In this document: piece by piece, positions 1 through 64,000 of the stretch
Layout: every line of letters begins with the position of its first letter
How positions within the stretch are numbered: the stretch's first letter is position 1
NCBI GenBank assembly: GCA_001604035.1
Contig: LVAK01000027.1
Span: 26 to 64,025, forward strand
Length of the DNA: 64,000 bases
Source: Clostridiales bacterium Firm_05
Lineage (GTDB): Bacteria; Bacillota; Clostridia; Oscillospirales; Ruminococcaceae
Direction of reading: 5' to 3'
Program-made: the position numbers and the translations under genes
Notes under the pieces: model-generated
Seen by the model: the letters and a program-made list of their open reading frames with translations, nothing else
What the model was told of the DNA's origin: nothing
Databases searched by the model: none

Positions 1-2
1 TT

Positions 3-524
3 AAGGTATTTGATGCCGGACGGGGAGTGAAGTTCTCCACATATGCCGTACCGGTGATACTCGGAGAGATAAAGCGGCTTTTCCGTGACGGAGGCACTGT
101 ACGTGTCAGCAGGAGCCTTAAAGAAACTGCAATGAAGATACAAAGGGCAGCCGAGGAGCTGCGCCAGACCAATGGCAGCGAGCCAACTATAAATCAGCTT
201 TCCGAGCTGACCGGAATATCTGCCGGAGATGTAGCAGAGGCGCTGTGTGTGTCTCAGCCAGTCCTCTCACTTACATCCGGCGATGACGGTGAGGCAGAAA
301 CGGATATCCCTACCGAATCACCTGACGACAGCATTATTGATCTTCTTGCGCTGCGGCAGGCTATGTCCGGACTGGACACAAAGGACAGAGCACTGCTTGA
401 GCTGAGGTACTTCCGTGAGCTCACACAGTCAAAGACTGCGGCAGTACTGGGTATGACGCAGGTACAGGTGTCAAGGCGTGAAAAAAAGCTCCTGACACAG
501 CTTCGTCAGGAGCTTACGGGGTAG
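3..524 (+). CDS. Sporulation-type RNA polymerase sigma factor (SigF/SigG-like), 5' truncated by window edge
   Basis: FSTYAVPVILGEIKRLFRD region 2 and TQSKTAAVLGMTQVQVSRREKK region 4.2; frame is open to the window start. Confidence 0.85.
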   Translation, partial: KVFDAGRGVKFSTYAVPVILGEIKRLFRDGGTVRVSRSLKETAMKIQRAAEELRQTNGSEPTINQLSELTGISAGDVAEALCVSQPVLSLTSGDDGEAETDIPTESPDDSIIDLLALRQAMSGLDTKDRALLELRYFRELTQSKTAAVLGMTQVQVSRREKKLLTQLRQELTG

Positions 525-525
525 C

Positions 526-1620
526 TCAGAAGATAAGATATTCTATAACTGAATTAGACATAAGGAAGCCTTTCGGCGTAAGTGATACTTTTTCGCCGTC
601 GAACAGCACATATCCCTCCCGCATTAGCTGCGGGAGCTTTTTTTCTATATCGCAGCGGTGCTCCTGAACGTCTGTCAGCCGGAGCCCCTCTTTAAGCCGG
701 AGCCTGAGCATTGCGAACTCCTCAAAGCCGCAGGGCGAATCGTCAGTAACATATGTGACCTGCTGCGGAGAATCAATGAAGCTGCGGATATCAGCTTCAG
801 CCGCATAGCGTTTTCCGCCGTGACATGAGTGGGCGGAAGGACCTATTCCGATATAGTCCTCACACTTCCAGTACCGGCAGTTATGTCTGCTGTGAAAGCC
901 GTCCTTAGCGAAATTAGAGACCTCATACTGCATGAAGCCACGTTCCTCCATTGCATTTACCATTACGAGGTAGAGCTTTGCAGTGCAGTCCTCGTCCGGA
1001 AGAATATCACCGATGCCGTTGTGAAAGAAAGGGGTATCCTCCTCAACTTTCAGTATATAGGCGGAGATATGCTGTATGGGAAGCTCTGAGAGCCGCTGTA
1101 TGGAGCGCAGAAGCTTATTCTCAGTCTGTCCCGGCAGAGCGATCATAAGGTCGCAGGAGATATTGCGGAACCCGGCTGCGTCAGCGTCACGAACAGCCTT
1201 TGCAGCTCTTTCCGGAGTATGGTTCCTGCCGAGAAATCTCAGCTCATCATCGTTCATAGACTGAACACCAAGTGAGAGCCTGGTGATACCGGCACTGAGC
1301 ATACCGTCCAGTTTTTCGCTGTTTACAGTGGATGGATTGGCTTCGAGAGTTACCTCCGCATCCGGTAAAAGATGAAAGCTCCGGCGGACTTCATCCATGA
1401 TAAGCTTTAGCTGCTGACTGCTGAGAAGTGAGGGAGTGCCGCCGCCGAAGTACACAGTAGAAACAGAAAGCTCCTCTGCCGAGAAGCTTTTGAGATTACG
1501 TATAACAGCCTGAACATAGCCGTCCGATGTCTCACGGGAATATTTCCCGGAGTAGAAATCGCAGTATCCGCATTTCCTTGCACAGAAGGGAACGTGGATA
1601 TAGATACCGGTATCGTTCAT
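526..1620 (-). CDS. hemW: Radical SAM heme chaperone HemW (HemN-like)
   Basis: IYIHVPFCARKCGYCDF CxxxCxxC motif, YFGGGTPS, YEVSNFA, HN..YW. Confidence 0.9.
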   Translation of the reverse strand: MNDTGIYIHVPFCARKCGYCDFYSGKYSRETSDGYVQAVIRNLKSFSAEELSVSTVYFGGGTPSLLSSQQLKLIMDEVRRSFHLLPDAEVTLEANPSTVNSEKLDGMLSAGITRLSLGVQSMNDDELRFLGRNHTPERAAKAVRDADAAGFRNISCDLMIALPGQTENKLLRSIQRLSELPIQHISAYILKVEEDTPFFHNGIGDILPDEDCTAKLYLVMVNAMEERGFMQYEVSNFAKDGFHSRHNCRYWKCEDYIGIGPSAHSCHGGKRYAAEADIRSFIDSPQQVTYVTDDSPCGFEEFAMLRLRLKEGLRLTDVQEHRCDIEKKLPQLMREGYVLFDGEKVSLTPKGFLMSNSVIEYLIF

Positions 1621-1994
1621 GACATAGGCTCGATCCTGATAGATGGGTGGAGCTTGAAGCAGAATGCAAAAATTATCCTTGGTATAACGATCAGCCCGAT
1701 AACTATTCCGAACTGTATCGGTACTTCGTAATATGACAGGAACTCAAATTTCGGTGCAATGAGGAAAATCGTAAACATTGCGATAATGCCTATCGTGCTG
1801 AAAATAAAATTGAATATGGTAGCGCCCTGGCCGTTTACACAGAGCTTTCCGCAGTTCTGGCAGGGCTTTCCCTTGGAGTTCATACGTCCGGCCATAGCTT
1901 TTGTTGCCGGGCCGAACGCTTTTTTGCCGCAGTTTGGGCAGGTGTATATGCTCATCGGATCAACCGTCCTTTTCTTCGTTATCTTCGTCCTCAT
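1617..1994 (-). CDS. Hypothetical membrane protein with two CxxC motifs
   Basis: CPNCG and CQNCG followed by two hydrophobic segments; overlaps hemW start. Confidence 0.65.
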   Translation of the reverse strand: MRTKITKKRTVDPMSIYTCPNCGKKAFGPATKAMAGRMNSKGKPCQNCGKLCVNGQGATIFNFIFSTIGIIAMFTIFLIAPKFEFLSYYEVPIQFGIVIGLIVIPRIIFAFCFKLHPSIRIEPMS

Positions 1995-2400
1995 CGGACT
2001 TCATGGGCTCCATTTCCGGGAGCTCCTTCAGCAGAGGTGCATTGTCCTTCATAAGAGGAGCAGCCTTTGCCATAGGTACAAGAGCCAGTTTCTTAGCTTT
2101 TTTTCTGCGTTTTGTAAGATCGATAACGTCCTCGGTACGCAGTACGATCATTATTATGAACAGCATTATAATGGCAGCGAAAATGCCGGTGAAGTCATCG
2201 CTGAATACCAGTCCCCAGAACAGCAGCAGTATGGATACTACGCAGAAATTCATAGGGGCTATCTCACGCAGGCGTATCCGGAAGAAACGGAAAAACTTTC
2301 CTGCCGGTGAATTGCGTTTGCAGATGAGCTCTGCAAAAAAGGATATGATGCTCATAACAACAGCGAGGGCGAGAATGCCGAGTATGATGTAGTTTATCAT
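1960..2400 (-). CDS. Hypothetical membrane protein
   Basis: Three hydrophobic segments, acidic tail, RBS AGGAGG upstream, co-oriented with lepA. Confidence 0.65.
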   Translation of the reverse strand: MINYIILGILALAVVMSIISFFAELICKRNSPAGKFFRFFRIRLREIAPMNFCVVSILLLFWGLVFSDDFTGIFAAIIMLFIIMIVLRTEDVIDLTKRRKKAKKLALVPMAKAAPLMKDNAPLLKELPEMEPMKSDEDEDNEEKDG

Positions 2401-2416
2401 AAAAGCCTCCTGACTG

Positions 2417-4219
2417 TCAGCTGTCCAGTTTGAGAACGCTCATGAAGGCCTCCTGAGGCACTTCAACTGTACCGAGCTGACGCATACGCTTTTTACCTTC
2501 CTTCTGTTTTTCGAGGAGTTTCTTCTTACGTGTGATATCACCGCCATAGCACTTTGCAAGAACGTCCTTACGTACAGCCTTTACGGTCTCACGGGCGATG
2601 ATCTTGCCGCCGATAGCAGCTTGTATCGGAACTTCAAAGAGCTGTCTCGGGATGTTCTCTTTGAGTTTTTCTGCTATTTTACGTGCTCTGCTATAGGCTT
2701 TGTCGGTATGGATGATGAACGAAAGAGCGTCCACGATCTCGCCGTTGAGGAGGATATCCAGCTTCACCAGCTTTGAGGGAGAATAGCCCATCATCTCGTA
2801 GTCAAATGAAGCATAGCCCTTTGTTCTTGATTTGAGAACATCGAAGAAGTCGTAAACTATCTCATTAAGAGGAAGCTCATAGTGGAGCTCCACACGGGTA
2901 TCGTCAAGGTACTTCATATCCTTGAACACTCCACGTCTGTCCTGACAAAGCTCCATGATATTGCCCACGTAGTCTGAAGGAGAGAGGATGCTTGCCTTTA
3001 CCATCGGCTCCTCAGCGGTCCGGATCAGAGCGGGATCGGGATAGTTTGTCGGGTTATCGATATACTGCACCTCGCCGTTGGTCATGGTGACCTTGTAGAT
3101 AACGGAGGGAGCAGTGGTTATGAGATCGAGATTGTATTCTCTTTCAAGACGCTCCTGGATTATTTCCATATGGAGCAGGCCGAGGAATCCGCAGCGGAAT
3201 CCGAAGCCGAGGGCGATAGAGGTCTCAGGCTCAAAGGAGAGTGAAGCGTCATTGAGCTGGAGCTTTTCCAGAGCCTCACGGAGATCGCCATACTTAGCTC
3301 CGTCAGCAGGGTATATACCTGAGAACACCATAGGGTTGACTTTTCTGTATCCTGGGAGCGGTTCATCGCAGGGACAGTCGTCATTGGTGACGGTATCGCC
3401 CACCTGAGTGTCGCCGATGCTCTTTATGGAAGCGGCGATGTAACCAACTTCGCCGGCTGTAAGAGAGCCGTTATTGACAAGAGAGGTAGCGTCCATGAAG
3501 CCTGCCTCAACCACATTGAATACAGAGCCTGTAGCCATAAGGCGGATATTGTCGCCAACCTTTACGGTGCCCTCCTTGACTCTGATATAGATGATAACAC
3601 CTTTGTATGAGTCATAATAGCTGTCGAATATGAGAGCCTTCAGCGGCTTGTCCGGATCGCCCTTGGGGGCAGGTATATCTGTAACTATCCTTTCCAGGAC
3701 CTCCTCGATATTGGTACCCATTTTAGCGGATATCCTCGGAGCGTCCATAGCCGGGATACCGATAACGTTCTCCACCTCATTGCAGACTCTTTCCGGTTCC
3801 GCCGATGGAAGATCGATCTTGTTCACAACGGGAACTACCTCAAGATCATGCTCGATGGCAAGGTAGGTGTTTGCGAGAGTCTGAGCTTCGATGCCCTGTG
3901 AAGCGTCAACAACAAGTATCGCACCCTCGCAGGCAGCCAGAGAACGTGACACCTCATAGTTGAAGTCAACGTGGCCGGGAGTATCGATGAGGTTGAAGAT
4001 ATAGTCCTCGCCGTCCTTGGCGGTATATTTTAGTCTTACTGCACGGGCCTTTATAGTGATGCCTCTTTCACGCTCGATGTCCATATTATCGAGGAGCTGA
4101 TCCTCCATGTCACGGATAGCGACAGTCTCCGTCTTTTCGAGGATACGGTCTGCGAGAGTAGATTTACCGTGATCTATATGAGCGATTATGCAGAAATTTC
4201 TGATCTTATCGTTAGCCAA
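2417..4219 (-). CDS. lepA: Translation elongation factor 4 (LepA)
   Basis: [54 protein letters not shown]. Confidence 0.98.
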
Positions 4220-4400
4220 AAGTTTTACCTCTTTCCTGTGAACTGAACAAAATATATCAAGATAATTATATCAGAAAATCATTTGTTTGTAAAGAGTTTT
4301 TTTGCAGATATGAGCATATACGGAATATACGCCGGGGATTATCAAAAATTTCGATTTTCTGGGAACGCTGGTCATAAAGTGCGGAAAACCGCTGAAACTC

Positions 4401-4429
4401 TTGACATATCGTATATATGACATTATAAT
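4401..4429 (+). promoter_or_regulatory. SigA-type promoter
   Basis: TTGACA-17bp-TATAAT upstream of the esterase gene. Confidence 0.8.
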
Positions 4430-4478
4430 AGTGTTATATTAAGGCGGAATGGCACTTCCGCCGGAAAAGGGGTTAGAA

Positions 4479-6200
4479 ATGTCAAAGAGAATAGTATCGG
4501 CAGCCCTCGCTGCCACCGCTGCTGCTGTAGTAGGCGTATCAGCATCCGCAGCGGATAAGAACTATACCCTGACAGATCTGAATGAACTGAATGACGGACT
4601 TCTCGGACGCAGTGACATAAGAGGTGAATATGATCTGGATGCTGACGGAAAGGTGGACGGCTTCGATATGGTACTGATGAGGCAGAGCATTTCCGGTCAG
4701 ACAAGGGAAAGAATGGAATACGTGTATGATGCCGTTGAGGAAAATGTTAATCTTATAGGCAGGAATCTGTACAGCGACGGCGTAACATGGCTTGTACAGA
4801 GCGGATCGGCAGTTGAATTCAACGTCAGTGCCTTTTCGGCAGGGGTGACGCTGAACGGTGACTCGGGCATAAGGAACGGAGCGGAGTATGCCCCCAGATA
4901 TGCAGTGCTTCTTGATGATGAGGTCATATTTGATGACGTTCTCACTGAGAAAACCAGAACGATCGAACTTTTCAGCGGCACAGAGATAAGAAATGCTAAA
5001 GTAAAGGTGATACATCTCTCAGAAGCCAACAACGGTGCGATAGGAGTATCACAGATAAGGGTGGATTCTACAAGTATGTTCCCGGTGCTCCCAACTCCGG
5101 AGAAAGATCTTCATATCGAGTTCATAGGCGATTCAATAACCTGTGCATACGGTGTTGAGGGAGCGGATCAGAACGAGAATTTCAAGACGACTACAGAGAA
5201 CTTCATGAAGTCTTATGCGTACATAGCTGCCCAGAAGCTGAACGCTGAATACAGTGCGGTATGCTACAGCGGCTACGGCATTATCTCAGGCTATACTACC
5301 GGAGCAAAGAATGAAGGCTCGCTTATGCCGGACTGCTATGAGTACATAGGACGAATGATAAATTATAAGGTGCCCTGGGATTTCTCATCGGTCAAAAACG
5401 ACGTTGTTGTCATAAATCTGGGCACCAACGATTCAAGCTATATAGATCAGGATTTCGACAGCCGCTCTCCGGAGTTCACTGTGAAGTATGAGGAATTCCT
5501 TGAGACTGTCAGGGAAAAGAATCCCGACGCTTATATCATATGCACAGTGGGAACTATGGGTGCTGAGAACGAATACCCGCTCATTGAAGAAGCTGTTGAG
5601 AATTTCAGGAAAAAGACCGGCGACCAGCGTGTAAGCTGCTACTGGTCCGTCACCCATACACAGGCCGACGGATTCGGCTCCGACTGGCACCCGAATGAGG
5701 GTACACAGCGTAGAAGCGCCTATGTTCTTGCGGATAAGATCTGTCAGGCACTGGGCATGGAATCCGATCAGATAGGACTTGACGTTGCGGCAGAATCGGT
5801 GTACAATATGAATTGTGACGAAAGCTCCGGAGCTAATGCTGCATCATATTTCTCCGACTATAACAGATCTTTCTGGATGAACACAGTAACGGGCGGCTCA
5901 GAGCCTGATGATATTGAGGCAGTGATATCTCCGATAGGGCTGAAGAAGAACGGAGAGTATGACCTGTCCTTCAAGATAAAGGCTCCGGATGGAATGAAGA
6001 TACCTGTTCTTGTAAGGAGCAAAGACGGCAGCAGAACATATTTCAGCGGAATAACTACCGGTACCGGTGAGGATTCGTTCTTCACAAGGAAATTTACCTG
6101 TGATACTGATGATGCATCTGCGGAGATAGCTGTTCAGATAGGCGGAAAGGATTACTCCAACGTTACACTTTCCGAGCTGCGAATGGAAAAGATAGGATAA
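4479..6200 (+). CDS. Secreted dockerin-bearing SGNH/GDSL esterase (CE2-like) with C-terminal CBM-like module
   Basis: Signal peptide; DLDADGKVDGFDMVLMRQ dockerin loop; FIGDSITCAYG, INLGTND and DWHP SGNH blocks; start moved to ATG 4479 after GGGG RBS. Confidence 0.8.
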   Translation: MSKRIVSAALAATAAAVVGVSASAADKNYTLTDLNELNDGLLGRSDIRGEYDLDADGKVDGFDMVLMRQSISGQTRERMEYVYDAVEENVNLIGRNLYSDGVTWLVQSGSAVEFNVSAFSAGVTLNGDSGIRNGAEYAPRYAVLLDDEVIFDDVLTEKTRTIELFSGTEIRNAKVKVIHLSEANNGAIGVSQIRVDSTSMFPVLPTPEKDLHIEFIGDSITCAYGVEGADQNENFKTTTENFMKSYAYIAAQKLNAEYSAVCYSGYGIISGYTTGAKNEGSLMPDCYEYIGRMINYKVPWDFSSVKNDVVVINLGTNDSSYIDQDFDSRSPEFTVKYEEFLETVREKNPDAYIICTVGTMGAENEYPLIEEAVENFRKKTGDQRVSCYWSVTHTQADGFGSDWHPNEGTQRRSAYVLADKICQALGMESDQIGLDVAAESVYNMNCDESSGANAASYFSDYNRSFWMNTVTGGSEPDDIEAVISPIGLKKNGEYDLSFKIKAPDGMKIPVLVRSKDGSRTYFSGITTGTGEDSFFTRKFTCDTDDASAEIAVQIGGKDYSNVTLSELRMEKIG

Positions 6201-6212
6201 TGAGGTGATAAC

Positions 6213-6965
6213 ATGAGATGTAAGACCTGCGGCAGTCAGGTGCTTGGCAATGCTGAGTTCTGCCCTAATTGCGGAGTCACTATACATCATTCGGCTGAAA
6301 GCGAGATGCCTGAGCAGGCTGTATCTGCCCAGGAAGCAGCATACAGGCAGCCGGAAAGAAGGTTTGTGCCGCCGGTACAGAAGGCACCTGAAAGAGTACA
6401 GCGTCCGGTAAGAGGAAGAGCAGGCCTGAGGGTGATGTTCTCTATGACAGTCATGCTGCTCCTGCTCGTAAGTGCTTTCGGCACCATATTCTTCAACATA
6501 GTGAGACTGCATTACGAGAACACTCCGGAAACAGTGTACACAGGGATAAGCTATTCAATGGGCTATCGTTATTTCATTGACAACGGCATGGGCGGATTCT
6601 TTGATGATATGGATAAGCTTACAGCAGTTTCGATGATAATAGTGATTCTTATGTTTATTGCAGTTCTGTTTGTTGGAGCTATGGCAGCTGCAAAGGTGAT
6701 AAAGCGACATTTTTCTGAAGCGGCAAAGTATATGGGGATCGGCTTCATGTTCCCGCTTTTCGCATATATAATAAGCTTCATAGATGCAATATACCTCAGG
6801 AGCACTTATCTTGACGACGGCTTTTCAAAGGACAAATGCCACCTGTGCGGAGCACCTCTGCTTATGATGATACTCTGTTCGGCAGCAGTATTCATAACTT
6901 TCCTTGCGGCAGACAGCATGGACAGGAAGAAAAGCAATCCCCCAGTCAGGATTAAGGCAGCCTGA
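6213..6965 (+). CDS. Zinc-ribbon-containing membrane protein
   Basis: CKTCG...FCPNCG N-terminus, four hydrophobic segments, RBS GAGGTG. Confidence 0.7.
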   Translation: MRCKTCGSQVLGNAEFCPNCGVTIHHSAESEMPEQAVSAQEAAYRQPERRFVPPVQKAPERVQRPVRGRAGLRVMFSMTVMLLLLVSAFGTIFFNIVRLHYENTPETVYTGISYSMGYRYFIDNGMGGFFDDMDKLTAVSMIIVILMFIAVLFVGAMAAAKVIKRHFSEAAKYMGIGFMFPLFAYIISFIDAIYLRSTYLDDGFSKDKCHLCGAPLLMMILCSAAVFITFLAADSMDRKKSNPPVRIKAA

Positions 6966-7057
6966 CCGGAACAATAAATTGATCCGTAATGTGAAACAGG
7001 CATGGTAAGTGTCACACTTACTGTGCCGTTTTTGTTTGCGGCAATACTTGCTTTCGC

Positions 7058-7086
7058 TTGACAAATATTTGAAAAAAAAGTATAAT
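7058..7086 (+). promoter_or_regulatory. SigA-type promoter
   Basis: TTGACA-17bp-TATAAT. Confidence 0.75.
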
Positions 7087-7141
7087 ATAAAAAATGACAC
7101 CTATTCATAGTCGGAGCCATGCTCCGGAAGGAGAGATTATT

Positions 7142-7537
7142 ATGGAGAGCAGAAGAGCATTAGGTCTGCTTATCGCTGTTATTTCAGCGATCCTTATTAT
7201 ACTGGCCGGAAGATCGTGTGCCAAGAGCATCGATGAAACAAATAAGAAATCGAGAAAGCCTTCAGCACCGATACAGATACTGACAGAGCCGAAGGCTACA
7301 GCAGCTCTGGCGACCGATCAGCCTCAGCAGCCGATACCGCCGGAGGCATTGACTGAGGATCCGACACTTCCTCTCGAGGAAGAAACAGCCGATCCGGATA
7401 TCCCGACAACTACAAAATCAAAGCTGGATGAGTTCTGGGATAGTGAGCAGCCCAGTTATTTACATCAGTATTCCAATGGTAGTATTGGAGGCGGAAAGAT
7501 CAATTCCACCACCAACGTACATATAGAAATCTATTAA
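7142..7537 (+). CDS. Hypothetical membrane-anchored protein, Pro/Thr/Glu-rich
   Basis: N-terminal hydrophobic anchor; RBS AGGAG before ATG 7142. Confidence 0.65.
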   Translation: MESRRALGLLIAVISAILIILAGRSCAKSIDETNKKSRKPSAPIQILTEPKATAALATDQPQQPIPPEALTEDPTLPLEEETADPDIPTTTKSKLDEFWDSEQPSYLHQYSNGSIGGGKINSTTNVHIEIY

Positions 7538-7550
7538 CGGAGGAAAAACA

Positions 7551-8021
7551 ATGGTTGTAATTGAAATGGAAAACGGAAAAAAGATCAAGATAGAGCTCTA
7601 TCCTGATATCGCACCTATATCTTGCGAGAACTTTGAGAAGCTCGTTAAGTCCGGCTTCTATGACGGACTCATCTTCCACAGAGTTATCCCGGGATTCATG
7701 ATCCAGGGCGGCTGCCCTCAGGGTACAGGTACAGGCGGCCCGGGCTGGCACATCAAGGGTGAATTTGCATCTAACGGCGTTAAGAACGACCTCAAGCATA
7801 CAAGAGGAGTTCTGTCAATGGCACGTTCTATGATGAAGGATTCAGCAGGTTCACAGTTCTTCATCATGCACGAGGATGCTCCTCATCTTGACGGAGAGTA
7901 TGCTGCTTTCGGTAAGGTCATCGAGGGAATGGACGTAGTTGACGAGATCGCTGCAACTGAGACGGATTTCAGAGACAAGCCTGTTAAGCCTCAGGTAATG
8001 AAGAAAGTCACCATTGAATAA
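7551..8021 (+). CDS. Cyclophilin-type peptidyl-prolyl cis-trans isomerase
   Basis: FYDGLIFHRVIPGFMIQGG, SMARS..DSAGSQFFI, HLDGEYAAFGKV. Confidence 0.95.
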   Translation: MVVIEMENGKKIKIELYPDIAPISCENFEKLVKSGFYDGLIFHRVIPGFMIQGGCPQGTGTGGPGWHIKGEFASNGVKNDLKHTRGVLSMARSMMKDSAGSQFFIMHEDAPHLDGEYAAFGKVIEGMDVVDEIAATETDFRDKPVKPQVMKKVTIE

Positions 8022-8037
8022 TAAGATCAGACTGCTT

Positions 8038-8111
8038 CTTAAGTGCGATGCATATGTAGAATGTTTCCCTCAATAACTGCCGTAAACATTTTATATGAGT
8101 AATCATGCTTA
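8038..8111. repeat. Degenerate short copy of the 25.26-kb MITE-like element
   Basis: 8065-8101 matches 25612-25648 at 34/37 nt; bounded by CTTAAG and CTTA. Confidence 0.6.
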
Positions 8112-8182
8112 CTCCATCGGAGAAATAATAAACTAAATGCTTCCATATTAACAGTTATGGAAGCATTTTTTTGTATAAAGCA

Positions 8183-9034
8183 TTATTCTATCCCGAGGAA
8201 TGTCTTGATCTCTGACAAATGGTTCTTGACTGCCTTTCTTCCCATGCGGTATGCTTCAAGGAGCTTATCCTGATCGTGCTCCACACGCTTTACCGGCAGC
8301 TTTCCCTCAGGCGCAATGACATAGGCTCTGCCTTCTGATTCGGCTTTCCTCACATAGTCCAGCTCGGCATTGTACATCTCATGTCTGTGGGCCACGGCCT
8401 TTATCAGCTCCGGATACTTCCGCATGGATATCTTCACCAGCGGCAGCGAACCAGTCTTTTCTTTGCGGTAGTCCCTGGGCTGAGTGAGTATGACGATATT
8501 CTTTTCGTATCCCACAGATTCCATGAATCTGAGCGGGATAGAATCCGTTATTCCGCCGTCAAGCAGCTTTCTTCCGTCTGCTTCAACTATCCTTGATACG
8601 AGCGGCAGCGATGCGGAAGCTCTCAGCCATTCAAGTCCGCTGGCATCCATTCTTGTACTTCTATGATATACCGGCTTTCCGGAGACTACATCTGTACAAA
8701 CGATATAAAACTCCATAGGCGATTCTTCATACGCTCTGAAGTCAAACAGGTCAAGCTTCTCCGGGACGGTGTGATAGCAGAAGTCTGCGTTGAAAAGATC
8801 GCCTGTTTTTATAAGAGAGCGCTTGCTGCAATATCTCTTGTCATTGCAGAAACGAAGGTTATATCTTACTGCTCTGCCAGGCTGTTCCGATTTAATGTTG
8901 CATCCGAATGCTGCTCCGGCAGACACTCCGACGCCCCCGTCAAAGGTTATCCCTTCTTCCATGAGGACGTCAGTTGCTCCGGCTGTGAAAAGCCCTCGCA
9001 TTGCGCCGCCTTCAAGTACAATACCATATTTCAT
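8183..9034 (-). CDS. Patatin-like phospholipase family protein
   Basis: VLEGGAMRG, GVSAG (GxSxG), DGG motif. Confidence 0.9.
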   Translation of the reverse strand: MKYGIVLEGGAMRGLFTAGATDVLMEEGITFDGGVGVSAGAAFGCNIKSEQPGRAVRYNLRFCNDKRYCSKRSLIKTGDLFNADFCYHTVPEKLDLFDFRAYEESPMEFYIVCTDVVSGKPVYHRSTRMDASGLEWLRASASLPLVSRIVEADGRKLLDGGITDSIPLRFMESVGYEKNIVILTQPRDYRKEKTGSLPLVKISMRKYPELIKAVAHRHEMYNAELDYVRKAESEGRAYVIAPEGKLPVKRVEHDQDKLLEAYRMGRKAVKNHLSEIKTFLGIE

Positions 9035-9055
9035 TGTTTTTCCTCCGAATCCTTG

Positions 9056-10273
9056 TCAGCCATTCTGAACGGCAGCTGCCGTCTGTTCATCTTCATGTTT
9101 CTCGCCCTTATAAAGCAGCTTCAGAATGATCGGTGTTGATATGGATGATACGATTATCAGGAGAATGACCGAGGCAAAATACTTCGAATCAAGCATATCT
9201 ACTGACAATCCTTTCTTGGCTACTATAAGGGCGACCTCGCCTCTTGTCATCATTCCTACGCCGACTTTCAGGCTGTCCTTCATGTTGAATCGCATTATCT
9301 TCGCTGTAAGTCCGCAGCCTATGACCTTTGTGAGCAGTGCTACAAGCACGAATCCCATCGAGAATATGAGCAGCTCTGACGTAAATCCGTCAAAGGTGGT
9401 ATTCAGTCCTATGCTTGCAAAGAATACCGGTCCGAATATCATATACGAGTTGATATCGACTTTTCGAGCAATATACTCGGAGTCCTTCAGGCTGCAAAGG
9501 ATAAGTCCTGCAACGTATGCTCCGGTGATATCAGCAATGCCGAAATACTCCTCAGCCGCAAATGCAAGGAACATACACAGTGCAAGGCCGAGTATAGGTA
9601 TCCTTCGCTGATGCGGATGCTTTTTGTCGATGAATTTGAAGATGTAGTACATCAGGAAGCCTAAGCCGAAGCTGAAAACGATAAACAGTCCGGTGTGGAC
9701 AACTACATCCATAGGCTTTGAATCGGGATTCTTAAAGCCGATCACAAAGGTGAGAACGATGATACCGATTATATCATCAATGATCGCCGCACTCATTATC
9801 AGCGTTCCTATGGTGCCCTTAAGTCTGCCAAGCTCTTTCAAGGTCTGTACGGTTATTCCGACAGAGGTGGCCGTCATTATCGTTCCGATAAATACTGCAC
9901 GATAGAACTCCTCTGTCCCGACTTTATGGAAACCATAGAAGCAGCTATACAGAAGCGTTCCTCCGAGCAGCGGTATAAATACTCCCACACAGGCTATTAT
10001 AAGCGCTTTTGGACCGGTTCTCATCAGATCTTTCAGATTTGTTTCAAGTCCTGCGCCGAACATCAGCATTACTACGCCTATCTCGGCAAGCAGCGACAGG
10101 TAATCCGAATTGCCCACGAAGTTGAAGCAGGCCGGTCCGATAAACAATCCGGCAAGTATCTCGCCTACGACCTGCGGGGCTTTTAGCTTCTGTGCGATGA
10201 GTCCGCATATCTTTGCGGACACGATTATGATAGCAAGATCTCTGAAAAATGCTATCCTGTCCATTCTTAACAC
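9056..10273 (-). CDS. Cation:proton antiporter (CPA2, NapA/KefB-like)
   Basis: PQVVGEILAG, TSVGITVQTLKELG, AAIIDD, GMMTRGEVAL; multiple TM segments. Confidence 0.9.
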   Translation of the reverse strand: MLRMDRIAFFRDLAIIIVSAKICGLIAQKLKAPQVVGEILAGLFIGPACFNFVGNSDYLSLLAEIGVVMLMFGAGLETNLKDLMRTGPKALIIACVGVFIPLLGGTLLYSCFYGFHKVGTEEFYRAVFIGTIMTATSVGITVQTLKELGRLKGTIGTLIMSAAIIDDIIGIIVLTFVIGFKNPDSKPMDVVVHTGLFIVFSFGLGFLMYYIFKFIDKKHPHQRRIPILGLALCMFLAFAAEEYFGIADITGAYVAGLILCSLKDSEYIARKVDINSYMIFGPVFFASIGLNTTFDGFTSELLIFSMGFVLVALLTKVIGCGLTAKIMRFNMKDSLKVGVGMMTRGEVALIVAKKGLSVDMLDSKYFASVILLIIVSSISTPIILKLLYKGEKHEDEQTAAAVQNG

Positions 10274-10333
10274 TTTCTTTCTTCATTTTTTACGCATAAT
10301 ATTATAGCACTATCAAGTAAAAAATGCAAGTCC

Positions 10334-10384
10334 CCAAAATGTTATGAACTTATGAGAGACCAAAATGTTATGAATTTATGAGAG
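10334..10384. repeat. 26-bp tandem direct repeat upstream of the antiporter promoter
   Basis: CCAAAATGTTATGAA(C/T)TTATGAGAG twice, one mismatch. Confidence 0.8.
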
Positions 10385-10635
10385 CTTCTCAAAAGGTAGT
10401 TCCTTTCCGGATCGTATTTACTGTGCAGCTAAGGCAGAAAGGTCATGCTGCAAAAAAAACCATGATTATTTTTGAAAACCTTTTTCACATATCTGTCACA
10501 TTGTTTTCAGCTTCTGCTGATGCAAAGTATTGACAGATGTGGTATAATAAATAATATGTGTTCTTTTAATGCATATATTTGTTTATCATAAGCCGGAACT
10601 GACATCCGAAAGGTCGTTTTCAGTGACAAAGGGGA

Positions 10636-11034
10636 TTGATAGCTGTGAAAAAAACTGTTATTATTTTATCGGTAGTAGTTGTATTGCAGGCCGTATTGAA
10701 TATTTACTGCATATTTTTTATGTCTGATGTTAAATATTCAGATAACGAAAAGTGGTTCGTTGAAAATTCACCATATTTGGATAATTACTGTAAGATCACA
10801 GCCTTTCAGGCAGAGCCGGGATCGCCGTTGGCGCTGAATGGAAGCACGAAGGTAACTATAAGTGTTTACAGCCAAAATAAGGAATTAGCCTGTTTTGAGG
10901 ACTATATAAAGAATAAGGGGAAGCCTTTGGATGAAACGAATTATTCAGTGGAATGGCATGAAAAATATGTATTGTTAAAGCTTTACGACTATGATAAACA
11001 ATATCATTCATACAGATTTTACTATGACGATTAG
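10636..11034 (+). CDS. Hypothetical membrane-anchored protein
   Basis: 132-aa ORF with N-terminal hydrophobic segment, GGGG RBS; start codon uncertain. Confidence 0.6.
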   Translation: MIAVKKTVIILSVVVVLQAVLNIYCIFFMSDVKYSDNEKWFVENSPYLDNYCKITAFQAEPGSPLALNGSTKVTISVYSQNKELACFEDYIKNKGKPLDETNYSVEWHEKYVLLKLYDYDKQYHSYRFYYDD

Positions 11035-11076
11035 CGGCCTTAACTTCGAGAAAGGCTGGCAGCTTCAATATTATCA

Positions 11077-13515
11077 ATGATAAAGGGAACGAGGTATAGA
11101 AAACAGATGAAAAACGGAATTGTCGAAACAGAAACAGTGAAACAGATAAAGCGGATACGTGCGGACATTGACGCAGGTCTTACCTCCGAGCAGGTCGCTC
11201 AGCGAAAAGAGGAGGGCATGGACAACAAGCCTGTTGAATCTCCGTCAAAGACCACGAAAGAGATCATCAAGGACAACGTATTCACATACTTCAATATGCT
11301 TTTTGCGGTGTTATCCGCATTGCTGATAGCAGTCGGCTCCTACAGAGACCTGACTTTCATGCCGATAATCATAGCCAATACTCTCATAGGTATCATACAG
11401 GAGCTTCGTTCAAAGGCGGTGCTCGATAAACTGACCATGCTGAATGCTCCGGTCACTACCGTCATAAGAGACGGCAAGGAGATAACGGTCAAGTCAAAGG
11501 AGCTTGTACTTGACGATATAGCGGTGTTCCGTGCAGGAAATCAGATAAGTGCGGATGCAGTAGTTGTCGGCGGACACGTATCCGTAAACGAGTCACTGCT
11601 CACAGGAGAATCTGATGAGATAACCAAGAAGAATGGCGACAAGCTCATGTCCGGAAGCTATATCGTATCCGGTTCATGCAAGGCAAGGCTGGAAAAGGTA
11701 GGAAGAGCCTCCTATATCTCCCAGCTCACACTTCAGGCGAAAAAGACCAAGAAGGGCGAGCAGTCAGAAATGATACGCTCCCTTAACAGGATAGTAAAAT
11801 GTGCGGGAATAATAATCATCCCGATAGGAATTTTCATGTTCATACAGCAGTACGCACTGAACGAGGATATAAAGACAAGCATCCAGTCAATGGTAGCCTC
11901 TGTCATAGGAATGATACCTGAGGGACTGTTCCTGATAGCCAGTGCAACACTTGCAGTCAGCGCCATGAGGCTTGCCCTTGAAAAGGTACTTGTCCACGAC
12001 ATGAAGTGTATCGAAGCGCTGGCGAGAGTAAACGTGCTGTGTGTTGACAAGACCGGTACCATAACTGAGAATACAATGGCAGTTTCCTCAGTGATACCGG
12101 TGGTATCAGATATGTCAGAGGACGAGATAAACGGTATCCTCAGTGATTTTGCAGCAGCTCAGGCTGCGGACAATGTTACGATGAGAGCGATAAAGAACAA
12201 GTTCATGCGGCCTGCCGGAAAGACTGCCATAGGTCATACAGGCTTCTCTTCGGAGTTCAAATACAGCAGTGTCACATTCAACGACGGTTCATACGTGCTG
12301 GGGGCTCCGGATTTTATACTGGGGGACAATTTTTCACGGTATACAGGTATAATCGAGGACAACGGACGAAAGGGCTACAGAGTCCTTGCATTCGGAAGAT
12401 ACTTCGGAAGACCTGACGGAAAGGCACTTGAAACTGCTGTAGATCCGATATGCTTTGTGATACTGTCCAATCCTATCCGAAAGGATGCACCGGATACGTT
12501 CAGGTACTTTGCAGAACAGGGCGTTGATATCAAGGTAATATCAGGAGATAATCCTGTTACTGTATCAGAAGTGGCCAAGCAGGCTGGCATACGCCATGCT
12601 GCTGATTACGTAGACGCTTCTACGCTCACTACTGACGAGGCTATAAACGACGCTGTAATGCGCTACACTGTATTCGGAAGAGTAACTCCGGAACAGAAGA
12701 GAAAATTTGTCAAGGCACTGAAAAAGAACGGCAAGACCGTTGCCATGACCGGTGACGGAGTAAATGATGTTCTTGCTCTCAAGGATGCAGACTGCTCTGT
12801 AGCAATGGCATCCGGAAGCGATGCGGCCTGTCAGGCAGCACAGCTTGTACTGCTGGAATCAGACTTCTCCAAAATGCCTGATGTAGTGCTTGAGGGACGT
12901 AAGGTGGTAAATAATCTTGAGCGTTCAGGAAGCTTGTTCCTTGTAAAGAATATATTCTCGCTCATACTGTCGATACTGACCATATGCGTAGGGATATCCT
13001 ATCCGCTGAAGCCTTCGCAGATATCACTCATAAGCCTTTTCACCATAGGAATTCCGGCGCTGGTTCTCTCACAGATGCCCAACAAGGAGCTTATCAAGGG
13101 TAAATTCATAACGAATATACTTCTCAAAGCACTGCCGGCGGGAATAACGGATACTATAATCGTTGCGGCGATGATGTATTTCGGAAACATATTCGGTGTA
13201 AGCCAGACTGATATCGCCACAGCTTCTACAATTCTCCTCAGTATCGTCGGACTGATGATCGTATTTGAGATAAGCAAGCCGATGGATGTATACAAAATGG
13301 GACTCTGGATAATATGTGCCATAGGACTTGTGTTCTGTATGGTATTCGTCAGCAGCTTCTTTGATATCACAAAGATGTCACCAAGATGCGTTCTGCTCTG
13401 TATCAACTTCTCTATCGTTGCGGAGCCTTGTATGAGATATCTTACGATGGGCATGAAGCAGGTGCAGAAATTCTTCATTCGCTCTGATGATGCCAAAGCA
13501 AAAAACGCCGCATGA
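11077..13515 (+). CDS. Cation-translocating P-type ATPase (CtpE-like)
   Basis: LTGES, IPEGL, DKTGT phosphorylation site, ISGDN, MTGDGVND; start may be 11107. Confidence 0.92.
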   Translation: MIKGTRYRKQMKNGIVETETVKQIKRIRADIDAGLTSEQVAQRKEEGMDNKPVESPSKTTKEIIKDNVFTYFNMLFAVLSALLIAVGSYRDLTFMPIIIANTLIGIIQELRSKAVLDKLTMLNAPVTTVIRDGKEITVKSKELVLDDIAVFRAGNQISADAVVVGGHVSVNESLLTGESDEITKKNGDKLMSGSYIVSGSCKARLEKVGRASYISQLTLQAKKTKKGEQSEMIRSLNRIVKCAGIIIIPIGIFMFIQQYALNEDIKTSIQSMVASVIGMIPEGLFLIASATLAVSAMRLALEKVLVHDMKCIEALARVNVLCVDKTGTITENTMAVSSVIPVVSDMSEDEINGILSDFAAAQAADNVTMRAIKNKFMRPAGKTAIGHTGFSSEFKYSSVTFNDGSYVLGAPDFILGDNFSRYTGIIEDNGRKGYRVLAFGRYFGRPDGKALETAVDPICFVILSNPIRKDAPDTFRYFAEQGVDIKVISGDNPVTVSEVAKQAGIRHAADYVDASTLTTDEAINDAVMRYTVFGRVTPEQKRKFVKALKKNGKTVAMTGDGVNDVLALKDADCSVAMASGSDAACQAAQLVLLESDFSKMPDVVLEGRKVVNNLERSGSLFLVKNIFSLILSILTICVGISYPLKPSQISLISLFTIGIPALVLSQMPNKELIKGKFITNILLKALPAGITDTIIVAAMMYFGNIFGVSQTDIATASTILLSIVGLMIVFEISKPMDVYKMGLWIICAIGLVFCMVFVSSFFDITKMSPRCVLLCINFSIVAEPCMRYLTMGMKQVQKFFIRSDDAKAKNAA

Positions 13516-13625
13516 CACGGCTGGATATAATGATAAAAATAGGGGACTGCTTTTTGTGGCAGTCCCTCTTATACGTAAAAGATCACCTCTCTGCGATACA
13601 ACAGAGAGGTGATCTGCATTCAGTG

Positions 13626-13883
13626 TTACTTTTTACCGAACAGTGAGAAGCCCTTCTTCACATATGGCTCAGAAGAGACATCAAGAAGCTTATAGCCGGT
13701 CTTTTCGACAGTCTCACGGATGAGAGCCTCATCCAGCGGCTCCTCAGAGATTATCTCTGTCTCACACTTTGAATGGGAAGAGTTGACTTTTTTTACATTG
13801 AATGAATTGCGTATAGCATCGTTCATATGAGCTTCGCACATACCGCACATCATACCTTCGATCTTTAAAACTGTTCTGGTCAT
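13626..13883 (-). CDS. Heavy-metal-associated (HMA) domain protein, CopZ-like
   Basis: GMMCGMCE metal-binding motif. Confidence 0.85.
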   Translation of the reverse strand: MTRTVLKIEGMMCGMCEAHMNDAIRNSFNVKKVNSSHSKCETEIISEEPLDEALIRETVEKTGYKLLDVSSEPYVKKGFSLFGKK

Positions 13884-14017
13884 TGTTTATCCTTATCTCC
13901 TTTTCTTGAGCGCTTATCGTTCTTCATTCCTTTTGAAATGCAGCTGTTTGCAGCAGCAGCGGCAAGAACAGCAGAAACTGTCACCCAGAAATCAGTATTG
14001 TTCAATAGATCATTCAT
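13880..14017 (-). CDS. Unlisted 45-aa small ORF coupled to the HMA gene
   Basis: MNDLLNNTDFWVTVSAVLAAAAANSCISKG...; RBS GAGG 6 nt upstream; stop overlaps next start (ATGA). Confidence 0.45.
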   Translation of the reverse strand: MNDLLNNTDFWVTVSAVLAAAAANSCISKGMKNDKRSRKGDKDKQ

Positions 14018-14312
14018 AAAGAACCTCACGAACTCCTTCCGTCCGTAATGATTGATAGTACGCCCCTATGGTGGGCTGTATAGAATGATTTTATACCTTT
14101 TCACAAATAAAATCAATGACGAAATTGTGAACAATATGACTTTTTGATGAATAATCGTTGTATTAGTCGAATTATAACAAATCGGTTTATAAAAACTTGT
14201 GCATTTGCTACAATGAATTACTTTAATAATTGTGGATTGCTTTCTTTTATTGTGGAAAAAATGTTGACAGAGGAAATTTGATATGATATTATAAAATAAA
14301 GGAGCAATATAC

Positions 14313-14918
14313 ATGAAAACCAGATTTATAGCATATATAACATTGATTTTGTCAATTTGTCTGCTTACATCATGCGGTGGGACACAGGCAAGCATAAATA
14401 TCAAAGCAGAAACTCCGCTGAAAACACAGATGCATTTTCTGATGAAGATAGATAAAGAGGATATAGATAAGTATAAAGAACCACGTAACACAGAGCTTCT
14501 TAAGTATTATGAGGATGGATATGCCTGTGCTGATATATTTCTTAAGGATAACAATATAAGTTTTTCTACACAATTACCTGACAGTCATAATATAATTTTT
14601 CGTTTTTGGGGAAAATATGACGTAACAAGCAATGGCGGAATAAAGCTTGTTTTGACGGATCAATACGGCAATATCCTGAAGGTCTCAAAACAGATAGCCA
14701 TATATGATGCAGATAACAGTAGCTATGTAAAAGATATTGAATGGGATATCGAAAATAATGTTGTATCACTTGGTGAGAGCTGCTCACTGTACAGAAAAGG
14801 CGATTTCAAGACGGTTTTTTTAATGGTGATAAAACAAGAAGAAGTTTGGCTGGTTGCTGCCATAATAGTGATAACGGTGTATTTTATTAAGAAGAAAAAA
14901 GCTGAAAAACGGCACTGA
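14313..14918 (+). CDS. Hypothetical lipoprotein with C-terminal TM anchor, AT-rich
   Basis: Lipobox LTSC, C-terminal hydrophobic stretch plus KKKK; RBS AAGGAG. Confidence 0.7.
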   Translation: MKTRFIAYITLILSICLLTSCGGTQASINIKAETPLKTQMHFLMKIDKEDIDKYKEPRNTELLKYYEDGYACADIFLKDNNISFSTQLPDSHNIIFRFWGKYDVTSNGGIKLVLTDQYGNILKVSKQIAIYDADNSSYVKDIEWDIENNVVSLGESCSLYRKGDFKTVFLMVIKQEEVWLVAAIIVITVYFIKKKKAEKRH

Positions 14919-14939
14919 AAGCATATTTCAGTGCCGTTT
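14907..14939. terminator. Bidirectional intrinsic terminator
   Basis: Perfect 14-bp stem AAACGGCACTGAAA/TTTCAGTGCCGTTT between convergent genes. Confidence 0.75.
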
Positions 14940-14941
14940 CA

Positions 14942-15133
14942 TTATTTCTTTTTGCCGTCGATCTTGGTATCGTAGGAGATACCGGTGCCGGGGATACTTG
15001 CAGTGACTTTTTTCTTGTCATTGAGAGTGACTTTAAGTTTTTTTCCGCCGACAGTAACGCTCTTGCTCTTCTTGTTGACATTAAGTCTGAACAGCTTGCC
15101 CAGCTTAATGCTTTTAGTGAATTTGAATCCCAT
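14942..15133 (-). CDS. DUF4236-like small basic protein
   Basis: MGFKFTKSIKLGKLFRLNVNK...TASIPGTGISY pattern; RBS GGAGG. Confidence 0.75.
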   Translation of the reverse strand: MGFKFTKSIKLGKLFRLNVNKKSKSVTVGGKKLKVTLNDKKKVTASIPGTGISYDTKIDGKKK

Positions 15134-15266
15134 GGAAAAACCTCCCTTTCAGCAGTGATGAACGCTGTATTTCAAGCATATTATAGCATTTCTTTGCTCA
15201 AATGTCAACATTGTTGACAACTGCTTAAAAGTGGAGTATAATTTAAGCAGGAAGGGAGGGATATCC

Positions 15267-15956
15267 ATGCTGGACGTGAATCATATCAGTGAGTATCGTG
15301 AAAACAACAGGATAGAAGCCAAGAAAGCTACAGGCGGTCTGCCGGACAGTCTGTGGGAGACATATTCGGCCTTTGCGAATACTCTTGGCGGAGTGATACT
15401 TCTGGGCGTGGAGGAATATCCCGACCGTTCACTGCACATAGTCGACCTGCCTGATCCTGAGTGGATGATAAGGGATATGCTGGATATACTGAATGATCCT
15501 AAGAAGGTCAGCGTCAACATACTCCGCAAGAAGGATATCTCCGTGAGAAAGGTTGACGGAAGGCGTGTTATAATGATAAAAGTGCCCCGTGCTGACAGGC
15601 GATTCAAGCCTGTATATATCGGCACTGATCCTTATTCCGGAACATACCGGAGGAATGGTGACGGTGACTACAAATGCTCCCGAGAAGAGGTGGAGGCACT
15701 GATAAATGAGAGCCGCTTCTATGATCCGGTAGAGGATACCAGTGAGTACAAGGCAGTTGTTGAAGCTGCGGATATAGAGGCTCAGAGCGAGCTTGAATGC
15801 TCATCGCTGGCAAGAAGGGATTCCGAAGACGGGATCTATTTCAGCTGGTGTTATGCCTTCTGGGAGATAAAGAAGCGGATACTGAAAGAGAAATACAATA
15901 TAGACTGGCGTACACCGGCAGAATTCATGCCGGCGCCCGCACAGGAGGATAAATAA
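15267..15956 (+). CDS. AlbA_2/Schlafen-like domain protein with short C-terminal domain
   Basis: ENNRIEAKKA, WETYSAFANTLGGVILLGVEE; RBS GGAGGG before ATG 15267. Confidence 0.8.
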   Translation: MLDVNHISEYRENNRIEAKKATGGLPDSLWETYSAFANTLGGVILLGVEEYPDRSLHIVDLPDPEWMIRDMLDILNDPKKVSVNILRKKDISVRKVDGRRVIMIKVPRADRRFKPVYIGTDPYSGTYRRNGDGDYKCSREEVEALINESRFYDPVEDTSEYKAVVEAADIEAQSELECSSLARRDSEDGIYFSWCYAFWEIKKRILKEKYNIDWRTPAEFMPAPAQEDK

Positions 15957-16729
15957 TGATAAAATACTACGATATAGGACTGAACCTTTTCTGCAAGCAG
16001 TTTCCAAGACCTGAGGAAATACTTTCCGGCGCAGCTGAAAACGGCGTTGGCTGTATACTCACAGGCTCGGACATGAAGAGCAGTGAAAGTGTTGCAGGGT
16101 TTGTTTCCGGACATGATTGCTGGGGCACCTGCGGCATACACCCGCACAGTGCAGACAGTGCAAGGGCGGAGGATCTCCGCAGGATAAAGGAGATAGTCTC
16201 CTCAAACGAAAAGATAGTTGCGGTTGGAGAGTGCGGACTTGACTATGACAGGATGTTCTCCACAAAGGAAAATCAGATACGCTGCTTTGAGCATCATATA
16301 AAAATCGCAGAGGAGCTCGGAAAGCCTCTTTTTCTACATGAGAGGGAGGCATCTGATGATTTCATCGCACGCTTTAAAAAGCATAAGGACATATGCTCAC
16401 ACGCTGTCGTTCATTGCTTCACAGGCGGAAAGGATGTGCTGGAAAAGTACCTGGATATGGGCTTTTACATCGGCATTACCGGTTGGATATGTGATGACAG
16501 AAGGGGAGCAGCTCTGCGTGAGGCAGTGAAGCTCATACCGGCCGACAGGATAATGGCTGAGACTGATGCACCATACCTTACACCTAAAAATGTCAAAGGT
16601 CTGGACAGGACTAATCTGCCGCAGAACATAGTGTACGTTGTGAGGGAGCTTGCAAAGCACATGAAGCTCAGTGAGGAGGAGCTTACGCTCAGGCTTGCTG
16701 AAAATACAAAAAGATTTTTCGGAATATGA
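15956..16729 (+). CDS. TatD family hydrolase/DNase
   Basis: GIHPH, AVGECGLDY, LFLHER, VVHCFTG, AETDAPY. Confidence 0.92.
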   Translation: MIKYYDIGLNLFCKQFPRPEEILSGAAENGVGCILTGSDMKSSESVAGFVSGHDCWGTCGIHPHSADSARAEDLRRIKEIVSSNEKIVAVGECGLDYDRMFSTKENQIRCFEHHIKIAEELGKPLFLHEREASDDFIARFKKHKDICSHAVVHCFTGGKDVLEKYLDMGFYIGITGWICDDRRGAALREAVKLIPADRIMAETDAPYLTPKNVKGLDRTNLPQNIVYVVRELAKHMKLSEEELTLRLAENTKRFFGI

Positions 16730-16802
16730 CGATCAGGTGATAAAACAAAGCAAATTTTCATCTGTTTTTTACCAAAAGTTAATATTCGATTCACATTTTT
16801 TA

Positions 16803-16831
16803 TTGAAATTTGCTATTATTTATGGTATAAT
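16803..16831 (+). promoter_or_regulatory. SigA-type promoter whose -10 box lies in the first repeat hairpin
   Basis: TTGAAA-17bp-TATAAT with extended TG. Confidence 0.7.
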
Positions 16832-17115
16832 GAATGCGAAAGCATTCATTATACTTTATCCCAATGCCCTTTTATACTTTATCCCAATGCCCTTGCAGAT
16901 ACACAGATCAGAGATCTGTTCCCTGCAATCGGGTGATTATACCATATGCGCTTCGCTTATATGGTATAATGGATGCGAAAGCATTCATTATACTTTATCC
17001 CAATGCCCTTGCAGATACACAGATCAGAGATCTGTTCCCTGCAATCGGGTGATTATACCATATGCGCTTCGCTTATATGGTATAATGGATGCGAAAGCAT
17101 TCATTATACTTTATC
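16821..17115 (+). repeat. 116-bp tandem repeat (about 2.3 units) with a nested 23-bp duplication, hairpin-rich
   Basis: 40-nt core starts at 16821, 16960 and 17076; TTATACTTTATCCCAATGCCCTT duplicated at 16849-16894. Confidence 0.92.
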
Positions 17116-17153
17116 TTAATGTAGTTGATAAAAATTCAGAAGGAGGTGTGTGC

Positions 17154-19016
17154 ATGATCGGCAGCAGAAAAATAATCTCACTATGTATCTCAAGACTGCA
17201 TGATATCGAGAATAATCGGTTCATCGCAAGACTCAACGAGCAGATAAAAGGCCTTAACTGCCGCCTGCTCATTTATAATATCACCACAGACCTCTTCTGG
17301 AAAGAGACAAAGCTGAGGTCAGAAACTGCGGTATTTGACCTTATCGATTATGAACATACTGATATCGTTATCATCATGGACGAAAAGATAAAGAGCCAGA
17401 CCGTTACAAGAAGTATTATTGCCAGGTCGAAAGAACACGGCATACCTGTGATCGTTGTGGACGGTGAATATGAGGACAGCCTCAGTGTCGAGTTCGACTA
17501 TAAGAGCGGCTTTGAAAAGATAGTCCGCCATGTGATTGAAGAACACGGTGCAAAGAGCGTGAATTATATCGGCGGCTTCAAGGGCAATCGTTTCTCAGAT
17601 GAGCGTGAGGAGATCGTCAGGAAAGTGACTGCGGAATATGGAATACCCTTTGATGATTCCATGACGTACTATGCTGAATTCTGGGCAAAGCCTTCTGTTG
17701 AAGCAGCAAAGAAGATCATATCTACAGGGAAAATACCGGATGCGGTTTTTTGTGCCAATGATATCATGGCCATAAATGTCACCAGTGTTTTTTTGAACCA
17801 TGGCATAAAAGTTCCGGAGCAGGTGATCGTGACCGGCTTTGACGGCATTGACGAGATCTATTTCACAGTGCCCAGGATAACCTCCGCAAGGACCTCCTAC
17901 AGGGAATTGGCGGATAAGGTTTTTGAGACAGTGGGCAGACTGCTCAATGGAGAAAAGTGTGAGGACAAGGTCTATGTCAAGCCGACGATGATATATAACG
18001 AGTCCTGCGGCTGCACCACCAGCGAGGACGATACAAAGCTTCTGAGGACGTTCAATAACAGGTTCTATCATTATCAGGATGACAATGTCAAGCTCAACGA
18101 TATATCCGATGTTATCCAGACCAAGAAGGAACTGATAAGTGCAGCAGAGGTGCTTTACAGCGATGTTGTAGAGAATATGTGCTGTATAATAAATAAGGAA
18201 TGTATTGACAATACCCATGATTATTTCCGAAGCAGGCGTGACCAGCCTTTCGGAGATACCATGTTCATGTTCTTCAATTCTGATGATCATCCGCTCAGGC
18301 AGTATGATATAAAGCGCAGCGATATGGTGCCTGATCTGGAGAGCAAGCTGGAAATGGGGTATCCGCTGATATTCAACTGCATATACTTCATGAATGTTCC
18401 GTTGGGATATATCTGCCTATATTTCAATCACTATGATATTACTGAATACGGCAAGATAATGGCCGTGGCAAATGCCATAGGCAGAGGCGTAGGCGGATTC
18501 ATAAACATGAGATACCAGCGCTATCTTATCGAGCGTGTGGAGAGTATGTATATGTGCGATTACCTTACAGGTCTTTATAACCGCACCAGCTTCAACAAGA
18601 AGTACATAGAGGCAGTAAATGAACTTCCATATGGTACAGAGATAACTGTCGTTCTGTCTGATCTTGACGGACTGAAAGGCATAAATGATAATTACGGCCA
18701 TTTCTCTGGCGACAATGCAATAAGGATAGTTGCACAGACACTGAAGGAGGCCTGTCCGCCGGATGCTATATGCGTAAGATACGGCGGCGATGAGATGATC
18801 GGCTTCATTGCCGGAAGCTGTGACACTGAAAAGATAACTGAAAAGATCCATTCGGCTATAGACGAGCACAACCGCCATTCCAGAACGGATTATAAGATAT
18901 CTGCAAGTGTTGGTGCTGTAACGGATGTGTTGAGTGACGAGACAGATATCGAAGATCTGATACGCCGTGCAGATAAGCTGATGTACATCGAGAAGCGTTC
19001 AAAAAAACAGCAGTAA
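17154..19016 (+). CDS. LacI-type sugar-binding domain fused to GGDEF (putative diguanylate cyclase)
   Basis: PDAVFCANDIMA and VIVTGFDG LacI-like motifs with no HTH; DYLTGLYNR, DLDGLKGINDNYGH, RYGGDEM; RBS AGGAGG before ATG 17154. Confidence 0.85.
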   Translation: MIGSRKIISLCISRLHDIENNRFIARLNEQIKGLNCRLLIYNITTDLFWKETKLRSETAVFDLIDYEHTDIVIIMDEKIKSQTVTRSIIARSKEHGIPVIVVDGEYEDSLSVEFDYKSGFEKIVRHVIEEHGAKSVNYIGGFKGNRFSDEREEIVRKVTAEYGIPFDDSMTYYAEFWAKPSVEAAKKIISTGKIPDAVFCANDIMAINVTSVFLNHGIKVPEQVIVTGFDGIDEIYFTVPRITSARTSYRELADKVFETVGRLLNGEKCEDKVYVKPTMIYNESCGCTTSEDDTKLLRTFNNRFYHYQDDNVKLNDISDVIQTKKELISAAEVLYSDVVENMCCIINKECIDNTHDYFRSRRDQPFGDTMFMFFNSDDHPLRQYDIKRSDMVPDLESKLEMGYPLIFNCIYFMNVPLGYICLYFNHYDITEYGKIMAVANAIGRGVGGFINMRYQRYLIERVESMYMCDYLTGLYNRTSFNKKYIEAVNELPYGTEITVVLSDLDGLKGINDNYGHFSGDNAIRIVAQTLKEACPPDAICVRYGGDEMIGFIAGSCDTEKITEKIHSAIDEHNRHSRTDYKISASVGAVTDVLSDETDIEDLIRRADKLMYIEKRSKKQQ

Positions 19017-19033
19017 TGATATAAAGCTGATAT

Positions 19034-19064
19034 AGAGGAAGCAGTTGAGCTGCTTCCTCTTTTT
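19034..19064 (+). terminator. Intrinsic terminator
   Basis: 11-bp stem AGAGGAAGCAG/CTGCTTCCTCT plus T-tract. Confidence 0.8.
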
Positions 19065-19274
19065 ATGTGTTTTGCCCTCGGCTGGTAATATATTGCTAAT
19101 CAGTCATATATTGCGGAAAAAAAGTCAAAAGTTGCGGAAATCTTCATAAATGCTTTACAGTTTGATGTATAATGATGTATATTAAACTCAGGAACATGAA
19201 CATAAATTGCGGTCAAGCAATATGGATTTTATGCATAATGAATAAGAAAAATCCCTTGAGATCGCATCAAAAAA

Positions 19275-19608
19275 TTGAAGTCAGCGCTGATAATGCCTGT
19301 ATGCTGTGGAAATCCGGCGATCCGGAAGGATCCTGTGAGCAGAATCGCAGGAAATAGTCAGTCCACCGGAGCAAGGGACTGAAAGAGCAGACATGGCTGA
19401 GCGGGGGGCGGTACTGCTTCAATATAAACAGATAAAAACTGTTCATGTATTGGATTGGGAATGATACCGCCATGCTGACAGCAAGTCATGGGCTGGCGGT
19501 ACAGGAATGCCGGTCGGGAGCGTCCGCCTGCGGACTGTCCGGGCTGACAGAAGGGCTTACTGATCTGTCAAAAGTGCCCATCCGTGAGGATGGACGAAAC
19601 CTTTTTTT
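19275..19608 (+). ncRNA. Candidate structured RNA or regulatory leader, family unidentified
   Basis: GC-rich island with at least nine complementary helices upstream of the true start of the dockerin-CotH gene. Confidence 0.5.
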
Positions 19609-19633
19609 ACTTTATTTTGTAAGGATGATTTCT

Positions 19634-22306
19634 ATGAACAAAAAAATTTTGCTTGCAGGCCTTTTGTCGGCCTGTATTGCAGGCACAGCCGGAGCGGTGG
19701 AGGCTTCTGCTGCAAAGGACATTGTCTACGGTGACGCAAACTGTGACGGTTCTGTGGGTATGTCGGACGCAGTGCTGATAATGCAGTCAATGTCAAACCC
19801 GGGAATGTATGGTATCGACGGAACGGCAGAGGTACATCTCACAGACGAGGGTGCTGACAGGGGAGATGTATATGAGCGTGGGGGCGGTCTGACTCCTATG
19901 GATGCCCTGACAATACAGCGTTATCTTCTGAAGCTGTGTGATCTTCCGGAGTCTTATGCGCCGGGATATGTTGAGCCTGCGGAAGAGGAAACGGAGCCGG
20001 CATACATCCATCTCAAGAACAATACCATTACCACAGAAGGCAAGAACGTCTCTGTCAGCGGCAAAACAGTGACGATCACTCACTCCGGAACGTTCTTCAT
20101 CGACGGTACTCTTAATGACGGACAGATTTGTGTTGCAGTACCCGATGAGAAGTCTGATCCGGGAACGGTAAAGCTGATCTTTGACAATGTATCCATAACA
20201 GGCGTGAGCGGCCCTGCGATACTGGTAAAGAATGCAGATAAAACGTCCATAACCTTAGCGGACGGCACTGAAAACAGCATATCTGACGGCAGCACGCTCT
20301 ATTCCGGAGACTATCTGGAATATGCCCTCGTTGAAGCCAAGGACGATCTGACGATCAAGGCCGGCGATGAGGGTACTGGTGTGCTCACGATAACTGCCAA
20401 TGTTCAGCCGGCAGTGGTATGCAACAACGATATAAAGATCACCGGAGGCACGGTGAATATCAATACCCTTGATAAGGAGAACGGGAATGACGCTGTCAAG
20501 GGTAAGAAGTCTGTTACAGTGAAGGGCGGTACGGTCAATATCGATTCCGAGGGCGACGGCCTCAAATCCTCAAAGGGCAGCCTTGATATCAGCGGCGGAA
20601 ATGTCCGCATAAAGTCCGGCAAGGACGCTTTGCAGGCTGAGACAACTCTCACTGTAAGCGGCGGAGATATCCTTGCCTGCGGCGACAGAGGCCTCCGCTG
20701 CGAGGGAGCTATCGATATTACCGGAGGAACTCTCCTCGCAACAGCTACAGATTATCAGTGCGGAAACCTTACCTCCACACAGCAGAATACTATCATGCTG
20801 GATTACGTGAAGGAATGGTCGAAGAACAATCCTGTGGCCATGACAGACCAGAGCGGCAGGACTATATTTGAGCTGGATACTCTCAAGAAGTTCAGATATG
20901 CTGTAGTATCCTCTCCGGATATAGTCTCAGGAACTGAGTACAGGCTCTATACCGGCGGCATTGAAACCGTTCACGAGCAGGGGCAGACCTACAGGGCAGG
21001 AACACCTGCTGTATACAAGGATGTGAACAATACCGATGATGCAGACCTGCTGTACGGTGATCTTTTTGACCGCACAGAGGTCCACAGCATAGATGTTAAG
21101 ATGTCTGACAGCGCATGGACGGAATTTATGTCCCATGCCAATGAGGAGGTATACTATCCCTGTGATGTGGTCATAGACGGGGAGGAATACAAAAACGTTG
21201 GTATCAGAACAAAGGGCAACAGCTCAAGGATGTTCGTATATCAGGCTGGTCATACAAAATACAGCTTCCGCATAAAACTGGACAAATATGATAAGTACCA
21301 GAACTATCACGGACTGACGGAGATATGTATGAACAATATGTATTCTGATCCGTCCTGTATGAGAGATATACTTTGCTACGACGCAATGTACGATCTTGAT
21401 GCATATGCACCGGAGGTAACGTACACGAATATGTCTGTCAACGGAAAGCTTTACAGCTTCTATCTGCTTTGTGAGCAGCCCGGAACAACTCTTGCAGAAC
21501 GCCTTGCCACAAATGATGACGCAGTGTTCTACAAGGCAGCCGATGTGGGAAATCAGTATGACTGCACCTTCTCTACAACTATGTCAATGGACAATTTTGA
21601 AGTGAAGTTCGGTGACGATGAGGAGAAGAAACACATAAAGGAAGTAGTTGATGCAATAAACAAAGTAACTCCGCAGAACTACAAGTTCATAGAGGATATT
21701 ATCGATGTACCCAGCTTCATGAAGGGCTTTGCAGTAAATGCGGTAATGTGCAATTACGACAGCTACAACGGAATGATGCCTCATAACTACTATGTTCTAT
21801 GGAATGAAGGAAAGATGTACTACGTTGGCTGGGACTACAATCTGTCTCTGGGCAATTTCATGGACTACGGCGCATCAGTAAATTCCGATATCAACACCGG
21901 AATGTATCAGGCAGACGAGAATAAGAGGCCAATGCTCAAGAATCTGCTTAGTGTTCCGGAGTATAAGACCATGTACATCGGATATGTCAAGGACATTGTG
22001 AAAAAGTACAGTGATCCTGAGAAGGATATAAACAAATATGCAGGCCTTATCAGAAGCCATGTTAAGGCTGATCCGAGGAGCTTCTTTACCGCAGACCAGT
22101 TTGAGTCAAATATTGCTAAAAGTCCCGGAGGACTTCAGGTAAGCAATAACAGTAACCCCTGGGGCGGAATGTGGGGCGGAGGCTTCGGCTTTGGCTTCGG
22201 CTTCGGACAGCAGGGAGGACTTTACTCCTACGGAGGCGATCAGGTCTCCATCCTTGATTTTATGATAAAGAGAAATGAAGTTATCAAGGCGGCAATTGGT
22301 GGTTGA
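19634..22306 (+). CDS. Secreted dockerin / Cthe_2159-like (DUF4353) beta-helix / CotH kinase fusion
   Basis: Signal peptide at MNKK; YGDANCDGSVGMSDAVLIMQ dockerin; DG.KS..../DA.QAE beta-helix repeats; NVGIRTKGNSS, NYDSY..M.HNYY, GWDYNLS CotH motifs. Confidence 0.8.
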   Translation: MNKKILLAGLLSACIAGTAGAVEASAAKDIVYGDANCDGSVGMSDAVLIMQSMSNPGMYGIDGTAEVHLTDEGADRGDVYERGGGLTPMDALTIQRYLLKLCDLPESYAPGYVEPAEEETEPAYIHLKNNTITTEGKNVSVSGKTVTITHSGTFFIDGTLNDGQICVAVPDEKSDPGTVKLIFDNVSITGVSGPAILVKNADKTSITLADGTENSISDGSTLYSGDYLEYALVEAKDDLTIKAGDEGTGVLTITANVQPAVVCNNDIKITGGTVNINTLDKENGNDAVKGKKSVTVKGGTVNIDSEGDGLKSSKGSLDISGGNVRIKSGKDALQAETTLTVSGGDILACGDRGLRCEGAIDITGGTLLATATDYQCGNLTSTQQNTIMLDYVKEWSKNNPVAMTDQSGRTIFELDTLKKFRYAVVSSPDIVSGTEYRLYTGGIETVHEQGQTYRAGTPAVYKDVNNTDDADLLYGDLFDRTEVHSIDVKMSDSAWTEFMSHANEEVYYPCDVVIDGEEYKNVGIRTKGNSSRMFVYQAGHTKYSFRIKLDKYDKYQNYHGLTEICMNNMYSDPSCMRDILCYDAMYDLDAYAPEVTYTNMSVNGKLYSFYLLCEQPGTTLAERLATNDDAVFYKAADVGNQYDCTFSTTMSMDNFEVKFGDDEEKKHIKEVVDAINKVTPQNYKFIEDIIDVPSFMKGFAVNAVMCNYDSYNGMMPHNYYVLWNEGKMYYVGWDYNLSLGNFMDYGASVNSDINTGMYQADENKRPMLKNLLSVPEYKTMYIGYVKDIVKKYSDPEKDINKYAGLIRSHVKADPRSFFTADQFESNIAKSPGGLQVSNNSNPWGGMWGGGFGFGFGFGQQGGLYSYGGDQVSILDFMIKRNEVIKAAIGG

Positions 22307-22463
22307 TTTTTAAATAGAAAGAGCATGATGCCGGACAGGATCCCTCTCCTGTCCGGCATTAAATCATGCACTATAATCTTGCAGATCGATATTGGAGAAG
22401 ATTATAGTGTATAGCATTGATGAAATATGGACAAAAATGCAGTAAAAATAGTTCAATAAATCA

Positions 22464-22492
22464 TTGATTTTTTTGCATTCCGATAGTATAAT
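22464..22492 (+). promoter_or_regulatory. SigA-type promoter
   Basis: TTGATT-17bp-TATAAT. Confidence 0.65.
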
Positions 22493-22543
22493 GATAATGA
22501 CATAATTTGTTCATACTAATTTTTAAACTTAGGGGGAATTTTA

Positions 22544-25240
22544 ATGAAGAATACGTTCAAACGTATATGTGCTGCGGCAGCCTCTCTTGCCATAGCATCA
22601 GGTTCAGCGACCAGTATAAGGACAGACTTTTATTCTGACGCTGCCTACGGTGTCGGAGGAAACGGCAAAGCGATAATGGAGTACCTTGACCGTGGTATCT
22701 ACGCTATCAAGTCCGGAAACGGTATGTTCATAAGCTGGCGATTCAATGCGAATGATGATGACAATGCTGAGTTCAGGCTTTTCAGGGACGATACGCTGAT
22801 CTATACCAGCAAGGCAGGGGATCCGACTGATTTCTGGGACAGCGCCGGAAGCTCATCATCAAAGTACCGTGTAGATACATATGAAAACGGAGAGCTGAAA
22901 TCCTCTGATTACTGCAAATTCACATCCGGAGCAAATTATTTTGATATACCTCTTGATGTTCCGAAGGGCGGAACAATAAACGGTTCAGCCTATACCTATT
23001 CACCGAATGACTGCTGCGTCGGAGACGTTGACGGCGACGGACAGTATGAGATATTTGTAAAATGGGATCCGAGCAATTCACAGGATAATTCAAAAGCGGG
23101 TGCTGAATATTTTACAGGAAATGTTTATATCGACTGCTATACTCTCACCGGAAAGAAGCTTTGGCGTATAGATATGGGACGCAATATCCGTGCCGGTCAG
23201 CACTATACTCAGATGGGCGTTGCTGACTTTGACTGTGACGGAAAAGCCGAGCTCATTACAAAGACCTGTGACGGAACTGTTGACGGTACAGGCAAGGTGA
23301 TAGGCGATGCAAGTGCAAACTATGTGAACAGTGCAGGCACTATCCTGACAGGCCCCGAGTACATGACTCTCTTTGAGGGAGCTACCGGCAAGGCACTTGA
23401 TACTATTGAATTTCCTGTACTCAGAGGAGATGCAACAAGCAATACCGCAAAGACAACATGGGGCGATAACTACGGAAACCGCTGTGAGCGTTATAACTGT
23501 GCTATAGCTTATCTCGACGGAGTTCATCCATCAGTTGTCTACGGCAGAGGATATTATACAAGACTTACGCTTTCGGCTGTTGACGTAAAGGACGGCAAGC
23601 TTGTCAAGAAATGGGTATTCGATACCGGATTTGATAAGAGCAATCCTGCTTACGGCTGCGGAAACCATAACGTTATGGTAGCTGACTTTGATAACGACGG
23701 CAAGCAGGAAGTCTGCATGGGAGCCTGTGCTATCGATGATAACGGTACGCTTCTCTGGTCCACAAAGCAGCTGCACGGTGACGCTATGCACATCGGTGAT
23801 CTTGATCCGAACCGTGAAGGCCAGGAGGTATTCATCTGCCATGAGGATGGAAAGTACGGTATCTCCCTTGTTGACGGAAAGAACGGTCAGATAATCTGGC
23901 ACTACGACGGCGATAAGGATACCGGACGCTGTGCCGCTGACAATGTTTATTCCGGAAATGTTGGCGCAGAGTTCTGGGGCTCAAGACCTGCTAATGCAAT
24001 GTATGATACTTCAGGAACCCAGATAGGAAACAAAGTCCCTGCTATGAACTTCTTCATATATTGGGACGGTGATCTCGAACGTGAGATACTTGATGGCAAT
24101 ACAATAACCAAAATGACCGGGCTCAACTCGTTTAAGACAATACTTATAGCAGATGGCTGTTCCTCAAATAACGGCACCAAGTCTGTACCATGTATTACAG
24201 CAGACCTGTTCGGTGACTGGCGTGAGGAGCTCATCCTCAGAACTGATGATAATACAAAGCTCCGCATATGGTGTACAAATACCGAGACAGATGTACGTCT
24301 CACAACTCTTATGCATGATATGCAGTACCGTATGCAGAACGGCTGTCAGCAGTCCTCGTACAATCAGCCTCCCCACGTAAGCTATTATCTGGGCAGCGAA
24401 GCACCTCTTCCCGCAAGACCTGATATAAAACTGAACAATACTCCTCCGGAGCCTATAAGCGGAAAATACGTCAATAACCTTACTGTTATGGATCCTAATT
24501 ATTCTTCTGACTGGGAGCTTTCAAAGTCCTCAGATATAGGTTCACTGATCTACGGCGACAGAGACTTTACATACACTGAGCTTCCGGAAGCACTCAGAGG
24601 CAAAGAGGCTATAAAGACAGCCTGCAACTCAAAGAACACATTCTCCGATCTTGCTGAATTTACAGCTGCTGAAAATGAAGTGGTATTCATCCTGCTCGAT
24701 ACAAGAGTTGAGGATGCTGGAAATGTACCTGCATGGCTGAACAGCTATGAAAAGACCTCAATGACAGCTGCTTCCAGCAATGATGTAAGATTCAGCGTGT
24801 ATAAGAGAGAATTTTTGCCCGGTGAAAAGGTTCTTCTCGGACAAAACGGAATGAACGGCAACTGCATGAACTATACCGTCTTTGCAGATGCAAAAACTGT
24901 TGTCCAGACAACAACTACTATCACAACCACTTCGACAACAACCACTACTACGACTACAACATCCGAGACTACCACAACTCCTCCTGTAGATGTGGTATGG
25001 GGCGATGCAGACTGTAACGGAGAAGTTAAGATGAACGATGCAGTCCTCATCATGCAGTCTATTTCCAACCCGGATAAGTACAGCGAGAGCGGAGATGAGC
25101 CGACACATATCACTCCTCAGGGTTCATTGAACGCAAATGTATACGAAAACAAAACAAGCGGAGTTACACCGCAGGATGCTTTACAGATACAGAAGTTCCT
25201 GCTGAAGCTCATACCATCACTTGACCCGGCTGATAACTGA
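22544..25240 (+). CDS. Rhamnogalacturonan lyase (PL11, YesW-like) with accessory domain, Thr linker and C-terminal dockerin
   Basis: MEYLDRG, YSPNDCCVGDVDGDGQYE.FVKWDP, NIRAGQHYTQ, YNQPPH; poly-Thr linker; WGDADCNGEVKMNDAVLIMQ dockerin. Confidence 0.9.
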   Translation: MKNTFKRICAAAASLAIASGSATSIRTDFYSDAAYGVGGNGKAIMEYLDRGIYAIKSGNGMFISWRFNANDDDNAEFRLFRDDTLIYTSKAGDPTDFWDSAGSSSSKYRVDTYENGELKSSDYCKFTSGANYFDIPLDVPKGGTINGSAYTYSPNDCCVGDVDGDGQYEIFVKWDPSNSQDNSKAGAEYFTGNVYIDCYTLTGKKLWRIDMGRNIRAGQHYTQMGVADFDCDGKAELITKTCDGTVDGTGKVIGDASANYVNSAGTILTGPEYMTLFEGATGKALDTIEFPVLRGDATSNTAKTTWGDNYGNRCERYNCAIAYLDGVHPSVVYGRGYYTRLTLSAVDVKDGKLVKKWVFDTGFDKSNPAYGCGNHNVMVADFDNDGKQEVCMGACAIDDNGTLLWSTKQLHGDAMHIGDLDPNREGQEVFICHEDGKYGISLVDGKNGQIIWHYDGDKDTGRCAADNVYSGNVGAEFWGSRPANAMYDTSGTQIGNKVPAMNFFIYWDGDLEREILDGNTITKMTGLNSFKTILIADGCSSNNGTKSVPCITADLFGDWREELILRTDDNTKLRIWCTNTETDVRLTTLMHDMQYRMQNGCQQSSYNQPPHVSYYLGSEAPLPARPDIKLNNTPPEPISGKYVNNLTVMDPNYSSDWELSKSSDIGSLIYGDRDFTYTELPEALRGKEAIKTACNSKNTFSDLAEFTAAENEVVFILLDTRVEDAGNVPAWLNSYEKTSMTAASSNDVRFSVYKREFLPGEKVLLGQNGMNGNCMNYTVFADAKTVVQTTTTITTTSTTTTTTTTTSETTTTPPVDVVWGDADCNGEVKMNDAVLIMQSISNPDKYSESGDEPTHITPQGSLNANVYENKTSGVTPQDALQIQKFLLKLIPSLDPADN

Positions 25241-25260
25241 TATTAAAAAACACCTGCCAG

Positions 25261-25659
25261 CTTAAGGTGGTACTCATATAGAAGTATATGGCAATTACTC
25301 GGGGAAAACCTTTCTGAGGAAAGGTTCTTCCCCGAACCCCTTTCCAAAGACTTTTAATCTTATTTTTCCCCATATAGGGCGCAGTCATGCAAACTTGCAT
25401 GGCTTTTTTATTATGGTGCGCCCTATATGGGGAAAAATCAAAACTGAAAGTTTTAGGAAGGGAGCTTGAGGGTGACTCCTAACAGGAGCGACGACCCTCT
25501 GTCCTTCGGACATCTCCCTGTACTACAGGGAGTCACCCCGCAGTGAGGGGAGATGTCACACCGTGACAGAGGGGACCGTCTCCGTCAAAGGAACCCCTTT
25601 TTCAAAAGGGGTTCCCTCAATAACTGTCGTAAACATTCTGTATGAGTACCACCCTTAAG
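25261..25659. mobile_element. MITE-like non-autonomous palindromic element with 13-bp TIRs and apparent CTTAA target duplication
   Basis: CTTAA|GGTGGTACTCATA...TATGAGTACCACC|CTTAA inside a terminator stem; central perfect 21-bp inverted repeat at 25363-25383 and 25417-25437. Confidence 0.7.
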
Positions 25660-25756
25660 CTGGCAGGTGTTATATTATCATATAAAAAGCGGACTGCTCC
25701 GGGAGGAACAGTCCTTATATAGATATTAGAGAGGCAGCATTATTATGGAAGTGAGA

Positions 25757-27166
25757 TCACTCAACTTCTTCAAGACGAACATTTGTGATGTAAACAGTTG
25801 CAGTTGAGCCTCTGTTACCCATATTGAATTCAAGTCTTCCGAGCGGATCGTCTCTCTCTGTCATCTCGAAGTCGTAAGTGAATGTCTGCTTTTCTGTTGA
25901 GAGTGTGAGTGTTGTATCGGGCAGATATCTTATCCAGCCTGCATTAGGAGCGGATACACAGGTGATGATATCACGCTGCTCATCAGCCCAGGCATCAAAT
26001 GAAACACGGTACTTCTTGCCCTTTATCATAGGCATTTCTGGCTGTACCAGCTGAACTGAATAATCAACAGTTCCGGCATTTTCGGTGGTGATAACTATCA
26101 TATCGTCACGGATCTCAGCTGAACCTTCGCCGCCTTCAAAGAGGAGAAACTTCCAGTTTGTATCGTCGGTAAGGTCTTCATTTTCCTTGAAGTCTCCGTT
26201 GTAGATGAAGTTGCCGTCCTCGGTAGCTTCACGGAAGTGCTTCTCTGGTTTCTTTACGGCTGGATCGTACCATGATTTCCTATAAACACGAACGTAATCG
26301 ATCTCAAATTCTGCCTTATCGAAATCAGTTGTTTCATCGGGATTACCTGGCCATGTTCCGCCGACAGCAAGGTTCATCTGAACGAAGAATGGCTGATCGA
26401 AAGGAGCAGGGTATGGCTTTTCATCCTTACCTTCTTCGGCTGTGAACCAGTCGTTTGCAGTGAGGTAGAGCTGATCGTCGATGTACCAGCGGATCTCACC
26501 GGGCTCCCACTCGACTGAATACTCGTGGAAATCGCTGGAGAATGAGCCGTCCTCGAGAACAACAGTGCCCTGCTGTTCGCCCTTTGGTTCGCCGTAGTGA
26601 AGAGTACCGTAAGCAGTCTTTGTGTCGCTGCCAAGGACCTCCATGATGTCAATCTCGCCGCACTTAGGCCACTGGCCGTAGAAGCTTTCGTCAGTAGGCA
26701 TCATCCAGATAGCCGGCCATAGTCCCTGTCCCTCAGGAACCTTTGCACGGGCAACTATCTTACCGTAGGTAAAGTCCTTTTTGTTCTGTGACTTGATCTT
26801 ACCGGATGTATAGTAATCCTTGCCGCTTCTGTCGGTCTTTATAGCCTTGAGAACGAGATTTCCGTCACGCAGGAACACGTTGTCAGCAGATGTTGTGTAT
26901 GCCTGTAATTCATTGTTTGTCCAGCCGGGCTCATGGGGATCGTAGTCCCAGATAGTTGTATCGAGCTCTGTGCCATTGAATTCGTCATTCCACAAGAGGC
27001 TGTATCCTTCGAGTTTAGGAACATCAACAGTCTGAGTGGAGTTATTATTTGCTGATTCAGTTGTAGCTTCCGGCTTAGAGCTGCTGTCAGATGAGCTTGA
27101 AACGCTTCCGCATCCGGAAAGCATAACAAGAGCAGCGGTAATAGCAAAAATACTGAGCTTCTTCAT
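25757..27166 (-). CDS. GH16 beta-glucanase/laminarinase lipoprotein with C-terminal CBM4-like module
   Basis: Lipobox LSGC; WPAIWM and GEIDIME catalytic motif; C-terminal YSVQLVQ...KYRVSFDA. Confidence 0.9.
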   Translation of the reverse strand: MKKLSIFAITAALVMLSGCGSVSSSSDSSSKPEATTESANNNSTQTVDVPKLEGYSLLWNDEFNGTELDTTIWDYDPHEPGWTNNELQAYTTSADNVFLRDGNLVLKAIKTDRSGKDYYTSGKIKSQNKKDFTYGKIVARAKVPEGQGLWPAIWMMPTDESFYGQWPKCGEIDIMEVLGSDTKTAYGTLHYGEPKGEQQGTVVLEDGSFSSDFHEYSVEWEPGEIRWYIDDQLYLTANDWFTAEEGKDEKPYPAPFDQPFFVQMNLAVGGTWPGNPDETTDFDKAEFEIDYVRVYRKSWYDPAVKKPEKHFREATEDGNFIYNGDFKENEDLTDDTNWKFLLFEGGEGSAEIRDDMIVITTENAGTVDYSVQLVQPEMPMIKGKKYRVSFDAWADEQRDIITCVSAPNAGWIRYLPDTTLTLSTEKQTFTYDFEMTERDDPLGRLEFNMGNRGSTATVYITNVRLEEVE

Positions 27167-27340
27167 ATGAAATCCTCCTTATTGCCGCAGGGTAAAGCGG
27201 TCATTTCTTGTATATATTATAGCCTGATATCATGGATTTTCATATCATTTTGAATACAAATATGGTAAAATCTTGACCAAAAAGCACATTGATCGACCAA
27301 TATTTTTGTGCTCTGTACATTTCTTTCTATTTAAATATAA

Positions 27341-27377
27341 AAGAGCTATGAAGAAGAGGCGCTTCTTCATAGCTCTT
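27341..27377. terminator. Strong intrinsic terminator
   Basis: Perfect 16-bp stem AAGAGCTATGAAGAAG/CTTCTTCATAGCTCTT. Confidence 0.8.
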
Positions 27378-27408
27378 TCTCATGCCATATGGCATGACCT
27401 TACGGTCA

Positions 27409-28272
27409 TCAGTCCCGCCACATCTTCCTATAGGAGAAGCAGGTGAGGTTCTCGGCCTTTTTGAACTGTCTTGCGAAGTAGCTCTGATCGTTGAATCCGC
27501 AGAGGTGTGCTATTTCCTCGATGGACTTATCAGAGAAACGCAGAAGCTTTTTGCCGTAATTGATGCGTGAGGTGATTATGTGCTGGAAGATCGTCATACC
27601 ATATATCTTTTTATATTCACGGGTGAGGTAGAATTTGCTGATGTAAAATTGTGATGATAGTTTTTCAAGAGACAGATCCTCGCTGAAGTGGTCGTCGATA
27701 AAGCTGTGAACGCCTGCCAGCTTCTGCTTGAGAGCGGAATCGAACTGCTGCTCGCCGGAGCTTACTGTCAGTGCGATAGTAAGAAGATCGACTATCAGCT
27801 TTGAGCTTAGGATCTCAGATGACTGATTTTTAGTCTCATTGATCCTTATGATCTCAGTTATAGCTGATACCACACGGTCGAATGAAGGAGGTCTGAAAGT
27901 ATTTTTTGACTGCGACAGGAAGTATTCATAATACTGCCGGGAGGTCGCACCGTTGAAATGTACCCACATAACTTCCCAGGGGTCATCGGGATCCCCCTTG
28001 TAGAAATGTGACTGCTTGCAGTCGATGAAGAAACATTCGCCCTTGGAGAGGGAGAAGGTCTCACCGCCGATAGTCAGCTCACCCTTACCGCTGATAACAG
28101 CGATGATAAGGTATGAATCCAGATCCTGCCTGTGTGTCATTGCGGGTTCATCAGATTTCAGACAGCCGGTCTCTTGAACGTAGAAGAATGTATTTTTGGC
28201 GGCCGGGCCGGGGGTACTGATGATACGCTTTGACAGCTTGTTCTTAAAGCCTTTAGTATCGTTAGTATCCAT
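27409..28272 (-). CDS. AraC family transcriptional regulator
   Basis: Cupin-like N-terminus; C-terminal SIEEIAHLCGFNDQSYFARQFKK; RBS AAGGAG before ATG 28272. Confidence 0.92.
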   Translation of the reverse strand: MDTNDTKGFKNKLSKRIISTPGPAAKNTFFYVQETGCLKSDEPAMTHRQDLDSYLIIAVISGKGELTIGGETFSLSKGECFFIDCKQSHFYKGDPDDPWEVMWVHFNGATSRQYYEYFLSQSKNTFRPPSFDRVVSAITEIIRINETKNQSSEILSSKLIVDLLTIALTVSSGEQQFDSALKQKLAGVHSFIDDHFSEDLSLEKLSSQFYISKFYLTREYKKIYGMTIFQHIITSRINYGKKLLRFSDKSIEEIAHLCGFNDQSYFARQFKKAENLTCFSYRKMWRD

Positions 28273-28407
28273 AATATAAACTCCTTGTATTTTTTGCAGA
28301 CAGTGCCTAATTGTCTGCAAAGGTTTATTTACAGGTATATTATATCACAAAAAAATGGCTTTGTCTATAGTTTATGAAAAATATTGCTGAATTATATTGC
28401 TTATATT

Positions 28408-28665
28408 TCAGTGCAAAAATACCAGCAGTAATCCTGCTGCTGAGAGCAGCAGTCCTGAGCGTATGATAAGTCTGCCTGAGAGTATATGCAGCTTCTTTTT
28501 ACAGCATCCGGGATCGATACGGCAGATGTATCTTCCTGCTTCATTTTCCGATACCTGGGGCGGCAGAGTGCGGACATTGGCTCTCAGGTAAAATACAGCC
28601 TTTTCAAAATATATGCTGTCGGGAATGTTTATTTCGATAATCCTTTTTGTGACGCCTTTTATCAT
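28408..28665 (-). CDS. Small hypothetical membrane protein
   Basis: MIKGVTKRIIEIN...YFEKAVFYLR, C-terminal TM; RBS AGGAGG. Confidence 0.7.
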   Translation of the reverse strand: MIKGVTKRIIEINIPDSIYFEKAVFYLRANVRTLPPQVSENEAGRYICRIDPGCCKKKLHILSGRLIIRSGLLLSAAGLLLVFLH

Positions 28666-28715
28666 ATATCCTCCTGAAAATTTATTCAGAGATATATTTG
28701 GCAGAAAAAGGCATT

Positions 28716-29537
28716 TTATACAGCAGCGGTCTGAAGATTCCTTATGTAGTGGAAGAGGTACTGCTGGGCGATGCCGGCGTTATCCTTGGCGAAAGCCGGA
28801 AAGCCGTCCGGGTAGTATTCGCTCAGTACCCGTTTGATCCATACATCCACAGGAAAGGCATCTGTGCGGTACATACCGAAGAGCAGAATACATTCAGCTA
28901 CTTTCGGTCCAACACCTTTGATCTTTTTCAGCTCCGCCCTTGCAGCGTCGATCGGCATTGCGGCTATGTCACCGAGTATCGTTTCACCGGAGTTCACTCT
29001 CGCTGCTGCATCACAGAGATATTTTGCCCGGAAACCGCTCCGCAGGTAAGCGAGAGTTTCCTCAGTCTCCATTGCAAATTCCTCAGGGTACGGGAACCTG
29101 CCCTCGTAGTTCTCGCAGAGCCGGTCGATAATGCCCTTGATACGTGGGATATTGTTATTCTGGGATATGATGAAGGATATGAGGCACTCCCAGCTGTCCT
29201 GCCGGAGAAGTCTTATCCCACCGGCGAATTTACAGGCCTTGGCGAGAGTCTCATCCTCTGAGAACTGCTTTTTCAGTTCGGAGTAATCTGTATCAAAGTC
29301 AAAGTAATTCAGCCATTTGCTGAGAAAATCATTTTCCGGAACGTTATGGAAGAGGAATTCGCCGTCCCTTAGCTTTGAGACAGTGAGGCAGTCATTGAGG
29401 AAGCTGCCGGTATATGTACATTCGTAGTCTGATGGTATCTTCTTCCAGCGGAAGGCCTGACCGCAGTCCAGCGTTTCGTCCAGATCCAGATCCGGCTCAG
29501 AAACGATGATGTCACTGCCTTTAATGTAATAATCCAT
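28716..29537 (-). CDS. 8-oxoguanine DNA glycosylase (OGG1-like HhH-GPD)
   Basis: TLDCGQAFRW, GIRLLRQD.WE.LISFIISQNN, IKGVGPKVAEC, FPVDVW. Confidence 0.9.
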   Translation of the reverse strand: MDYYIKGSDIIVSEPDLDLDETLDCGQAFRWKKIPSDYECTYTGSFLNDCLTVSKLRDGEFLFHNVPENDFLSKWLNYFDFDTDYSELKKQFSEDETLAKACKFAGGIRLLRQDSWECLISFIISQNNNIPRIKGIIDRLCENYEGRFPYPEEFAMETEETLAYLRSGFRAKYLCDAAARVNSGETILGDIAAMPIDAARAELKKIKGVGPKVAECILLFGMYRTDAFPVDVWIKRVLSEYYPDGFPAFAKDNAGIAQQYLFHYIRNLQTAAV

Positions 29538-29643
29538 TTTATTCTCCTTTGTATAAAAATTTAAAATAAGACGAATTAGTTGTTTCCACTTGATTTTTCT
29601 ATTAAATTATACTAAAATATTAAGTATATTACAAGAGTAAGGA

Positions 29644-30633
29644 ATGATTTTTTTGAAAAAAATTTCAGCAGCAGCTCTGTTATTGGCGATCATGGCTATA
29701 TCAGGCGGATGCTCGTTTAAAAAGACTGAAAAGGCAGAGGATGTCGTTCCGACAGCAGCCTCTGTGAGTGAAGCGACAGAGGAGGAAAGCAATACCGAGG
29801 CAGCTTCTTCCGGTGAAAAAGCAACTGAACCTCCTGCAAAGAACGATGACCAGCTCAAGGCGGAGCCGGGGAAATATGTCTACGACCTTGCACACCTTAT
29901 GAACGATGAGCAGAAAAAGAGCTGCGAGGAGTTTGTCGACGGAATTTACAGGGACTATATGCTGAATGCGGCAGTAGTCACCGTCAGCGACCTTAAGGAC
30001 AAAGCTCCCTATACATATGCAGCCGAAGCCTATTTCACCATTTACGGCGGAGATGGGAACGGCCTGCTCTTCCTGATAAATAATGACACAAATGAGGATT
30101 TCCTCTATAAGACAGGTATCTGTACCCACAATATAGATACAGAAGCTGAAAAGACAGCTTTCTTCACAGCCACAAGGGATATCGTCAACGGTGACTATAC
30201 AGCTGCGGTCACAGGGATAATGGGACTTGGAAAGAGCTGTCCTGCAAGAGTATTCGATGAGGCGGAGGCATTCAGCAATGCAGATGCTGCGGATATAGAT
30301 AAGCTGCTGTCAGCTTCGGATACTCCGGCAGCAGTTGCGGCAATAAAGACAGAAAAGAACGGCAAGGATGTCCAGACACTTGCCAAGGAGCTTCACGAGA
30401 GACATTTCAAGGACGGAAAAGGAATAATGATCGTCATTGATACTGTTTCAAAGAAAACAGCGGCCTATTCAAATGAACAGCTCACGGCAGGCTTTGACCA
30501 GAGCCTGAAAAATGCTGATGCGAGCGCAGCAAAAAGCGAATGGGGCAAGGCTGCTCTGGAAGCAGCAGCACCGCTTGGCAAAAATAACAGCACTGGGGCT
30601 GCGACTGAGGTAACGACAGCAAAAAATAACTGA
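29644..30633 (+). CDS. TPM-domain lipoprotein
   Basis: Lipobox-like SGGC; YVYDLAHLM...AVVTV...GNGLLFLI TPM pattern, apparently twice. Confidence 0.7.
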   Translation: MIFLKKISAAALLLAIMAISGGCSFKKTEKAEDVVPTAASVSEATEEESNTEAASSGEKATEPPAKNDDQLKAEPGKYVYDLAHLMNDEQKKSCEEFVDGIYRDYMLNAAVVTVSDLKDKAPYTYAAEAYFTIYGGDGNGLLFLINNDTNEDFLYKTGICTHNIDTEAEKTAFFTATRDIVNGDYTAAVTGIMGLGKSCPARVFDEAEAFSNADAADIDKLLSASDTPAAVAAIKTEKNGKDVQTLAKELHERHFKDGKGIMIVIDTVSKKTAAYSNEQLTAGFDQSLKNADASAAKSEWGKAALEAAAPLGKNNSTGAATEVTTAKNN

Positions 30634-30656
30634 TACTATCAGAAGGAGGGGCTCAT

Positions 30657-32516
30657 ATGCCGCCAGTAGGAGGTCCGAGGGGCGCCGCTTTTCTCACGGA
30701 TGAGGAGAAAAAGAATGCGCCGAAGGTAACAAAAGGTCTGCTCAAGCGTATATTCTCATATCTTCTGCCATACTGGAAGCAGATGATAATCGTATTCATA
30801 GCCATAGTCATATCATCAGTGCTGAACCTGCTGCCGTCAGTCCTCACCGGTAAGATCATCGATGAGGGACTTATCGGCAGGAGCATGAACAAGCTTATAT
30901 TTTATATAGTACTGTCGCTTGCGGTAACACTGGGAGCTAACCTGATAGGTGTTCTTGAGAGCTATATGAACACCTGGATAGCCCAGCATATAACCTTTGA
31001 TATGCGGAACAAGATGTACCGGCATCTGCAAAAAATGTCACAGCGTTTCTTCACCTCCAACAATCAGGGTGATATCATTACGAGAATGACCAGTGATATC
31101 TCAGGCGTACAGCAGATAATAACAAATACACTTACAAGTATACTGTCCAACTCCATAACGCTGATAGTTGCTTTGATAGTGATGTTCCGTGCGAACTGGA
31201 TACTGGCAATAGTCGGTATAGTAGTCATACCGCTGTTCGTTATCCCTACAAGAACAGCCGGCAAGACACGCTGGACTATAACGAAGGAGTCGCAGGCCTG
31301 CAGCGATGAGATAAACGGCATACTCAATGAGACCATGTCTGTCAGCGGACAGCTCCTTGTCAAGCTTTTTGGTACTGAGGAGAAGGAGTATCAGAAGTAT
31401 GAGGACGTTAACCGCCGGATGATAAAGCTGAACATCCGTGAGGGAATGGCTGGACGCTGGTTCAGGGTAGCACTCAGCACCTTTTCAAGCATAGGACCTA
31501 TGCTTATCTATCTTGCCGGAGGAATACTCATGATGAAGTACGACTCATCTCTGACAGTGGGTGACATCACAGTTCTTGTGGCACTTCTCGGAAAGATGTA
31601 CGGCCCTGTGAATCAGCTCCTGAACATACAGGTTGACTGGATACGCTCAATGGCAATGTTCACAAGAATATTCGATTACTATGATATGCCTGTAGAGATA
31701 GAGAATGCTCCCGACGCAGTAAAGCCTTCTGAGCCTGCACAGGGCAGAGTAGAGTTCAGAAATGTGGGCTTTTACTATGACAAGGAGCGACAGATACTTG
31801 ACGACGTAAGCTTTAAGCTGGACAGCGGAAAGTGCATAGCCGTGGTAGGTCCTTCCGGCTCGGGAAAGAGCACACTTGTAAATCTTATACCGAGACTTTA
31901 TGATGTTACAGCAGGTACAGTCACCTTTGACGGCACTGATGTCCGGAAGATCGATCTTGGATATCTCCGTGACAATATAGGCATCGTCAGTCAGGAGACA
32001 TACCTTTTCAACGGTACTATAAGGGACAATCTGCTCTACGCAAAGCCTGACGCAACAGAGGAGGAGCTTATTGAGGCCTGCAAGAAGGCGAACATCTATG
32101 ATTTCATACAGAATCAGGAAACAGGCCTGGATACAGTGGTCGGCAACAGGGGACTAAAGCTCTCCGGCGGTGAGAAGCAGAGAATATCCATAGCGAGGGT
32201 ACTGCTGAAGAATCCTGCGCTGATGATATTTGACGAGGCAACATCCGCACTTGATTCCATATCCGAGCAGAAGATACAGGATGCGATAGAGCCTCTTATA
32301 ACATCAAGAACGAGCATCCTCATTGCCCACAGACTGTCAACGATACTTGCTGCTGACGAGATACTTGTCATAAGCAACGGAGGGATTGCTGAGCGTGGAA
32401 CACACAGTGAGCTAGTGGCAAAGGGCGGAGTATACGCTCAGCTTTACGAGACACAGTTCAGCAAGGCTGCTCAGGTAACAGACAAATTCGACTATACCGA
32501 GGGCGAGGGAGAATAA
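30657..32516 (+). CDS. ABC transporter, fused permease/ATP-binding
   Basis: Six TM segments, [27 protein letters not shown]. Confidence 0.95.
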   Translation: MPPVGGPRGAAFLTDEEKKNAPKVTKGLLKRIFSYLLPYWKQMIIVFIAIVISSVLNLLPSVLTGKIIDEGLIGRSMNKLIFYIVLSLAVTLGANLIGVLESYMNTWIAQHITFDMRNKMYRHLQKMSQRFFTSNNQGDIITRMTSDISGVQQIITNTLTSILSNSITLIVALIVMFRANWILAIVGIVVIPLFVIPTRTAGKTRWTITKESQACSDEINGILNETMSVSGQLLVKLFGTEEKEYQKYEDVNRRMIKLNIREGMAGRWFRVALSTFSSIGPMLIYLAGGILMMKYDSSLTVGDITVLVALLGKMYGPVNQLLNIQVDWIRSMAMFTRIFDYYDMPVEIENAPDAVKPSEPAQGRVEFRNVGFYYDKERQILDDVSFKLDSGKCIAVVGPSGSGKSTLVNLIPRLYDVTAGTVTFDGTDVRKIDLGYLRDNIGIVSQETYLFNGTIRDNLLYAKPDATEEELIEACKKANIYDFIQNQETGLDTVVGNRGLKLSGGEKQRISIARVLLKNPALMIFDEATSALDSISEQKIQDAIEPLITSRTSILIAHRLSTILAADEILVISNGGIAERGTHSELVAKGGVYAQLYETQFSKAAQVTDKFDYTEGEGE

Positions 32517-32587
32517 ACGACATTATTCCCGTTGACAAAAGCGGAATTTCTGATATAATCAAGCTATAGCAGAAAGGAAGGATACAT

Positions 32588-33280
32588 ATGAGCGAAAGAG
32601 ATTTTTTCAAGCAGACATTCGATCATCTGCCGGCAGTGGTGCCAAAGGATGAGGATGTCAGGGAGCAGGTAGCGGAAGTATTGTACGACTTCATGCAGCT
32701 CCAGCATTTGTACGATTCAGCAATAGAAGTTGTAAGGACGTATCTCAGCATTATCGACAACGAGTTCAGCGTAAAGTTCCAGCGGAATCCCATACATAAT
32801 ATTGACAGCCGTCTGAAATCGCCGCAGTCAATAATAGGCAAGCTCCAGAAAAAGGATCTTCCCCTGACAACAGAGGCTGCGAAGAAGAACCTGCTGGATA
32901 TAGCCGGCATAAGAGTGACCTGTTATTATATCACGGATATATACTCTATAGTGGATATGCTGTCACGCAGGGATGACTTCACAATAATCAAGCAGAAGGA
33001 CTATATACAAAATCCCAAGCCCAGCGGCTACAGGAGCTATCATATGATAGTGAACGTACCTGTTTATCTTTCAACCCATAAGACATATGCTCCGGTGGAG
33101 ATACAGATACGCACCATAGCAATGGATTTCTGGGCAAGCCTTGAGCATCAGCTCAAATACAAGACCACTGCCGCTATACCTCCGGAGATATCTGAGGAGC
33201 TCCGTGACTGTGCAGACCGTATCGCACAGACTGATATGGAGATGCAGCGGATATTCATGGAGATAAGTGATCTGACTTAG
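32588..33280 (+). CDS. Small alarmone synthetase (RelA/SpoT domain GTP pyrophosphokinase)
   Basis: SRLKSPQSI, DIAGIRV, KDYIQNPKPSGYRSYH, EIQIRTIAMDFWASLEH. Confidence 0.92.
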   Translation: MSERDFFKQTFDHLPAVVPKDEDVREQVAEVLYDFMQLQHLYDSAIEVVRTYLSIIDNEFSVKFQRNPIHNIDSRLKSPQSIIGKLQKKDLPLTTEAAKKNLLDIAGIRVTCYYITDIYSIVDMLSRRDDFTIIKQKDYIQNPKPSGYRSYHMIVNVPVYLSTHKTYAPVEIQIRTIAMDFWASLEHQLKYKTTAAIPPEISEELRDCADRIAQTDMEMQRIFMEISDLT

Positions 33281-33450
33281 CACCAGAAAAACTGCTTTCT
33301 TCTTTCCGAAAACTAATATCTGGAAAACGCAGCTCCGGCTGCGTTTTTACATTATTCGGCAAAATGAAGCAAAAAGATACAATTTTGACCTGTTCCCAAT
33401 GCAGAGGTAACGTGGTATAATGTAAGAAGAAAAAAGAAAGGAGAACACAA

Positions 33451-33753
33451 ATGTTCAGCATTGTAAGAAAGATAAAGCGTGAAGTCAGTGACAGGACAGT
33501 GTATATGGAGGTCTACGGCGACAACAAGGTCGCCTACAGAGTTACGGCGGGAAAGATCAGCTTTTTCGGTGACAGTGTGTACACATACGGAGTTGAGGCC
33601 GAGGATAAGTGCAGCGGTGAAAAGGAGTCTATCCCTGACTTTTCAAGAAACGTGGAGGATGCCGTTGACTTCACGGAGATGTTGATAAACGGAAAAATAA
33701 GACCGAAACAGCTCTATTCTAAGGCTTTGAACTATCTCTGCATATCGATATAG
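33451..33753 (+). CDS. Hypothetical protein (DUF6514-like)
   Basis: YTYGVEAE...SIPDFS; RBS AAGGAG. Confidence 0.65.
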   Translation: MFSIVRKIKREVSDRTVYMEVYGDNKVAYRVTAGKISFFGDSVYTYGVEAEDKCSGEKESIPDFSRNVEDAVDFTEMLINGKIRPKQLYSKALNYLCISI

Positions 33754-33842
33754 GAAAAAATTTCCTGAATGGTATGGACAAACTGCTCATTTTGTGATAC
33801 AATAAATAAGCCATAAAACATAAACAGAAGGGAGAAGTCAAA

Positions 33843-34076
33843 ATGGCAGAGTTAAAATATGAGATCACAGAAGAGATCGGAGTTCTTTCTGAGAACGCAA
33901 AAGGATGGAAAAAAGAGCTTAACATGGTAAGCTGGAACGAGCATGAGCCTAAGTATGATATTCGTGAGTGGGCTCCGGATCATTCAAGAATGGGCAAGGG
34001 CGTTACACTTACAGCTGACGAGCTTGCAGAGCTTAAGGAGCTTTTAAAGGATATCGACCTTGATTCTTTTGAATAA
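33843..34076 (+). CDS. PC4/YdbC family ssDNA-binding protein
   Basis: GWKKELNMVSWN...PKYDIREW..DH.RMGKGVTL. Confidence 0.9.
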   Translation: MAELKYEITEEIGVLSENAKGWKKELNMVSWNEHEPKYDIREWAPDHSRMGKGVTLTADELAELKELLKDIDLDSFE

Positions 34077-34082
34077 TGACAA

Positions 34083-34203
34083 AAAGCACCGTTCAGGTGC
34101 TTGAGAATGCAAAAATGTTTCGGGACGCCGGGGGCGGCGTCCCCTACAAAACCCAATATGCAGAATAGCTGTATCTACAGACTAAAGCACCGTTCAGGTG
34201 CTT
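34083..34203. repeat. GTAG-type REP-like palindrome between two identical 20-bp hairpins
   Basis: AAAGCACCGTTCAGGTGCTT at 34083 and 34184; minus-strand GTAGGGGACGCCGCCCCCGGCGTCCCG at 34121-34147. Confidence 0.7.
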
Positions 34204-34251
34204 TTTTGTTATATGAAAAACCGGACGCATATAAGTGCGTCCGGTTTATAA

Positions 34252-35442
34252 TCAGTCAAGCACAGGTATAAGTGCTGCAGCGTTTATCTTAGCTGAATAC
34301 TCAGCAGCCTGAGTAAATGTAAGCTTATCCTCAGTGATGAAGGAGATGCCGTCCTCATGCTCATATGAGCCCTCAGGCGTATCAGATCCGGCAGGAACAC
34401 GGAAGTACCAGCGTGAAGTGAAGTTGTCGATATCGTCAACAAAACTGTCGTTGTCTGAGGATTCCCATGACTGGGAGAAAACAGTGATCTTGTGCTTTGC
34501 AGCTTCGATAACGTCACCCATAACAGCACTTGCGGTAGGGAGCTTACCAGCGCCTCTGCCGTAGAACATAGCCTGATCTATGCCGTCACCATAAACGAGA
34601 ACAGCGTTGAATACGTCATTAACTCCGGCCATTATGTTCTCGTGGGAAACGAGCATAGGCATAACAGCAGGAAGGATCTTGCCGTTTGGCTGATGTGTAA
34701 CAGTTGCAACGAGCTTTATAGCGTATCCGAGAACATCGGCAGCAGCCACATCACTGAGCTGTATCTTGGAGATGCCCTTTGTATAGACGCTCTTAGGATA
34801 TACGTGTTTGCCGAATACAAGTGAAGAGATAATGCAGATCTTGCGGCAGGCATCGTGGCCTTCAATATCGGCTGTAGGATCCTTTTCAGCGTATCCCAGC
34901 TTCTGAGCGAGAGCAAGAGCCTCTTCAAAAGTCATATTGTCGTTGTACATCTTTGTGAGGATGAAGTTTGTCGTACCGTTGAGGATACCTGCTACCTTAG
35001 TGATATCATTAGCTGCAAGGCAGCGGTGGAGAGGACGGATTATCGGGATAGCTCCGCCGACGCTTGCCTCAAAGAAGAAGTTGCAGTTGTGTTCTTTGGC
35101 AGCCTTGAGGAGGATATCTCCTTTTTCTGCTACCAGCTCCTTATTGGAAGTTGCAACACTTTTGCCCTTTTCAAGGCATGACTTTACGAAAGTGAAAGCC
35201 GGCTCAACGCCTCCCATACACTCAGCAACGCAGGTAACCTCATCGTCGTTGAGGATATCATTGAAGTCCTTTGTGAACTTGTCCTTATAAGGGGAATCGG
35301 GGAAGTCCCTGAGATCGAGGATATACTTTATATCCATTTCAGTACCGGCTCTTTTTTCGATACTGTTCTTATTTTTATAGAAGAGCTCGACAACGCCTGA
35401 GCCCACAACACCGTGACCTAAAACTGCAAATTTGACTGACAT
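34252..35442 (-). CDS. hom: Homoserine dehydrogenase
   Basis: LGHGVVGSG, VATSNK, FEASVGGAIP, GILNGTTNFIL, GYAEKDPTADIEG, YGRGAGKLPTASAV. Confidence 0.95.
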   Translation of the reverse strand: MSVKFAVLGHGVVGSGVVELFYKNKNSIEKRAGTEMDIKYILDLRDFPDSPYKDKFTKDFNDILNDDEVTCVAECMGGVEPAFTFVKSCLEKGKSVATSNKELVAEKGDILLKAAKEHNCNFFFEASVGGAIPIIRPLHRCLAANDITKVAGILNGTTNFILTKMYNDNMTFEEALALAQKLGYAEKDPTADIEGHDACRKICIISSLVFGKHVYPKSVYTKGISKIQLSDVAAADVLGYAIKLVATVTHQPNGKILPAVMPMLVSHENIMAGVNDVFNAVLVYGDGIDQAMFYGRGAGKLPTASAVMGDVIEAAKHKITVFSQSWESSDNDSFVDDIDNFTSRWYFRVPAGSDTPEGSYEHEDGISFITEDKLTFTQAAEYSAKINAAALIPVLD

Positions 35443-35461
35443 AGAATGAACCTCCTGAGAA

Positions 35462-35905
35462 CTATTCAGCGGAGAGGATCCTGACCTCGAGAACGCCGTT
35501 GAGTTCAGTTATTGAATTGAGTGAAGCAAGCTCGTCCTCGGATTCACCGGAAAGACGCAGCGAAATATTAACAGCTGCCGCACCGTCAACAGGTATGCTC
35601 TGGTTGACAGTAAGGATGTTTGCGTTCATATTATGAAGAAAAACGAGTGCGCTTGACAGAACGCCGGGGCTGTCATTGAGCAGGAGATAGAGGTTGACTA
35701 TCTTTCTGGTATACAGCTCCTCATATGAAAAAACACTGTCTTTGTACTTATAGTATGCGCTTCTTGATATGCCGACACGCTTGCAGGCAGATGCTGAGCT
35801 CTTTTCGTCTTTTTTAGCGAGGAGCTTTTTTACTTCGAGGACTTTTGTAAAGACCTCCGGAAGGATATCTGCCTCAGCAACGATCAGCTGAGATCTTCTG
35901 TTCAT
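35462..35905 (-). CDS. ACT domain protein (PheB-like)
   Basis: SACKRVGISRSAYYKYKD, PGVLS, NILTVNQSIP. Confidence 0.85.
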   Translation of the reverse strand: MNRRSQLIVAEADILPEVFTKVLEVKKLLAKKDEKSSASACKRVGISRSAYYKYKDSVFSYEELYTRKIVNLYLLLNDSPGVLSSALVFLHNMNANILTVNQSIPVDGAAAVNISLRLSGESEDELASLNSITELNGVLEVRILSAE

Positions 35906-36212
35906 ACTGAAACTCCATAAATTTTATTATAAATCGTCCGCCACAGGCGTACAATTGTATTTTACTTATATACTATAACATTTTTTCAGAAAAAAGTCAA
36001 GAGCAGCAAGCCGATTTTTCACTTAGTTAACAAAAAACGTCGGAAATAAGCAATAAATAATATGAGACATTGAAAATCAGTTATTTTTGCATAAATATAA
36101 AAAGCGATACCGGATATTATTAATACGATCATACAATTGAAATTTATTGAAAAATGTTGTATAATATAATTTGTTATACAATTAAGTGTTGTTAAAATAA
36201 TAGGGGGAAAGT

Positions 36213-37781
36213 ATGGAAGAAACTTCTAATGATATGATAAGCGATCCTTCGGAAAAGAAAAACGGCCCTCCGTCAGGTGACGGCAGACCGGGCGGTCCAC
36301 CTCCGGGAGCAGGAGGGAAGGGCGGTCCGCCGCCCGGAGGTGGAAGACCAGGAGGCCCTCCGCCGGGAGCAAACGGCGCAGGAAATCCGCTTGGAACTGA
36401 AAATGTCAGATCACTGATGATGAGATTTGCGATACCCAGTATAGTTGGTATGCTGGTAAGCGCTCTGTACAATATGGTCGATCAGTTCTTTATCGGCCGT
36501 AAGGTGGGAACACTTGGAAATACAGCAACGTCTATTGCATTTCCGTTCACTACCGGATGTATGGCACTTGCACTGCTGTTCGGAATAGGAGGAGCATCCT
36601 GCTTTAATCTTGCAATGGGAATGGGTGACAAAAAGAAAGCCGGATATTATGTAGGAAATGCGCTCACCATGCTGGTAGGCTGCGGAGTAGTGCTCTGCGT
36701 CATAACGTTAGGCTTCCTGACACCAATGCTTAAGGTATTCGGAGCATCAGCAAATGTAATGCCATATGCAAAGGACTATGTAAGCATTACTGCCATAGGT
36801 TTTCCGTTCCTGATACTCACTACGGGCGGAGGACATCTCATAAGAGCTGACGGCAGCCCGAAAATGACGATGATATGCAATATTACCGGTGCTGTTATAA
36901 ATACGGTACTTGATGCAGTATTTGTAATGGGCATGGACTGGGGAATGAAGGGAGCAGCCTGGGCAACTGTTATAGGAGAGATGATCTCTGCTGTCATGGT
37001 TGTGGCATACATGAGGGGATTCAAGACAGTTCCTCTTGAGAAATATCATTTCAAGCCTGTAACTGATCATACAAGAAGAGTTATCTCTATAGGTATGGCT
37101 TCATTCTTTAATCAGGTAGCGATCGCTGTAGTACAGATAGTCCTGAATAATTCACTCAAGAAATATGGAGAGCTTTCAGAATACGGAGCAGATGATCCGC
37201 AGGCTTGTGCCGGAATCGTAATGAAGGTGAATATGATAGTATTCGCTATAGTTATCGGACTGGCACAGGGTACACAGCCTATCGAGAGCTACAACTACGG
37301 TGCAAGGAACTACCGCCGTGTACGTGAAGCATACTGGATGGCAGTAAAGGCAGGTGCGCTTATATCAGTCATAGCCTTTGTACTGTTCCAGACTATGCCG
37401 AGACAGATACTTGCTGCCTTTGCTAATTCTGATGCAAGCAGCGGATATTATGAGTTCGGTGCGAAGTTCTTCAGGATATTCCTGTTCTTCACGTGGCTCA
37501 ACTGTCTCCAGCCGATAACCTCCACTTTCTTTACGTCCATAGGAAAGCCGATAAAGGGAGTTATACTTTCACTTACAAGACAGATAATATTCTTCGTGCC
37601 GATACTGATAGTTCTTCCGATGTTCATTGGCATAGACGGAATACTATTCACAGGCCCGATAGCGGATCTGCTCTCGGCACTTGTGGCCATATCCCTTGTT
37701 ACAATTGAGTTCAAGTCAATGGATATGTTTGAAGAGCTGATAAAACAGGGCAAAAAGCCTGAATGGTGGCGGCATTTTTAA
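36213..37781 (+). CDS. MATE family efflux transporter with Gly/Pro-rich N-terminal extension
   Basis: FAIPSIVGMLVSALYNMVDQFFIG, RADGSPK, QPIESYNYGA; GGPPPG repeats. Confidence 0.92.
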   Translation: MEETSNDMISDPSEKKNGPPSGDGRPGGPPPGAGGKGGPPPGGGRPGGPPPGANGAGNPLGTENVRSLMMRFAIPSIVGMLVSALYNMVDQFFIGRKVGTLGNTATSIAFPFTTGCMALALLFGIGGASCFNLAMGMGDKKKAGYYVGNALTMLVGCGVVLCVITLGFLTPMLKVFGASANVMPYAKDYVSITAIGFPFLILTTGGGHLIRADGSPKMTMICNITGAVINTVLDAVFVMGMDWGMKGAAWATVIGEMISAVMVVAYMRGFKTVPLEKYHFKPVTDHTRRVISIGMASFFNQVAIAVVQIVLNNSLKKYGELSEYGADDPQACAGIVMKVNMIVFAIVIGLAQGTQPIESYNYGARNYRRVREAYWMAVKAGALISVIAFVLFQTMPRQILAAFANSDASSGYYEFGAKFFRIFLFFTWLNCLQPITSTFFTSIGKPIKGVILSLTRQIIFFVPILIVLPMFIGIDGILFTGPIADLLSALVAISLVTIEFKSMDMFEELIKQGKKPEWWRHF

Positions 37782-38018
37782 GTATAATAAGTAAAAAGGG
37801 TGTGATAAGGAAGACTTATCACACCCTTTAAAATGCTGCAAATGTTTTGGGATACTGAGAGCAGAGTCTCATAAAAAAGCTACGCAAATGCGTGAGCCGA
37901 CCAATTAATGAATATTGAATAATGAATAATACAGAAACGCCTGACAGCAATATCATGATTTATAAATTATTCACTATTCATTATAAATTAAGCCCATCAT
38001 ATAAGTGACGGGCTTTTC

Positions 38019-38093
38019 TGGTTGGGGCAGCGGGATTTGAACCCACGGATGACAGAGTCAAAGTCTGTTGCCTTACCGCTTGGCTATGCCCCA
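38019..38093 (-). tRNA. tRNA-Gln (anticodon TTG) with encoded CCA
   Basis: Reverse complement TGGGGCATAGCCAAGCGGTAAGGCAACAGACTTTGACTCTGTCATCCGTGGGTTCAAATCCCGCTGCCCCAACCA folds as a cloverleaf. Confidence 0.97.
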
Positions 38094-38259
38094 GCAATAC
38101 CTAATTATTATACCAAATAATTAAATATAAATCAATAGCACTATAAATATTTTTTTTTATTAACTATAAGAGTGCAGCGAATGATGATTGCAAAAAAAGA
38201 AAAAATATGTTAAAATCAGAATATGCTTTGCTTTATATTACGATCAGGATGTGAAATTT

Positions 38260-38928
38260 ATGAAGAAAATATTACTCGTTGAAGATGATAAAAGTATTAT
38301 AGCCAATCTCTCGGAATTTCTTAAAAAGGAAGGCTTTTCGGTCGTCAATGCTGAAGGACAGGCCAGAGCGCTGGAGATAATCAGTGAAGAGCAGTTCGAT
38401 CTGGTCTTGCTGGACGTATCACTTGCTGACGGAAACGGTTTTGCTGTATGCTCGGCAATAAAATCTGAATCCAGCACCCCTGTGATATTCCTGACAGCCT
38501 CAGGCGACGAATACAGCACGGTTACCGGCTTTGAGCTGGGAGCGGATGACTATATAGCTAAGCCGTTCCGTCCGAGGGAGCTCATACTGCGTATAAAGAA
38601 CATCCTCCGTCTTACAGGAGGTACAGGCTCCGTGACTAAGCTTGGGGATGTGACGATAGATACCGAAAAGGGGATAGCCTCACGCAATGGCAATGACCTT
38701 TATCTGTCTGCACTTGAATACAGGCTGCTGCTGGTATTTCTTAATAACAGGGGAACAGTCCTGTCGAGGAATCAGCTTCTTGAAGCGATCTGGGATATTG
38801 CCGGTGAGTTCGTGAATGACAATACCCTCACTGTATATATAAAGAGGCTAAGAGATAAGATCGAGAAAGATCCTCAGGATCCGCAGATCATAAAAACGAT
38901 CCGTGGACTTGGATACAGGGTGGACTGA
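38260..38928 (+). CDS. OmpR family response regulator
   Basis: ILLVEDD, LLDVSL.DG, GADDYIAKPF, KTIRGLGY. Confidence 0.95.
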   Translation: MKKILLVEDDKSIIANLSEFLKKEGFSVVNAEGQARALEIISEEQFDLVLLDVSLADGNGFAVCSAIKSESSTPVIFLTASGDEYSTVTGFELGADDYIAKPFRPRELILRIKNILRLTGGTGSVTKLGDVTIDTEKGIASRNGNDLYLSALEYRLLLVFLNNRGTVLSRNQLLEAIWDIAGEFVNDNTLTVYIKRLRDKIEKDPQDPQIIKTIRGLGYRVD

Positions 38929-39932
38929 TGATAAAGATATTGAAAAATGCAGAGCTTTCGCTCTCGTTGAAACTTATGCTGCTGATAACAGTTCTCGGCT
39001 CGGTATACGGCTTCAGCCGGGACAGTCTTACCGGGGCGGTATTTCTTTCATCAGGTCTTATGATGTCCGTTATACATCTTATCTGCAATGCCTACAGACT
39101 GTCAAGGCTCAAAGCAATGTCCATAGATGTAGGCAGGATCCTTCATGGTGATGAGGATGTTAACTTCAATGCTTACACAGAGGGTGAGACTGCCATACTT
39201 GAATGTGAGCTCAGCAAGATGACGATAATGCTCCGGGAACAGCAGCAGAACCTGAAAAATGACAAGGTATACCTTGCGGATTCACTTGCAGATATATCAC
39301 ATCAGCTCAGAACACCGCTCACATCGCTTAATCTCATCAATTCACTGCTCTCCCGTCCGGACTGTACTGAGGAGAAGCGCAGGGAGCTTATGATCGAGAT
39401 GAGGGGGCTGCTGGGACGGATAGACTGGCTGATAACAGCCCTTCTCAATATGTCCAAGCTTGATGCAGGAACAGTAAAATTCCGGCAGGAGACTATATCT
39501 ATGAAGGATTTTCTCAGCAAAGCCACAATGCCGATACAGATACCTATGGAGCTGCGTGAACAGAAGCTGATAATAGAAGCTGATGGGGAGTTTTCAGGAG
39601 ATATACACTGGACGTGTGAGGCAGTGGGCAACATTATAAAGAACTGCATGGAGCATACTCCTGACGGCGGCAGGATAACTGTCATAGGAAATGATAATCC
39701 GCTGTATACAGAGATCGTTATAACTGATACAGGCTGCGGCATCTCAAAGGAGGATCTGCCCCACATATTTGAGAGGTTCTATAAGGGAAAGGATTCCGGC
39801 GACAGCAGCTACGGCATAGGCCTTGCGCTGGCAAGGAAGATAGTTACCAGCCAGAACGGTACGCTTAAGGCATTTGATCCTCCTGGAGGAGGAGCCGGAT
39901 TTGAGATGCGCTTTTATAAGGGAACGATATAG
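38928..39932 (+). CDS. Sensor histidine kinase (short, intramembrane-sensing type)
   Basis: Two closely spaced TMs; DISHQLRTPL, NIIKNCMEH, DTGCGI, GIGLA. Confidence 0.93.
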   Translation: MIKILKNAELSLSLKLMLLITVLGSVYGFSRDSLTGAVFLSSGLMMSVIHLICNAYRLSRLKAMSIDVGRILHGDEDVNFNAYTEGETAILECELSKMTIMLREQQQNLKNDKVYLADSLADISHQLRTPLTSLNLINSLLSRPDCTEEKRRELMIEMRGLLGRIDWLITALLNMSKLDAGTVKFRQETISMKDFLSKATMPIQIPMELREQKLIIEADGEFSGDIHWTCEAVGNIIKNCMEHTPDGGRITVIGNDNPLYTEIVITDTGCGISKEDLPHIFERFYKGKDSGDSSYGIGLALARKIVTSQNGTLKAFDPPGGGAGFEMRFYKGTI

Positions 39933-40060
39933 TGACAGAATTGTTATTTTTAAGTCACGGTAAAGTCACATAGGTCTGATATAATAACATCATCGAAAGG
40001 AAATACACCAGAATTTTTATGGCTGACATGGCCTGAAAAATACTATCAAGGAGAAATGTT

Positions 40061-40744
40061 ATGGAAATACTTAAAGTTGAAGACCTGTGCAAGGTTTATG
40101 GAAAAGATGAGAATGAGGTACACGCACTGGATCATGTATCCTTCTCAGTTGAAAAAGGCGAGTTCGTAGCGATCATTGGTCCTTCCGGTTCGGGAAAGTC
40201 AACTCTCCTCCACGCTCTCGGCGGAGTTGACAAGCCTACATCCGGAAAGGTATGGATGAATGGCAGTGATGTATACGCCCAGAACGATGAGCAGCTTGCT
40301 ATATTCCGCCGCAGACAGGTGGGACTGATATACCAGTTCTACAACCTGATACCGGTGCTGAATGTTACAGAGAATATAACACTGCCGGTACTTATGGACG
40401 GAAGAGAGGTGAACAAGCAGCGACTTGAAGAGCTCCTCAATCTTCTCAAGCTTAAGGGCAGGGAAGATCACCTTCCGAACCAGCTTTCCGGCGGACAGCA
40501 GCAGAGAGTTTCCATAGGCAGAGCGCTTATGAACGCTCCGGCAGTAATGCTGGCCGATGAGCCTACAGGAAATCTTGACAGCAAGAACAGCCAGGAGATA
40601 ATCGAGCTGCTCAAGCTCTCCAACGAGAAATACGATCAGACTCTTATCATAATAACACATGACGAGAACATCGCTCTTCAGGCAGACCGTATAATCGCTA
40701 TCGAGGACGGCCGCATTACTCGTGACGAGGTGATAAGAAAATGA
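40061..40744 (+). CDS. ABC transporter ATP-binding protein (LolD/MacB type)
   Basis: [26 protein letters not shown]. Confidence 0.95.
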
Positions 40745-43500
40745 ACGTATTCCACAAAGTCACGATCGAAACAGTTAAGAAAAACAAGGTCAGGACACTT
40801 GTTACTATAATAGGTATAATGCTTTCAACAGCGCTGATCTTTTCAGTTGCCACCACCCTTTACAGCTTTATCTGCTTTGGAAAGGACATGGCTATATACA
40901 ATTCCGGAGACTGGCATGGTGTGGCCGCCCCTCTCACTCAGGACAGAGTGGATGAGCTCAGGGACGATTCCAAGATAGACGAGGTATTCTGCCTCGGCGC
41001 CGTAGGCTATGCTGATACGGGAGTAAAGCTGCATACGGAGATGAAATCATATAAATATATGGTCATAGCAGCAGATGAAAAGTGCTTTGAAAATCTTCCG
41101 TATCATCTTAAAAGCGGAAGATATCCTGAAAATGACAGTGAGATCATCATATCTGATATTTATTTTGAAAATAATATCGATGATGCCTTCAGAGCAGCAG
41201 GAAAAGGTGAGATAGGTATAGGAAGCACTATAGACATGGATATGACCATTGATATTTCCGGCGGCATCGGTGATATACTGACGGAAGAGCCTGACGAAGA
41301 GATGCTTATGGAAAAAGCCTCCGAAATAACAGGCACTCATAAGACATACACTATCGTAGGAATTTACGAACAGCCTTATATAAGTGAGATTATGGAAGGC
41401 GATTGGAATAATATAAATTGCCTTACAATTGGCGACAGCAGTTCCGGAAGCGGCATCTATACAGCTTTCTTCAAGATGAAAAAGGCTGGAAACGTCGGCG
41501 ATTATCTCAATCAGAATTTCAATTTCAATGAGGATAGAAATGCGGGCATAAGCACTGCTACAAATGATGAGCTCCTTGCGTACAGTCTCAGCGGCGGCAA
41601 AGCAGATGCTGGGTTCCTCATGTCAGTATTCCTGATAGGCTCTATTGTGTTTGGTATCATAATATTCGGTTCTGTAGCACTTATATACAATGCATTTGCG
41701 ATATCAGTCAGTGAGAGGACAAAGCAGTTCGGACTCCTTTCGTCAATAGGTGCAACGAAGAAGCAGATAAACAAGATGATAGAGTTTGAAGCGCTCCTGC
41801 TCAGTCTTATTGGAATACCTCTTGGAATATTGCTGGGTTACTGCGGTATCGGAATAACCTTCAAAGCACTCAGCACCAGATTTGATACAATTACAAAAAT
41901 GATATCCGATTCTAATCCTGTACCGTTCAAGCTTCATGTTTCATGGATAGTTATACTTATTTCCATATTGGTCGCAGAGTTTACAGTAAGACTTTCAGCA
42001 TGGATACCCTCTGTAAGAGCACAGCGTATATCAGCAGTAGAGGCTATCCGTCAGAGCGGTGATATAAAGGCAAAGAATAAAAAGATCCGCACACCTAAGA
42101 TAATATACAAGCTCTTCGGACTTCCTGGCGTTCTTGCACAGAAGTATTTCAAGCGCAGTAAGAAGCGTTACCGTGCAACGGTATGGAGCCTCTTTATGAG
42201 CATAACCCTGTTTATTTCAGCATATGCGTTTACCACTGGCCTTGTCAGATCCGTTGAGGAGGAAATGGGCACAGAGCATTATGACATACAGTATCTGACT
42301 TCATTTAATGACGATGAAAGTGCAGATAAGCTTTTTGCAAAGCTGAAAGATGCGGATGAAGTATATGAAGCCGCATGTTCCGAGTATATTGAAATGAGAG
42401 CCAACGCTGATGAAGATGTAATCAACAGTGAAGCAAATGATGTTTTTCATTATACCAGCGTTACAGAATCAACTGACAAAACCGTGGAAACAGTAGTATT
42501 CTTTGTTGATGATGATACCTATCGTGATTTCCTTAAGGAAAACGGATATGATACGGATAAATACATGGATCCGGAGCATCCGATGGCATTAACATATGAC
42601 ATCCATGAAGAATATGATATTGTAGATAGCAAAACGTTCAAATATCATATTTTCGACAGCGATGATGAAAAGAAAGTTAAGATCGAATATGATTACGATC
42701 CCAAGGGATATGTTCGTGACAGCATAGCTGATGGCAAAATAAGATTCGTTAAGGCAGCCTATAATGTCAGCGATGATCCGGATGAGATATATCTTACGAA
42801 GGAGGAGACATGGGTTGAGCATGATATAGCGGTCGGAGCAAGACTGTCTAAACGTCCATTTTTTGCAGTAGGCGATTACTATAATGAATGTACGTTCATA
42901 TTTCCTAAGAGCCTTCGTGACAGTGTCATCCCGAAGCACAGTAATTATTACTTATACTCATATACTTTCCTTTCCAACGATCATAAAGAAAGCTATAATG
43001 CTATAAAAGAAATCATTAACGCAGAAGGCGGAGACGATGAGTTTATCTATGATTATGCGGCAGAGGTCGAATATATCAGAAATATGGTAGTAATAATAAA
43101 AGTATTCGCATATGGTTTCATAGTGATAATATCCCTTATTGCGGCAGCAAATGTATTCAATACCATATCCACCAACATTGCCCTCAGAAGAAGAGAATTT
43201 GCAATGCTCCGTTCAATAGGAATGGGTACAAAGGGACTGAACAGGATGATGAACTTTGAGTGCCTGCTCTACGGCGGAAAATCACTCCTTTTTGGATTAC
43301 CGATATCATTCCTGATAGCCTACTTTATAAACAAAGGATTCAATTCTGCTAATTCTGATATAACCTTTGAGCTTCCTTGGAAGGCAGCGATAATATCTGC
43401 AACAAGCGTATTTATCGTTGTGTTCTCCACAATGATCTATTCAATGAGAAAGATCAAGAAGGATAACCCGATCGATGCTCTTAAGAATGAGAATCTGTAA
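40741..43500 (+). CDS. FtsX-like ABC transporter permease
   Basis: ERTKQFGLLSSIGATKKQI and RRREFAMLRSIGM FtsX motifs; large extracellular loops. Confidence 0.9.
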   Translation: MNVFHKVTIETVKKNKVRTLVTIIGIMLSTALIFSVATTLYSFICFGKDMAIYNSGDWHGVAAPLTQDRVDELRDDSKIDEVFCLGAVGYADTGVKLHTEMKSYKYMVIAADEKCFENLPYHLKSGRYPENDSEIIISDIYFENNIDDAFRAAGKGEIGIGSTIDMDMTIDISGGIGDILTEEPDEEMLMEKASEITGTHKTYTIVGIYEQPYISEIMEGDWNNINCLTIGDSSSGSGIYTAFFKMKKAGNVGDYLNQNFNFNEDRNAGISTATNDELLAYSLSGGKADAGFLMSVFLIGSIVFGIIIFGSVALIYNAFAISVSERTKQFGLLSSIGATKKQINKMIEFEALLLSLIGIPLGILLGYCGIGITFKALSTRFDTITKMISDSNPVPFKLHVSWIVILISILVAEFTVRLSAWIPSVRAQRISAVEAIRQSGDIKAKNKKIRTPKIIYKLFGLPGVLAQKYFKRSKKRYRATVWSLFMSITLFISAYAFTTGLVRSVEEEMGTEHYDIQYLTSFNDDESADKLFAKLKDADEVYEAACSEYIEMRANADEDVINSEANDVFHYTSVTESTDKTVETVVFFVDDDTYRDFLKENGYDTDKYMDPEHPMALTYDIHEEYDIVDSKTFKYHIFDSDDEKKVKIEYDYDPKGYVRDSIADGKIRFVKAAYNVSDDPDEIYLTKEETWVEHDIAVGARLSKRPFFAVGDYYNECTFIFPKSLRDSVIPKHSNYYLYSYTFLSNDHKESYNAIKEIINAEGGDDEFIYDYAAEVEYIRNMVVIIKVFAYGFIVIISLIAAANVFNTISTNIALRRREFAMLRSIGMGTKGLNRMMNFECLLYGGKSLLFGLPISFLIAYFINKGFNSANSDITFELPWKAAIISATSVFIVVFSTMIYSMRKIKKDNPIDALKNENL

Positions 43501-43620
43501 GAAAAGTAAACAGGAAAGTTATTAAGATAATATAATAACAGAGAGAAGCAGGAGTATGTTCATGTATTAAGCATACTCCTGTTATTTTTTGTTGTCCACC
43601 GCAATTTTGTACAAAAAGTA

Positions 43621-43649
43621 TTGACATATCGGTAAAACTATGGTAATAT
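43621..43649 (+). promoter_or_regulatory. SigA-type promoter of the accessory cassette
   Basis: TTGACA-17bp-TAATAT with extended TG. Confidence 0.6.
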
Positions 43650-43786
43650 ATGATTTAAGGTGGTGCTTAAATGGAAACGTGTTCCTATTTAAGCATCAAG
43701 GTCAGGGGTGCTGCTGGACGTGTTTCTTTTTATTAGATATAACAATGATCAATATTACACTATATAATCAAAGGAGTAATTAGTAT

Positions 43787-45418
43787 ATGTACAATTATAT
43801 TGAACAACATCCGGAAGATCGAGAGATGGGTTGGAGTAACGAAGTAAACGGCGTGTGTCACGATAAAGATAACTGGTTTTTCACACAGGATGGAAATTTG
43901 TGGAAATTCCCAGTGACACATAATATAAACTCTAAATGTGAAAAGCCTGATGCCTCAAAAGGAATATTAAAAGTTTCTGTTGGTCATCATCTTGGAGATA
44001 TAGACTACTATAAGGGATATGTTTTTGTTCCCGATTCTGATAATTTAAGTATCCGTGTATATAGCGCAAGTGATCTTACACTTGTTTCTGAACATTTCAT
44101 TAAACGCGGAGATGGTAATAATTTCGCTTCAATCGGATGGCTTGCGATCAATCCAAACAGTGGTCTGCTATATACATCTGATAAACATACAGGCAGTGAT
44201 TACTCAGAAGAAACAAGCTATATAAATATTTACAAAATAGGCGATGTTACAAAAAATAATACAATAACATTTCATTCTTCTCTTGCGTTATGTGATAGAA
44301 ATGGTAACCCGCTTCCGCGCGAACATATGCAGGGGGGCTGTTTTGATGATAATAATTATCTGCATATTGTAAATGGATTTGTAACAAAAGTTAGCGAAAG
44401 CTGGGCAAACAGCAAGGGTGGGATTTCTGTGTTTTGTGTAAATCCATATCCAATCGAACGCAGCAATGAAAAGGCGAATAGAATTGATTTTTCAAATCAG
44501 GAAAAAGGATTCCATTTTCAGTTTAATGGAAAAGGGGATGAGCCTGAGGGAATAACATATTGGGATCTTGACAGTGATAAAAGAGCACCTGGAAAGAATG
44601 GTAAACCAATGGGGGGGCAACTTCATGCAATAATGATCAATAATGTGGAACCAGGGACTATAGTCAATTGGGTTGCCGATAAAGTTGGATTAGGCTCTTA
44701 CGTGAATGCGCCTGATATTGATGATTTCTTTTTTAAGCATTATCGACGTGAATGGAAAGATCCAAATGGAAAAATAACTTTAAGTTCTGTTGCTGTTAAT
44801 GAACCGATTAAAATAAAGATTACTGGTGATCTGGCATCTATATACTATAATTTTTATTTGAAATATAACCGAAAGTTTGAAATGGCATTTCAATGGCAGA
44901 GAGGCCAGTATCAGGGAGATCCAAGCGGAGAATGGGAGAATATCTGGGGAGCAACCAGTAATACCTACACTCCAACTCCTGATGATCATGGTTATCATAT
45001 CCGGTTAAAAGTGGTTGCTGAGACGGGGTATAAACCTCTTTATTCAAGTGCGTGTTATGTTAATGCTCCGCATATAACAGGCAGTGCCGAGATACCGTCA
45101 GAGGTACGCTGCGGTCAGGAGATAACAGTAAAGCTTACGGGTGATCTTGGAAAAGTTCCTACGGACAGAATATCTTTTGTCTGGGAGCGCAAGGGAGACG
45201 ACGATGATTACTGGCACAGATATATTGCTACAGGCAATAAATATACGCCAACACAAGAGGATGTTGGCAAGAAGATACGTGTTTATGTTGATCCATATGA
45301 CTATACAACATTTCTTGATTCAAATGAAGCCAGTGTACTGCCTGCGCTTAAAAGAAGAAATCCAAGACTAGGAGGTTCTACAAGACCGGTCAGAAAAACA
45401 TCCAGATCAAAAGTATGA
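43787..45418 (+). CDS. Hypothetical protein: unknown N-terminal domain plus two Ig-like repeats
   Basis: Repeats FQWQR...GATSNTYTPTPDDHGYHIRLKV and FVWER...TGNKYTPTQEDVGKKIRVYV; AT-rich; RBS AAGGAG. Confidence 0.8.
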   Translation: MYNYIEQHPEDREMGWSNEVNGVCHDKDNWFFTQDGNLWKFPVTHNINSKCEKPDASKGILKVSVGHHLGDIDYYKGYVFVPDSDNLSIRVYSASDLTLVSEHFIKRGDGNNFASIGWLAINPNSGLLYTSDKHTGSDYSEETSYINIYKIGDVTKNNTITFHSSLALCDRNGNPLPREHMQGGCFDDNNYLHIVNGFVTKVSESWANSKGGISVFCVNPYPIERSNEKANRIDFSNQEKGFHFQFNGKGDEPEGITYWDLDSDKRAPGKNGKPMGGQLHAIMINNVEPGTIVNWVADKVGLGSYVNAPDIDDFFFKHYRREWKDPNGKITLSSVAVNEPIKIKITGDLASIYYNFYLKYNRKFEMAFQWQRGQYQGDPSGEWENIWGATSNTYTPTPDDHGYHIRLKVVAETGYKPLYSSACYVNAPHITGSAEIPSEVRCGQEITVKLTGDLGKVPTDRISFVWERKGDDDDYWHRYIATGNKYTPTQEDVGKKIRVYVDPYDYTTFLDSNEASVLPALKRRNPRLGGSTRPVRKTSRSKV

Positions 45419-45558
45419 AAGGCTTGCTCATAGCAATGGAGATAACAGAATTTGACGCAGAGGATATTATCCTTGCAAGCTGCGGAGGAATGATCGGACA
45501 TTCCGGTTCTGCTGGTTCAATTGAGAATCAGGGTGATTTTGGCGAACTATTCAGCTGA
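45415..45558 (+). CDS. Unlisted 47-aa peptide, copy 1
   Basis: MKGLLIAMEITEFDAEDIILASCGGMIGHSGSAGSIENQGDFGELFS; ATGA overlap with upstream stop; homologous to copy 2. Confidence 0.65.
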   Translation: MKGLLIAMEITEFDAEDIILASCGGMIGHSGSAGSIENQGDFGELFS

Positions 45559-45570
45559 TCGTTAAATGAG

Positions 45571-45600
45571 AACGGCAGGCAGCTAATGCTGTCTGCCGTT
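45571..45600 (+). terminator. Terminator of cassette 1
   Basis: AACGGCAGGCAGC/GCTGTCTGCCGTT plus T-tract; nearly identical to 48953-48986. Confidence 0.75.
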
Positions 45601-45656
45601 TTGCCGTTATATTATAAGAAAAATGCTCACCTTGCGTAAAGGTGAGCATTTTTGTA

Positions 45657-45938
45657 TTACTCCTGTGGAAATTTCAGTCCCCACTGCCGGCGGCATTTGT
45701 CCAGTATCCTCATTACTGCAGCAGTTCCGGAGCGGGGGACAAACGGGCTGTCGGTCAGGCCATTGTTGAGACATAGGCAGAATTCCTCGATTTCATATTC
45801 ATAACCGTTGATCTTGTCCTTGCATGAGAAGCTTTCAACGGGGCGGCGGTTTTCGTCATAGAGGGTTATATCATCTGCGTAGAAGAAGCCGTCTCCGAAG
45901 ACGATCATGCCCTTTGTGCCGGAGATGACGGCGTTGTT
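45657..45938 (-). pseudogene. 3' remnant (93 codons) of a Gfo/Idh/MocA oxidoreductase, diverged duplicate of 49004-49285
   Basis: 69/83 aa identical to the C-terminus of the 49004-49987 product; homology ends abruptly after NNAVISG. Confidence 0.85.
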
Positions 45939-45950
45939 GAGAAAAAGGAT

Positions 45951-48780
45951 TTTATCAAGCAGCCGCAGTCAGGTACGCTTTACTTCAAAGTCCTGCCGTA
46001 TACGGATCACATAGTAGATTTTACGATGTGGATTTTGAATATGATCTCGGAATAAACGACATTGTGGAAGTAAAACACAATGGCGAATTATACAAAACAC
46101 TTAATTCCGAAAGCGGAACAAAACATTCCTTTGAGGTCAACGATCCGGGAGATTACTGCATCATAATCAAAGATGCGTTTCAAGACAAGATGAGATATAT
46201 GTAGAAGTATACAGCGATCATTTCACCGTTTCAAAGAATAAAAGTATAACTGTTCAGCCGCAGAGCTGCGTAAAGTCTCCTTCAAAAAATGAGCCGGCGA
46301 CCGTGACATGGAAAAATGATTTCTTCCCCAAAAAGGTGCTTATCCAGCGTTTTGAAGGCGGAGAATTCGCAGATTTTTATACAAGTGAAGGCAGTTCGAT
46401 AATGTTTTTCACTTTTAATAGTCACACACTGAATTCTTTTTCGTATGATTTCAATGAAGAAGGCACATACCGTATCCGTGAATAGTACGGCGACGGCGAG
46501 GACGAATACGTTGACAGCGATTTTTTCCATATAGAGAAATACAAGTTCAAGCTTCAGCCTTATTTCAAGTATACTGGGAACTCAGATAAATGGTCTATCA
46601 AGTATCAGGATTTTGAGAAATTAGTATGGCGAATGAACGCAGACGAATCTGCAAAGTTTGTGCTGTTCAGACGTCCTTCCGGTTCTGACGACAGTGTGCT
46701 TTGGGATAGCTTCAATATTACCCCGGAGTGTAAAAAGTATGTTGATTCAAGCGGCGCATACGGTTCGGTCGTCAAAGACTGGTATATGCTTTACAGCACG
46801 AATAAAAACGAGGATTTTGATTACTTCATTCGTGCGTGGATGACGGACGATCCTGACAGCTACGCCGATTCCAACGTGTTCACAGTTCATATGCAGGCTC
46901 CACGTTATTATTATAGTTGGTCGGGACTGGCATTCAGCTTCGATTCCGTAACATATTCCGGTAATTTCATAGATCCCGACGAGGAGATCACCATTCCAGT
47001 TCACCTCGAAACTAATCTGGTGGACGTTAATGGCTCTTTTGATCTCAATTGGGACGCAGATAAGGTAGAGCTTTTAAGGATAGAATACAACGACGAGGTA
47101 TTCCATGTTGAAGATCCTGATCCGATAGACGGCCTCAGCGGTTCGTACCGAGTGTACTTCGGCGATGATGATGCTAATACGAATAATAAGGACAGCGGTC
47201 TTGCATTCACGCTCTATTTCAGACCGTCGTACTATTCTGAGTACGCCGATTATGCTGAAGACGAAAAGCCTTCTTATGACGAACTCATTGATGAAGAAGT
47301 TGATGCATATGTAAGTATATCAAATTTGGACGTTGTTAATGCAGACGGAGAATCTGTTGATGCTTCTTTCTGGGATACAATGATCAGTTTCTATGCCAAC
47401 GATAAGTTAACTATTTCATTTGAAAATTAATTCGCATATGCAGGTGAGGGTGAACTCAGGATAAACGTCTTAGCTCTGGCAAATCCTGGCTTCAAATATA
47501 TGGAAATGCCGATCTGGCTGCCAGAGATAGATGGCATCTACAAGTTGAAGGACATAGAAGCCAACGATGATTTTGCTCCTTTGCAGTATGAGAAGCTTGA
47601 GATTGATCCGGATGAATATTCAGAGTATAATACGATAATAAAGCTCGGCAATGAGAACGCAGATGAGAATTATACAAACCGAGGCGTGATGTTTACACTT
47701 GTATACGAGATCGCTGATTATAGTGCTGGATTTGAAGGCGACTGGTGGATGTTTGCACAGCATCTGTCTTTATGGCCGGATTCATATCCTATGGTTGTGA
47801 ACGCCGATAACGGGGATGTACCGTTTGCAATTTTTAATTACGGCGAATCACTGGTGGCTATGTATGGATTCAGCGAACAGCCGCAGCCTTATGGAGCAGA
47901 CAGCTTCGTTATCCCTTATAACGGCAAATGCGGTATAACATGGACGCTGCTGTTCACGATCGACACATACAGATGTCAAAACCCGACCGTACCCCAAAAA
48001 CAGGTGCTTTGCCGCCGTCCCGTTGGAGCCTCCGAAGATACGTCGTGGGAAACAGTGGAGATCGAAGGATATTACTGCGATTACGGTAAATACGTATTTG
48101 AAATGGACGGCACAAACGAGTGGCAGAACTATGAGTGCTTCATTCGTGTCTGGGACAATAATAAAAAATATGAAGCAGAAGCAGAATCGAATTGCGTATG
48201 CTGTACACACAATAAGGATTATATTGATTCCGATATATTCGTAGTAGAGATGCAGGGTCCCGATCCCCGCATAATGGTCGATACATACAAAGCAAACGGA
48301 ACATATCCCACACAGGAAGGCAAGGTATTTGCAGGCTGGTATGCAGCTCCCGACTTTACAATGCCGTATACTGAAAGCACAGGATATGCATTTGCAAAAT
48401 TCGTGGATGAGGATGTTAACAAGGTAATGGCACAGTTAGCTTCCGGAACAACTGCTGACAGCGAAAAGACAGATATCAGATTCGTAACAACGATCGATGA
48501 TCTCAACTATAAGAATGTAGGGTTCCTTATCACTTTAGGCGGCAAGACTGCCAACGTTAAAACAACTGATGCATATAAGGAGGTAAACGGCGGCGGAAAC
48601 GCATATGTTCCGACAGCTTTCTCCGAAGAATCAAATTGGTTTGTGACCTATCTGCTCAAAAATGTTCCTAACATTGTTTTCAATAAGGAGTTTAAGGTGC
48701 AGGCATACTGGACAACTCTGGACGGTACTGTTGTAACAGGAAAAGAAAAGGCATTTAAGGTGAACGAACACTTTAATTGA
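45951..48780 (+). pseudogene. 5'-truncated, disrupted large surface protein (Ig-like and cohesin-like modules plus C-terminal domain)
   Basis: ORFs 46303, 46633 and 47500 share one frame, split only by TAG 46483 and TAA 47428; two apparent upstream frameshifts; no start codon or signal peptide. Confidence 0.8.
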
Positions 48781-48794
48781 AAGGAAATAAAACC

Positions 48795-48944
48795 GTGAAA
48801 GATAAAATATATGTTACTCCTGAAATGGAGATCATTGAATTCGATGAAGAGGATATCATCCTCACAAGCGGCGGCGGAATGAAAGGTAATTCCGGGGCAG
48901 CCGGAGATAAAGAAAATCAGGGCTATTTCGATGATCTTTTTTAA
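48795..48944 (+). CDS. Unlisted 49-aa peptide, copy 2
   Basis: GTG start with RBS AAGGA; MKDKIYVTPEMEIIEFDEEDIILTSGGGMKGNSGAAGDKENQGYFDDLF. Confidence 0.75.
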   Translation: MKDKIYVTPEMEIIEFDEEDIILTSGGGMKGNSGAAGDKENQGYFDDLF

Positions 48945-48952
48945 CTTATAAC

Positions 48953-48986
48953 AAAACGGCAGACAGCTTAAGTTGTCTGCCGTTTT
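48953..48986. terminator. Terminator of cassette 2
   Basis: AAAACGGCAGACAGC/GTTGTCTGCCGTTTT. Confidence 0.75.
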
Positions 48987-49003
48987 ACAATTTAATATGC
49001 TTT

Positions 49004-49987
49004 TCATTCTTGCGGAAATTTCAATCCCCATTGTCTGCGGCATTCATCAAGCATCCTCATAACAGATACGGTACCGGAGCGGGGGACGAGTGTGCTGTTG
49101 GTGAGGCCATGGCTGAGACAGCGGCAGAACTCCCCGATCTCGTATTCATAGCCGTTTATCCTGTCCTTACAGGAAAAGCATTCAACAGGGCGGCGGTTTT
49201 CGTCATATAGAGTGATATCGTTGGCGTAGAAGAAGCCGTCCCCGAAAACGATCATACCCTTTGTTCCGGAGATAACAGCGTTATTTCGGAGAGTGAGCTC
49301 AAATCCGGAATCCGCAGCAGCGTAACTGCCGTCAGGATAGCGCATGATGATAGTATTGCTCAGGTCTATACCGTCTTTGATATGTGCATTGCTTATGATC
49401 TCTGACGGTTCGTTGCCGAGAAAGTCTGCGGCGAGAGTAACAGGGTACACAGCCAGATCAAGGAGGGCTCCGCCGCCGCAGTCCGGCCTGAAAAGCCTGT
49501 CATTTCTGTCGTAGGGGACGGTATTGCTGAAATCGGCTTTGATGAAGCGGATATCGCCAATGCGGCCGGACATCGCCCATTCCTTGGCTTTAAGGTATAC
49601 CGGGCGGCATTTCATCCACATAGCCTCCATGAAGAAGAGCCCGTTTTCATCCGCAGTTTTCAGCAGTATCTCAAGCTGTGCAGAGTTAAGAGTGACAGTT
49701 TTTTCGCAGAGGACGTTTTTGCCGTGTTCAAGACACAGCATAGCGTCATTGAAGTGGGACGCCATAGGAGTTGCAATGTAGACTGCTTCTGCATCTGAGT
49801 GTTCAGCAAAGTCCTCGTAGCTGCCGTAAGCTTCACGGGAGCCGGACTCTTCGGCAAAGGCATCGGCTTTTTCTTTACTTCTTGAAGCAACGGCGCATAG
49901 CTCAGCTTCTTCACAGCCGTTCAGTGCTTCTGCGAATTTGTGTGCGATACGGCCTGTACCGACAATGCCCCATTTTATTTTATCCAT
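49004..49987 (-). CDS. Gfo/Idh/MocA family oxidoreductase
   Basis: WGIVGTGRIA, AVYIATP, VLCEK, EAMW, GGGALLDLAVY. Confidence 0.93.
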   Translation of the reverse strand: MDKIKWGIVGTGRIAHKFAEALNGCEEAELCAVASRSKEKADAFAEESGSREAYGSYEDFAEHSDAEAVYIATPMASHFNDAMLCLEHGKNVLCEKTVTLNSAQLEILLKTADENGLFFMEAMWMKCRPVYLKAKEWAMSGRIGDIRFIKADFSNTVPYDRNDRLFRPDCGGGALLDLAVYPVTLAADFLGNEPSEIISNAHIKDGIDLSNTIIMRYPDGSYAAADSGFELTLRNNAVISGTKGMIVFGDGFFYANDITLYDENRRPVECFSCKDRINGYEYEIGEFCRCLSHGLTNSTLVPRSGTVSVMRMLDECRRQWGLKFPQE

Positions 49988-50268
49988 AGTATCACTCCTG
50001 TTGCTTTTTGGTAAATTATATCATATATTTCTTGAATAATCAATAAAAGATATGAAAATTCACATATAATAAATCAGAATATGGATATATAAATAAAAGA
50101 TAAAAATATATCAAAAAACAGTGGAAATTTGTATCTGAATGTGTTATAATTTATTTTGATTGGGCCGTTTTGCAATGGTGCATAGGGCCTTTAGCATTTC
50201 TGTCCCATACAGAAAGCTGATTAATAAGTTAATTCTGCTATGCAGATAATATTTGAGGAGGTTTGTAC

Positions 50269-51666
50269 ATGAAAAAAGTGCAGTTGACAGAAACCGTTTT
50301 GCGTGACGCCAATCAGTCACTGATGGCAACACGTCTGCCTTATGCCGACTATGAGGGTATCCTCGCAGATATGGATAAGGCCGGATACTATTCGATCGAG
50401 TGCTGGGGAGGAGCAACATTCGATTCATGTCTCCGTTATCTTAACGAAGATCCATGGGAGAGACTCCGCAACCTCAGAAAGAATCTTCCTAACACAAGAC
50501 TCCAGATGCTCCTGAGAGGACAGAATCTTCTCGGCTATAAGCATTATCACGACGATGTTGTAGAGAAGTTCATCCAGCTCTCTATAAAGAACGGAATCGA
50601 TGTTATCCGTATCTTTGACGCTCTCAATGATTTCAGAAACATCGGAACAGCTCTTGAGGCTACAAAGAAGTATGCTACAGAGAAGACAGTTGCTTCCGGA
50701 TGTATCTCATATACACAGAGCCCTGTACATACAGTTGACAAGTATATCGAGATGTGTAAGGAGCTCAAGACAATGGGCTTCGATACTATCTGCCTGAAGG
50801 ATATGGCAGGTACTATGTCTCCATACGAGGCAGAGCACCTCATCAAGGGTATCAAGGATGCTATCGGTGACATGACACTCATCCTCCATACACACTGCAC
50901 AACAGGTATGGCATATATGACACTGACAAAGGCTATCGAGTCAGGCATCGACGTTATCGACACAGCTACATCATGCTTCTCAGGCGGTACATCACAGCCT
51001 GCTACAGAGACAATGTTCTATGCTCTCCAGCAGTACGGCATTGAGTCCGGCCTGAACGAAGACATTATAAATAAGGTAAACGATTACTTCAAGCCTATCA
51101 AGCAGAAGTACATCGACAACGGCCAGCTCAACCCCAAGAGCCTTGCAACAGATGCTCAGGCACTGGTATACAAGGTTCCCGGCGGTATGCTCTCCAACAT
51201 GATCGCAAACCTTACAGATATGCACGCAATGGATAAGTTCGATGCAGCCCTTGCCGAGATCCCGAAGGTAAGAGCTGATATGGGATATCCTCCGCTGGTA
51301 ACTCCTCTTTCACAGATGGTTGGAAACCAGGCTGTAACAAACGTACTTGTCGGCGAGAGATATAAGAACATCTCCAAGGAGATAAAGAACTACATCAAGG
51401 GCGAGTACGGTAATCCGCCTGCACCTATCGCACAGGAACTCGTAGACAAAGTGCTTGGCGACAGCCAGCCTGTTGACTGCCGTGACGAGGATCAGAAGCG
51501 TACAGGTGAGGAGTTCACTGCTGCAAAGGATGCGCTTGGCGATCTCTGCCGCAGCGAAGAGGATGTAATGAGCTACATCTGCTATCCTGACCAGACAATG
51601 ACTTTCCTTAAGAACCGCAAGGCTCAGGAGGAAAACGAAGCTGTATACACCATTGAGGAAATGTAA
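50269..51666 (+). CDS. oadA: Na+-translocating decarboxylase alpha subunit (carboxyltransferase, oxaloacetate decarboxylase-like)
   Basis: TVLRDANQSLMATR, ECWGGATFD, LKDMAG, HTHCTTG, YPPLVTP.SQMVG; RBS GAGGAGG. Confidence 0.85.
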   Translation: MKKVQLTETVLRDANQSLMATRLPYADYEGILADMDKAGYYSIECWGGATFDSCLRYLNEDPWERLRNLRKNLPNTRLQMLLRGQNLLGYKHYHDDVVEKFIQLSIKNGIDVIRIFDALNDFRNIGTALEATKKYATEKTVASGCISYTQSPVHTVDKYIEMCKELKTMGFDTICLKDMAGTMSPYEAEHLIKGIKDAIGDMTLILHTHCTTGMAYMTLTKAIESGIDVIDTATSCFSGGTSQPATETMFYALQQYGIESGLNEDIINKVNDYFKPIKQKYIDNGQLNPKSLATDAQALVYKVPGGMLSNMIANLTDMHAMDKFDAALAEIPKVRADMGYPPLVTPLSQMVGNQAVTNVLVGERYKNISKEIKNYIKGEYGNPPAPIAQELVDKVLGDSQPVDCRDEDQKRTGEEFTAAKDALGDLCRSEEDVMSYICYPDQTMTFLKNRKAQEENEAVYTIEEM

Positions 51667-51678
51667 GGAGGCTTCGTT

Positions 51679-52095
51679 ATGTTTGATAAATTGACACTTG
51701 CGGTCGAGGAGATCACAGAGGTCACTTCCGAAGCTGCTTCAAAGGGCGATGAGCTCTCTATACCTGAGGCAGGTGTTACTGCTGTTTTCGGTTATGCAGT
51801 TGTATTCTTCGGACTTGTTATTCTTATGATCGTGCTCTACTGTACAGGAGCTTATTTCAAGTCGAGAGATGCGAAGGCAAAGGCTGCTGAAGAAGCTGCA
51901 AAGAAGGCAGCTCCTGCTGCACCTGCCGCTGCTGCACCTGCTGCTGATCAGAAGCTCGCACCCGGTTCAGCAGGTCATGTAAAGCTCTTCGACGTTCCGG
52001 ATAAGGAAGCTGCAATGATAATGGCAATAGTTGCCGATAAGATGCAGACTCCTCTTAACGAACTCCACTTTATTTCTATCAAGGAGGTCAAATGA
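51679..52095 (+). CDS. Na+-translocating decarboxylase gamma/delta subunit (OadG-like)
   Basis: Single TM VVFFGLVILMIV, Ala/Pro linker, AAMIMAIVA. Confidence 0.8.
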   Translation: MFDKLTLAVEEITEVTSEAASKGDELSIPEAGVTAVFGYAVVFFGLVILMIVLYCTGAYFKSRDAKAKAAEEAAKKAAPAAPAAAAPAADQKLAPGSAGHVKLFDVPDKEAAMIMAIVADKMQTPLNELHFISIKEVK

Positions 52096-52493
52096 CCATG
52101 AAGTACAAAGTTACACTTAACGGTAAGACATATGAAGTCGAGGTAGAAAAGGGCAAGGCAGTTCTCCTTGACGAATACGAGGCACTTGCTCCTGCACCGG
52201 CTGCTGCTCCTGCCGCTGCTGCACCCGCTGCTGCTGCTGCTGCTGCACCTGCACCGGCTGCTCCGGTAAATCTTGCAGCAGGCGAGACTATAGAGGCTCC
52301 TATGCCCGGCAATATCATCAGAGTTGATGTCAAGCAGGGCGATACAGTCAAGGCTGGTCAGATACTTGTTATTCTCGAAGCCATGAAGATGGAAAATGAG
52401 ATCGTTGCACCGAAGGACGGCACTGTCGCTCAGGTAGTAACAAGCAAGGGAGCTGTAGTAGATACAGGTTCTCCGCTGGTTGTTATAGCATAA
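52092..52493 (+). CDS. Biotin carboxyl carrier subunit
   Basis: Ala/Pro linker, APMPGNI, LEAMKMENE. Confidence 0.93.
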   Translation: MTMKYKVTLNGKTYEVEVEKGKAVLLDEYEALAPAPAAAPAAAAPAAAAAAAPAPAAPVNLAAGETIEAPMPGNIIRVDVKQGDTVKAGQILVILEAMKMENEIVAPKDGTVAQVVTSKGAVVDTGSPLVVIA

Positions 52494-52506
52494 GGAGGGC
52501 GACATA

Positions 52507-53727
52507 ATGGATATTCTTGAAACCCTTGAGACCCTGTGGAATGGTTCCGGCTTCAAGAGCCTCTTCACAGGCGAAGGTTGGAAGAACCTCATAATGATAT
52601 TTGTATCATGCGTTCTTCTCTATCTCGGAATCAAAAAGAAGTTTGAACCGCTTCTTCTGGTAGGTATCGCATTCGGATGCCTGCTGGTAAACCTTTCCTA
52701 CTTCGTAGGCGGTGATACAGCTGATGCACTTTATCATCTGGATCTCTGGGATAACTTCCTTGATCCGAATCATCCCGACTACCATAGTTACGGTGCGATA
52801 ATGGCTCACGGCGGACTGCTCGACATCCTTTACATAGGAGTTAAGGCCGGCGTTTATCCGTCACTTATCTTTATGGGCGTCGGAGCTATGACAGACTTTG
52901 GTCCGCTTATAGCCAACCCGAAGAGCCTTCTCCTCGGAGCTGCTGCACAGATGGGCGTATTCCTCGCATTCTTCGGCGCTATCTGCCTTGGATTCACAGG
53001 ACAGGAAGCTGCTTCCATCGGTATCATCGGCGGTGCAGACGGCCCTACAGCTATCTTCCTTACAACAAAGCTGGCTCCTCATCTCCTTGGAGCTATCGCT
53101 ATCGCAGCTTACTCCTATATGGCTCTTATCCCTATGATACAGCCTCCGATAATGAAGCTCCTCACAACCGAGAAGGAGCGTCAGATCAAGATGGAGCAGG
53201 CTCGTACAGTATCAAAGACAGAGAAGATCATCTTCCCGATCATTGTTGCAATGTTCGTTATCCTTCTCCTTCCTTCAACAGCTCCTCTTATCGGATGCCT
53301 TATGCTTGGCAACCTCTGGAGAGAGTGCGGAGTTACAGAGAGACTTTCCGACACAGTTCAGAATGCTCTTATGAATATCGTAACAGTATTCCTCGGAATC
53401 TCTGTTGGAGCTACAACAGCAGCAAGCCGCTTCCTTTCACCTGAGACAATAAAGATCATCGTGCTCGGACTTACTGCGTTCTGCTTCTCAACTGTAGGCG
53501 GACTTCTTGTAGGTAAGATCATGTGCAAGCTTTCAGGCGGAAAGATCAATCCTCTCATAGGTTCAGCCGGAGTTTCCGCAGTACCTATGGCAGCCCGTGT
53601 ATCACAGATGGAAGGTCAGAAGGCCAACCCGAAGAACTTCCTGCTCATGCATGCTATGGGCCCGAATGTTGCCGGAGTTATCGGTTCAGCAATCGCTGCC
53701 GGATTCCTCCTTGCAGTATTCAAGTGA
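52507..53727 (+). CDS. oadB: Na+-translocating decarboxylase beta subunit
   Basis: EPLLLVGIAFG, GAMTDFGPL, IIGGADGPT, AGVSAVPMAAR, HAMGPNVAGVIGSA. Confidence 0.92.
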   Translation: MDILETLETLWNGSGFKSLFTGEGWKNLIMIFVSCVLLYLGIKKKFEPLLLVGIAFGCLLVNLSYFVGGDTADALYHLDLWDNFLDPNHPDYHSYGAIMAHGGLLDILYIGVKAGVYPSLIFMGVGAMTDFGPLIANPKSLLLGAAAQMGVFLAFFGAICLGFTGQEAASIGIIGGADGPTAIFLTTKLAPHLLGAIAIAAYSYMALIPMIQPPIMKLLTTEKERQIKMEQARTVSKTEKIIFPIIVAMFVILLLPSTAPLIGCLMLGNLWRECGVTERLSDTVQNALMNIVTVFLGISVGATTAASRFLSPETIKIIVLGLTAFCFSTVGGLLVGKIMCKLSGGKINPLIGSAGVSAVPMAARVSQMEGQKANPKNFLLMHAMGPNVAGVIGSAIAAGFLLAVFK

Positions 53728-53932
53728 TAAAGTAAAAATGACGCCCGGATAGAGATATCCGGGCGATTTTTATTACATAAAGTCATATTACAGTGCATTT
53801 GCTCAATCTGTAAAAAAATACAGTTGAACTTTGTGCAATACGTAGAAAATCAGTATTGTAAATTAATCTGTTGACTTTTGTAAATTCATGTATTATAATA
53901 TCAATATAGAGATATATAAACAGAGGTGTAGA

Positions 53933-55009
53933 ATGAATAAGAGAGGAAAAGGCAAAACTGAACCTCGATATTTAAGGATCGGCGCAGTTGTTTTCCTTTT
54001 GATTCTTATATTTTTCGGGATAGTTTTATCTTCTTCGTCATGTCGTGCGGTTACGGCTGATAATGCAGATGAACAGACGGATGCACGGACAAGTGCAGCG
54101 GCAGTGTCAGATGCGGAAGAAAGCGAACCTATTTCCGGGGAATACTCTGATCATGCAGGAGAAACAGCAGCGTCTATTGTTGTTTATCCGAGAAAGACCA
54201 ACAAAACAAAAGAACTAAGCAAGGACTATGACGCAAAAACAGCTGTCCTGATCTGTACAGATAATAATGAGATAATAGCAGACAGGAACAGCACAAAGAA
54301 AATTTATCCGGCATCACTTACCAAAGTCATGACGCTGGTCGTCGCTGTTGAGAATATCAGCGATCTGTCAGAGAAAGTGACCATAACGTACGAAATGGTG
54401 GAACCAATGATAGAGCTTGACGCTTCAAGGGCAGGCTTCATCCCCGGCGAGACTCCCACACTCGAGGATGCTCTCTACGGTATGATACTTATGTCCGGAG
54501 CCGATGCTTCATTAGCGGTAGCGGATCATGTAGCGGGATCTGAGGAAGCATTTGTGAGGCTTATGAACGATAAAGCCAAGGAAATGGGACTGAAGGATAC
54601 ACACTTTACCAATACGGTAGGGCTCCATGACGAGGAGCACTATAGCACGGCTGCGGATATGGCAGTTATTCTGGAATACGCTGTCCGGAATGATACCTGC
54701 AGAAAGGTGCTCTCAGCGTATGAGTATAAAGTTGCTCCCACTGAACAGAATCCGGACGGCTTGACGTTTGAAAGCACGATATTCAGCAGGATGTATGGTG
54801 ATGAAATGCCCGGAGTAGTCGTAAAAGGCGGCAAAACAGGATATACTGACGAAGCCGGAAATTGCATAGAGAGCTTCGCAGTTATCGAAGGAAAGACATA
54901 CATACTCGTTTTATGCGGGGGTACAACAAACTGGAACAACATTTATAATACGCTGAGTGCATACAGCGAATACTGTGCAGGAGGAAAGCCATATGAGCCT
55001 CCGGCGTGA
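53933..55009 (+). CDS. D-alanyl-D-alanine carboxypeptidase (peptidase S11)
   Basis: YPASLTK (SxxK), LMSGADA, GGKTG; N-terminal TM. Confidence 0.88.
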   Translation: MNKRGKGKTEPRYLRIGAVVFLLILIFFGIVLSSSSCRAVTADNADEQTDARTSAAAVSDAEESEPISGEYSDHAGETAASIVVYPRKTNKTKELSKDYDAKTAVLICTDNNEIIADRNSTKKIYPASLTKVMTLVVAVENISDLSEKVTITYEMVEPMIELDASRAGFIPGETPTLEDALYGMILMSGADASLAVADHVAGSEEAFVRLMNDKAKEMGLKDTHFTNTVGLHDEEHYSTAADMAVILEYAVRNDTCRKVLSAYEYKVAPTEQNPDGLTFESTIFSRMYGDEMPGVVVKGGKTGYTDEAGNCIESFAVIEGKTYILVLCGGTTNWNNIYNTLSAYSEYCAGGKPYEPPA

Positions 55010-55100
55010 AGCATAACTATAAAGGCTGGGCCTTGACAAAAAAGAGAAAATACCGGCACGACCGGAAAAAGTGAAGAACAAAAAATCGGAGGATATAAAA

Positions 55101-56069
55101 ATGGCGAAAATGCGCTTCAGATGGGGGCGTTTCTTTCTTGCGCTTGTTGGCGTATCAGGATCGATATTACTGATCGACAATATGCGGAGAGATATGACCG
55201 AATCTAATACAAGCAGCATCGTAGTGAGCGGAGATTTTGCTAATGGCAGCGGTGAAAAGAAGTCTGAGAAACACACTGACGGAACCGTGAATCTCAGTAA
55301 CGGAACACAGACTGTCACAAAATTTGAAGGAGTTCAGAATCTTGGGTTTTCAGAGCTCAGTATTCCCGGTTCAAAACTTTCTTCAGGATTGCTTACTATC
55401 ATAAACAACGAACATCCGGCAGATAAAACTGCTTCTGGCAAGAAAGTTGATCTGCTTAAATATAAAAATGAGTACTATACCCTTGTGAGCGAATCCGTAA
55501 AGCTCAACGAGGACGCAGCAGAGGCCTTTAACAGAATGATGGCTGATTATCATGAAGAGACTGGCCTTGATGATTTTATAGTGTATGGAACGAATGATAC
55601 ATACACAGGGGACGGTTCATACTGTCCTGAGTATTTTCCTGAATCAGCAACAGGGAATACTGTCGACCTTGCAGTTTCCTCATACGGAGGTATCATAGCT
55701 TATGACGGCTGCGATGCTGAGGGCTGGGTCATAGAAAACTGCGATAAGTACGGATTTATTGTGAGATATCCTGAGGGAAAGGCTGCAAAGACTGGACATG
55801 ATTACTGCCCGTGGCATCTTCGCTATGTTGGCGAAGTGAATGCTGCTATCATGGGGGCAAAGGATCTCTGCCTTGAGGAGTATATCGATTTCCTTAAGGA
55901 CTACAGCTTTGACAAGGCGTTCTCTTATACTTATGACGGTGTTAATTACGAAATCTATACTTCGGAAGCAAAGGACGATGCAACTACAGCACGTGTGCCT
56001 GTCTCCGGAAAGTATACTATATCCGGAGATAACATCGGAACATATATAATAACAACAGTGAAGAACTGA
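55101..56069 (+). CDS. VanY-like (M15B) D,D-carboxypeptidase family protein
   Basis: TGNTVDL, KYGFIVRYP, PWHLRYVG; zinc ligands look partly degenerate. Confidence 0.75.
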   Translation: MAKMRFRWGRFFLALVGVSGSILLIDNMRRDMTESNTSSIVVSGDFANGSGEKKSEKHTDGTVNLSNGTQTVTKFEGVQNLGFSELSIPGSKLSSGLLTIINNEHPADKTASGKKVDLLKYKNEYYTLVSESVKLNEDAAEAFNRMMADYHEETGLDDFIVYGTNDTYTGDGSYCPEYFPESATGNTVDLAVSSYGGIIAYDGCDAEGWVIENCDKYGFIVRYPEGKAAKTGHDYCPWHLRYVGEVNAAIMGAKDLCLEEYIDFLKDYSFDKAFSYTYDGVNYEIYTSEAKDDATTARVPVSGKYTISGDNIGTYIITTVKN

Positions 56070-56162
56070 ACGAGTGTTAAATGATCTCAGGCAGCCTGCG
56101 GGCTGCCTTCTTTTATGTCTAAAGATCAGCGCATGGACATATAGTTCTATGAGGTGATCTGT

Positions 56163-57293
56163 ATGAAAAGACTGATTATTTTTGCTGCCGCATTACTTAT
56201 GTGCGGAGTATTTATCTCTGCTGGCGATAAAGAGGAAGAAATTGTTTTTTTGGGGACGTATGTCCTTATTGAACCGAAAACCGGGACGATACTTGACGAG
56301 AAGGACTGTCATGAGCGCTGCAATGCAGGGTATCTCAGCAAGCTCATGACACTGCTGATTATTGCGGAGGACATAGACAGCGGCAGGCTGTCTCTTACAG
56401 AGGAGCTTACTGCTTCGGAAAACGTATCCGGTACTAAGGGTGCTGTAGTATGGCTCAGTCCCGGGGATAAAATGACGGTTGAAGAGCTGATAAAGAGTGC
56501 TGCTGTAGGAAATGCCAATGACGCAGTTACTGTGCTTGCTGAACATTCTGCCGGCACTATCGATGAGTTCACAGCGAGGATGAATGCAAGGGCATTTGAT
56601 CTGGGGCTGCGTGACACAGCCTTTTTCTCTCCGTATGGATACTATGACGAGAGGGAATATACCACAGCATTTGATATGGCAGTGATAAGTGCGGAGCTTC
56701 TGAAGCATGAAGCTATCCTTCCATATTTTTCCATATGGCGTGATTATGTGAAGGCAGGGCAGACTGAACTTGTGAACGAGAACACACTTTCCAGGACATA
56801 TGACCGACACTGCGGCTTCAAGGCCTGCCATTCTGATGAAGCCGGGTACTGTATATCGGAATGCGGCAAAAATGAGAAAGGCGAGGAATATATTGCTGTT
56901 GTTCTTGGGGCACCGGATGAGGATACATCCTTCGGCACGGCGAAAAAGCTTATCCGCAGCGGCTTTGTCGGCTACAGGATGACTGCCTCGGTGTTTCCTG
57001 AGGATGCACTTCGGCCGGTCAGTGTCAGGAACGGTGAGGAGGCTGCGGCCGAACTCGGATTCGCTGAGGGCACTGATCTTGTGGTGCCAAAAGGGGAGAA
57101 TAAGCTGCGTATAGTGACGGTCCTGCCGGCATATCTTGAAGCTCCGCTGAGAGCTGGGCAGACAGTTGGAAAAGCAGCTTTTTTCAACGGTAAAGAACTG
57201 ATTTTTGAGACAGATGTAATTGTAAAAAATGATGTTAATAAACTTACGTTCAGGTTTATTTTGAGAAAAATCATGTATAAAACTATCAATTAG
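56163..57293 (+). CDS. D-alanyl-D-alanine carboxypeptidase (S11, DacF-like, divergent)
   Basis: GYLSKLMT, AVGNANDA, HCGFKAC, C-terminal PBP5-like domain. Confidence 0.75.
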   Translation: MKRLIIFAAALLMCGVFISAGDKEEEIVFLGTYVLIEPKTGTILDEKDCHERCNAGYLSKLMTLLIIAEDIDSGRLSLTEELTASENVSGTKGAVVWLSPGDKMTVEELIKSAAVGNANDAVTVLAEHSAGTIDEFTARMNARAFDLGLRDTAFFSPYGYYDEREYTTAFDMAVISAELLKHEAILPYFSIWRDYVKAGQTELVNENTLSRTYDRHCGFKACHSDEAGYCISECGKNEKGEEYIAVVLGAPDEDTSFGTAKKLIRSGFVGYRMTASVFPEDALRPVSVRNGEEAAAELGFAEGTDLVVPKGENKLRIVTVLPAYLEAPLRAGQTVGKAAFFNGKELIFETDVIVKNDVNKLTFRFILRKIMYKTIN

Positions 57294-57434
57294 ATGTGTT
57301 GAAGGTTGGTACAACTGCACAAATGTGGAAATATTATCGCAAAGGTACTTGAAAAATTTCTTAAAATATAGTATCATAAAGATGGTAAATTATATTTGTA
57401 CGGGTGATTCTGTACATATTGGAGGTATATTCAA

Positions 57435-58769
57435 ATGTCTTTAAAACTTAACACCAAATACCTGAAGGACTTTATCAATGCTGATGAGATGTCCGGTATC
57501 AAGGCTCAGGTCGAGGCAGCAGCAGCTTCTCTTCAGAGCAAGACCGGTCTCGGCAACGATTTCCTCGGATGGGTAGAGCTTCCTACAAACTATGACAAGG
57601 AAGAATTTGCAAGGATCAAGGCAGCAGCCGAGAAAATCAAGAAGAATTCCGATATCCTTATCGTTATTGGTATAGGCGGTTCTTATCTTGGTGCAAGAGC
57701 AGCTATCGAGCTCCTCAAATCGCCCCTTTACAATAATATAAAGAAGGACACACCTGATATATATTATGTAGGCAACAGCATCAATCCTGCATATCTCAAC
57801 GAGATCATTGCTCTTTGTGAGGGCAAGGATTTCTCAGTAAACGTTATTTCCAAGTCCGGTACAACTACCGAGCCTGCACTTGCTTTCCGTATCTTCAAGA
57901 AGATGGTTGAGGATAAGTACGGCAAGGAAGGCGCTAAGGACAGGATCTTCGCTACAACAGACAAGGCAAGAGGAACTCTCAAGAGCCTCTCAGATACAGA
58001 GGGCTACGAGACATTCGTTATCCCGGATGACGTAGGAGGACGTTTCTCAGTTCTTACAGCAGTTGGTCTTCTTCCTATCGCTGTTGCAGGCTGTGACATC
58101 GATGCTCTCATGAAGGGCGCTGCTAAGGCACAGGCTGATTTCTGCGCTGATTTTGACAACAACGACTGCTACAAGTACGCAGCTCTCAGAAACATCCTTT
58201 ACAGAAAGGGCAAGTCTGTAGAGATGCTCGTATCCTACGATCCAAGCTTTGTAATGATGTCTGAGTGGTACAAGCAGCTCTTCGGCGAGAGCGAGGGCAA
58301 GGATAACAAGGGCATATTCCCGTCAGCGGCTGTATTCTCAACAGATCTTCACTCCATGGGCCAGTACATCCAGGACGGTGCAAGAATACTCTTCGAGACA
58401 GTTGTAGATATCAAGAAGCCTAAGACAGATCTCTTCCTTGAGCCTGATGCTGAGAACCTTGACGGTCTCAACTTCCTCACAAACCAGAATATGTCTGTGG
58501 TTAACAGAAAGGCTTTCGAGGGAACAGTTCTCGCTCATACAGAGGGCGGCGTTCCTAACATCATCCTTGAGCTCGACGACACAACTGAGGAGAGCGTAGG
58601 ATACATGATCTACTTCTTTGAGAAGGCTTGCGCTATTTCAGGCTATGTTCTCGGAGTTAACCCCTTCAACCAGCCCGGTGTTGAGAGCTACAAGTCAAAT
58701 ATGTTTGCACTCCTCGGTAAGCCTGGTTATGAGGGCGCAAAGGCAGCTCTTGAAGCTAAGCTCGGTTAA
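57435..58769 (+). CDS. pgi: Glucose-6-phosphate isomerase
   Basis: [49 protein letters not shown]. Confidence 0.97.
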
Positions 58770-58837
58770 TCCCCGGCTTGCACTATAAATTTAAAAAAAT
58801 ACGTCATAAATGCCCCATGGCATGGAAGGAGTAAATT

Positions 58838-59248
58838 ATGATTAAACTTATTACAGGTAAAAAAGGCACAGGCAAGACCAAGATACTCATCGATCAGATC
58901 AATGACGCTATCAAGTCTTCAAACGGAGATCTCGTTTGCATCGAAAAGGGCGCAAATGTAAGACGTTCTATCAGCTTCAAGGTAAGATGGTGTGACGTTG
59001 ATGAGTTCGCTATCGAGGGATTTGACGCTTTCTACGGATATATCGCAGGTATGATCGCAGGCAACTACGACATCCAGTCTATCTACGTTGACGGTATCTT
59101 CAAGATCGGCGGCCGTGACTATGAGGCTTTCGGCAAGCTTCTTGAAAAGCTCGACACACTCACAAACAAGAACGATATCACAGTTGTATTCACAGTTTCT
59201 GCTGATGAGTCCGAGCTTCCTGAGGTCGTAAAGCAGTTCCTCAAGTGA
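58838..59248 (+). CDS. Conserved hypothetical P-loop protein
   Basis: GKKGTGKT near the N-terminus; RBS AAGGAG. Confidence 0.75.
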   Translation: MIKLITGKKGTGKTKILIDQINDAIKSSNGDLVCIEKGANVRRSISFKVRWCDVDEFAIEGFDAFYGYIAGMIAGNYDIQSIYVDGIFKIGGRDYEAFGKLLEKLDTLTNKNDITVVFTVSADESELPEVVKQFLK

Positions 59249-59284
59249 TCTGAGATAAAAAATAAGCTTTTTTGCACCTGACTA

Positions 59285-59313
59285 TTGACATATCAAGCTA
59301 TTTGGTGTATAAT
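59285..59313 (+). promoter_or_regulatory. SigA-type promoter of the yceD-rpmF operon
   Basis: TTGACA-17bp-TATAAT. Confidence 0.8.
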
Positions 59314-59344
59314 ATATTTTATGGTGCTCTGAAGGATTTGTAAT

Positions 59345-59791
59345 ATGAAGATCAATTTAAAACAGCTTTTCAGTATCGTCGGAGAATCAAAAACGATAAA
59401 CTGTGAGATAGGTACAGAGGAGCTTTCTGATATAAGAGGGTATACCTTTTCTACTCCGGTAAAGGTGGATGGCCGTGTCTATAACAGGGCAGGAGTTGTC
59501 TATCTTGAGTATTCTGTTGATTTTACCCTTAATATCATCTGCGACAGATGTCTTAAGGAACTCGACAGAGAGTATCACTTTGATTTCGACCATATTGTTG
59601 TTCCTTCCATCAGCGGCGATAACGATGATTATATCGTGGCTGAGGGTGAGAGCATTGAACTGAATGAAATCGCATTGACCGACCTGCTGCTGCAGCTTCC
59701 CACAAAGAATCTCTGTAAGGACGATTGCAAGGGACTGTGTATGGTATGCGGCTGTGACCTTAACGAAGGTCAGTGCGATCATCTAAATTAA
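59345..59791 (+). CDS. DUF177/YceD family protein
   Basis: CDRCL, LCKDDCKGLCMVCG.DLN; upstream of rpmF. Confidence 0.9.
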   Translation: MKINLKQLFSIVGESKTINCEIGTEELSDIRGYTFSTPVKVDGRVYNRAGVVYLEYSVDFTLNIICDRCLKELDREYHFDFDHIVVPSISGDNDDYIVAEGESIELNEIALTDLLLQLPTKNLCKDDCKGLCMVCGCDLNEGQCDHLN

Positions 59792-59825
59792 TCTGAGCTG
59801 TGAAGCTCTGTAAGGAGGTGCCAGA

Positions 59826-60011
59826 ATGGCTGTACCGAAGAGAAAAACTTCCAAGGCAAGACGTGATAAGAGACGTAGTGCTGTATGGAAGCTCGAAGCA
59901 CCCGCTATGTCCAAGTGTGACAACTGCGGCGCATTTAAGGCTCCGCACAAGGTCTGCAAGAACTGCGGTTTCTATAAGGGCGTTGAGGTCCTTAAGATGG
60001 ACGCTGAATAA
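59826..60011 (+). CDS. rpmF: 50S ribosomal protein L32
   Basis: [17 protein letters not shown]...CDNCG..K.PH.VC.NCGFY. Confidence 0.97.
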
Positions 60012-60094
60012 TCGGCTGAACACGAAGTATGAGAAGGAGAGGAGGAGAGATCCTTCTCTCCTTTTTAACTGTCAGACAGCTTGGAGTATTTTTT

Positions 60095-61396
60095 ATGGTA
60101 AAGATCAACAGCGTTGTTCCCGGTTCACCGTCAGATAAAGCCGGGATACGCAGTGAAGATATACTGGTCAGTATAAACGGCCATGGCGTCAAGGACGTCC
60201 TTGACTATATGTACTATGCGGCGGAGACAGATGTTACACTGCTTCTTGTAAGACACGGAGAAGAGATGTCTGTCAGCGTCAGCAAGGACGAGTATGATGA
60301 CCTTGGCCTTGAATTCGAGACCTTTCTTATGGACAGCAAGCAGTCATGCAGCAATAAGTGTGTATTCTGCTTTATCGACCAGATGCCTCCGGGCATGAGA
60401 GAGACGCTTTATTTCAAGGACGATGACGCAAGACTGTCTTTTTTGCAGGGAAACTACGTTACCCTTACAAATATGAGTCAGGCTGATATCGACCGTATTA
60501 TAAAGATGAAGCTCAACATAAACGTATCTGTGCATACCACAAACCCGGAGCTCAGGGTAAAGATGATGCACAATCGTTTTGCCGGAGAGAAACTGAAATA
60601 TATCTGGCAGATGGCTCAGAGCGGCATAAAGCTGAATTGTCAGGTGGTATGCTGTCCCGGTCTGAATGACGGGGATGAACTTAGGCGTACTCTCAGTGAT
60701 CTTGGAAGCCTCATGCCCAATATTTCCAGCATGGCTGTTGTTCCTGTAGGAGTTACAAAATTCCGCCAGGGACTGTATCCGCTCACAGGATTTACCCCTG
60801 AGGGTGCCGGAGAGACAATAGATATCATCGAGAGCTATCAGCGTGAATTTCTTGAGAAGTTCGGCACAAGAACGGTATTTCCCTCAGATGAGTTCTATCT
60901 TATCGCCGGAAGACCTATACCTCCGGCAGAGGTATATGAGGACTATCCGCAGTACGAGAACGGCGTTGGTATGCTCCGCTCTCTTATGGACGAGTTCGAT
61001 CAGGCACTGGATATGGCTGAATGGGAAGGCGGAGACCGCCATGTGACTATTGCCACAGGCTATTCTCCCTATGGAGTTATATCCTCTCTTGCAAAGCTTG
61101 CAGAGGAGAAATTTCCTCAGCTCAGGTGCGATGTGTACCGCATACGCAATGACTTTTTCGGTGATACTATCACTGTCACCGGACTTATCACTGCACAGGA
61201 TCTCATCGCACAGCTTAAGGATAAAGAACTTGGTACAGAGCTTCTTCTCTCGACCGCAATGGTCAGAAGGGATTCTGATGTTTTCCTTGACGATATGACC
61301 ATAGGCGATGTGGAGAGTGCGCTTGGAGTGAAGATCGTGACTACAAACAGCGATGGATTTGAGCTGCTTGATGCAATGATGGGGATAACATACTGA
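60095..61396 (+). CDS. DUF512 / PDZ radical-SAM-like protein
   Basis: N-terminal PDZ-like segment, CSNKCVFCFIDQMP.GMRETLYFKDDD.RLSF, YENGVG. Confidence 0.88.
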   Translation: MVKINSVVPGSPSDKAGIRSEDILVSINGHGVKDVLDYMYYAAETDVTLLLVRHGEEMSVSVSKDEYDDLGLEFETFLMDSKQSCSNKCVFCFIDQMPPGMRETLYFKDDDARLSFLQGNYVTLTNMSQADIDRIIKMKLNINVSVHTTNPELRVKMMHNRFAGEKLKYIWQMAQSGIKLNCQVVCCPGLNDGDELRRTLSDLGSLMPNISSMAVVPVGVTKFRQGLYPLTGFTPEGAGETIDIIESYQREFLEKFGTRTVFPSDEFYLIAGRPIPPAEVYEDYPQYENGVGMLRSLMDEFDQALDMAEWEGGDRHVTIATGYSPYGVISSLAKLAEEKFPQLRCDVYRIRNDFFGDTITVTGLITAQDLIAQLKDKELGTELLLSTAMVRRDSDVFLDDMTIGDVESALGVKIVTTNSDGFELLDAMMGITY

Positions 61397-61458
61397 TATG
61401 GGGATATTTCCCCGTTTTACAAGACAATAAGCAAATACATGAAAGGAGATAGGGAACA

Positions 61459-62787
61459 ATGTCAATACCGATAGTAGCAGTTGTGGGAAGGCCTAATGTA
61501 GGTAAATCCACACTTTTCAACAAGCTGATCGGACAGCGCCTTTCCATAGTAGAGGATACTCCCGGAGTTACCCGTGACCGTATCTACTCAAAGTGTGAAT
61601 GGCGTGGCAAGGAATTCATGGTAGTTGATACAGGCGGTATCGAGCCTGACAGCGACGATGTGATCCTTTCCCAGATGAGAAGACAGTCCGAGCTTGCTAT
61701 AGAGAAAGCCGATGTTATCGTATTCGTTACAGATATCCGCTGCGGAGTTACTGCTGATGACTATACAGTGGCACAGATGCTGCTGAAAAGCGGCAAGCCG
61801 ATCGTTCTGGCAGTAAACAAGTGCGATACCCTTGGCGAGCCTCCCATGGAGATATACGAGTTCTACAATCTCGGATTGGGTGATCCGTATCCCATATCCT
61901 CAGTACACGGCCATGGTACAGGCGATATGCTGGATAAGATATATGAGTATCTTCCTGACGAAAAGGAGGAGGAGTACGAGGACGACTATATCAAGGTAGC
62001 TGTTATAGGCAAGCCTAATGCCGGAAAGTCCTCGCTTATAAACAAGATAGCAGGCGAGGAGAGAGTGATCGTATCTGATATCGCCGGCACCACACGAGAT
62101 TCAACGGATACTGTCATTGAAAATGAGTACGGCAAATTTGTATTCATCGATACCGCAGGCATCCGCAAGAAGTCAAAGGTGACTGAGAAGATAGAGCATT
62201 ACAGCGTCCTGAGAGCTTATATGGCTGTTGACAGGGCTGATGTATGCGTTATCATGCTTGACGCCTCAGAGGGCTTCACAGAGCAGGATTCAAAGGTTGC
62301 AGGCTATGCACATGAGCAGGGAAAGGCCTGTGTTGTAGCAGTCAACAAGTGGGACCTCATTGAAAAGGACGATAAGACAATGCAGGAATTCAGGACAAAG
62401 CTTGAGAATGATTTCAGCTTTATGTCATATGTTCCCTTTGTATTTATCTCCGCAAAGACCGGTCAGCGCATAAACAAGCTCTATGAGCTCATAAAATATA
62501 CCTATGAGCAGAACAGCATGAGAATATCAACAGGTATGCTCAACGATGTTCTTGCATATGCTACAACAAGAGTGCAGCCGCCTTCGGATAAGGGCAGAAG
62601 GCTTAAGATATACTATATGACACAGCCTTCCACAAAGCCGCCCACGTTTGTGACATTCGTGAACAGGGCAGACCTCTTCCACTTCTCCTACAGGAGATAT
62701 ATTGAAAATCAGATACGCTCTACATTTGGTCTTGAGGGAACACCTGTGAGATTCATAGTACGTGAGCGGGGAGGAAATGATAAATAA
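61459..62787 (+). CDS. der: Ribosome biogenesis GTPase Der (EngA)
   Basis: Two G domains: GRPNVGKS..DTGG and GKPNAGKS..DTAG. Confidence 0.97.
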   Translation: MSIPIVAVVGRPNVGKSTLFNKLIGQRLSIVEDTPGVTRDRIYSKCEWRGKEFMVVDTGGIEPDSDDVILSQMRRQSELAIEKADVIVFVTDIRCGVTADDYTVAQMLLKSGKPIVLAVNKCDTLGEPPMEIYEFYNLGLGDPYPISSVHGHGTGDMLDKIYEYLPDEKEEEYEDDYIKVAVIGKPNAGKSSLINKIAGEERVIVSDIAGTTRDSTDTVIENEYGKFVFIDTAGIRKKSKVTEKIEHYSVLRAYMAVDRADVCVIMLDASEGFTEQDSKVAGYAHEQGKACVVAVNKWDLIEKDDKTMQEFRTKLENDFSFMSYVPFVFISAKTGQRINKLYELIKYTYEQNSMRISTGMLNDVLAYATTRVQPPSDKGRRLKIYYMTQPSTKPPTFVTFVNRADLFHFSYRRYIENQIRSTFGLEGTPVRFIVRERGGNDK

Positions 62788-63470
62788 TGAAGTTATTACT
62801 GGCGCTTATATTTGCTGCCGCAGCAGGATATTTCCTCGGCAGCCTGAATTTTTCAATTATCTCTGTAAAGATGATGAAGGGAAAGGATATCCGCACTATG
62901 GGCAGCCATAATGCAGGTCTTACAAATACTCTTCGCTGTGCAGGAAAAGACTGTGCGGCAGTTACTCTTGCCGGAGATCTGCTCAAGGGAATAGTTGCCG
63001 TTGCACTGTCAAGAGGTTTCTGTCATCTTATCGGAGCCGGACTTACTCCCGGAAACGATACCCATTACATAGGCTATATTGCAGGGCTCTGTGCTATAAT
63101 CGGACATATATTCCCGATATACTACGGATTCAAGGGCGGAAAGGGCGTGCTTGTTGGAGTATCCACTTTCCTTGTAGTAGACTTCAAGGTATTCATAGCA
63201 CTTCTTGCTATATTTATAGTGATACTTGCGCTTTCAAAATATGTATCTCTTGCATCTATAATAGGCGCAGGATACTGTCCGCTTGCGACACTCCTCATGT
63301 CTTGGATAGTTACCGGAAACAGCTTCGGACGAAGCTTCCTGTATCTTATCCTTTCTCTGCCGATGGCAGGGCTTGTGATATGGATGCACCGTTCAAACAT
63401 CGAAAGACTCATGAACGGAACTGAAAATAAGTTCTCATTCAATACAACTGACCTTACTAAAGGTAACTGA
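62787..63470 (+). CDS. plsY: Glycerol-3-phosphate acyltransferase PlsY
   Basis: GSHNAG.TN, DLLKG, GHIFP...FKGGKGV, HRSNIERL. Confidence 0.93.
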   Translation: MKLLLALIFAAAAGYFLGSLNFSIISVKMMKGKDIRTMGSHNAGLTNTLRCAGKDCAAVTLAGDLLKGIVAVALSRGFCHLIGAGLTPGNDTHYIGYIAGLCAIIGHIFPIYYGFKGGKGVLVGVSTFLVVDFKVFIALLAIFIVILALSKYVSLASIIGAGYCPLATLLMSWIVTGNSFGRSFLYLILSLPMAGLVIWMHRSNIERLMNGTENKFSFNTTDLTKGN

Positions 63471-63484
63471 AAGGAGAGTATATC

Positions 63485-64000
63485 ATGGCAAAGATCACAA
63501 TACTTGGTTCAGGCGGATTTGGTCTCGCCCTTGCGATAATGGCAGAACACTGCGGAGGACATGAGGTCACAGTATGGTCAAAATTCCAGTCGGAGATCGA
63601 CGAGATACGTTCACACGGCGAGCACATCCATAAGCTCCCCGGAGTACCTGTATCGGAGAGCATAGCTATGACCAGTGATATATCCTGTGTAAAGGGATGT
63701 GATATGCTCATATTCGGTATACCATCATCATTCGTAAGAGATGTTGCAAAGGAAGCCGCTCCCTATATCGATGATCATATGGTAGTTGTCAACACCGGAA
63801 AGGGACTTGAGGAGGGCAGCCTTAAAACTCTCAGCGAGGTGATAAGCGAGGAGATAAAGACTGATAAGCTGGTAGTTCTCTCCGGTCCCTCACACGCTGA
63901 GGAAGTAGCAAGATGCATCCCTACTACAGTAGTTGCTGCTTCAGACAATCACGATGCTGCTGAGTATGTACAGAAGCAGTTCGGCAACAGCTTCATGAGG
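63485..64000 (+). CDS. gpsA: NAD(P)H-dependent glycerol-3-phosphate dehydrogenase, 3' truncated by window edge
   Basis: MAKITILGSGGFGLALA, TGKGLE, LSGPSHAEEV; not in the ORF track. Confidence 0.93.
   Translation, partial: MAKITILGSGGFGLALAIMAEHCGGHEVTVWSKFQSEIDEIRSHGEHIHKLPGVPVSESIAMTSDISCVKGCDMLIFGIPSSFVRDVAKEAAPYIDDHMVVVNTGKGLEEGSLKTLSEVISEEIKTDKLVVLSGPSHAEEVARCIPTTVVAASDNHDAAEYVQKQFGNSFMR

What the first reader, a model, noticed from the sequence alone, without database searches (positions are those of the whole stretch)
16821..17115. 116-bp tandem array of competing hairpins at the promoter of a GGDEF gene
Seen: a 40-nt core occurs three times (16821, 16960, 17076). It contains a 13-bp GAAA-tetraloop hairpin (GTATAATGAATGC-GAAA-GCATTCATTATAC), perfect in copy 1 and with an A-to-G change that keeps a G-U pair in copies 2 and 3. 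The 76-nt linker forms a long hairpin (TTGCAG/CTGCAA, ACAGATC/GATCTGT) and a TTATACCATA/TATGGTATAA stem that overlaps, and so excludes, the GAAA hairpin. Each core carries an extended -10 (TGGTATAAT), but only the first has a -35. A 23-bp duplication is nested in unit 1. Inference: a copy-number-variable regulatory array tuning c-di-GMP synthesis, a repeated small RNA, or footprints of repeated insertion.
Basis: partly seen in the sequence, partly recalled or inferred. Interest (0 to 1): 0.65.

Follow-up and report, generated by a model that had tools for sequence, protein, structure and literature searches.

The report
Dispersed palindromic repeat built on promoter box
The "array of competing hairpins" in front of the GGDEF gene is two-and-a-bit copies of an undescribed ~100-130-bp DNA repeat, widespread in Ruminococcus/Anaerotruncus-type gut and rumen bacteria, that sits on ordinary promoters, reuses their -10 box as a hairpin arm and as its own boundary, and grows and shrinks in tandem; it has no specific link to c-di-GMP.

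Summary
It is not a GGDEF-specific device. The same unit lies at two other loci of this genome. A covariance model finds it in 93 of 401 genomes of the family, in eight other families of the order, sparsely elsewhere in the class, and at 65-91 or more copies in Anaerotruncus colihominis strains. One unit is an extended -10 box (TRTGnTATAAT) plus three palindromes; the box is the 5' arm of palindrome 1 and the 3' arm of palindrome 3, so each unit starts and ends with the same 11 bp. Relatives have a plain -35/-10 promoter where this genome has box-units-box (two loci). Only first boxes carry a -35. Array length differs between strains at orthologous loci. Stems covary massively, but G.U pairs are rare and show no strand bias, and hairpin 1 lies partly upstream of its own predicted start site, so DNA-level hairpins are favoured over an RNA. 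No Rfam family, Y1 transposase, plasmid, phage or paper matches. Four independent assemblies break or are N-gapped inside the array and lack the 23-bp duplication, so copy number here is unresolved.

The parts
15956..16729 (+). Upstream gene, TatD-family hydrolase (257 aa). Used as the anchor for orthologous and independent-assembly comparisons.
   Evidence: Pfam TatD_DNase, E 7.7e-63
16803..16808 (+). Resident -35 hexamer TTGAAA, 17 nt upstream of the first -10. It lies outside the repeat and is conserved in the element-free relative G432.
   Evidence: Promoter scan 11 of 12 matches with TG; G432 has TTGAAA-17-TGTGGTATAAT at the same place
16821..16831 (+). Box 1: TATGGTATAAT, an extended -10 (TRTGnTATAAT). 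It marks the left boundary of the array and is shared with the resident promoter.
16825..16854 (+). Palindrome/hairpin 1, copy 1: 13 bp perfect, GAAA loop. Its 5' arm is the -10 box.
   Evidence: Inverted repeat I5; 12 of 13 pairs covary across the family
16849..16894 (+). Nested 23-bp tandem duplication (TTATACTTTATCCCAATGCCCTT, two copies). Absent from four other assemblies of the same locus.
   Evidence: TRF period 23, 100%; absent in L246-L249
16889..16934 (+). Palindrome/hairpin 2, copy 1: GCCC / TTGCAG / ACAGATC stems with an AUAC/UCC internal loop.
16936..16970 (+). Palindrome/hairpin 3, copy 1: ATTATACCATAT ... ATATGGTATAAT. Its 3' arm is box 2 (16960-16970).
   Evidence: Inverted repeat I6; covariation
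16964..16993 (+). Palindrome/hairpin 1, copy 2, with a G.T pair. It shares box 2 with hairpin 3, so the two are mutually exclusive on one strand.
   Evidence: the MFE fold keeps hairpin 3 and trims hairpin 1 to 6 bp
17005..17050 (+). Palindrome/hairpin 2, copy 2.
17052..17086 (+). Palindrome/hairpin 3, copy 2. Its 3' arm is box 3 (17076-17086), the -10 box nearest the gene, with no -35.
   Evidence: Inverted repeat I7
17080..17109 (+). Palindrome/hairpin 1, copy 3 (a partial third unit ending about 17126). It is followed by TTATCTTAAT and was flagged as terminator-like. A start from box 3 is predicted near 17093, inside its loop.
   Evidence: Terminator scan 17079-17110; start site inferred from -10 spacing
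17142..17146 (+). Shine-Dalgarno sequence GGAGG of the GGDEF gene.
17154..19016 (+). Peripla_BP_3 + GGDEF gene (620 aa). The ORF is open upstream to 16671 through the array, but that extension is not protein-like.
   Evidence: the gene is called as 620 aa in GCA_035452005.1

Best explanation
The array is a local cluster of a dispersed DNA repeat family of Oscillospirales.

Anatomy (shown): a unit of 92-139 bp consists of the canonical Gram-positive extended -10 box yRTGnTATAAT, then palindrome 1 (the box plus 6 variable bp, an AAA-type loop, and the complement), a short T-rich linker, palindrome 2 (variable in length and sequence), and palindrome 3 (the complement of the box, a variable inner stem, and the box again). 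Each unit therefore starts and ends with the same 11-bp box, and neighbouring units share it.

Origin (shown for two loci): relatives have a plain -35/-10 promoter where this genome has box-unit(s)-box. The element has been added onto a resident promoter, whose -35 now serves only the first box.

Dynamics (shown in Anaerotruncus): arrays gain and lose units. Unequal crossing-over or slippage between boxes is the inferred cause. At one locus followed through a genus, copies persist across deep divergence and decay by internal deletion.

Level of selection (inferred): the hairpins are maintained as DNA palindromes. This could be through single-strand or cruciform recognition during spread, or through template-switch correction between arms. 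They are not maintained as a top-strand RNA.

Effect on the GGDEF gene (inferred): generic, not c-di-GMP-specific. The full promoter now fires about 330 nt upstream into hairpins, of which palindrome 1 plus its T-rich tail is terminator-like. Two -35-less extended -10 boxes lie closer. The last would start transcription near 17093 and give a 61-nt leader.
For: Dispersal: the same unit lies at G000:C142 (2 units) and C182 (1 unit). Model R1 hits 93 of 401 family genomes in 53 of 166 genera, eight other families of the order and nine genomes of other orders. Copy numbers are 51 in G101 and 35 in G064, at least 65 and at least 91 in A. colihominis DSM 17241 and JM4-15, and 22 in Ruminococcus sp. 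XPD3002.

Structure: on 11 curated units, 94.7% of cells pair and 10 pairs change on both sides, against 0-3 in slid controls. On 79 hits, 42 of 44 pairs are compensatory.

Empty sites: G432 (TatD 93% identical, same synteny) has only TTGAAA-17-TGTGGTATAAT; G402 also has a plain promoter. G413 and G409 have plain TTGAAA/TTGATT-17-(G/C)ATGGTATAAT at the C142 locus.

-35 hexamers: first boxes average 3.44 of 6 matches (25 of 50 have at least 4); other boxes average 2.17 (4 of 76).

Promoter placement: 39 of 59 arrays point at an SD-plus-ORF start, against 24 of 59 in the mirror direction. The forward distances have a mode at 21-46 nt that the mirror direction lacks.

Copy-number change: L264 vs L285 (2 vs 3 units) and L269 vs L276 (1 vs 2).

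Life history at nadE: full, relic, short and empty states within one genus.

DNA level: G.U 40 vs A.C 59 among about 2,700 paired cells, with no bias after redundancy removal. Both strands fold at z of about -6. Hairpin 1 covaries in single-unit copies.
Against: No enzyme or mechanism of spread was identified. Y1 transposases do not correlate with element presence and have unrelated ends. Nothing matched on plasmids or phages. Right ends are sometimes ragged: the window array ends after the linker, and L269/L276 end inside palindrome 2. Copies are kept at the same locus across deep divergence (NadE 69% identical), so 'mobile' may overstate the turnover, and retention could reflect function. 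20 of 59 arrays have no obvious downstream gene. No transcription data could be obtained, so promoter use at any box is inferred from consensus only. Alignment A2 was fitted to the model, which inflates pairing counts. The conserved AUAC/UCC internal loop of palindrome 2 in several subfamilies hints at a specific ligand or protein that this model does not explain.
Confidence: 0.62

Rival explanations
1. Structured RNA: each unit encodes a cis-acting leader or a small RNA, made from its own -10 box and ending at the next hairpin 1 plus U-tract. The competing hairpins 1 and 3 would act as a terminator/antiterminator switch.
For: Strong covariation in three helices. The RNA fold has z = -5.9. Hairpin 1 followed by a T-rich tail is flagged terminator-like. 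Two copies lack the terminal box, so hairpin 2 must lie in the 5' UTR. The internal loop AUAC/UCC of hairpin 2 is conserved across subfamilies whose stems differ.
Against: No Rfam hit. G.U pairs are only about 1-2% of cells and no commoner than A.C. Both strands fold equally well. The 5' arm of hairpin 1 is upstream of its own predicted start, yet it covaries in single-unit copies. Downstream genes are functionally unrelated. Hairpin 2 shrinks to about 8 nt in many copies.
Confidence: 0.17
2. Operator array: the conserved inverted repeats GGTATAAT...ATTATACC are binding sites for a dimeric regulator, or for sigma-A holoenzyme itself. The array would titrate or loop this factor to control the downstream gene.
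For: The outer arms are the most conserved part of the unit. The sites overlap -10 boxes.
Against: The inner stems covary with no sequence conservation, which protein half-site recognition does not explain. The box changes to TGATAAAAT in Anaerotruncus together with its complement. No regulator gene is linked to the loci.
Confidence: 0.08
3. Local accident or artefact: a one-off tandem duplication of this promoter, or an assembler loop, with no wider meaning.
For: The two full units are 100% identical. Short-read assemblies cannot resolve the array, and the 23-bp duplication is unique to this assembly.
Against: The same unit lies at other loci and in hundreds of genomes, including complete ones with arrays. 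Independent assemblies reach box 2 with the same sequence.
Confidence: 0.03

Closest known systems
Correia (NEMIS/CREE) elements of Neisseria
   Same: Both are roughly 100-200-bp non-coding repeats at tens to more than a hundred copies. Both lie mostly just upstream of genes, carry sigma-70-type promoter boxes at their ends, and form long hairpins when single-stranded or transcribed (PMC10969869).
   Different: Correia elements have classical terminal inverted repeats, a TA target duplication and an IHF site, and are restricted to Neisseria. Here the unit is bounded by direct copies of the -10 box, has three internal palindromes, forms head-to-tail arrays that share the box, and is unrelated in sequence.
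Putative mobile promoters / promoter reuse (Nijveen, Matus-Garcia, van Passel 2012; PMC3575422)
   Same: Highly similar promoter regions in front of non-homologous genes, within genomes and across genera and families. This family fits that operational definition.
   Different: That category is defined by similarity only, with no common anatomy or mechanism. This family has a defined three-palindrome architecture and tandem dynamics.
REP/BIME clusters and REPIN-RAYT systems (PMC3184786, PMC3733652, PMC3337134)
   Same: Extragenic imperfect palindromes whose stems covary, clustered in mosaics, that break assemblies. DNA-level hairpins are the likely selected form.
   Different: No GTAG/CGTC tag. 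No linked RAYT/Y1 gene. Located at 5' ends on promoters, not between convergent genes. Units are three to four times longer.
Integron attC sites / folded single-strand recombination sites (own knowledge)
   Same: A conserved core (GGTATAAT) and inverse core (ATTATACC) flank a palindromic centre that varies in sequence. Units lie head to tail with the core at each junction. The target carries the same core.
   Different: The arrays are dispersed, not next to one integrase. There are no cassette ORFs. No integrase was tested or seen. This is an analogy of form only.

Membership tests
REP/BIME (REPIN-RAYT) | Short extragenic imperfect palindromes in many copies, with stems conserved in structure | tested here: met
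REP/BIME (REPIN-RAYT) | Conserved GTAG or CGTC tetranucleotide tag at one end (PMC3733652) | tested here: not met
   The consensus of 73 units shows yATGGTATAAT and CAATTATACCAT as the conserved ends, with no such tag
REP/BIME (REPIN-RAYT) | A RAYT (Y1 transposase) gene flanked by the repeats in the same genome | tested here: not met
   PF01797 is absent from G000 and G081, which carry the element. R1 finds nothing near 12 Y1 genes. The IS200 ends in G064 are unrelated.
MITE (including Correia) | Terminal inverted repeats at both ends of the unit | tested here: not met
   Units begin and end with the same box in direct orientation. The inverted copy is internal.
MITE (including Correia) | Target-site duplication of fixed length whose sequence differs from site to site | tested here: not met
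   The flanking direct repeat is always the -10 box. Empty sites already contain one box.
MITE (including Correia) | A parent insertion sequence with matching ends | tested here: inconclusive
   Only Y1-type elements were examined. No copy had cargo; the longest insertion in hairpin 2 is about 30 nt.
Putative mobile promoters | Highly similar promoter regions upstream of non-homologous genes, also across taxa | tested here: met
   Units are 90-93% identical between genera g1 and g153.
Known RNA family / riboswitch | Match to a curated covariance model | tested here: not met
   Nothing relevant even at E = 10 in the window, nor in divergent arrays
Intrinsic terminator (hairpin 1) | GC-containing stem followed directly by a T-run | tested here: inconclusive
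   One of three copies passes the simple scan. The tail is typically only TTTAT, and the stems are AT-rich.
Integron attC | Array adjacent to an intI integrase; recombination at the core site | not tested
   No integrase search was run. The arrays are dispersed over the chromosome.

The most novel reading that the evidence does not exclude
The family may be a non-autonomous element that homes to sigma-A extended -10 promoter boxes. In single-stranded form its hairpins 1 and 3 rebuild a duplex copy of the box (GGTATAAT/ATTATACC). An unidentified host or element-encoded recombinase, or a replication template switch, would then join this duplex to a genomic box, regenerating the box on both sides. 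This is formally like attC x attI, or like CTX-phage integration at dif. It would be a promoter-targeting class of mobile DNA with no described counterpart. Array length at a promoter would then act as a heritable, reversible setting of expression.
Probability: 0.15. Interest if true: 0.85.

Novelty: new variant of a known kind. Interest (0 to 1): 0.6.

Why it matters
These repeats occupy promoters of dozens of genes per genome in abundant gut and rumen Clostridia (Anaerotruncus, Ruminococcus, Faecousia and others). They change in unit number between strains, and they break short-read assemblies exactly at regulatory regions. If array length alters transcription, they are a hidden source of strain-level expression variation. 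They also mislead annotation: here the GGDEF ORF stays open through the array. Their build, with the -10 box as hairpin arm, unit boundary and apparent landing site, poses a clear mechanistic question. It can be tested in cultured type strains.

Tried and rejected
- **Rfam.** Searched at permissive thresholds on the window and on divergent arrays; nothing relevant.
- **IS200/IS605 or RAYT mobilisation.** Y1 gene counts do not follow element counts, the model finds no units near Y1 genes, and the IS200 ends in G064 are unrelated.
- **Plasmid or phage carriage.** No match.
- **Coding potential.** The ORF 16671-19016 is open through the array only because of the 139 + 116 nt phasing. Its translation is not protein-like, and unit lengths (92, 110, 116 nt) are not multiples of 3.
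- **RNA genes downstream of 'orphan' arrays.** Only tRNA-Ser (L027) and distant tRNAs (L082) were found.
- **C182 locus orthologs.** The upstream synteny is not conserved, so they are uninformative for an empty site.
- **Paenibacillus pattern hit.** Chance: 0 model hits. The Prevotella MAG hit is probably a mis-binned contig.
- **Literature.** No paper on this element.
- **Earlier scan notes.** No look-alike by sequence.

Full report
**Observation.**
The region reads as described. A 51-nt core occurs at 16821, 16960 and 17076. A 116-nt unit is repeated 2.1 times at 100% identity (16872-17115). A 23-bp duplication is nested at 16849-16894. The 30-nt hairpin pattern occurs 3 times against 0 expected. 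Only the first TGGTATAAT has a -35 (TTGAAA, 17-nt spacer). The flanking genes are a TatD hydrolase (15956-16729) and a Peripla_BP_3 + GGDEF protein. The true start of the GGDEF gene is ATG 17154, behind GGAGG.

**It is not specific to this gene.**
The unit recurs in the same genome on contig C142 (two tandem units, 92-93% identical) and on C182 (one unit, 82%). Each lies upstream of, and co-oriented with, an ECF-type sigma factor gene. BLAST found full-length relatives in other genera of the family. Eleven distinct units were aligned (A1). The three proposed hairpins pair in 94.7% of cells, and 10 pairs changed on both sides, against 0-3 when partners are slid.

A covariance model (R1) gave the following distribution:
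- 93 of 401 genomes of the family, in 53 of 166 genera.
- Eight further families of the order.
- Nine genomes in other orders of the class, with the same architecture.

Uncapped counts are 51 in G101, 35 in G064, 14 in G374, 8 in G081 and 7 in G000.

A pattern scan of named genomes shows that the hosts are Oscillospiraceae/Ruminococcaceae. Model counts in those genomes:
- Anaerotruncus colihominis DSM 17241: at least 65.
- A. colihominis JM4-15: at least 91, with arrays of about 8 units.
- Ruminococcus sp. XPD3002: 22.
- R. flavefaciens Y1: 5.
- Acetivibrio sp. MSJd-27: 3.

Many hits lie at contig ends.

**Anatomy of the family.**
The conserved parts are:
- yATGGTATAAT.
- The outer stem of hairpin 1 (ATAAT/ATTAT) with an AAA-type loop.
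- A T-rich linker.
- The foot of hairpin 2 (TGgCC/GGcCA).
- CAATTATACCAT.
- A variable inner stem of hairpin 3.
- ATGGTATAAT again.

The inner stems change freely but stay paired. 42 of 44 pairs show compensatory changes, and 91.9% of cells pair against 27-49% in slid controls. This alignment was fitted to the model, which favours the structure; the independent MAFFT alignment A1 gives the same direction. Hairpin 2 ranges from about 8 to 50 nt. In Anaerotruncus the box is TGATAAAAT, and its complement has changed with it. The box is the 5' arm of hairpin 1 and the 3' arm of hairpin 3. This is why units share it and why the two hairpins exclude each other on one strand. The MFE fold of the window array keeps hairpin 3 and trims hairpin 1.

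**The element sits on resident promoters.**
In G432 (TatD 93% identical, same TatD-GGDEF order) the spacer holds only TTGAAA-17-TGTGGTATAAT, followed by the SD. G402 (77%) also has a plain extended -10 promoter. At the C142 locus, G413 (sigma factor 85% identical) has TTGAAA-17-GATGGTATAAT and G409 has TTGATT-17-CATGGTATAAT, with no element.

Across 59 arrays:
- First boxes carry a -35-like hexamer (mean 3.44 of 6 matches; 25 of 50 have at least 4). Other boxes do not (mean 2.17; 4 of 76).
- 39 arrays point at an SD-plus-ORF start within 300 nt, against 24 in the mirror direction.
- Only the forward direction has a tight mode at 21-46 nt between the terminal box and the start codon.
- One copy directly precedes tRNA-Ser.
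- Two copies lack the terminal box, so the first promoter must read through hairpin 2 into the gene.

**Dynamics.**
The two A. colihominis genomes have flanks about 90-92% identical. Orthologous arrays carry 2 vs 3 units (upstream of a cdaA-like gene) and 1 vs 2 full units. A 5-unit array in the complete genome corresponds to an array split over two contig ends in the draft.

At the nadE promoter of genus g81:
- The full unit is present in G081 and in the distant G826 (NadE 69% identical). There the hairpin-1 and hairpin-3 inner stems are re-paired differently and hairpin 2 is almost unchanged.
- An internally deleted relic is present in G213.
- A short box-loop-box form is present in three species.
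- A plain promoter is present in the most distant species.

Copies at different loci of one genome are more alike (median 71%, up to 99%) than copies between genomes (median 52%). However, units of G153 (another genus) are 90-93% identical to those here. This pattern means amplification or homogenisation within genomes, long residence at a locus, decay by deletion, and possibly occasional transfer between rumen lineages.

**DNA or RNA?**
G.U pairs are rare (40 of about 2,700 cells) and no commoner than A.C (59). No bias appears after clustering at 95, 85 or 75% identity. Both strands fold equally well as single strands (z = -6.4 and -5.7). In single-unit copies hairpin 1 still covaries, although its 5' arm is the -10 box and so lies upstream of that promoter's own start. 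From established knowledge, structured RNAs usually tolerate G.U on the transcribed strand only. DNA quasi-palindromes can also acquire 'compensatory' changes without selection, by template switching between arms. I therefore read the hairpins as DNA-level features. An RNA role for read-through transcripts is not excluded.

**What it is not.**
- No Rfam family matches.
- Y1 (IS200/RAYT) transposases do not track the element, and their ends are unrelated.
- No plasmid or phage carries it.
- It is not coding.
- No paper describes it. The nearest concepts are putative mobile promoters (PMC3575422) and promoter-bearing MITEs such as Correia elements (PMC10969869).

**Reliability of this array.**
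Four independent assemblies encode the identical TatD. Three end inside unit 1 or exactly at box 2. The fourth is N-gapped inside the array. None has the 23-bp duplication. The insertion and at least two units are therefore real. The exact unit number and the nested duplication are not established. Reads could not be consulted.

**Likely working at this locus (inferred).**
The resident promoter (16803-16831) now starts about 330 nt upstream of the ATG and transcribes through hairpins. Hairpin 1 with its T-rich tail may stop part of this transcription. Boxes 2 and 3 are -35-less extended -10 elements. Box 3 would start near 17093 and give a 61-nt leader. Unit number would change the balance of these inputs. 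Nothing ties this to c-di-GMP beyond the accident of which promoter was occupied.

Noticed in passing
L094-L101 (orthologs of G000:C142 sigma gene), about 60-110 nt upstream of the ATG: A conserved CTAAGA(C/T)...N...CGTCTAATA motif sits between the sigma-A promoter/element and the ECF sigma gene in all orthologs. It is probably the autoregulated ECF promoter. The sigma gene is followed by a dockerin-bearing 798-aa protein.
   Followed up: no
L290, L291, L294, L298 (upstream of nadE in genus g81): A conserved tiny hydrophobic ORF (about 26 aa, MGIASIALTIVLLVVINEIIKNI(R/K)KK or MEILYV...) has its own TTGACA/TATAAT promoter, a roughly 120-nt conserved leader and a terminator. It may be a small membrane peptide or toxin-like gene.
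   Followed up: no
L116, L119, L122, L125 (G064): An IS200-like element of about 730 bp is present in 13 identical copies. Each is inserted just after a terminator-like hairpin, with the left end TTGCTTAAGAACCACCGG... and the right end ...CCGGAGGTTTTGACT.
   Followed up: partly
L264 / L285 (A. colihominis): The diadenylate-cyclase-like gene (MAELWYNI...) is preceded by an array of this repeat that differs in unit number between two strains. With the GGDEF gene here, this is a second cyclic-dinucleotide synthase behind such an array. It is probably coincidence, given the diversity of the other downstream genes.
   Followed up: partly
window 16671-17153: The reading frame of the GGDEF gene stays open 483 nt upstream through the whole array, so gene callers could report a 781-aa product. 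The 23-bp duplication is what keeps the phase.
   Followed up: yes
window 17103-17131, minus strand: The 3' arm of the last hairpin 1 gives a TATAAT on the minus strand, with a TTATCA -35 at 17 nt (10 of 12 matches). Every unit also carries a full ATGGTATAAT on the minus strand (the complement of the box complement). The element could therefore fire antisense or serve divergent genes.
   Followed up: no
G444:C108:7218-7339 (a MAG labelled Prevotella): A 113-bit copy of this Clostridia-specific repeat lies on an 8-kb contig of a Prevotella MAG. This is most likely a binning contaminant.
   Followed up: no
L035 (G196:C7): Two copies lie in divergent orientation about 1.3 kb apart. One is in front of lepA. 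In the other, the terminal box is replaced by an SD plus ATG.
   Followed up: partly

Follow-up and report, generated by a model that had tools for sequence, protein, structure and literature searches.

One of two related small ORFs in the window (the whole stretch of 64,000 nucleotides analysed here), designated copy 2, is probably an orphan lppA-type precursor belonging to a Clostridial branch of linear polyphosphorylated peptides (LPP), matured in trans by a cassette on another contig of the same genome (C218), and its upstream neighbor, copy 1, is probably a recombined relic of such a gene. LPP are encoded by lppA-K-B-S-D-N loci in Paenibacillus alginolyticus and other Bacilli. In their precursors, a Y-x-x-P N-terminus and a Ser close to the cleavage site are conserved, and the C-termini vary; the biological role of LPP is unknown according to the authors who described them (Popov et al., Nat Commun 2026, PMC13381572). 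An earlier note on this DNA had regarded the system as undescribed, but the associated cassette has the gene set and order of the LPP system, published in May 2026 (PMC13381572).

Both peptide ORFs predicted in that note exist (Table 1), encoding 47 and 49 amino acids, and BLASTP recovers the proposed identity of 27 out of 39 residues from MEI onward (E=4e-17). The anticipated near-identical terminators are likewise present as a 15-bp-stem hairpin 3' of each peptide gene, with almost the same sequence. Copy 2 starts at a GTG codon (48795) with an AAGGA sequence 9 nt 5' of it, a TTG at 48777 being a possible alternative start, and its product reads VKDKIYVTPEMEIIEFDEEDIILTS followed by GGGMKGNSGAAGDKENQGYFDDLF. 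The Y-x-x-P motif previously pointed out in this protein is an RRE-binding-type Y6-V-T-P9, and the family-invariant residues I13, F16, E19, D20, I22 and S25 are all present. The leader ends in I-I-L-T-S instead of the usual V-I-T-T-S, which counts against the LPP assignment.

Table 1. Coordinates of the features discussed, in positions of the window
Feature	Position	Strand	Remarks
543-aa protein upstream of copy 1	43787..45418	+	Two weak Ig-like repeats, basic tail
Copy 1, probable 5'-truncated relic of an lppA-type gene	45415..45558	+	Homology from M8 (45436)
Rho-independent terminator of copy 1	45569..45602	+	15-bp stem, -27.1 kcal/mol, z -6.6; near-identical to copy 2 hairpin
Truncated Gfo/Idh/MocA oxidoreductase pseudogene, 3' fragment (last 83-96 codons)	45657..45968	-	Right-hand part of the duplicated block
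Fragmented large gene upstream of copy 2	46135..48780	+	One frame with in-frame stops
Copy 2, probable intact lppA-type precursor	48795..48944	+	Y-x-x-P and invariant family residues
Rho-independent terminator of copy 2	48953..48986	+	15-bp stem, -23.7 kcal/mol, z -9.1, then UUUU
Intact Gfo/Idh/MocA oxidoreductase gene, convergent with copy 2	49004..49987	-	PF01408, PF22725

The family to which copy 2 belongs is defined by the leader M-x-K-Y-x-x-P-E-M-E-I-I-E-F-x-x-E-D-V-I-T-T-S, followed by a variable tail of 7-30 amino acids. At least ten members with this common leader and differing tails are encoded in this genome, and at least 6974 matching clusters were found in the database, none of them with a Pfam domain and the few source-given names being "hypothetical". 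The 102 family members that we located in 79 loci derive from Ruminococcus, Oscillospiraceae, Lachnospiraceae and Monoglobus. Orthologous tails are kept between species, many tails comprise only 7-12 residues, and a GG pair follows the leader in some family members only.

Copy 1 departs from this pattern at its N-terminus, which the earlier note had rightly suspected of being degraded. Its ATG overlaps the TGA of the upstream gene, its first seven codons (MKGLLIA) are unrelated to the peptide family, and neither an in-frame Y-x-x-P nor a Shine-Dalgarno sequence was found at the locus, so that start region, recognition motif and ribosome-binding site are all lost and the protein lacks the N-terminal Y-x-x-P leader of LPP precursors. 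Its tail most resembles P0055-type tails from other species. The paralogy of the two peptides is real, but it was conceived too narrowly: the similarity extends past them into a duplicated block of approximately 520 bp (about 45436-45950 versus 48825-49330), comprising the 3' part of the peptide gene, the terminator and the end of a minus-strand oxidoreductase gene. The oxidoreductase fragment shows 83% amino acid identity to residues 245-327 of the intact gene, with a pN/pS of 0.11 and a dS of about 1.6. The copy 1 block probably diverged as functional genes, under purifying selection, in another lineage, and would then have reached the resident locus through horizontal transfer and recombination in the oxidoreductase gene, leaving copy 1 as a presumably non-functional relic devoid of its start and RRE-binding motif. 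Such a history would explain the tandem arrangement in the window as a recombination scar, and recombination seems to have brought copy 1 next to its upstream gene by accident.

These features could also be taken to mean that both ORFs are chance or decaying frames without product, made similar by segmental duplication. The missing native start, ribosome-binding site and recognition motif of copy 1, the inclusion of the inter-copy similarity in a longer block containing a dead gene fragment, and the in-frame stops of the gene preceding copy 2 all agree with this explanation, and for copy 1 it is the one that we prefer. As an account of both ORFs it is very unlikely, since copy 2 is one of thousands of family members in which the leader is invariant and start position, ribosome-binding site and terminator are conserved, since tails are conserved among orthologs, and since the peptides differ between the two copies with a pN/pS of 0.18 (leader 0.11, tail 0.23) at saturated or near-saturated synonymous sites.

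Consistent with the earlier note, the window itself encodes neither an RRE nor a peptidase nor a cyclase. Elsewhere, in loci of other species, the peptide gene adjoins genes for an HprK-like kinase, a PqqD recognition protein, a SipW-like peptidase, an ABC exporter and an NTP_transf_5 transferase, in the order [large protein]-A-K-B-S-D-N or A-B-N. Using the C218 proteins as phmmer queries on the 79 loci from other species, we detected PqqD in 28, NTP_transf_5 in 24, the HprK-like kinase in 20, the S26-like peptidase in 16 and a closely related ABC exporter in about 12. The genome analysed here encodes exactly one K-B-S-D-N operon (HprK-like/PqqD/S26-like/ABC/NTase; contig C218, L028 7484-11743), which holds its only PqqD gene and its only PF14907 gene, 2 kb apart. 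The operon matches PF05402 (52 bits), PF14907 (141 bits), sigpep_I_arch (6.6e-8) and the ABC_membrane, ABC_tran and HprK/ScmC models, and presents a Walker A motif and the peptidase motifs G-x-S-M, H-R-V and G-D-N. The cassette lies on another contig for all 10 precursor copies of this genome, and cassette-adjacent family members occur in 23-28 loci elsewhere.

The phyletic distribution follows the same association: an NTP_transf_5 gene is present in 6/6 family-level genomes with the peptide and in 14/145 without it (Fisher p=2.6e-6), and in the sample tested the peptide family was never found in genomes lacking the NTP_transf_5 cassette. The search for RRE/PqqD maturases proposed in the earlier note yields a single kinase-RRE-peptidase-exporter-transferase operon, and its suggestion of an orphan RiPP precursor matured in trans finds good support in this operon, in the PqqD/RRE linkage in 28/79 loci and in the NTP_transf_5 co-occurrence. 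With a single lppKBSDN-type operon on another contig and no lasso B2 peptidase gene found, copy 2 is most plausibly such an orphan lppA-type precursor, and we infer that all 9-10 dispersed precursors are served by the one C218 cassette.

The precursor gene would be co-transcribed with the upstream secreted-protein gene, or transcribed right behind it, up to its own hairpin terminator. By analogy with the Paenibacillus system, the leader K-I-Y-V-T-P-E-M-E-I-I-E-F-D-E-E-D-I-I-L-T-S would be bound through Y-x-x-P by the sole PqqD-type recognition protein, the HprK-like kinase would phosphorylate the invariant Ser closing the conserved region, and the SipW-like serine peptidase would cut off the leader at or beside the I-(T/L)-T-S motif. 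The product of roughly 24 residues would be secreted by the MsbA-like ABC exporter and would receive a further group from the NTP_transf_5 enzyme. Many family tails carry no Ser or Thr past the junction, so the assigned modification site is a guess.

The earlier note had placed each peptide behind a large Ig-repeat gene. A large gene does precede each of them, but all Ig-like Pfam matches fall below the gathering score; no signal peptide was found in either product, and sequence comparison shows the two genes to be unrelated to each other. The gene preceding copy 2 is interrupted by an in-frame TAG (46483-46485), an in-frame TAA (47428-47430) and a frameshift near 46135-46204, with an earlier piece (45941-46204) in a different frame; it looks decayed, and the module may therefore be on its way out at this locus. 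Its C-terminal end consists of a Listeria-Bacteroides repeat and a beta-rich module (IRFVTTID...AYWTTLDGTVVTG) that also terminates diverse Clostridial secreted enzymes. Over 282 aa, the gene product shares 42% identity with the ORF in front of the L041 peptide, and identity reaches 56% between its last 43 aa and the ORFs in front of P0055-type peptides.

Tabulation of upstream genes across the family, as the earlier note had recommended, reveals a consistent partner type, namely large secreted-protein genes. Among 92 judgeable precursors, 53 follow a co-directional ORF of 200 aa or more at a distance of no more than 50 nt, and in this genome the upstream gene spans at least 500 aa for 8/10 precursors (P about 1.6e-5). 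Large secreted-protein genes precede precursors far above chance, and they do so within complete clusters too. Furthermore, Gly-rich tails are associated with class B C-termini (a beta-rich domain), and tails rich in Pro but low in Gly with class A (two Ig-like sandwiches, with a long helix after each; p about 1e-6), and the class A domain occurs in 5/6 genomes with the peptide versus 4/145 without it (p=1.2e-6). In R. flavefaciens, the last 10 residues of membrane-anchored stalk proteins equal the tail of the adjacent precursor, 9/10 codons differing synonymously.

The X-A-K-B-S-D-N order, the correlation of tails with domain classes, the phyletic coupling of class A and the shared R. flavefaciens tails suggest, tentatively and with the odds still against it, that LPP-type phosphopeptides of gut and rumen Clostridia serve the secreted protein encoded just upstream as its cognate ligands or as surface tethers, and are not free antibiotics. 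Secreted protein and precursor may then be a matching pair of genes, all such pairs relying on one common cassette for maturation and export, and the C-terminal domain of the secreted protein may recognise the exported, phosphorylated and further decorated tail. A dedicated partnership with the upstream surface protein had been proposed before and may exist, given the regular adjacency and the match between tail and domain class. The same systematic position, tail matching and class A co-occurrence would also fit an unmodified partner (a complementing strand, chaperone or anchoring tag) acting independently of RiPP machinery. This is an improbable reading, given that the peptide has no signal peptide and the partners mostly have Sec signals, so that an unprocessed cytoplasmic peptide would not meet the secreted protein; that the conserved part is a lasso/LPP-type RRE-binding leader; that the sampled distribution ties the family to the cassette; and that the upstream genes of the window have neither a class A nor a detectable class B C-terminal domain.

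To an LPP class known since 2026 from Bacilli, this locus would add a much larger, unannotated Clostridial branch from gut and rumen, with thousands of precursor clusters, and a name for a very common "hypothetical" small ORF. Since precursors can be scattered as orphans at a great distance from the one cassette, genome mining that relies on clusters will miss most of them. Their systematic coupling to large secreted-protein genes with particular C-terminal domains makes the role of LPP testable, as one can ask whether the mature tail binds, tethers or regulates the upstream protein.

The HPr-rel-A and SynChlorMet systems are found mainly outside the Firmicutes, with other partner genes. The kinase-like protein and the PqqD protein yield weak matches to HPr-rel-A (NCBIfam TIGR04352/TIGR04353) and SynChlorMet ScmC (TIGR04249) models, but all scores fall far below the curated cut-offs. 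Export through a double-glycine-leader/C39 system was rejected: ABC_membrane and ABC_tran are the only domains of the associated exporter, whose alignment to the peptidase-containing exporters TIGR01193 and TIGR03796 starts at about model position 140, past the N-terminal peptidase domain.

Phosphorylated and glycosylated Firmicutes lasso peptides (paeninodin PadeK; pseudomycoidin PsmK/PsmN) share with the Clostridial set an HprK-like kinase, a PF14907-type transferase, a PqqD B1 protein, an ABC exporter and a [Y/W]-x-x-P leader (PMC7533575, PMC13381572). The family could accordingly encode lasso precursors with a cyclase elsewhere, as the Y-x-x-P and the penultimate Thr before the variable part recall Firmicutes lasso leaders (PMC7533575) and the best RRE profile matches are lasso B1 proteins. 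We nonetheless deem this highly improbable. The Clostridial set has an S26-type serine peptidase in place of the B2 cysteine peptidase, and the sole PF13471 match in this genome (28.5 bits) comes from a generic Transglut_core protein encoded next to helicase genes. In a search covering K, B, S, D and N, 23 related cassettes leave no room for a cyclase between these genes, and the products would have to be linear. Finally, many tails of 7-12 residues do not combine a Gly/Ala start with Asp/Glu at 7-9, most family tails either are too short for a lasso core (Gly/Ala/Ser/Cys start, Asp/Glu at 7-9) or begin with Pro, Asp or Asn, and positions 7-9 of the copy 2 core GGGMKGNSG are free of acidic residues.

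The closest resemblance is to LPP, with which the Clostridial systems share the set and order of five genes (HprK-like kinase, discrete PqqD RRE, archaeal/SipW-type signal peptidase I, MsbA-like exporter and NTP transferase), and the apparent lack of a macrolactam cyclase. Their precursors also agree in having Y-x-x-P in a conserved N-terminal leader, an unchanging Ser where leader and core meet, and a C-terminus that is hypervariable. In a by-eye comparison, the Clostridial leader KYxxPEMEIIEFxxEDVITTS and the published consensus YxxPxVLxHQxIxFETxxS have in common Y-x-x-P, a hydrophobic/Phe block and terminal Thr and Ser, but they differ in spacing, the former having three residues more between Pro and junction, and in other residues, which counts against the LPP assignment. 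A profile of 21 Clostridial RREs matches TbiB1 (2.5e-5) and TfuB1 (3.5e-5) better than PbaB1 (9X90; 0.047) and Paenibacillus LppB (9X8Z; 0.45), suggesting that the Clostridial systems may be a parallel branch and not the same clade. Clostridial cores span 7-30 aa, in contrast with 45 aa in the characterised LPP example, the hosts are Clostridia instead of Bacilli, and some Clostridial cassettes are shorter, of the type A-B-N, lacking kinase and peptidase. Moreover, up to 10 precursors per Clostridial genome are dispersed away from a single cassette, and they lie behind large secreted-protein genes, whereas LPP precursors reside in capsule loci.

Both plus-strand peptide ORFs that an earlier note on this DNA had described as paralogues trailing large Ig-repeat genes were found at the positions claimed for them (copy 1 and copy 2 in the table), and a BLASTP comparison of the two (E=4e-17) returned the reported 27 of 39 identical residues from MEI onward. 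The claimed terminators are likewise present: behind each copy lies a hairpin with a 15-bp stem and a U run (-27.1 kcal/mol for copy 1, -23.7 kcal/mol for copy 2), and no shuffled sequence folded as stably as either. The Y-x-x-P motif of copy 2 occurs as Y-V-T-P, and an AAGGA box is located 9 nt 5' of its GTG start. Copy 1, correctly read as degraded at its N-terminus, has neither a Shine-Dalgarno sequence nor an in-frame Y-x-x-P, and its ATG start overlaps the TGA of the upstream gene. Searches of Pfam and NCBIfam with both peptides gave no meaningful match, and the peptide profile retrieved no sequence from the PDB.

Location of the features discussed (window coordinates unless a contig C or a locus L holding family members is named)
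Feature	Location	Strand	Detail
Peptide copy 1	45415-45558	+	MKGLLIAMEITEFDAEDIILASCGGMIGHSGSAGSIENQGDFGELFS
Peptide copy 2	48795-48944	+	VKDKIYVTPEMEIIEFDEEDIILTSGGGMKGNSGAAGDKENQGYFDDLF
Gfo/Idh/MocA oxidoreductase, truncated	45657-45968	-	
Gfo/Idh/MocA oxidoreductase, intact	49004-49987	-	
Frame before copy 2	46135-48780		In-frame TAG (46483-46485) and TAA (47428-47430)
Sensor/transporter module	38188-43500		OmpR-type response regulator, histidine kinase, ABC ATPase, 919-aa double-FtsX permease
Maturation operon	C218		In order: HprK-like kinase, PqqD, S26/SipW-like peptidase, MsbA-like ABC exporter, NTP_transf_5
Radical SAM gene	L009 10277-11368 (C52:13277-14368)	-	CNLHCAGC motif, Cys-rich C-terminus
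Class A domain	L013 14355-15254		
Cys-rich-tail precursors	L075 7980-8568		Two precursors, e.g. GGGCSGDCIKVCTNECQTVCQSNCNEVTP
Divergent family member	L109 7331-7471; L110 6965-7105		MNNFFAEPKIEIILFAAESIVTAS...
Lipoproteins or TM-anchored proteins with low-complexity stalk and the tail of the adjacent precursor	L095 8118-8767; L097 8118-8755; L074 7444-8120; L081 2704-3202; L087 3946-4884		Codon differences mostly synonymous

A six-frame search of the genome, a fragmented assembly of 265 contigs in which the window corresponds to C42:26-64025, revealed 10 family members on 7 contigs. Their consensus, M-x-K-Y-x-T-P-E-M-E-I-I-E-F-x-x-E-D-V-I-T-T-S, is followed by a variable tail, and leader positions I13, F16, E19, D20, I22 and S25 are invariant. 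Intact copies each present their own start 2-6 codons before K-Y and a hairpin terminator; each also has a ribosome-binding site, which for most is a clear box of the GGAG type. We rejected the idea that read-through or a frameshift extends the upstream protein into the peptide, because every copy has its own start and ribosome-binding site at a conserved position.

Among 5.8 billion proteins, at least 6974 clusters of 31-79 aa match the family profile; among the matches listed, none of these clusters (0 of at least 6974) carries a Pfam domain, and the few with a source name are hypothetical proteins. A scan of species-representative genomes identified 102 peptides in 79 loci, with carriers in Ruminococcus, Oscillospiraceae, Roseburia, Agathobacter, Eubacterium, other Lachnospiraceae and Monoglobus. 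Several tail types recur (E-L-P-x-Φ-P, where Φ is hydrophobic; P-E-V-D-P; N-E-T-D-I; Gly-rich acidic; and G-D-F-G-x-L-F), and they are conserved between species. A locus of Lachnospiraceae bacterium G02639 (L075) encodes precursors with the same leader type and Cys-rich tails; two large ABC proteins are encoded nearby and an S26-like gene farther away. These tails may indicate that another modification chemistry is paired with this leader.

The trailing of large genes proposed for the two window copies is a pattern that recurs beyond them. Eight of the ten copies in this genome lie 10-45 nt behind a gene of at least 500 aa (P ~1.6e-5, given that ~16% of genes are that long), and a ninth is preceded by what is left of one, a piece of 57 aa. 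The upstream proteins include BspA-type LRR, Listeria-Bacteroides repeat, CotH/Cthe_2159 and dockerin/C-lectin types, most of them with Sec signal peptides. The tabulation of upstream genes across Clostridia that the earlier note had advised extended the pattern to other species: with ORFs called by our own simple scripts, 53 of the 92 judgeable peptides from the 79 loci lie no more than 50 nt behind a co-directional ORF that is at least 200 aa long (median at least 700 aa). Among the 23 loci with maturation genes, a large protein gene was called next to the precursor in 21, which makes such a gene a recurring component of the cluster. The order is [large protein]-A-(K)-B-(S)-(D)-N in 19 of the 23, where A is the precursor and K, B, S, D and N are the kinase, PqqD, peptidase, exporter and NTP_transf_5 genes; in L071 and L075 some or all of the cassette genes precede the large-gene/precursor pair.

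Two recurrent C-terminal endings of the large proteins, assigned by regular expression, were designated class A (...KALYxYxxAAxxY) and class B (...YxRAYLVYTDxNGxxxTVYG). The class A domain (~270 aa), aligned from the L013 representative and 28 homologues, has no Pfam model, and its predicted structure (pLDDT 88) shows an internal duplication with two Ig-like sandwiches and a long helix after each. A PDB sequence search with its profile was empty, and Foldseek of the model returned only generic tandem Ig/FN3 folds (TM ~0.2). With kinship ignored, the domain occurs in 5 of 6 peptide-bearing genomes versus 4 of 145 without the peptide (p=1.2e-6). Furthermore, Gly accounts for 32% of the tail when the upstream protein is class B and for 7% when it is class A (Mann-Whitney p ~1e-6, uncorrected for shared ancestry).

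The two genes preceding the window copies are mutually unrelated. As to the claim that each is a large Ig-repeat gene, the Ig-like matches of the 543-aa protein before copy 1 are all sub-threshold. This 543-aa protein has no signal peptide. Directly upstream of its gene lies a BceRS/BceAB-like module (peptide-sensing or detoxification). The gene before copy 2 is a single frame, with an earlier piece in a different frame; the frame is otherwise continuous over 880 codons and is broken by two in-frame stops. Stop-codon recoding was rejected because these stops differ (TAG and TAA), which leaves decay to a pseudogene or an assembly error as explanations. No signal peptide was found in it.

Over 282 aa, this gene is 42% identical to the ORF in front of the peptide of locus L041, and its last 43 residues show 56% identity to ORFs preceding peptides of the type of P0055, a metagenomic family member; the pairing of copy 2 with its upstream gene is therefore conserved. 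Its C-terminal module also ends proteins without a trailing peptide, so the link between module and peptide is not obligatory. Because neither an HMM built from class B C-termini nor BLASTP against the class B protein of the same genome picked up the window protein, we call the gene class B-like solely by its homology to the L041 partner. In the divergent family member of L109 and L110, F-x-x-P replaces Y-x-x-P and the tail is of the window type (GDFGNLF); another gene of this locus specifies a phosphatase whose C-terminal module is of the window type.

The similarity between the copies belongs to a ~520-bp block of ~80% nucleotide identity that begins at the MEI codons, spans the terminator and extends into the oxidoreductase 3' end, including the last 83-96 codons of this minus-strand gene. 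Between blocks, the pN/pS ratio of the peptide is 0.18 (leader 0.11, tail 0.23; pS 0.83) and that of the oxidoreductase piece 0.11 (dS ~1.6). Since a gene fragment cannot be under purifying selection, this divergence points to both copies having been whole genes, in different lineages, while it accumulated. Horizontal transfer and recombination would then have brought the blocks together, one homology arm being the 3' end of the oxidoreductase gene; the tail of copy 1 (GGM.G.SGSAGS.E.QGDFG.LF) is nearer to that of P0055, from another metagenome, than to that of copy 2, which fits such an origin. Copy 1 is accordingly read as a relic whose position behind the 543-aa gene most likely arose by chance.

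In R. flavefaciens YL228, PqqD and NTP_transf_5 (PF14907) genes lie directly behind the peptide. A genome search for RRE/PqqD maturases, as had been suggested, located exactly one PqqD and one PF14907 gene, both in one operon on contig C218. Its HprK-like kinase carries a Walker A motif (GTGKST) and its 144-aa peptidase the motifs GVSM, HRV and GDN. With the five C218 proteins as queries, the 79 foreign loci contained PqqD in 28, the transferase in 24, the kinase in 20, the peptidase in 16 and a closely related exporter in ~12. Among 151 genomes of the same GTDB family, PF14907 is present in 6 of 6 with the peptide versus 14 of 145 without it (Fisher p=2.6e-6), in tests that count related genomes as independent. 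Eight loci of Ruminococcus genomes (L029, L030, L040, L043, L050, L073, L081 and L088) present a precursor followed by PqqD and NTP_transf_5 only, with no kinase or peptidase nearby; this minimal cassette could represent a sub-system of its own, or it could draw on genes located elsewhere.

A double-glycine-leader peptide was rejected because the exporter lacks a C39 domain. Searching the genome with PF13471 gave a single match, a generic transglutaminase-like protein in an unrelated neighbourhood, and no lasso machinery was seen. A radical SAM gene lies 0.7 kb upstream of the precursor copy on contig C52, beside glutathione peroxidase and MarR genes; it was rejected as a maturase, as it does not recur near other copies.

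A lipoprotein of three R. flavefaciens strains has a long stalk rich in Ser/Thr and terminates in PIELPLVPLR, the tail of the precursor located 20 nt downstream, and 9 of the 10 codons differ synonymously between the two; a second case (DDGLDWSPL.PVN) behaves in the same way. Retention of the same tail despite synonymous codon differences argues that selection keeps the sequence on both the anchored stalk and the exported peptide, and suggests that the tails are recognition epitopes acting at the cell surface.

Taken together, these data make it probable that copy 2 is an orphan lppA-type precursor (in the nomenclature of linear polyphosphorylated peptides, LPPs) processed via the C218 enzymes, and copy 1 a dead relic. 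By analogy, the Y-x-x-P leader of copy 2 would be recognised by the C218 RRE and its invariant junction Ser phosphorylated; the S26-like peptidase would then trim the peptide before export, and the product may be further decorated. Of the two readings in the earlier note, the orphan precursor matured in trans is thus favoured by the leader family and the single C218 operon, and the partner peptide is sustained in part by the adjacency statistics: a functional link with the secreted protein encoded upstream has statistical support, and it is unlikely that the tail is the cognate ligand or tether of that protein.

Literature searches, whether on the family leader string, on PF14907 or on HPr kinase together with RRE and signal peptidase, did not yield a description of the system. 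LPPs were defined in Bacilli by Popov et al. (Nat Commun 2026; PMC13381572), with a cluster lppA-K-B-S-D-N and precursors of 35-200 aa that share the motif YxxPxVLxHQxIxFETxxS and have variable C-termini. There, LppK polyphosphorylates Ser+3, the cut after Thr-1 by the SipW-like peptidase LppS requires leader presentation by LppB, LppN was inactive in a heterologous host and the biological role of LPPs is given as unknown; the terms Clostridi-, Ruminococc-, Lachnospir-, orphan and surface are absent from that article. The C218 operon consists of the lppKBSDN gene set in the same order. In contrast, the Clostridial leader has other residues and three extra positions between the Pro and the junction, the cores are far shorter, the Clostridial RRE profile scores better on lasso B1 proteins (E ~3e-5) than on LppB (9X8Z, E 0.45), and Clostridia also have the shorter A-B-N cassette. 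Because of these differences, we file the C218/peptide system as a putative Clostridial variant of the LPP kind rather than as a proven member of the same clade.
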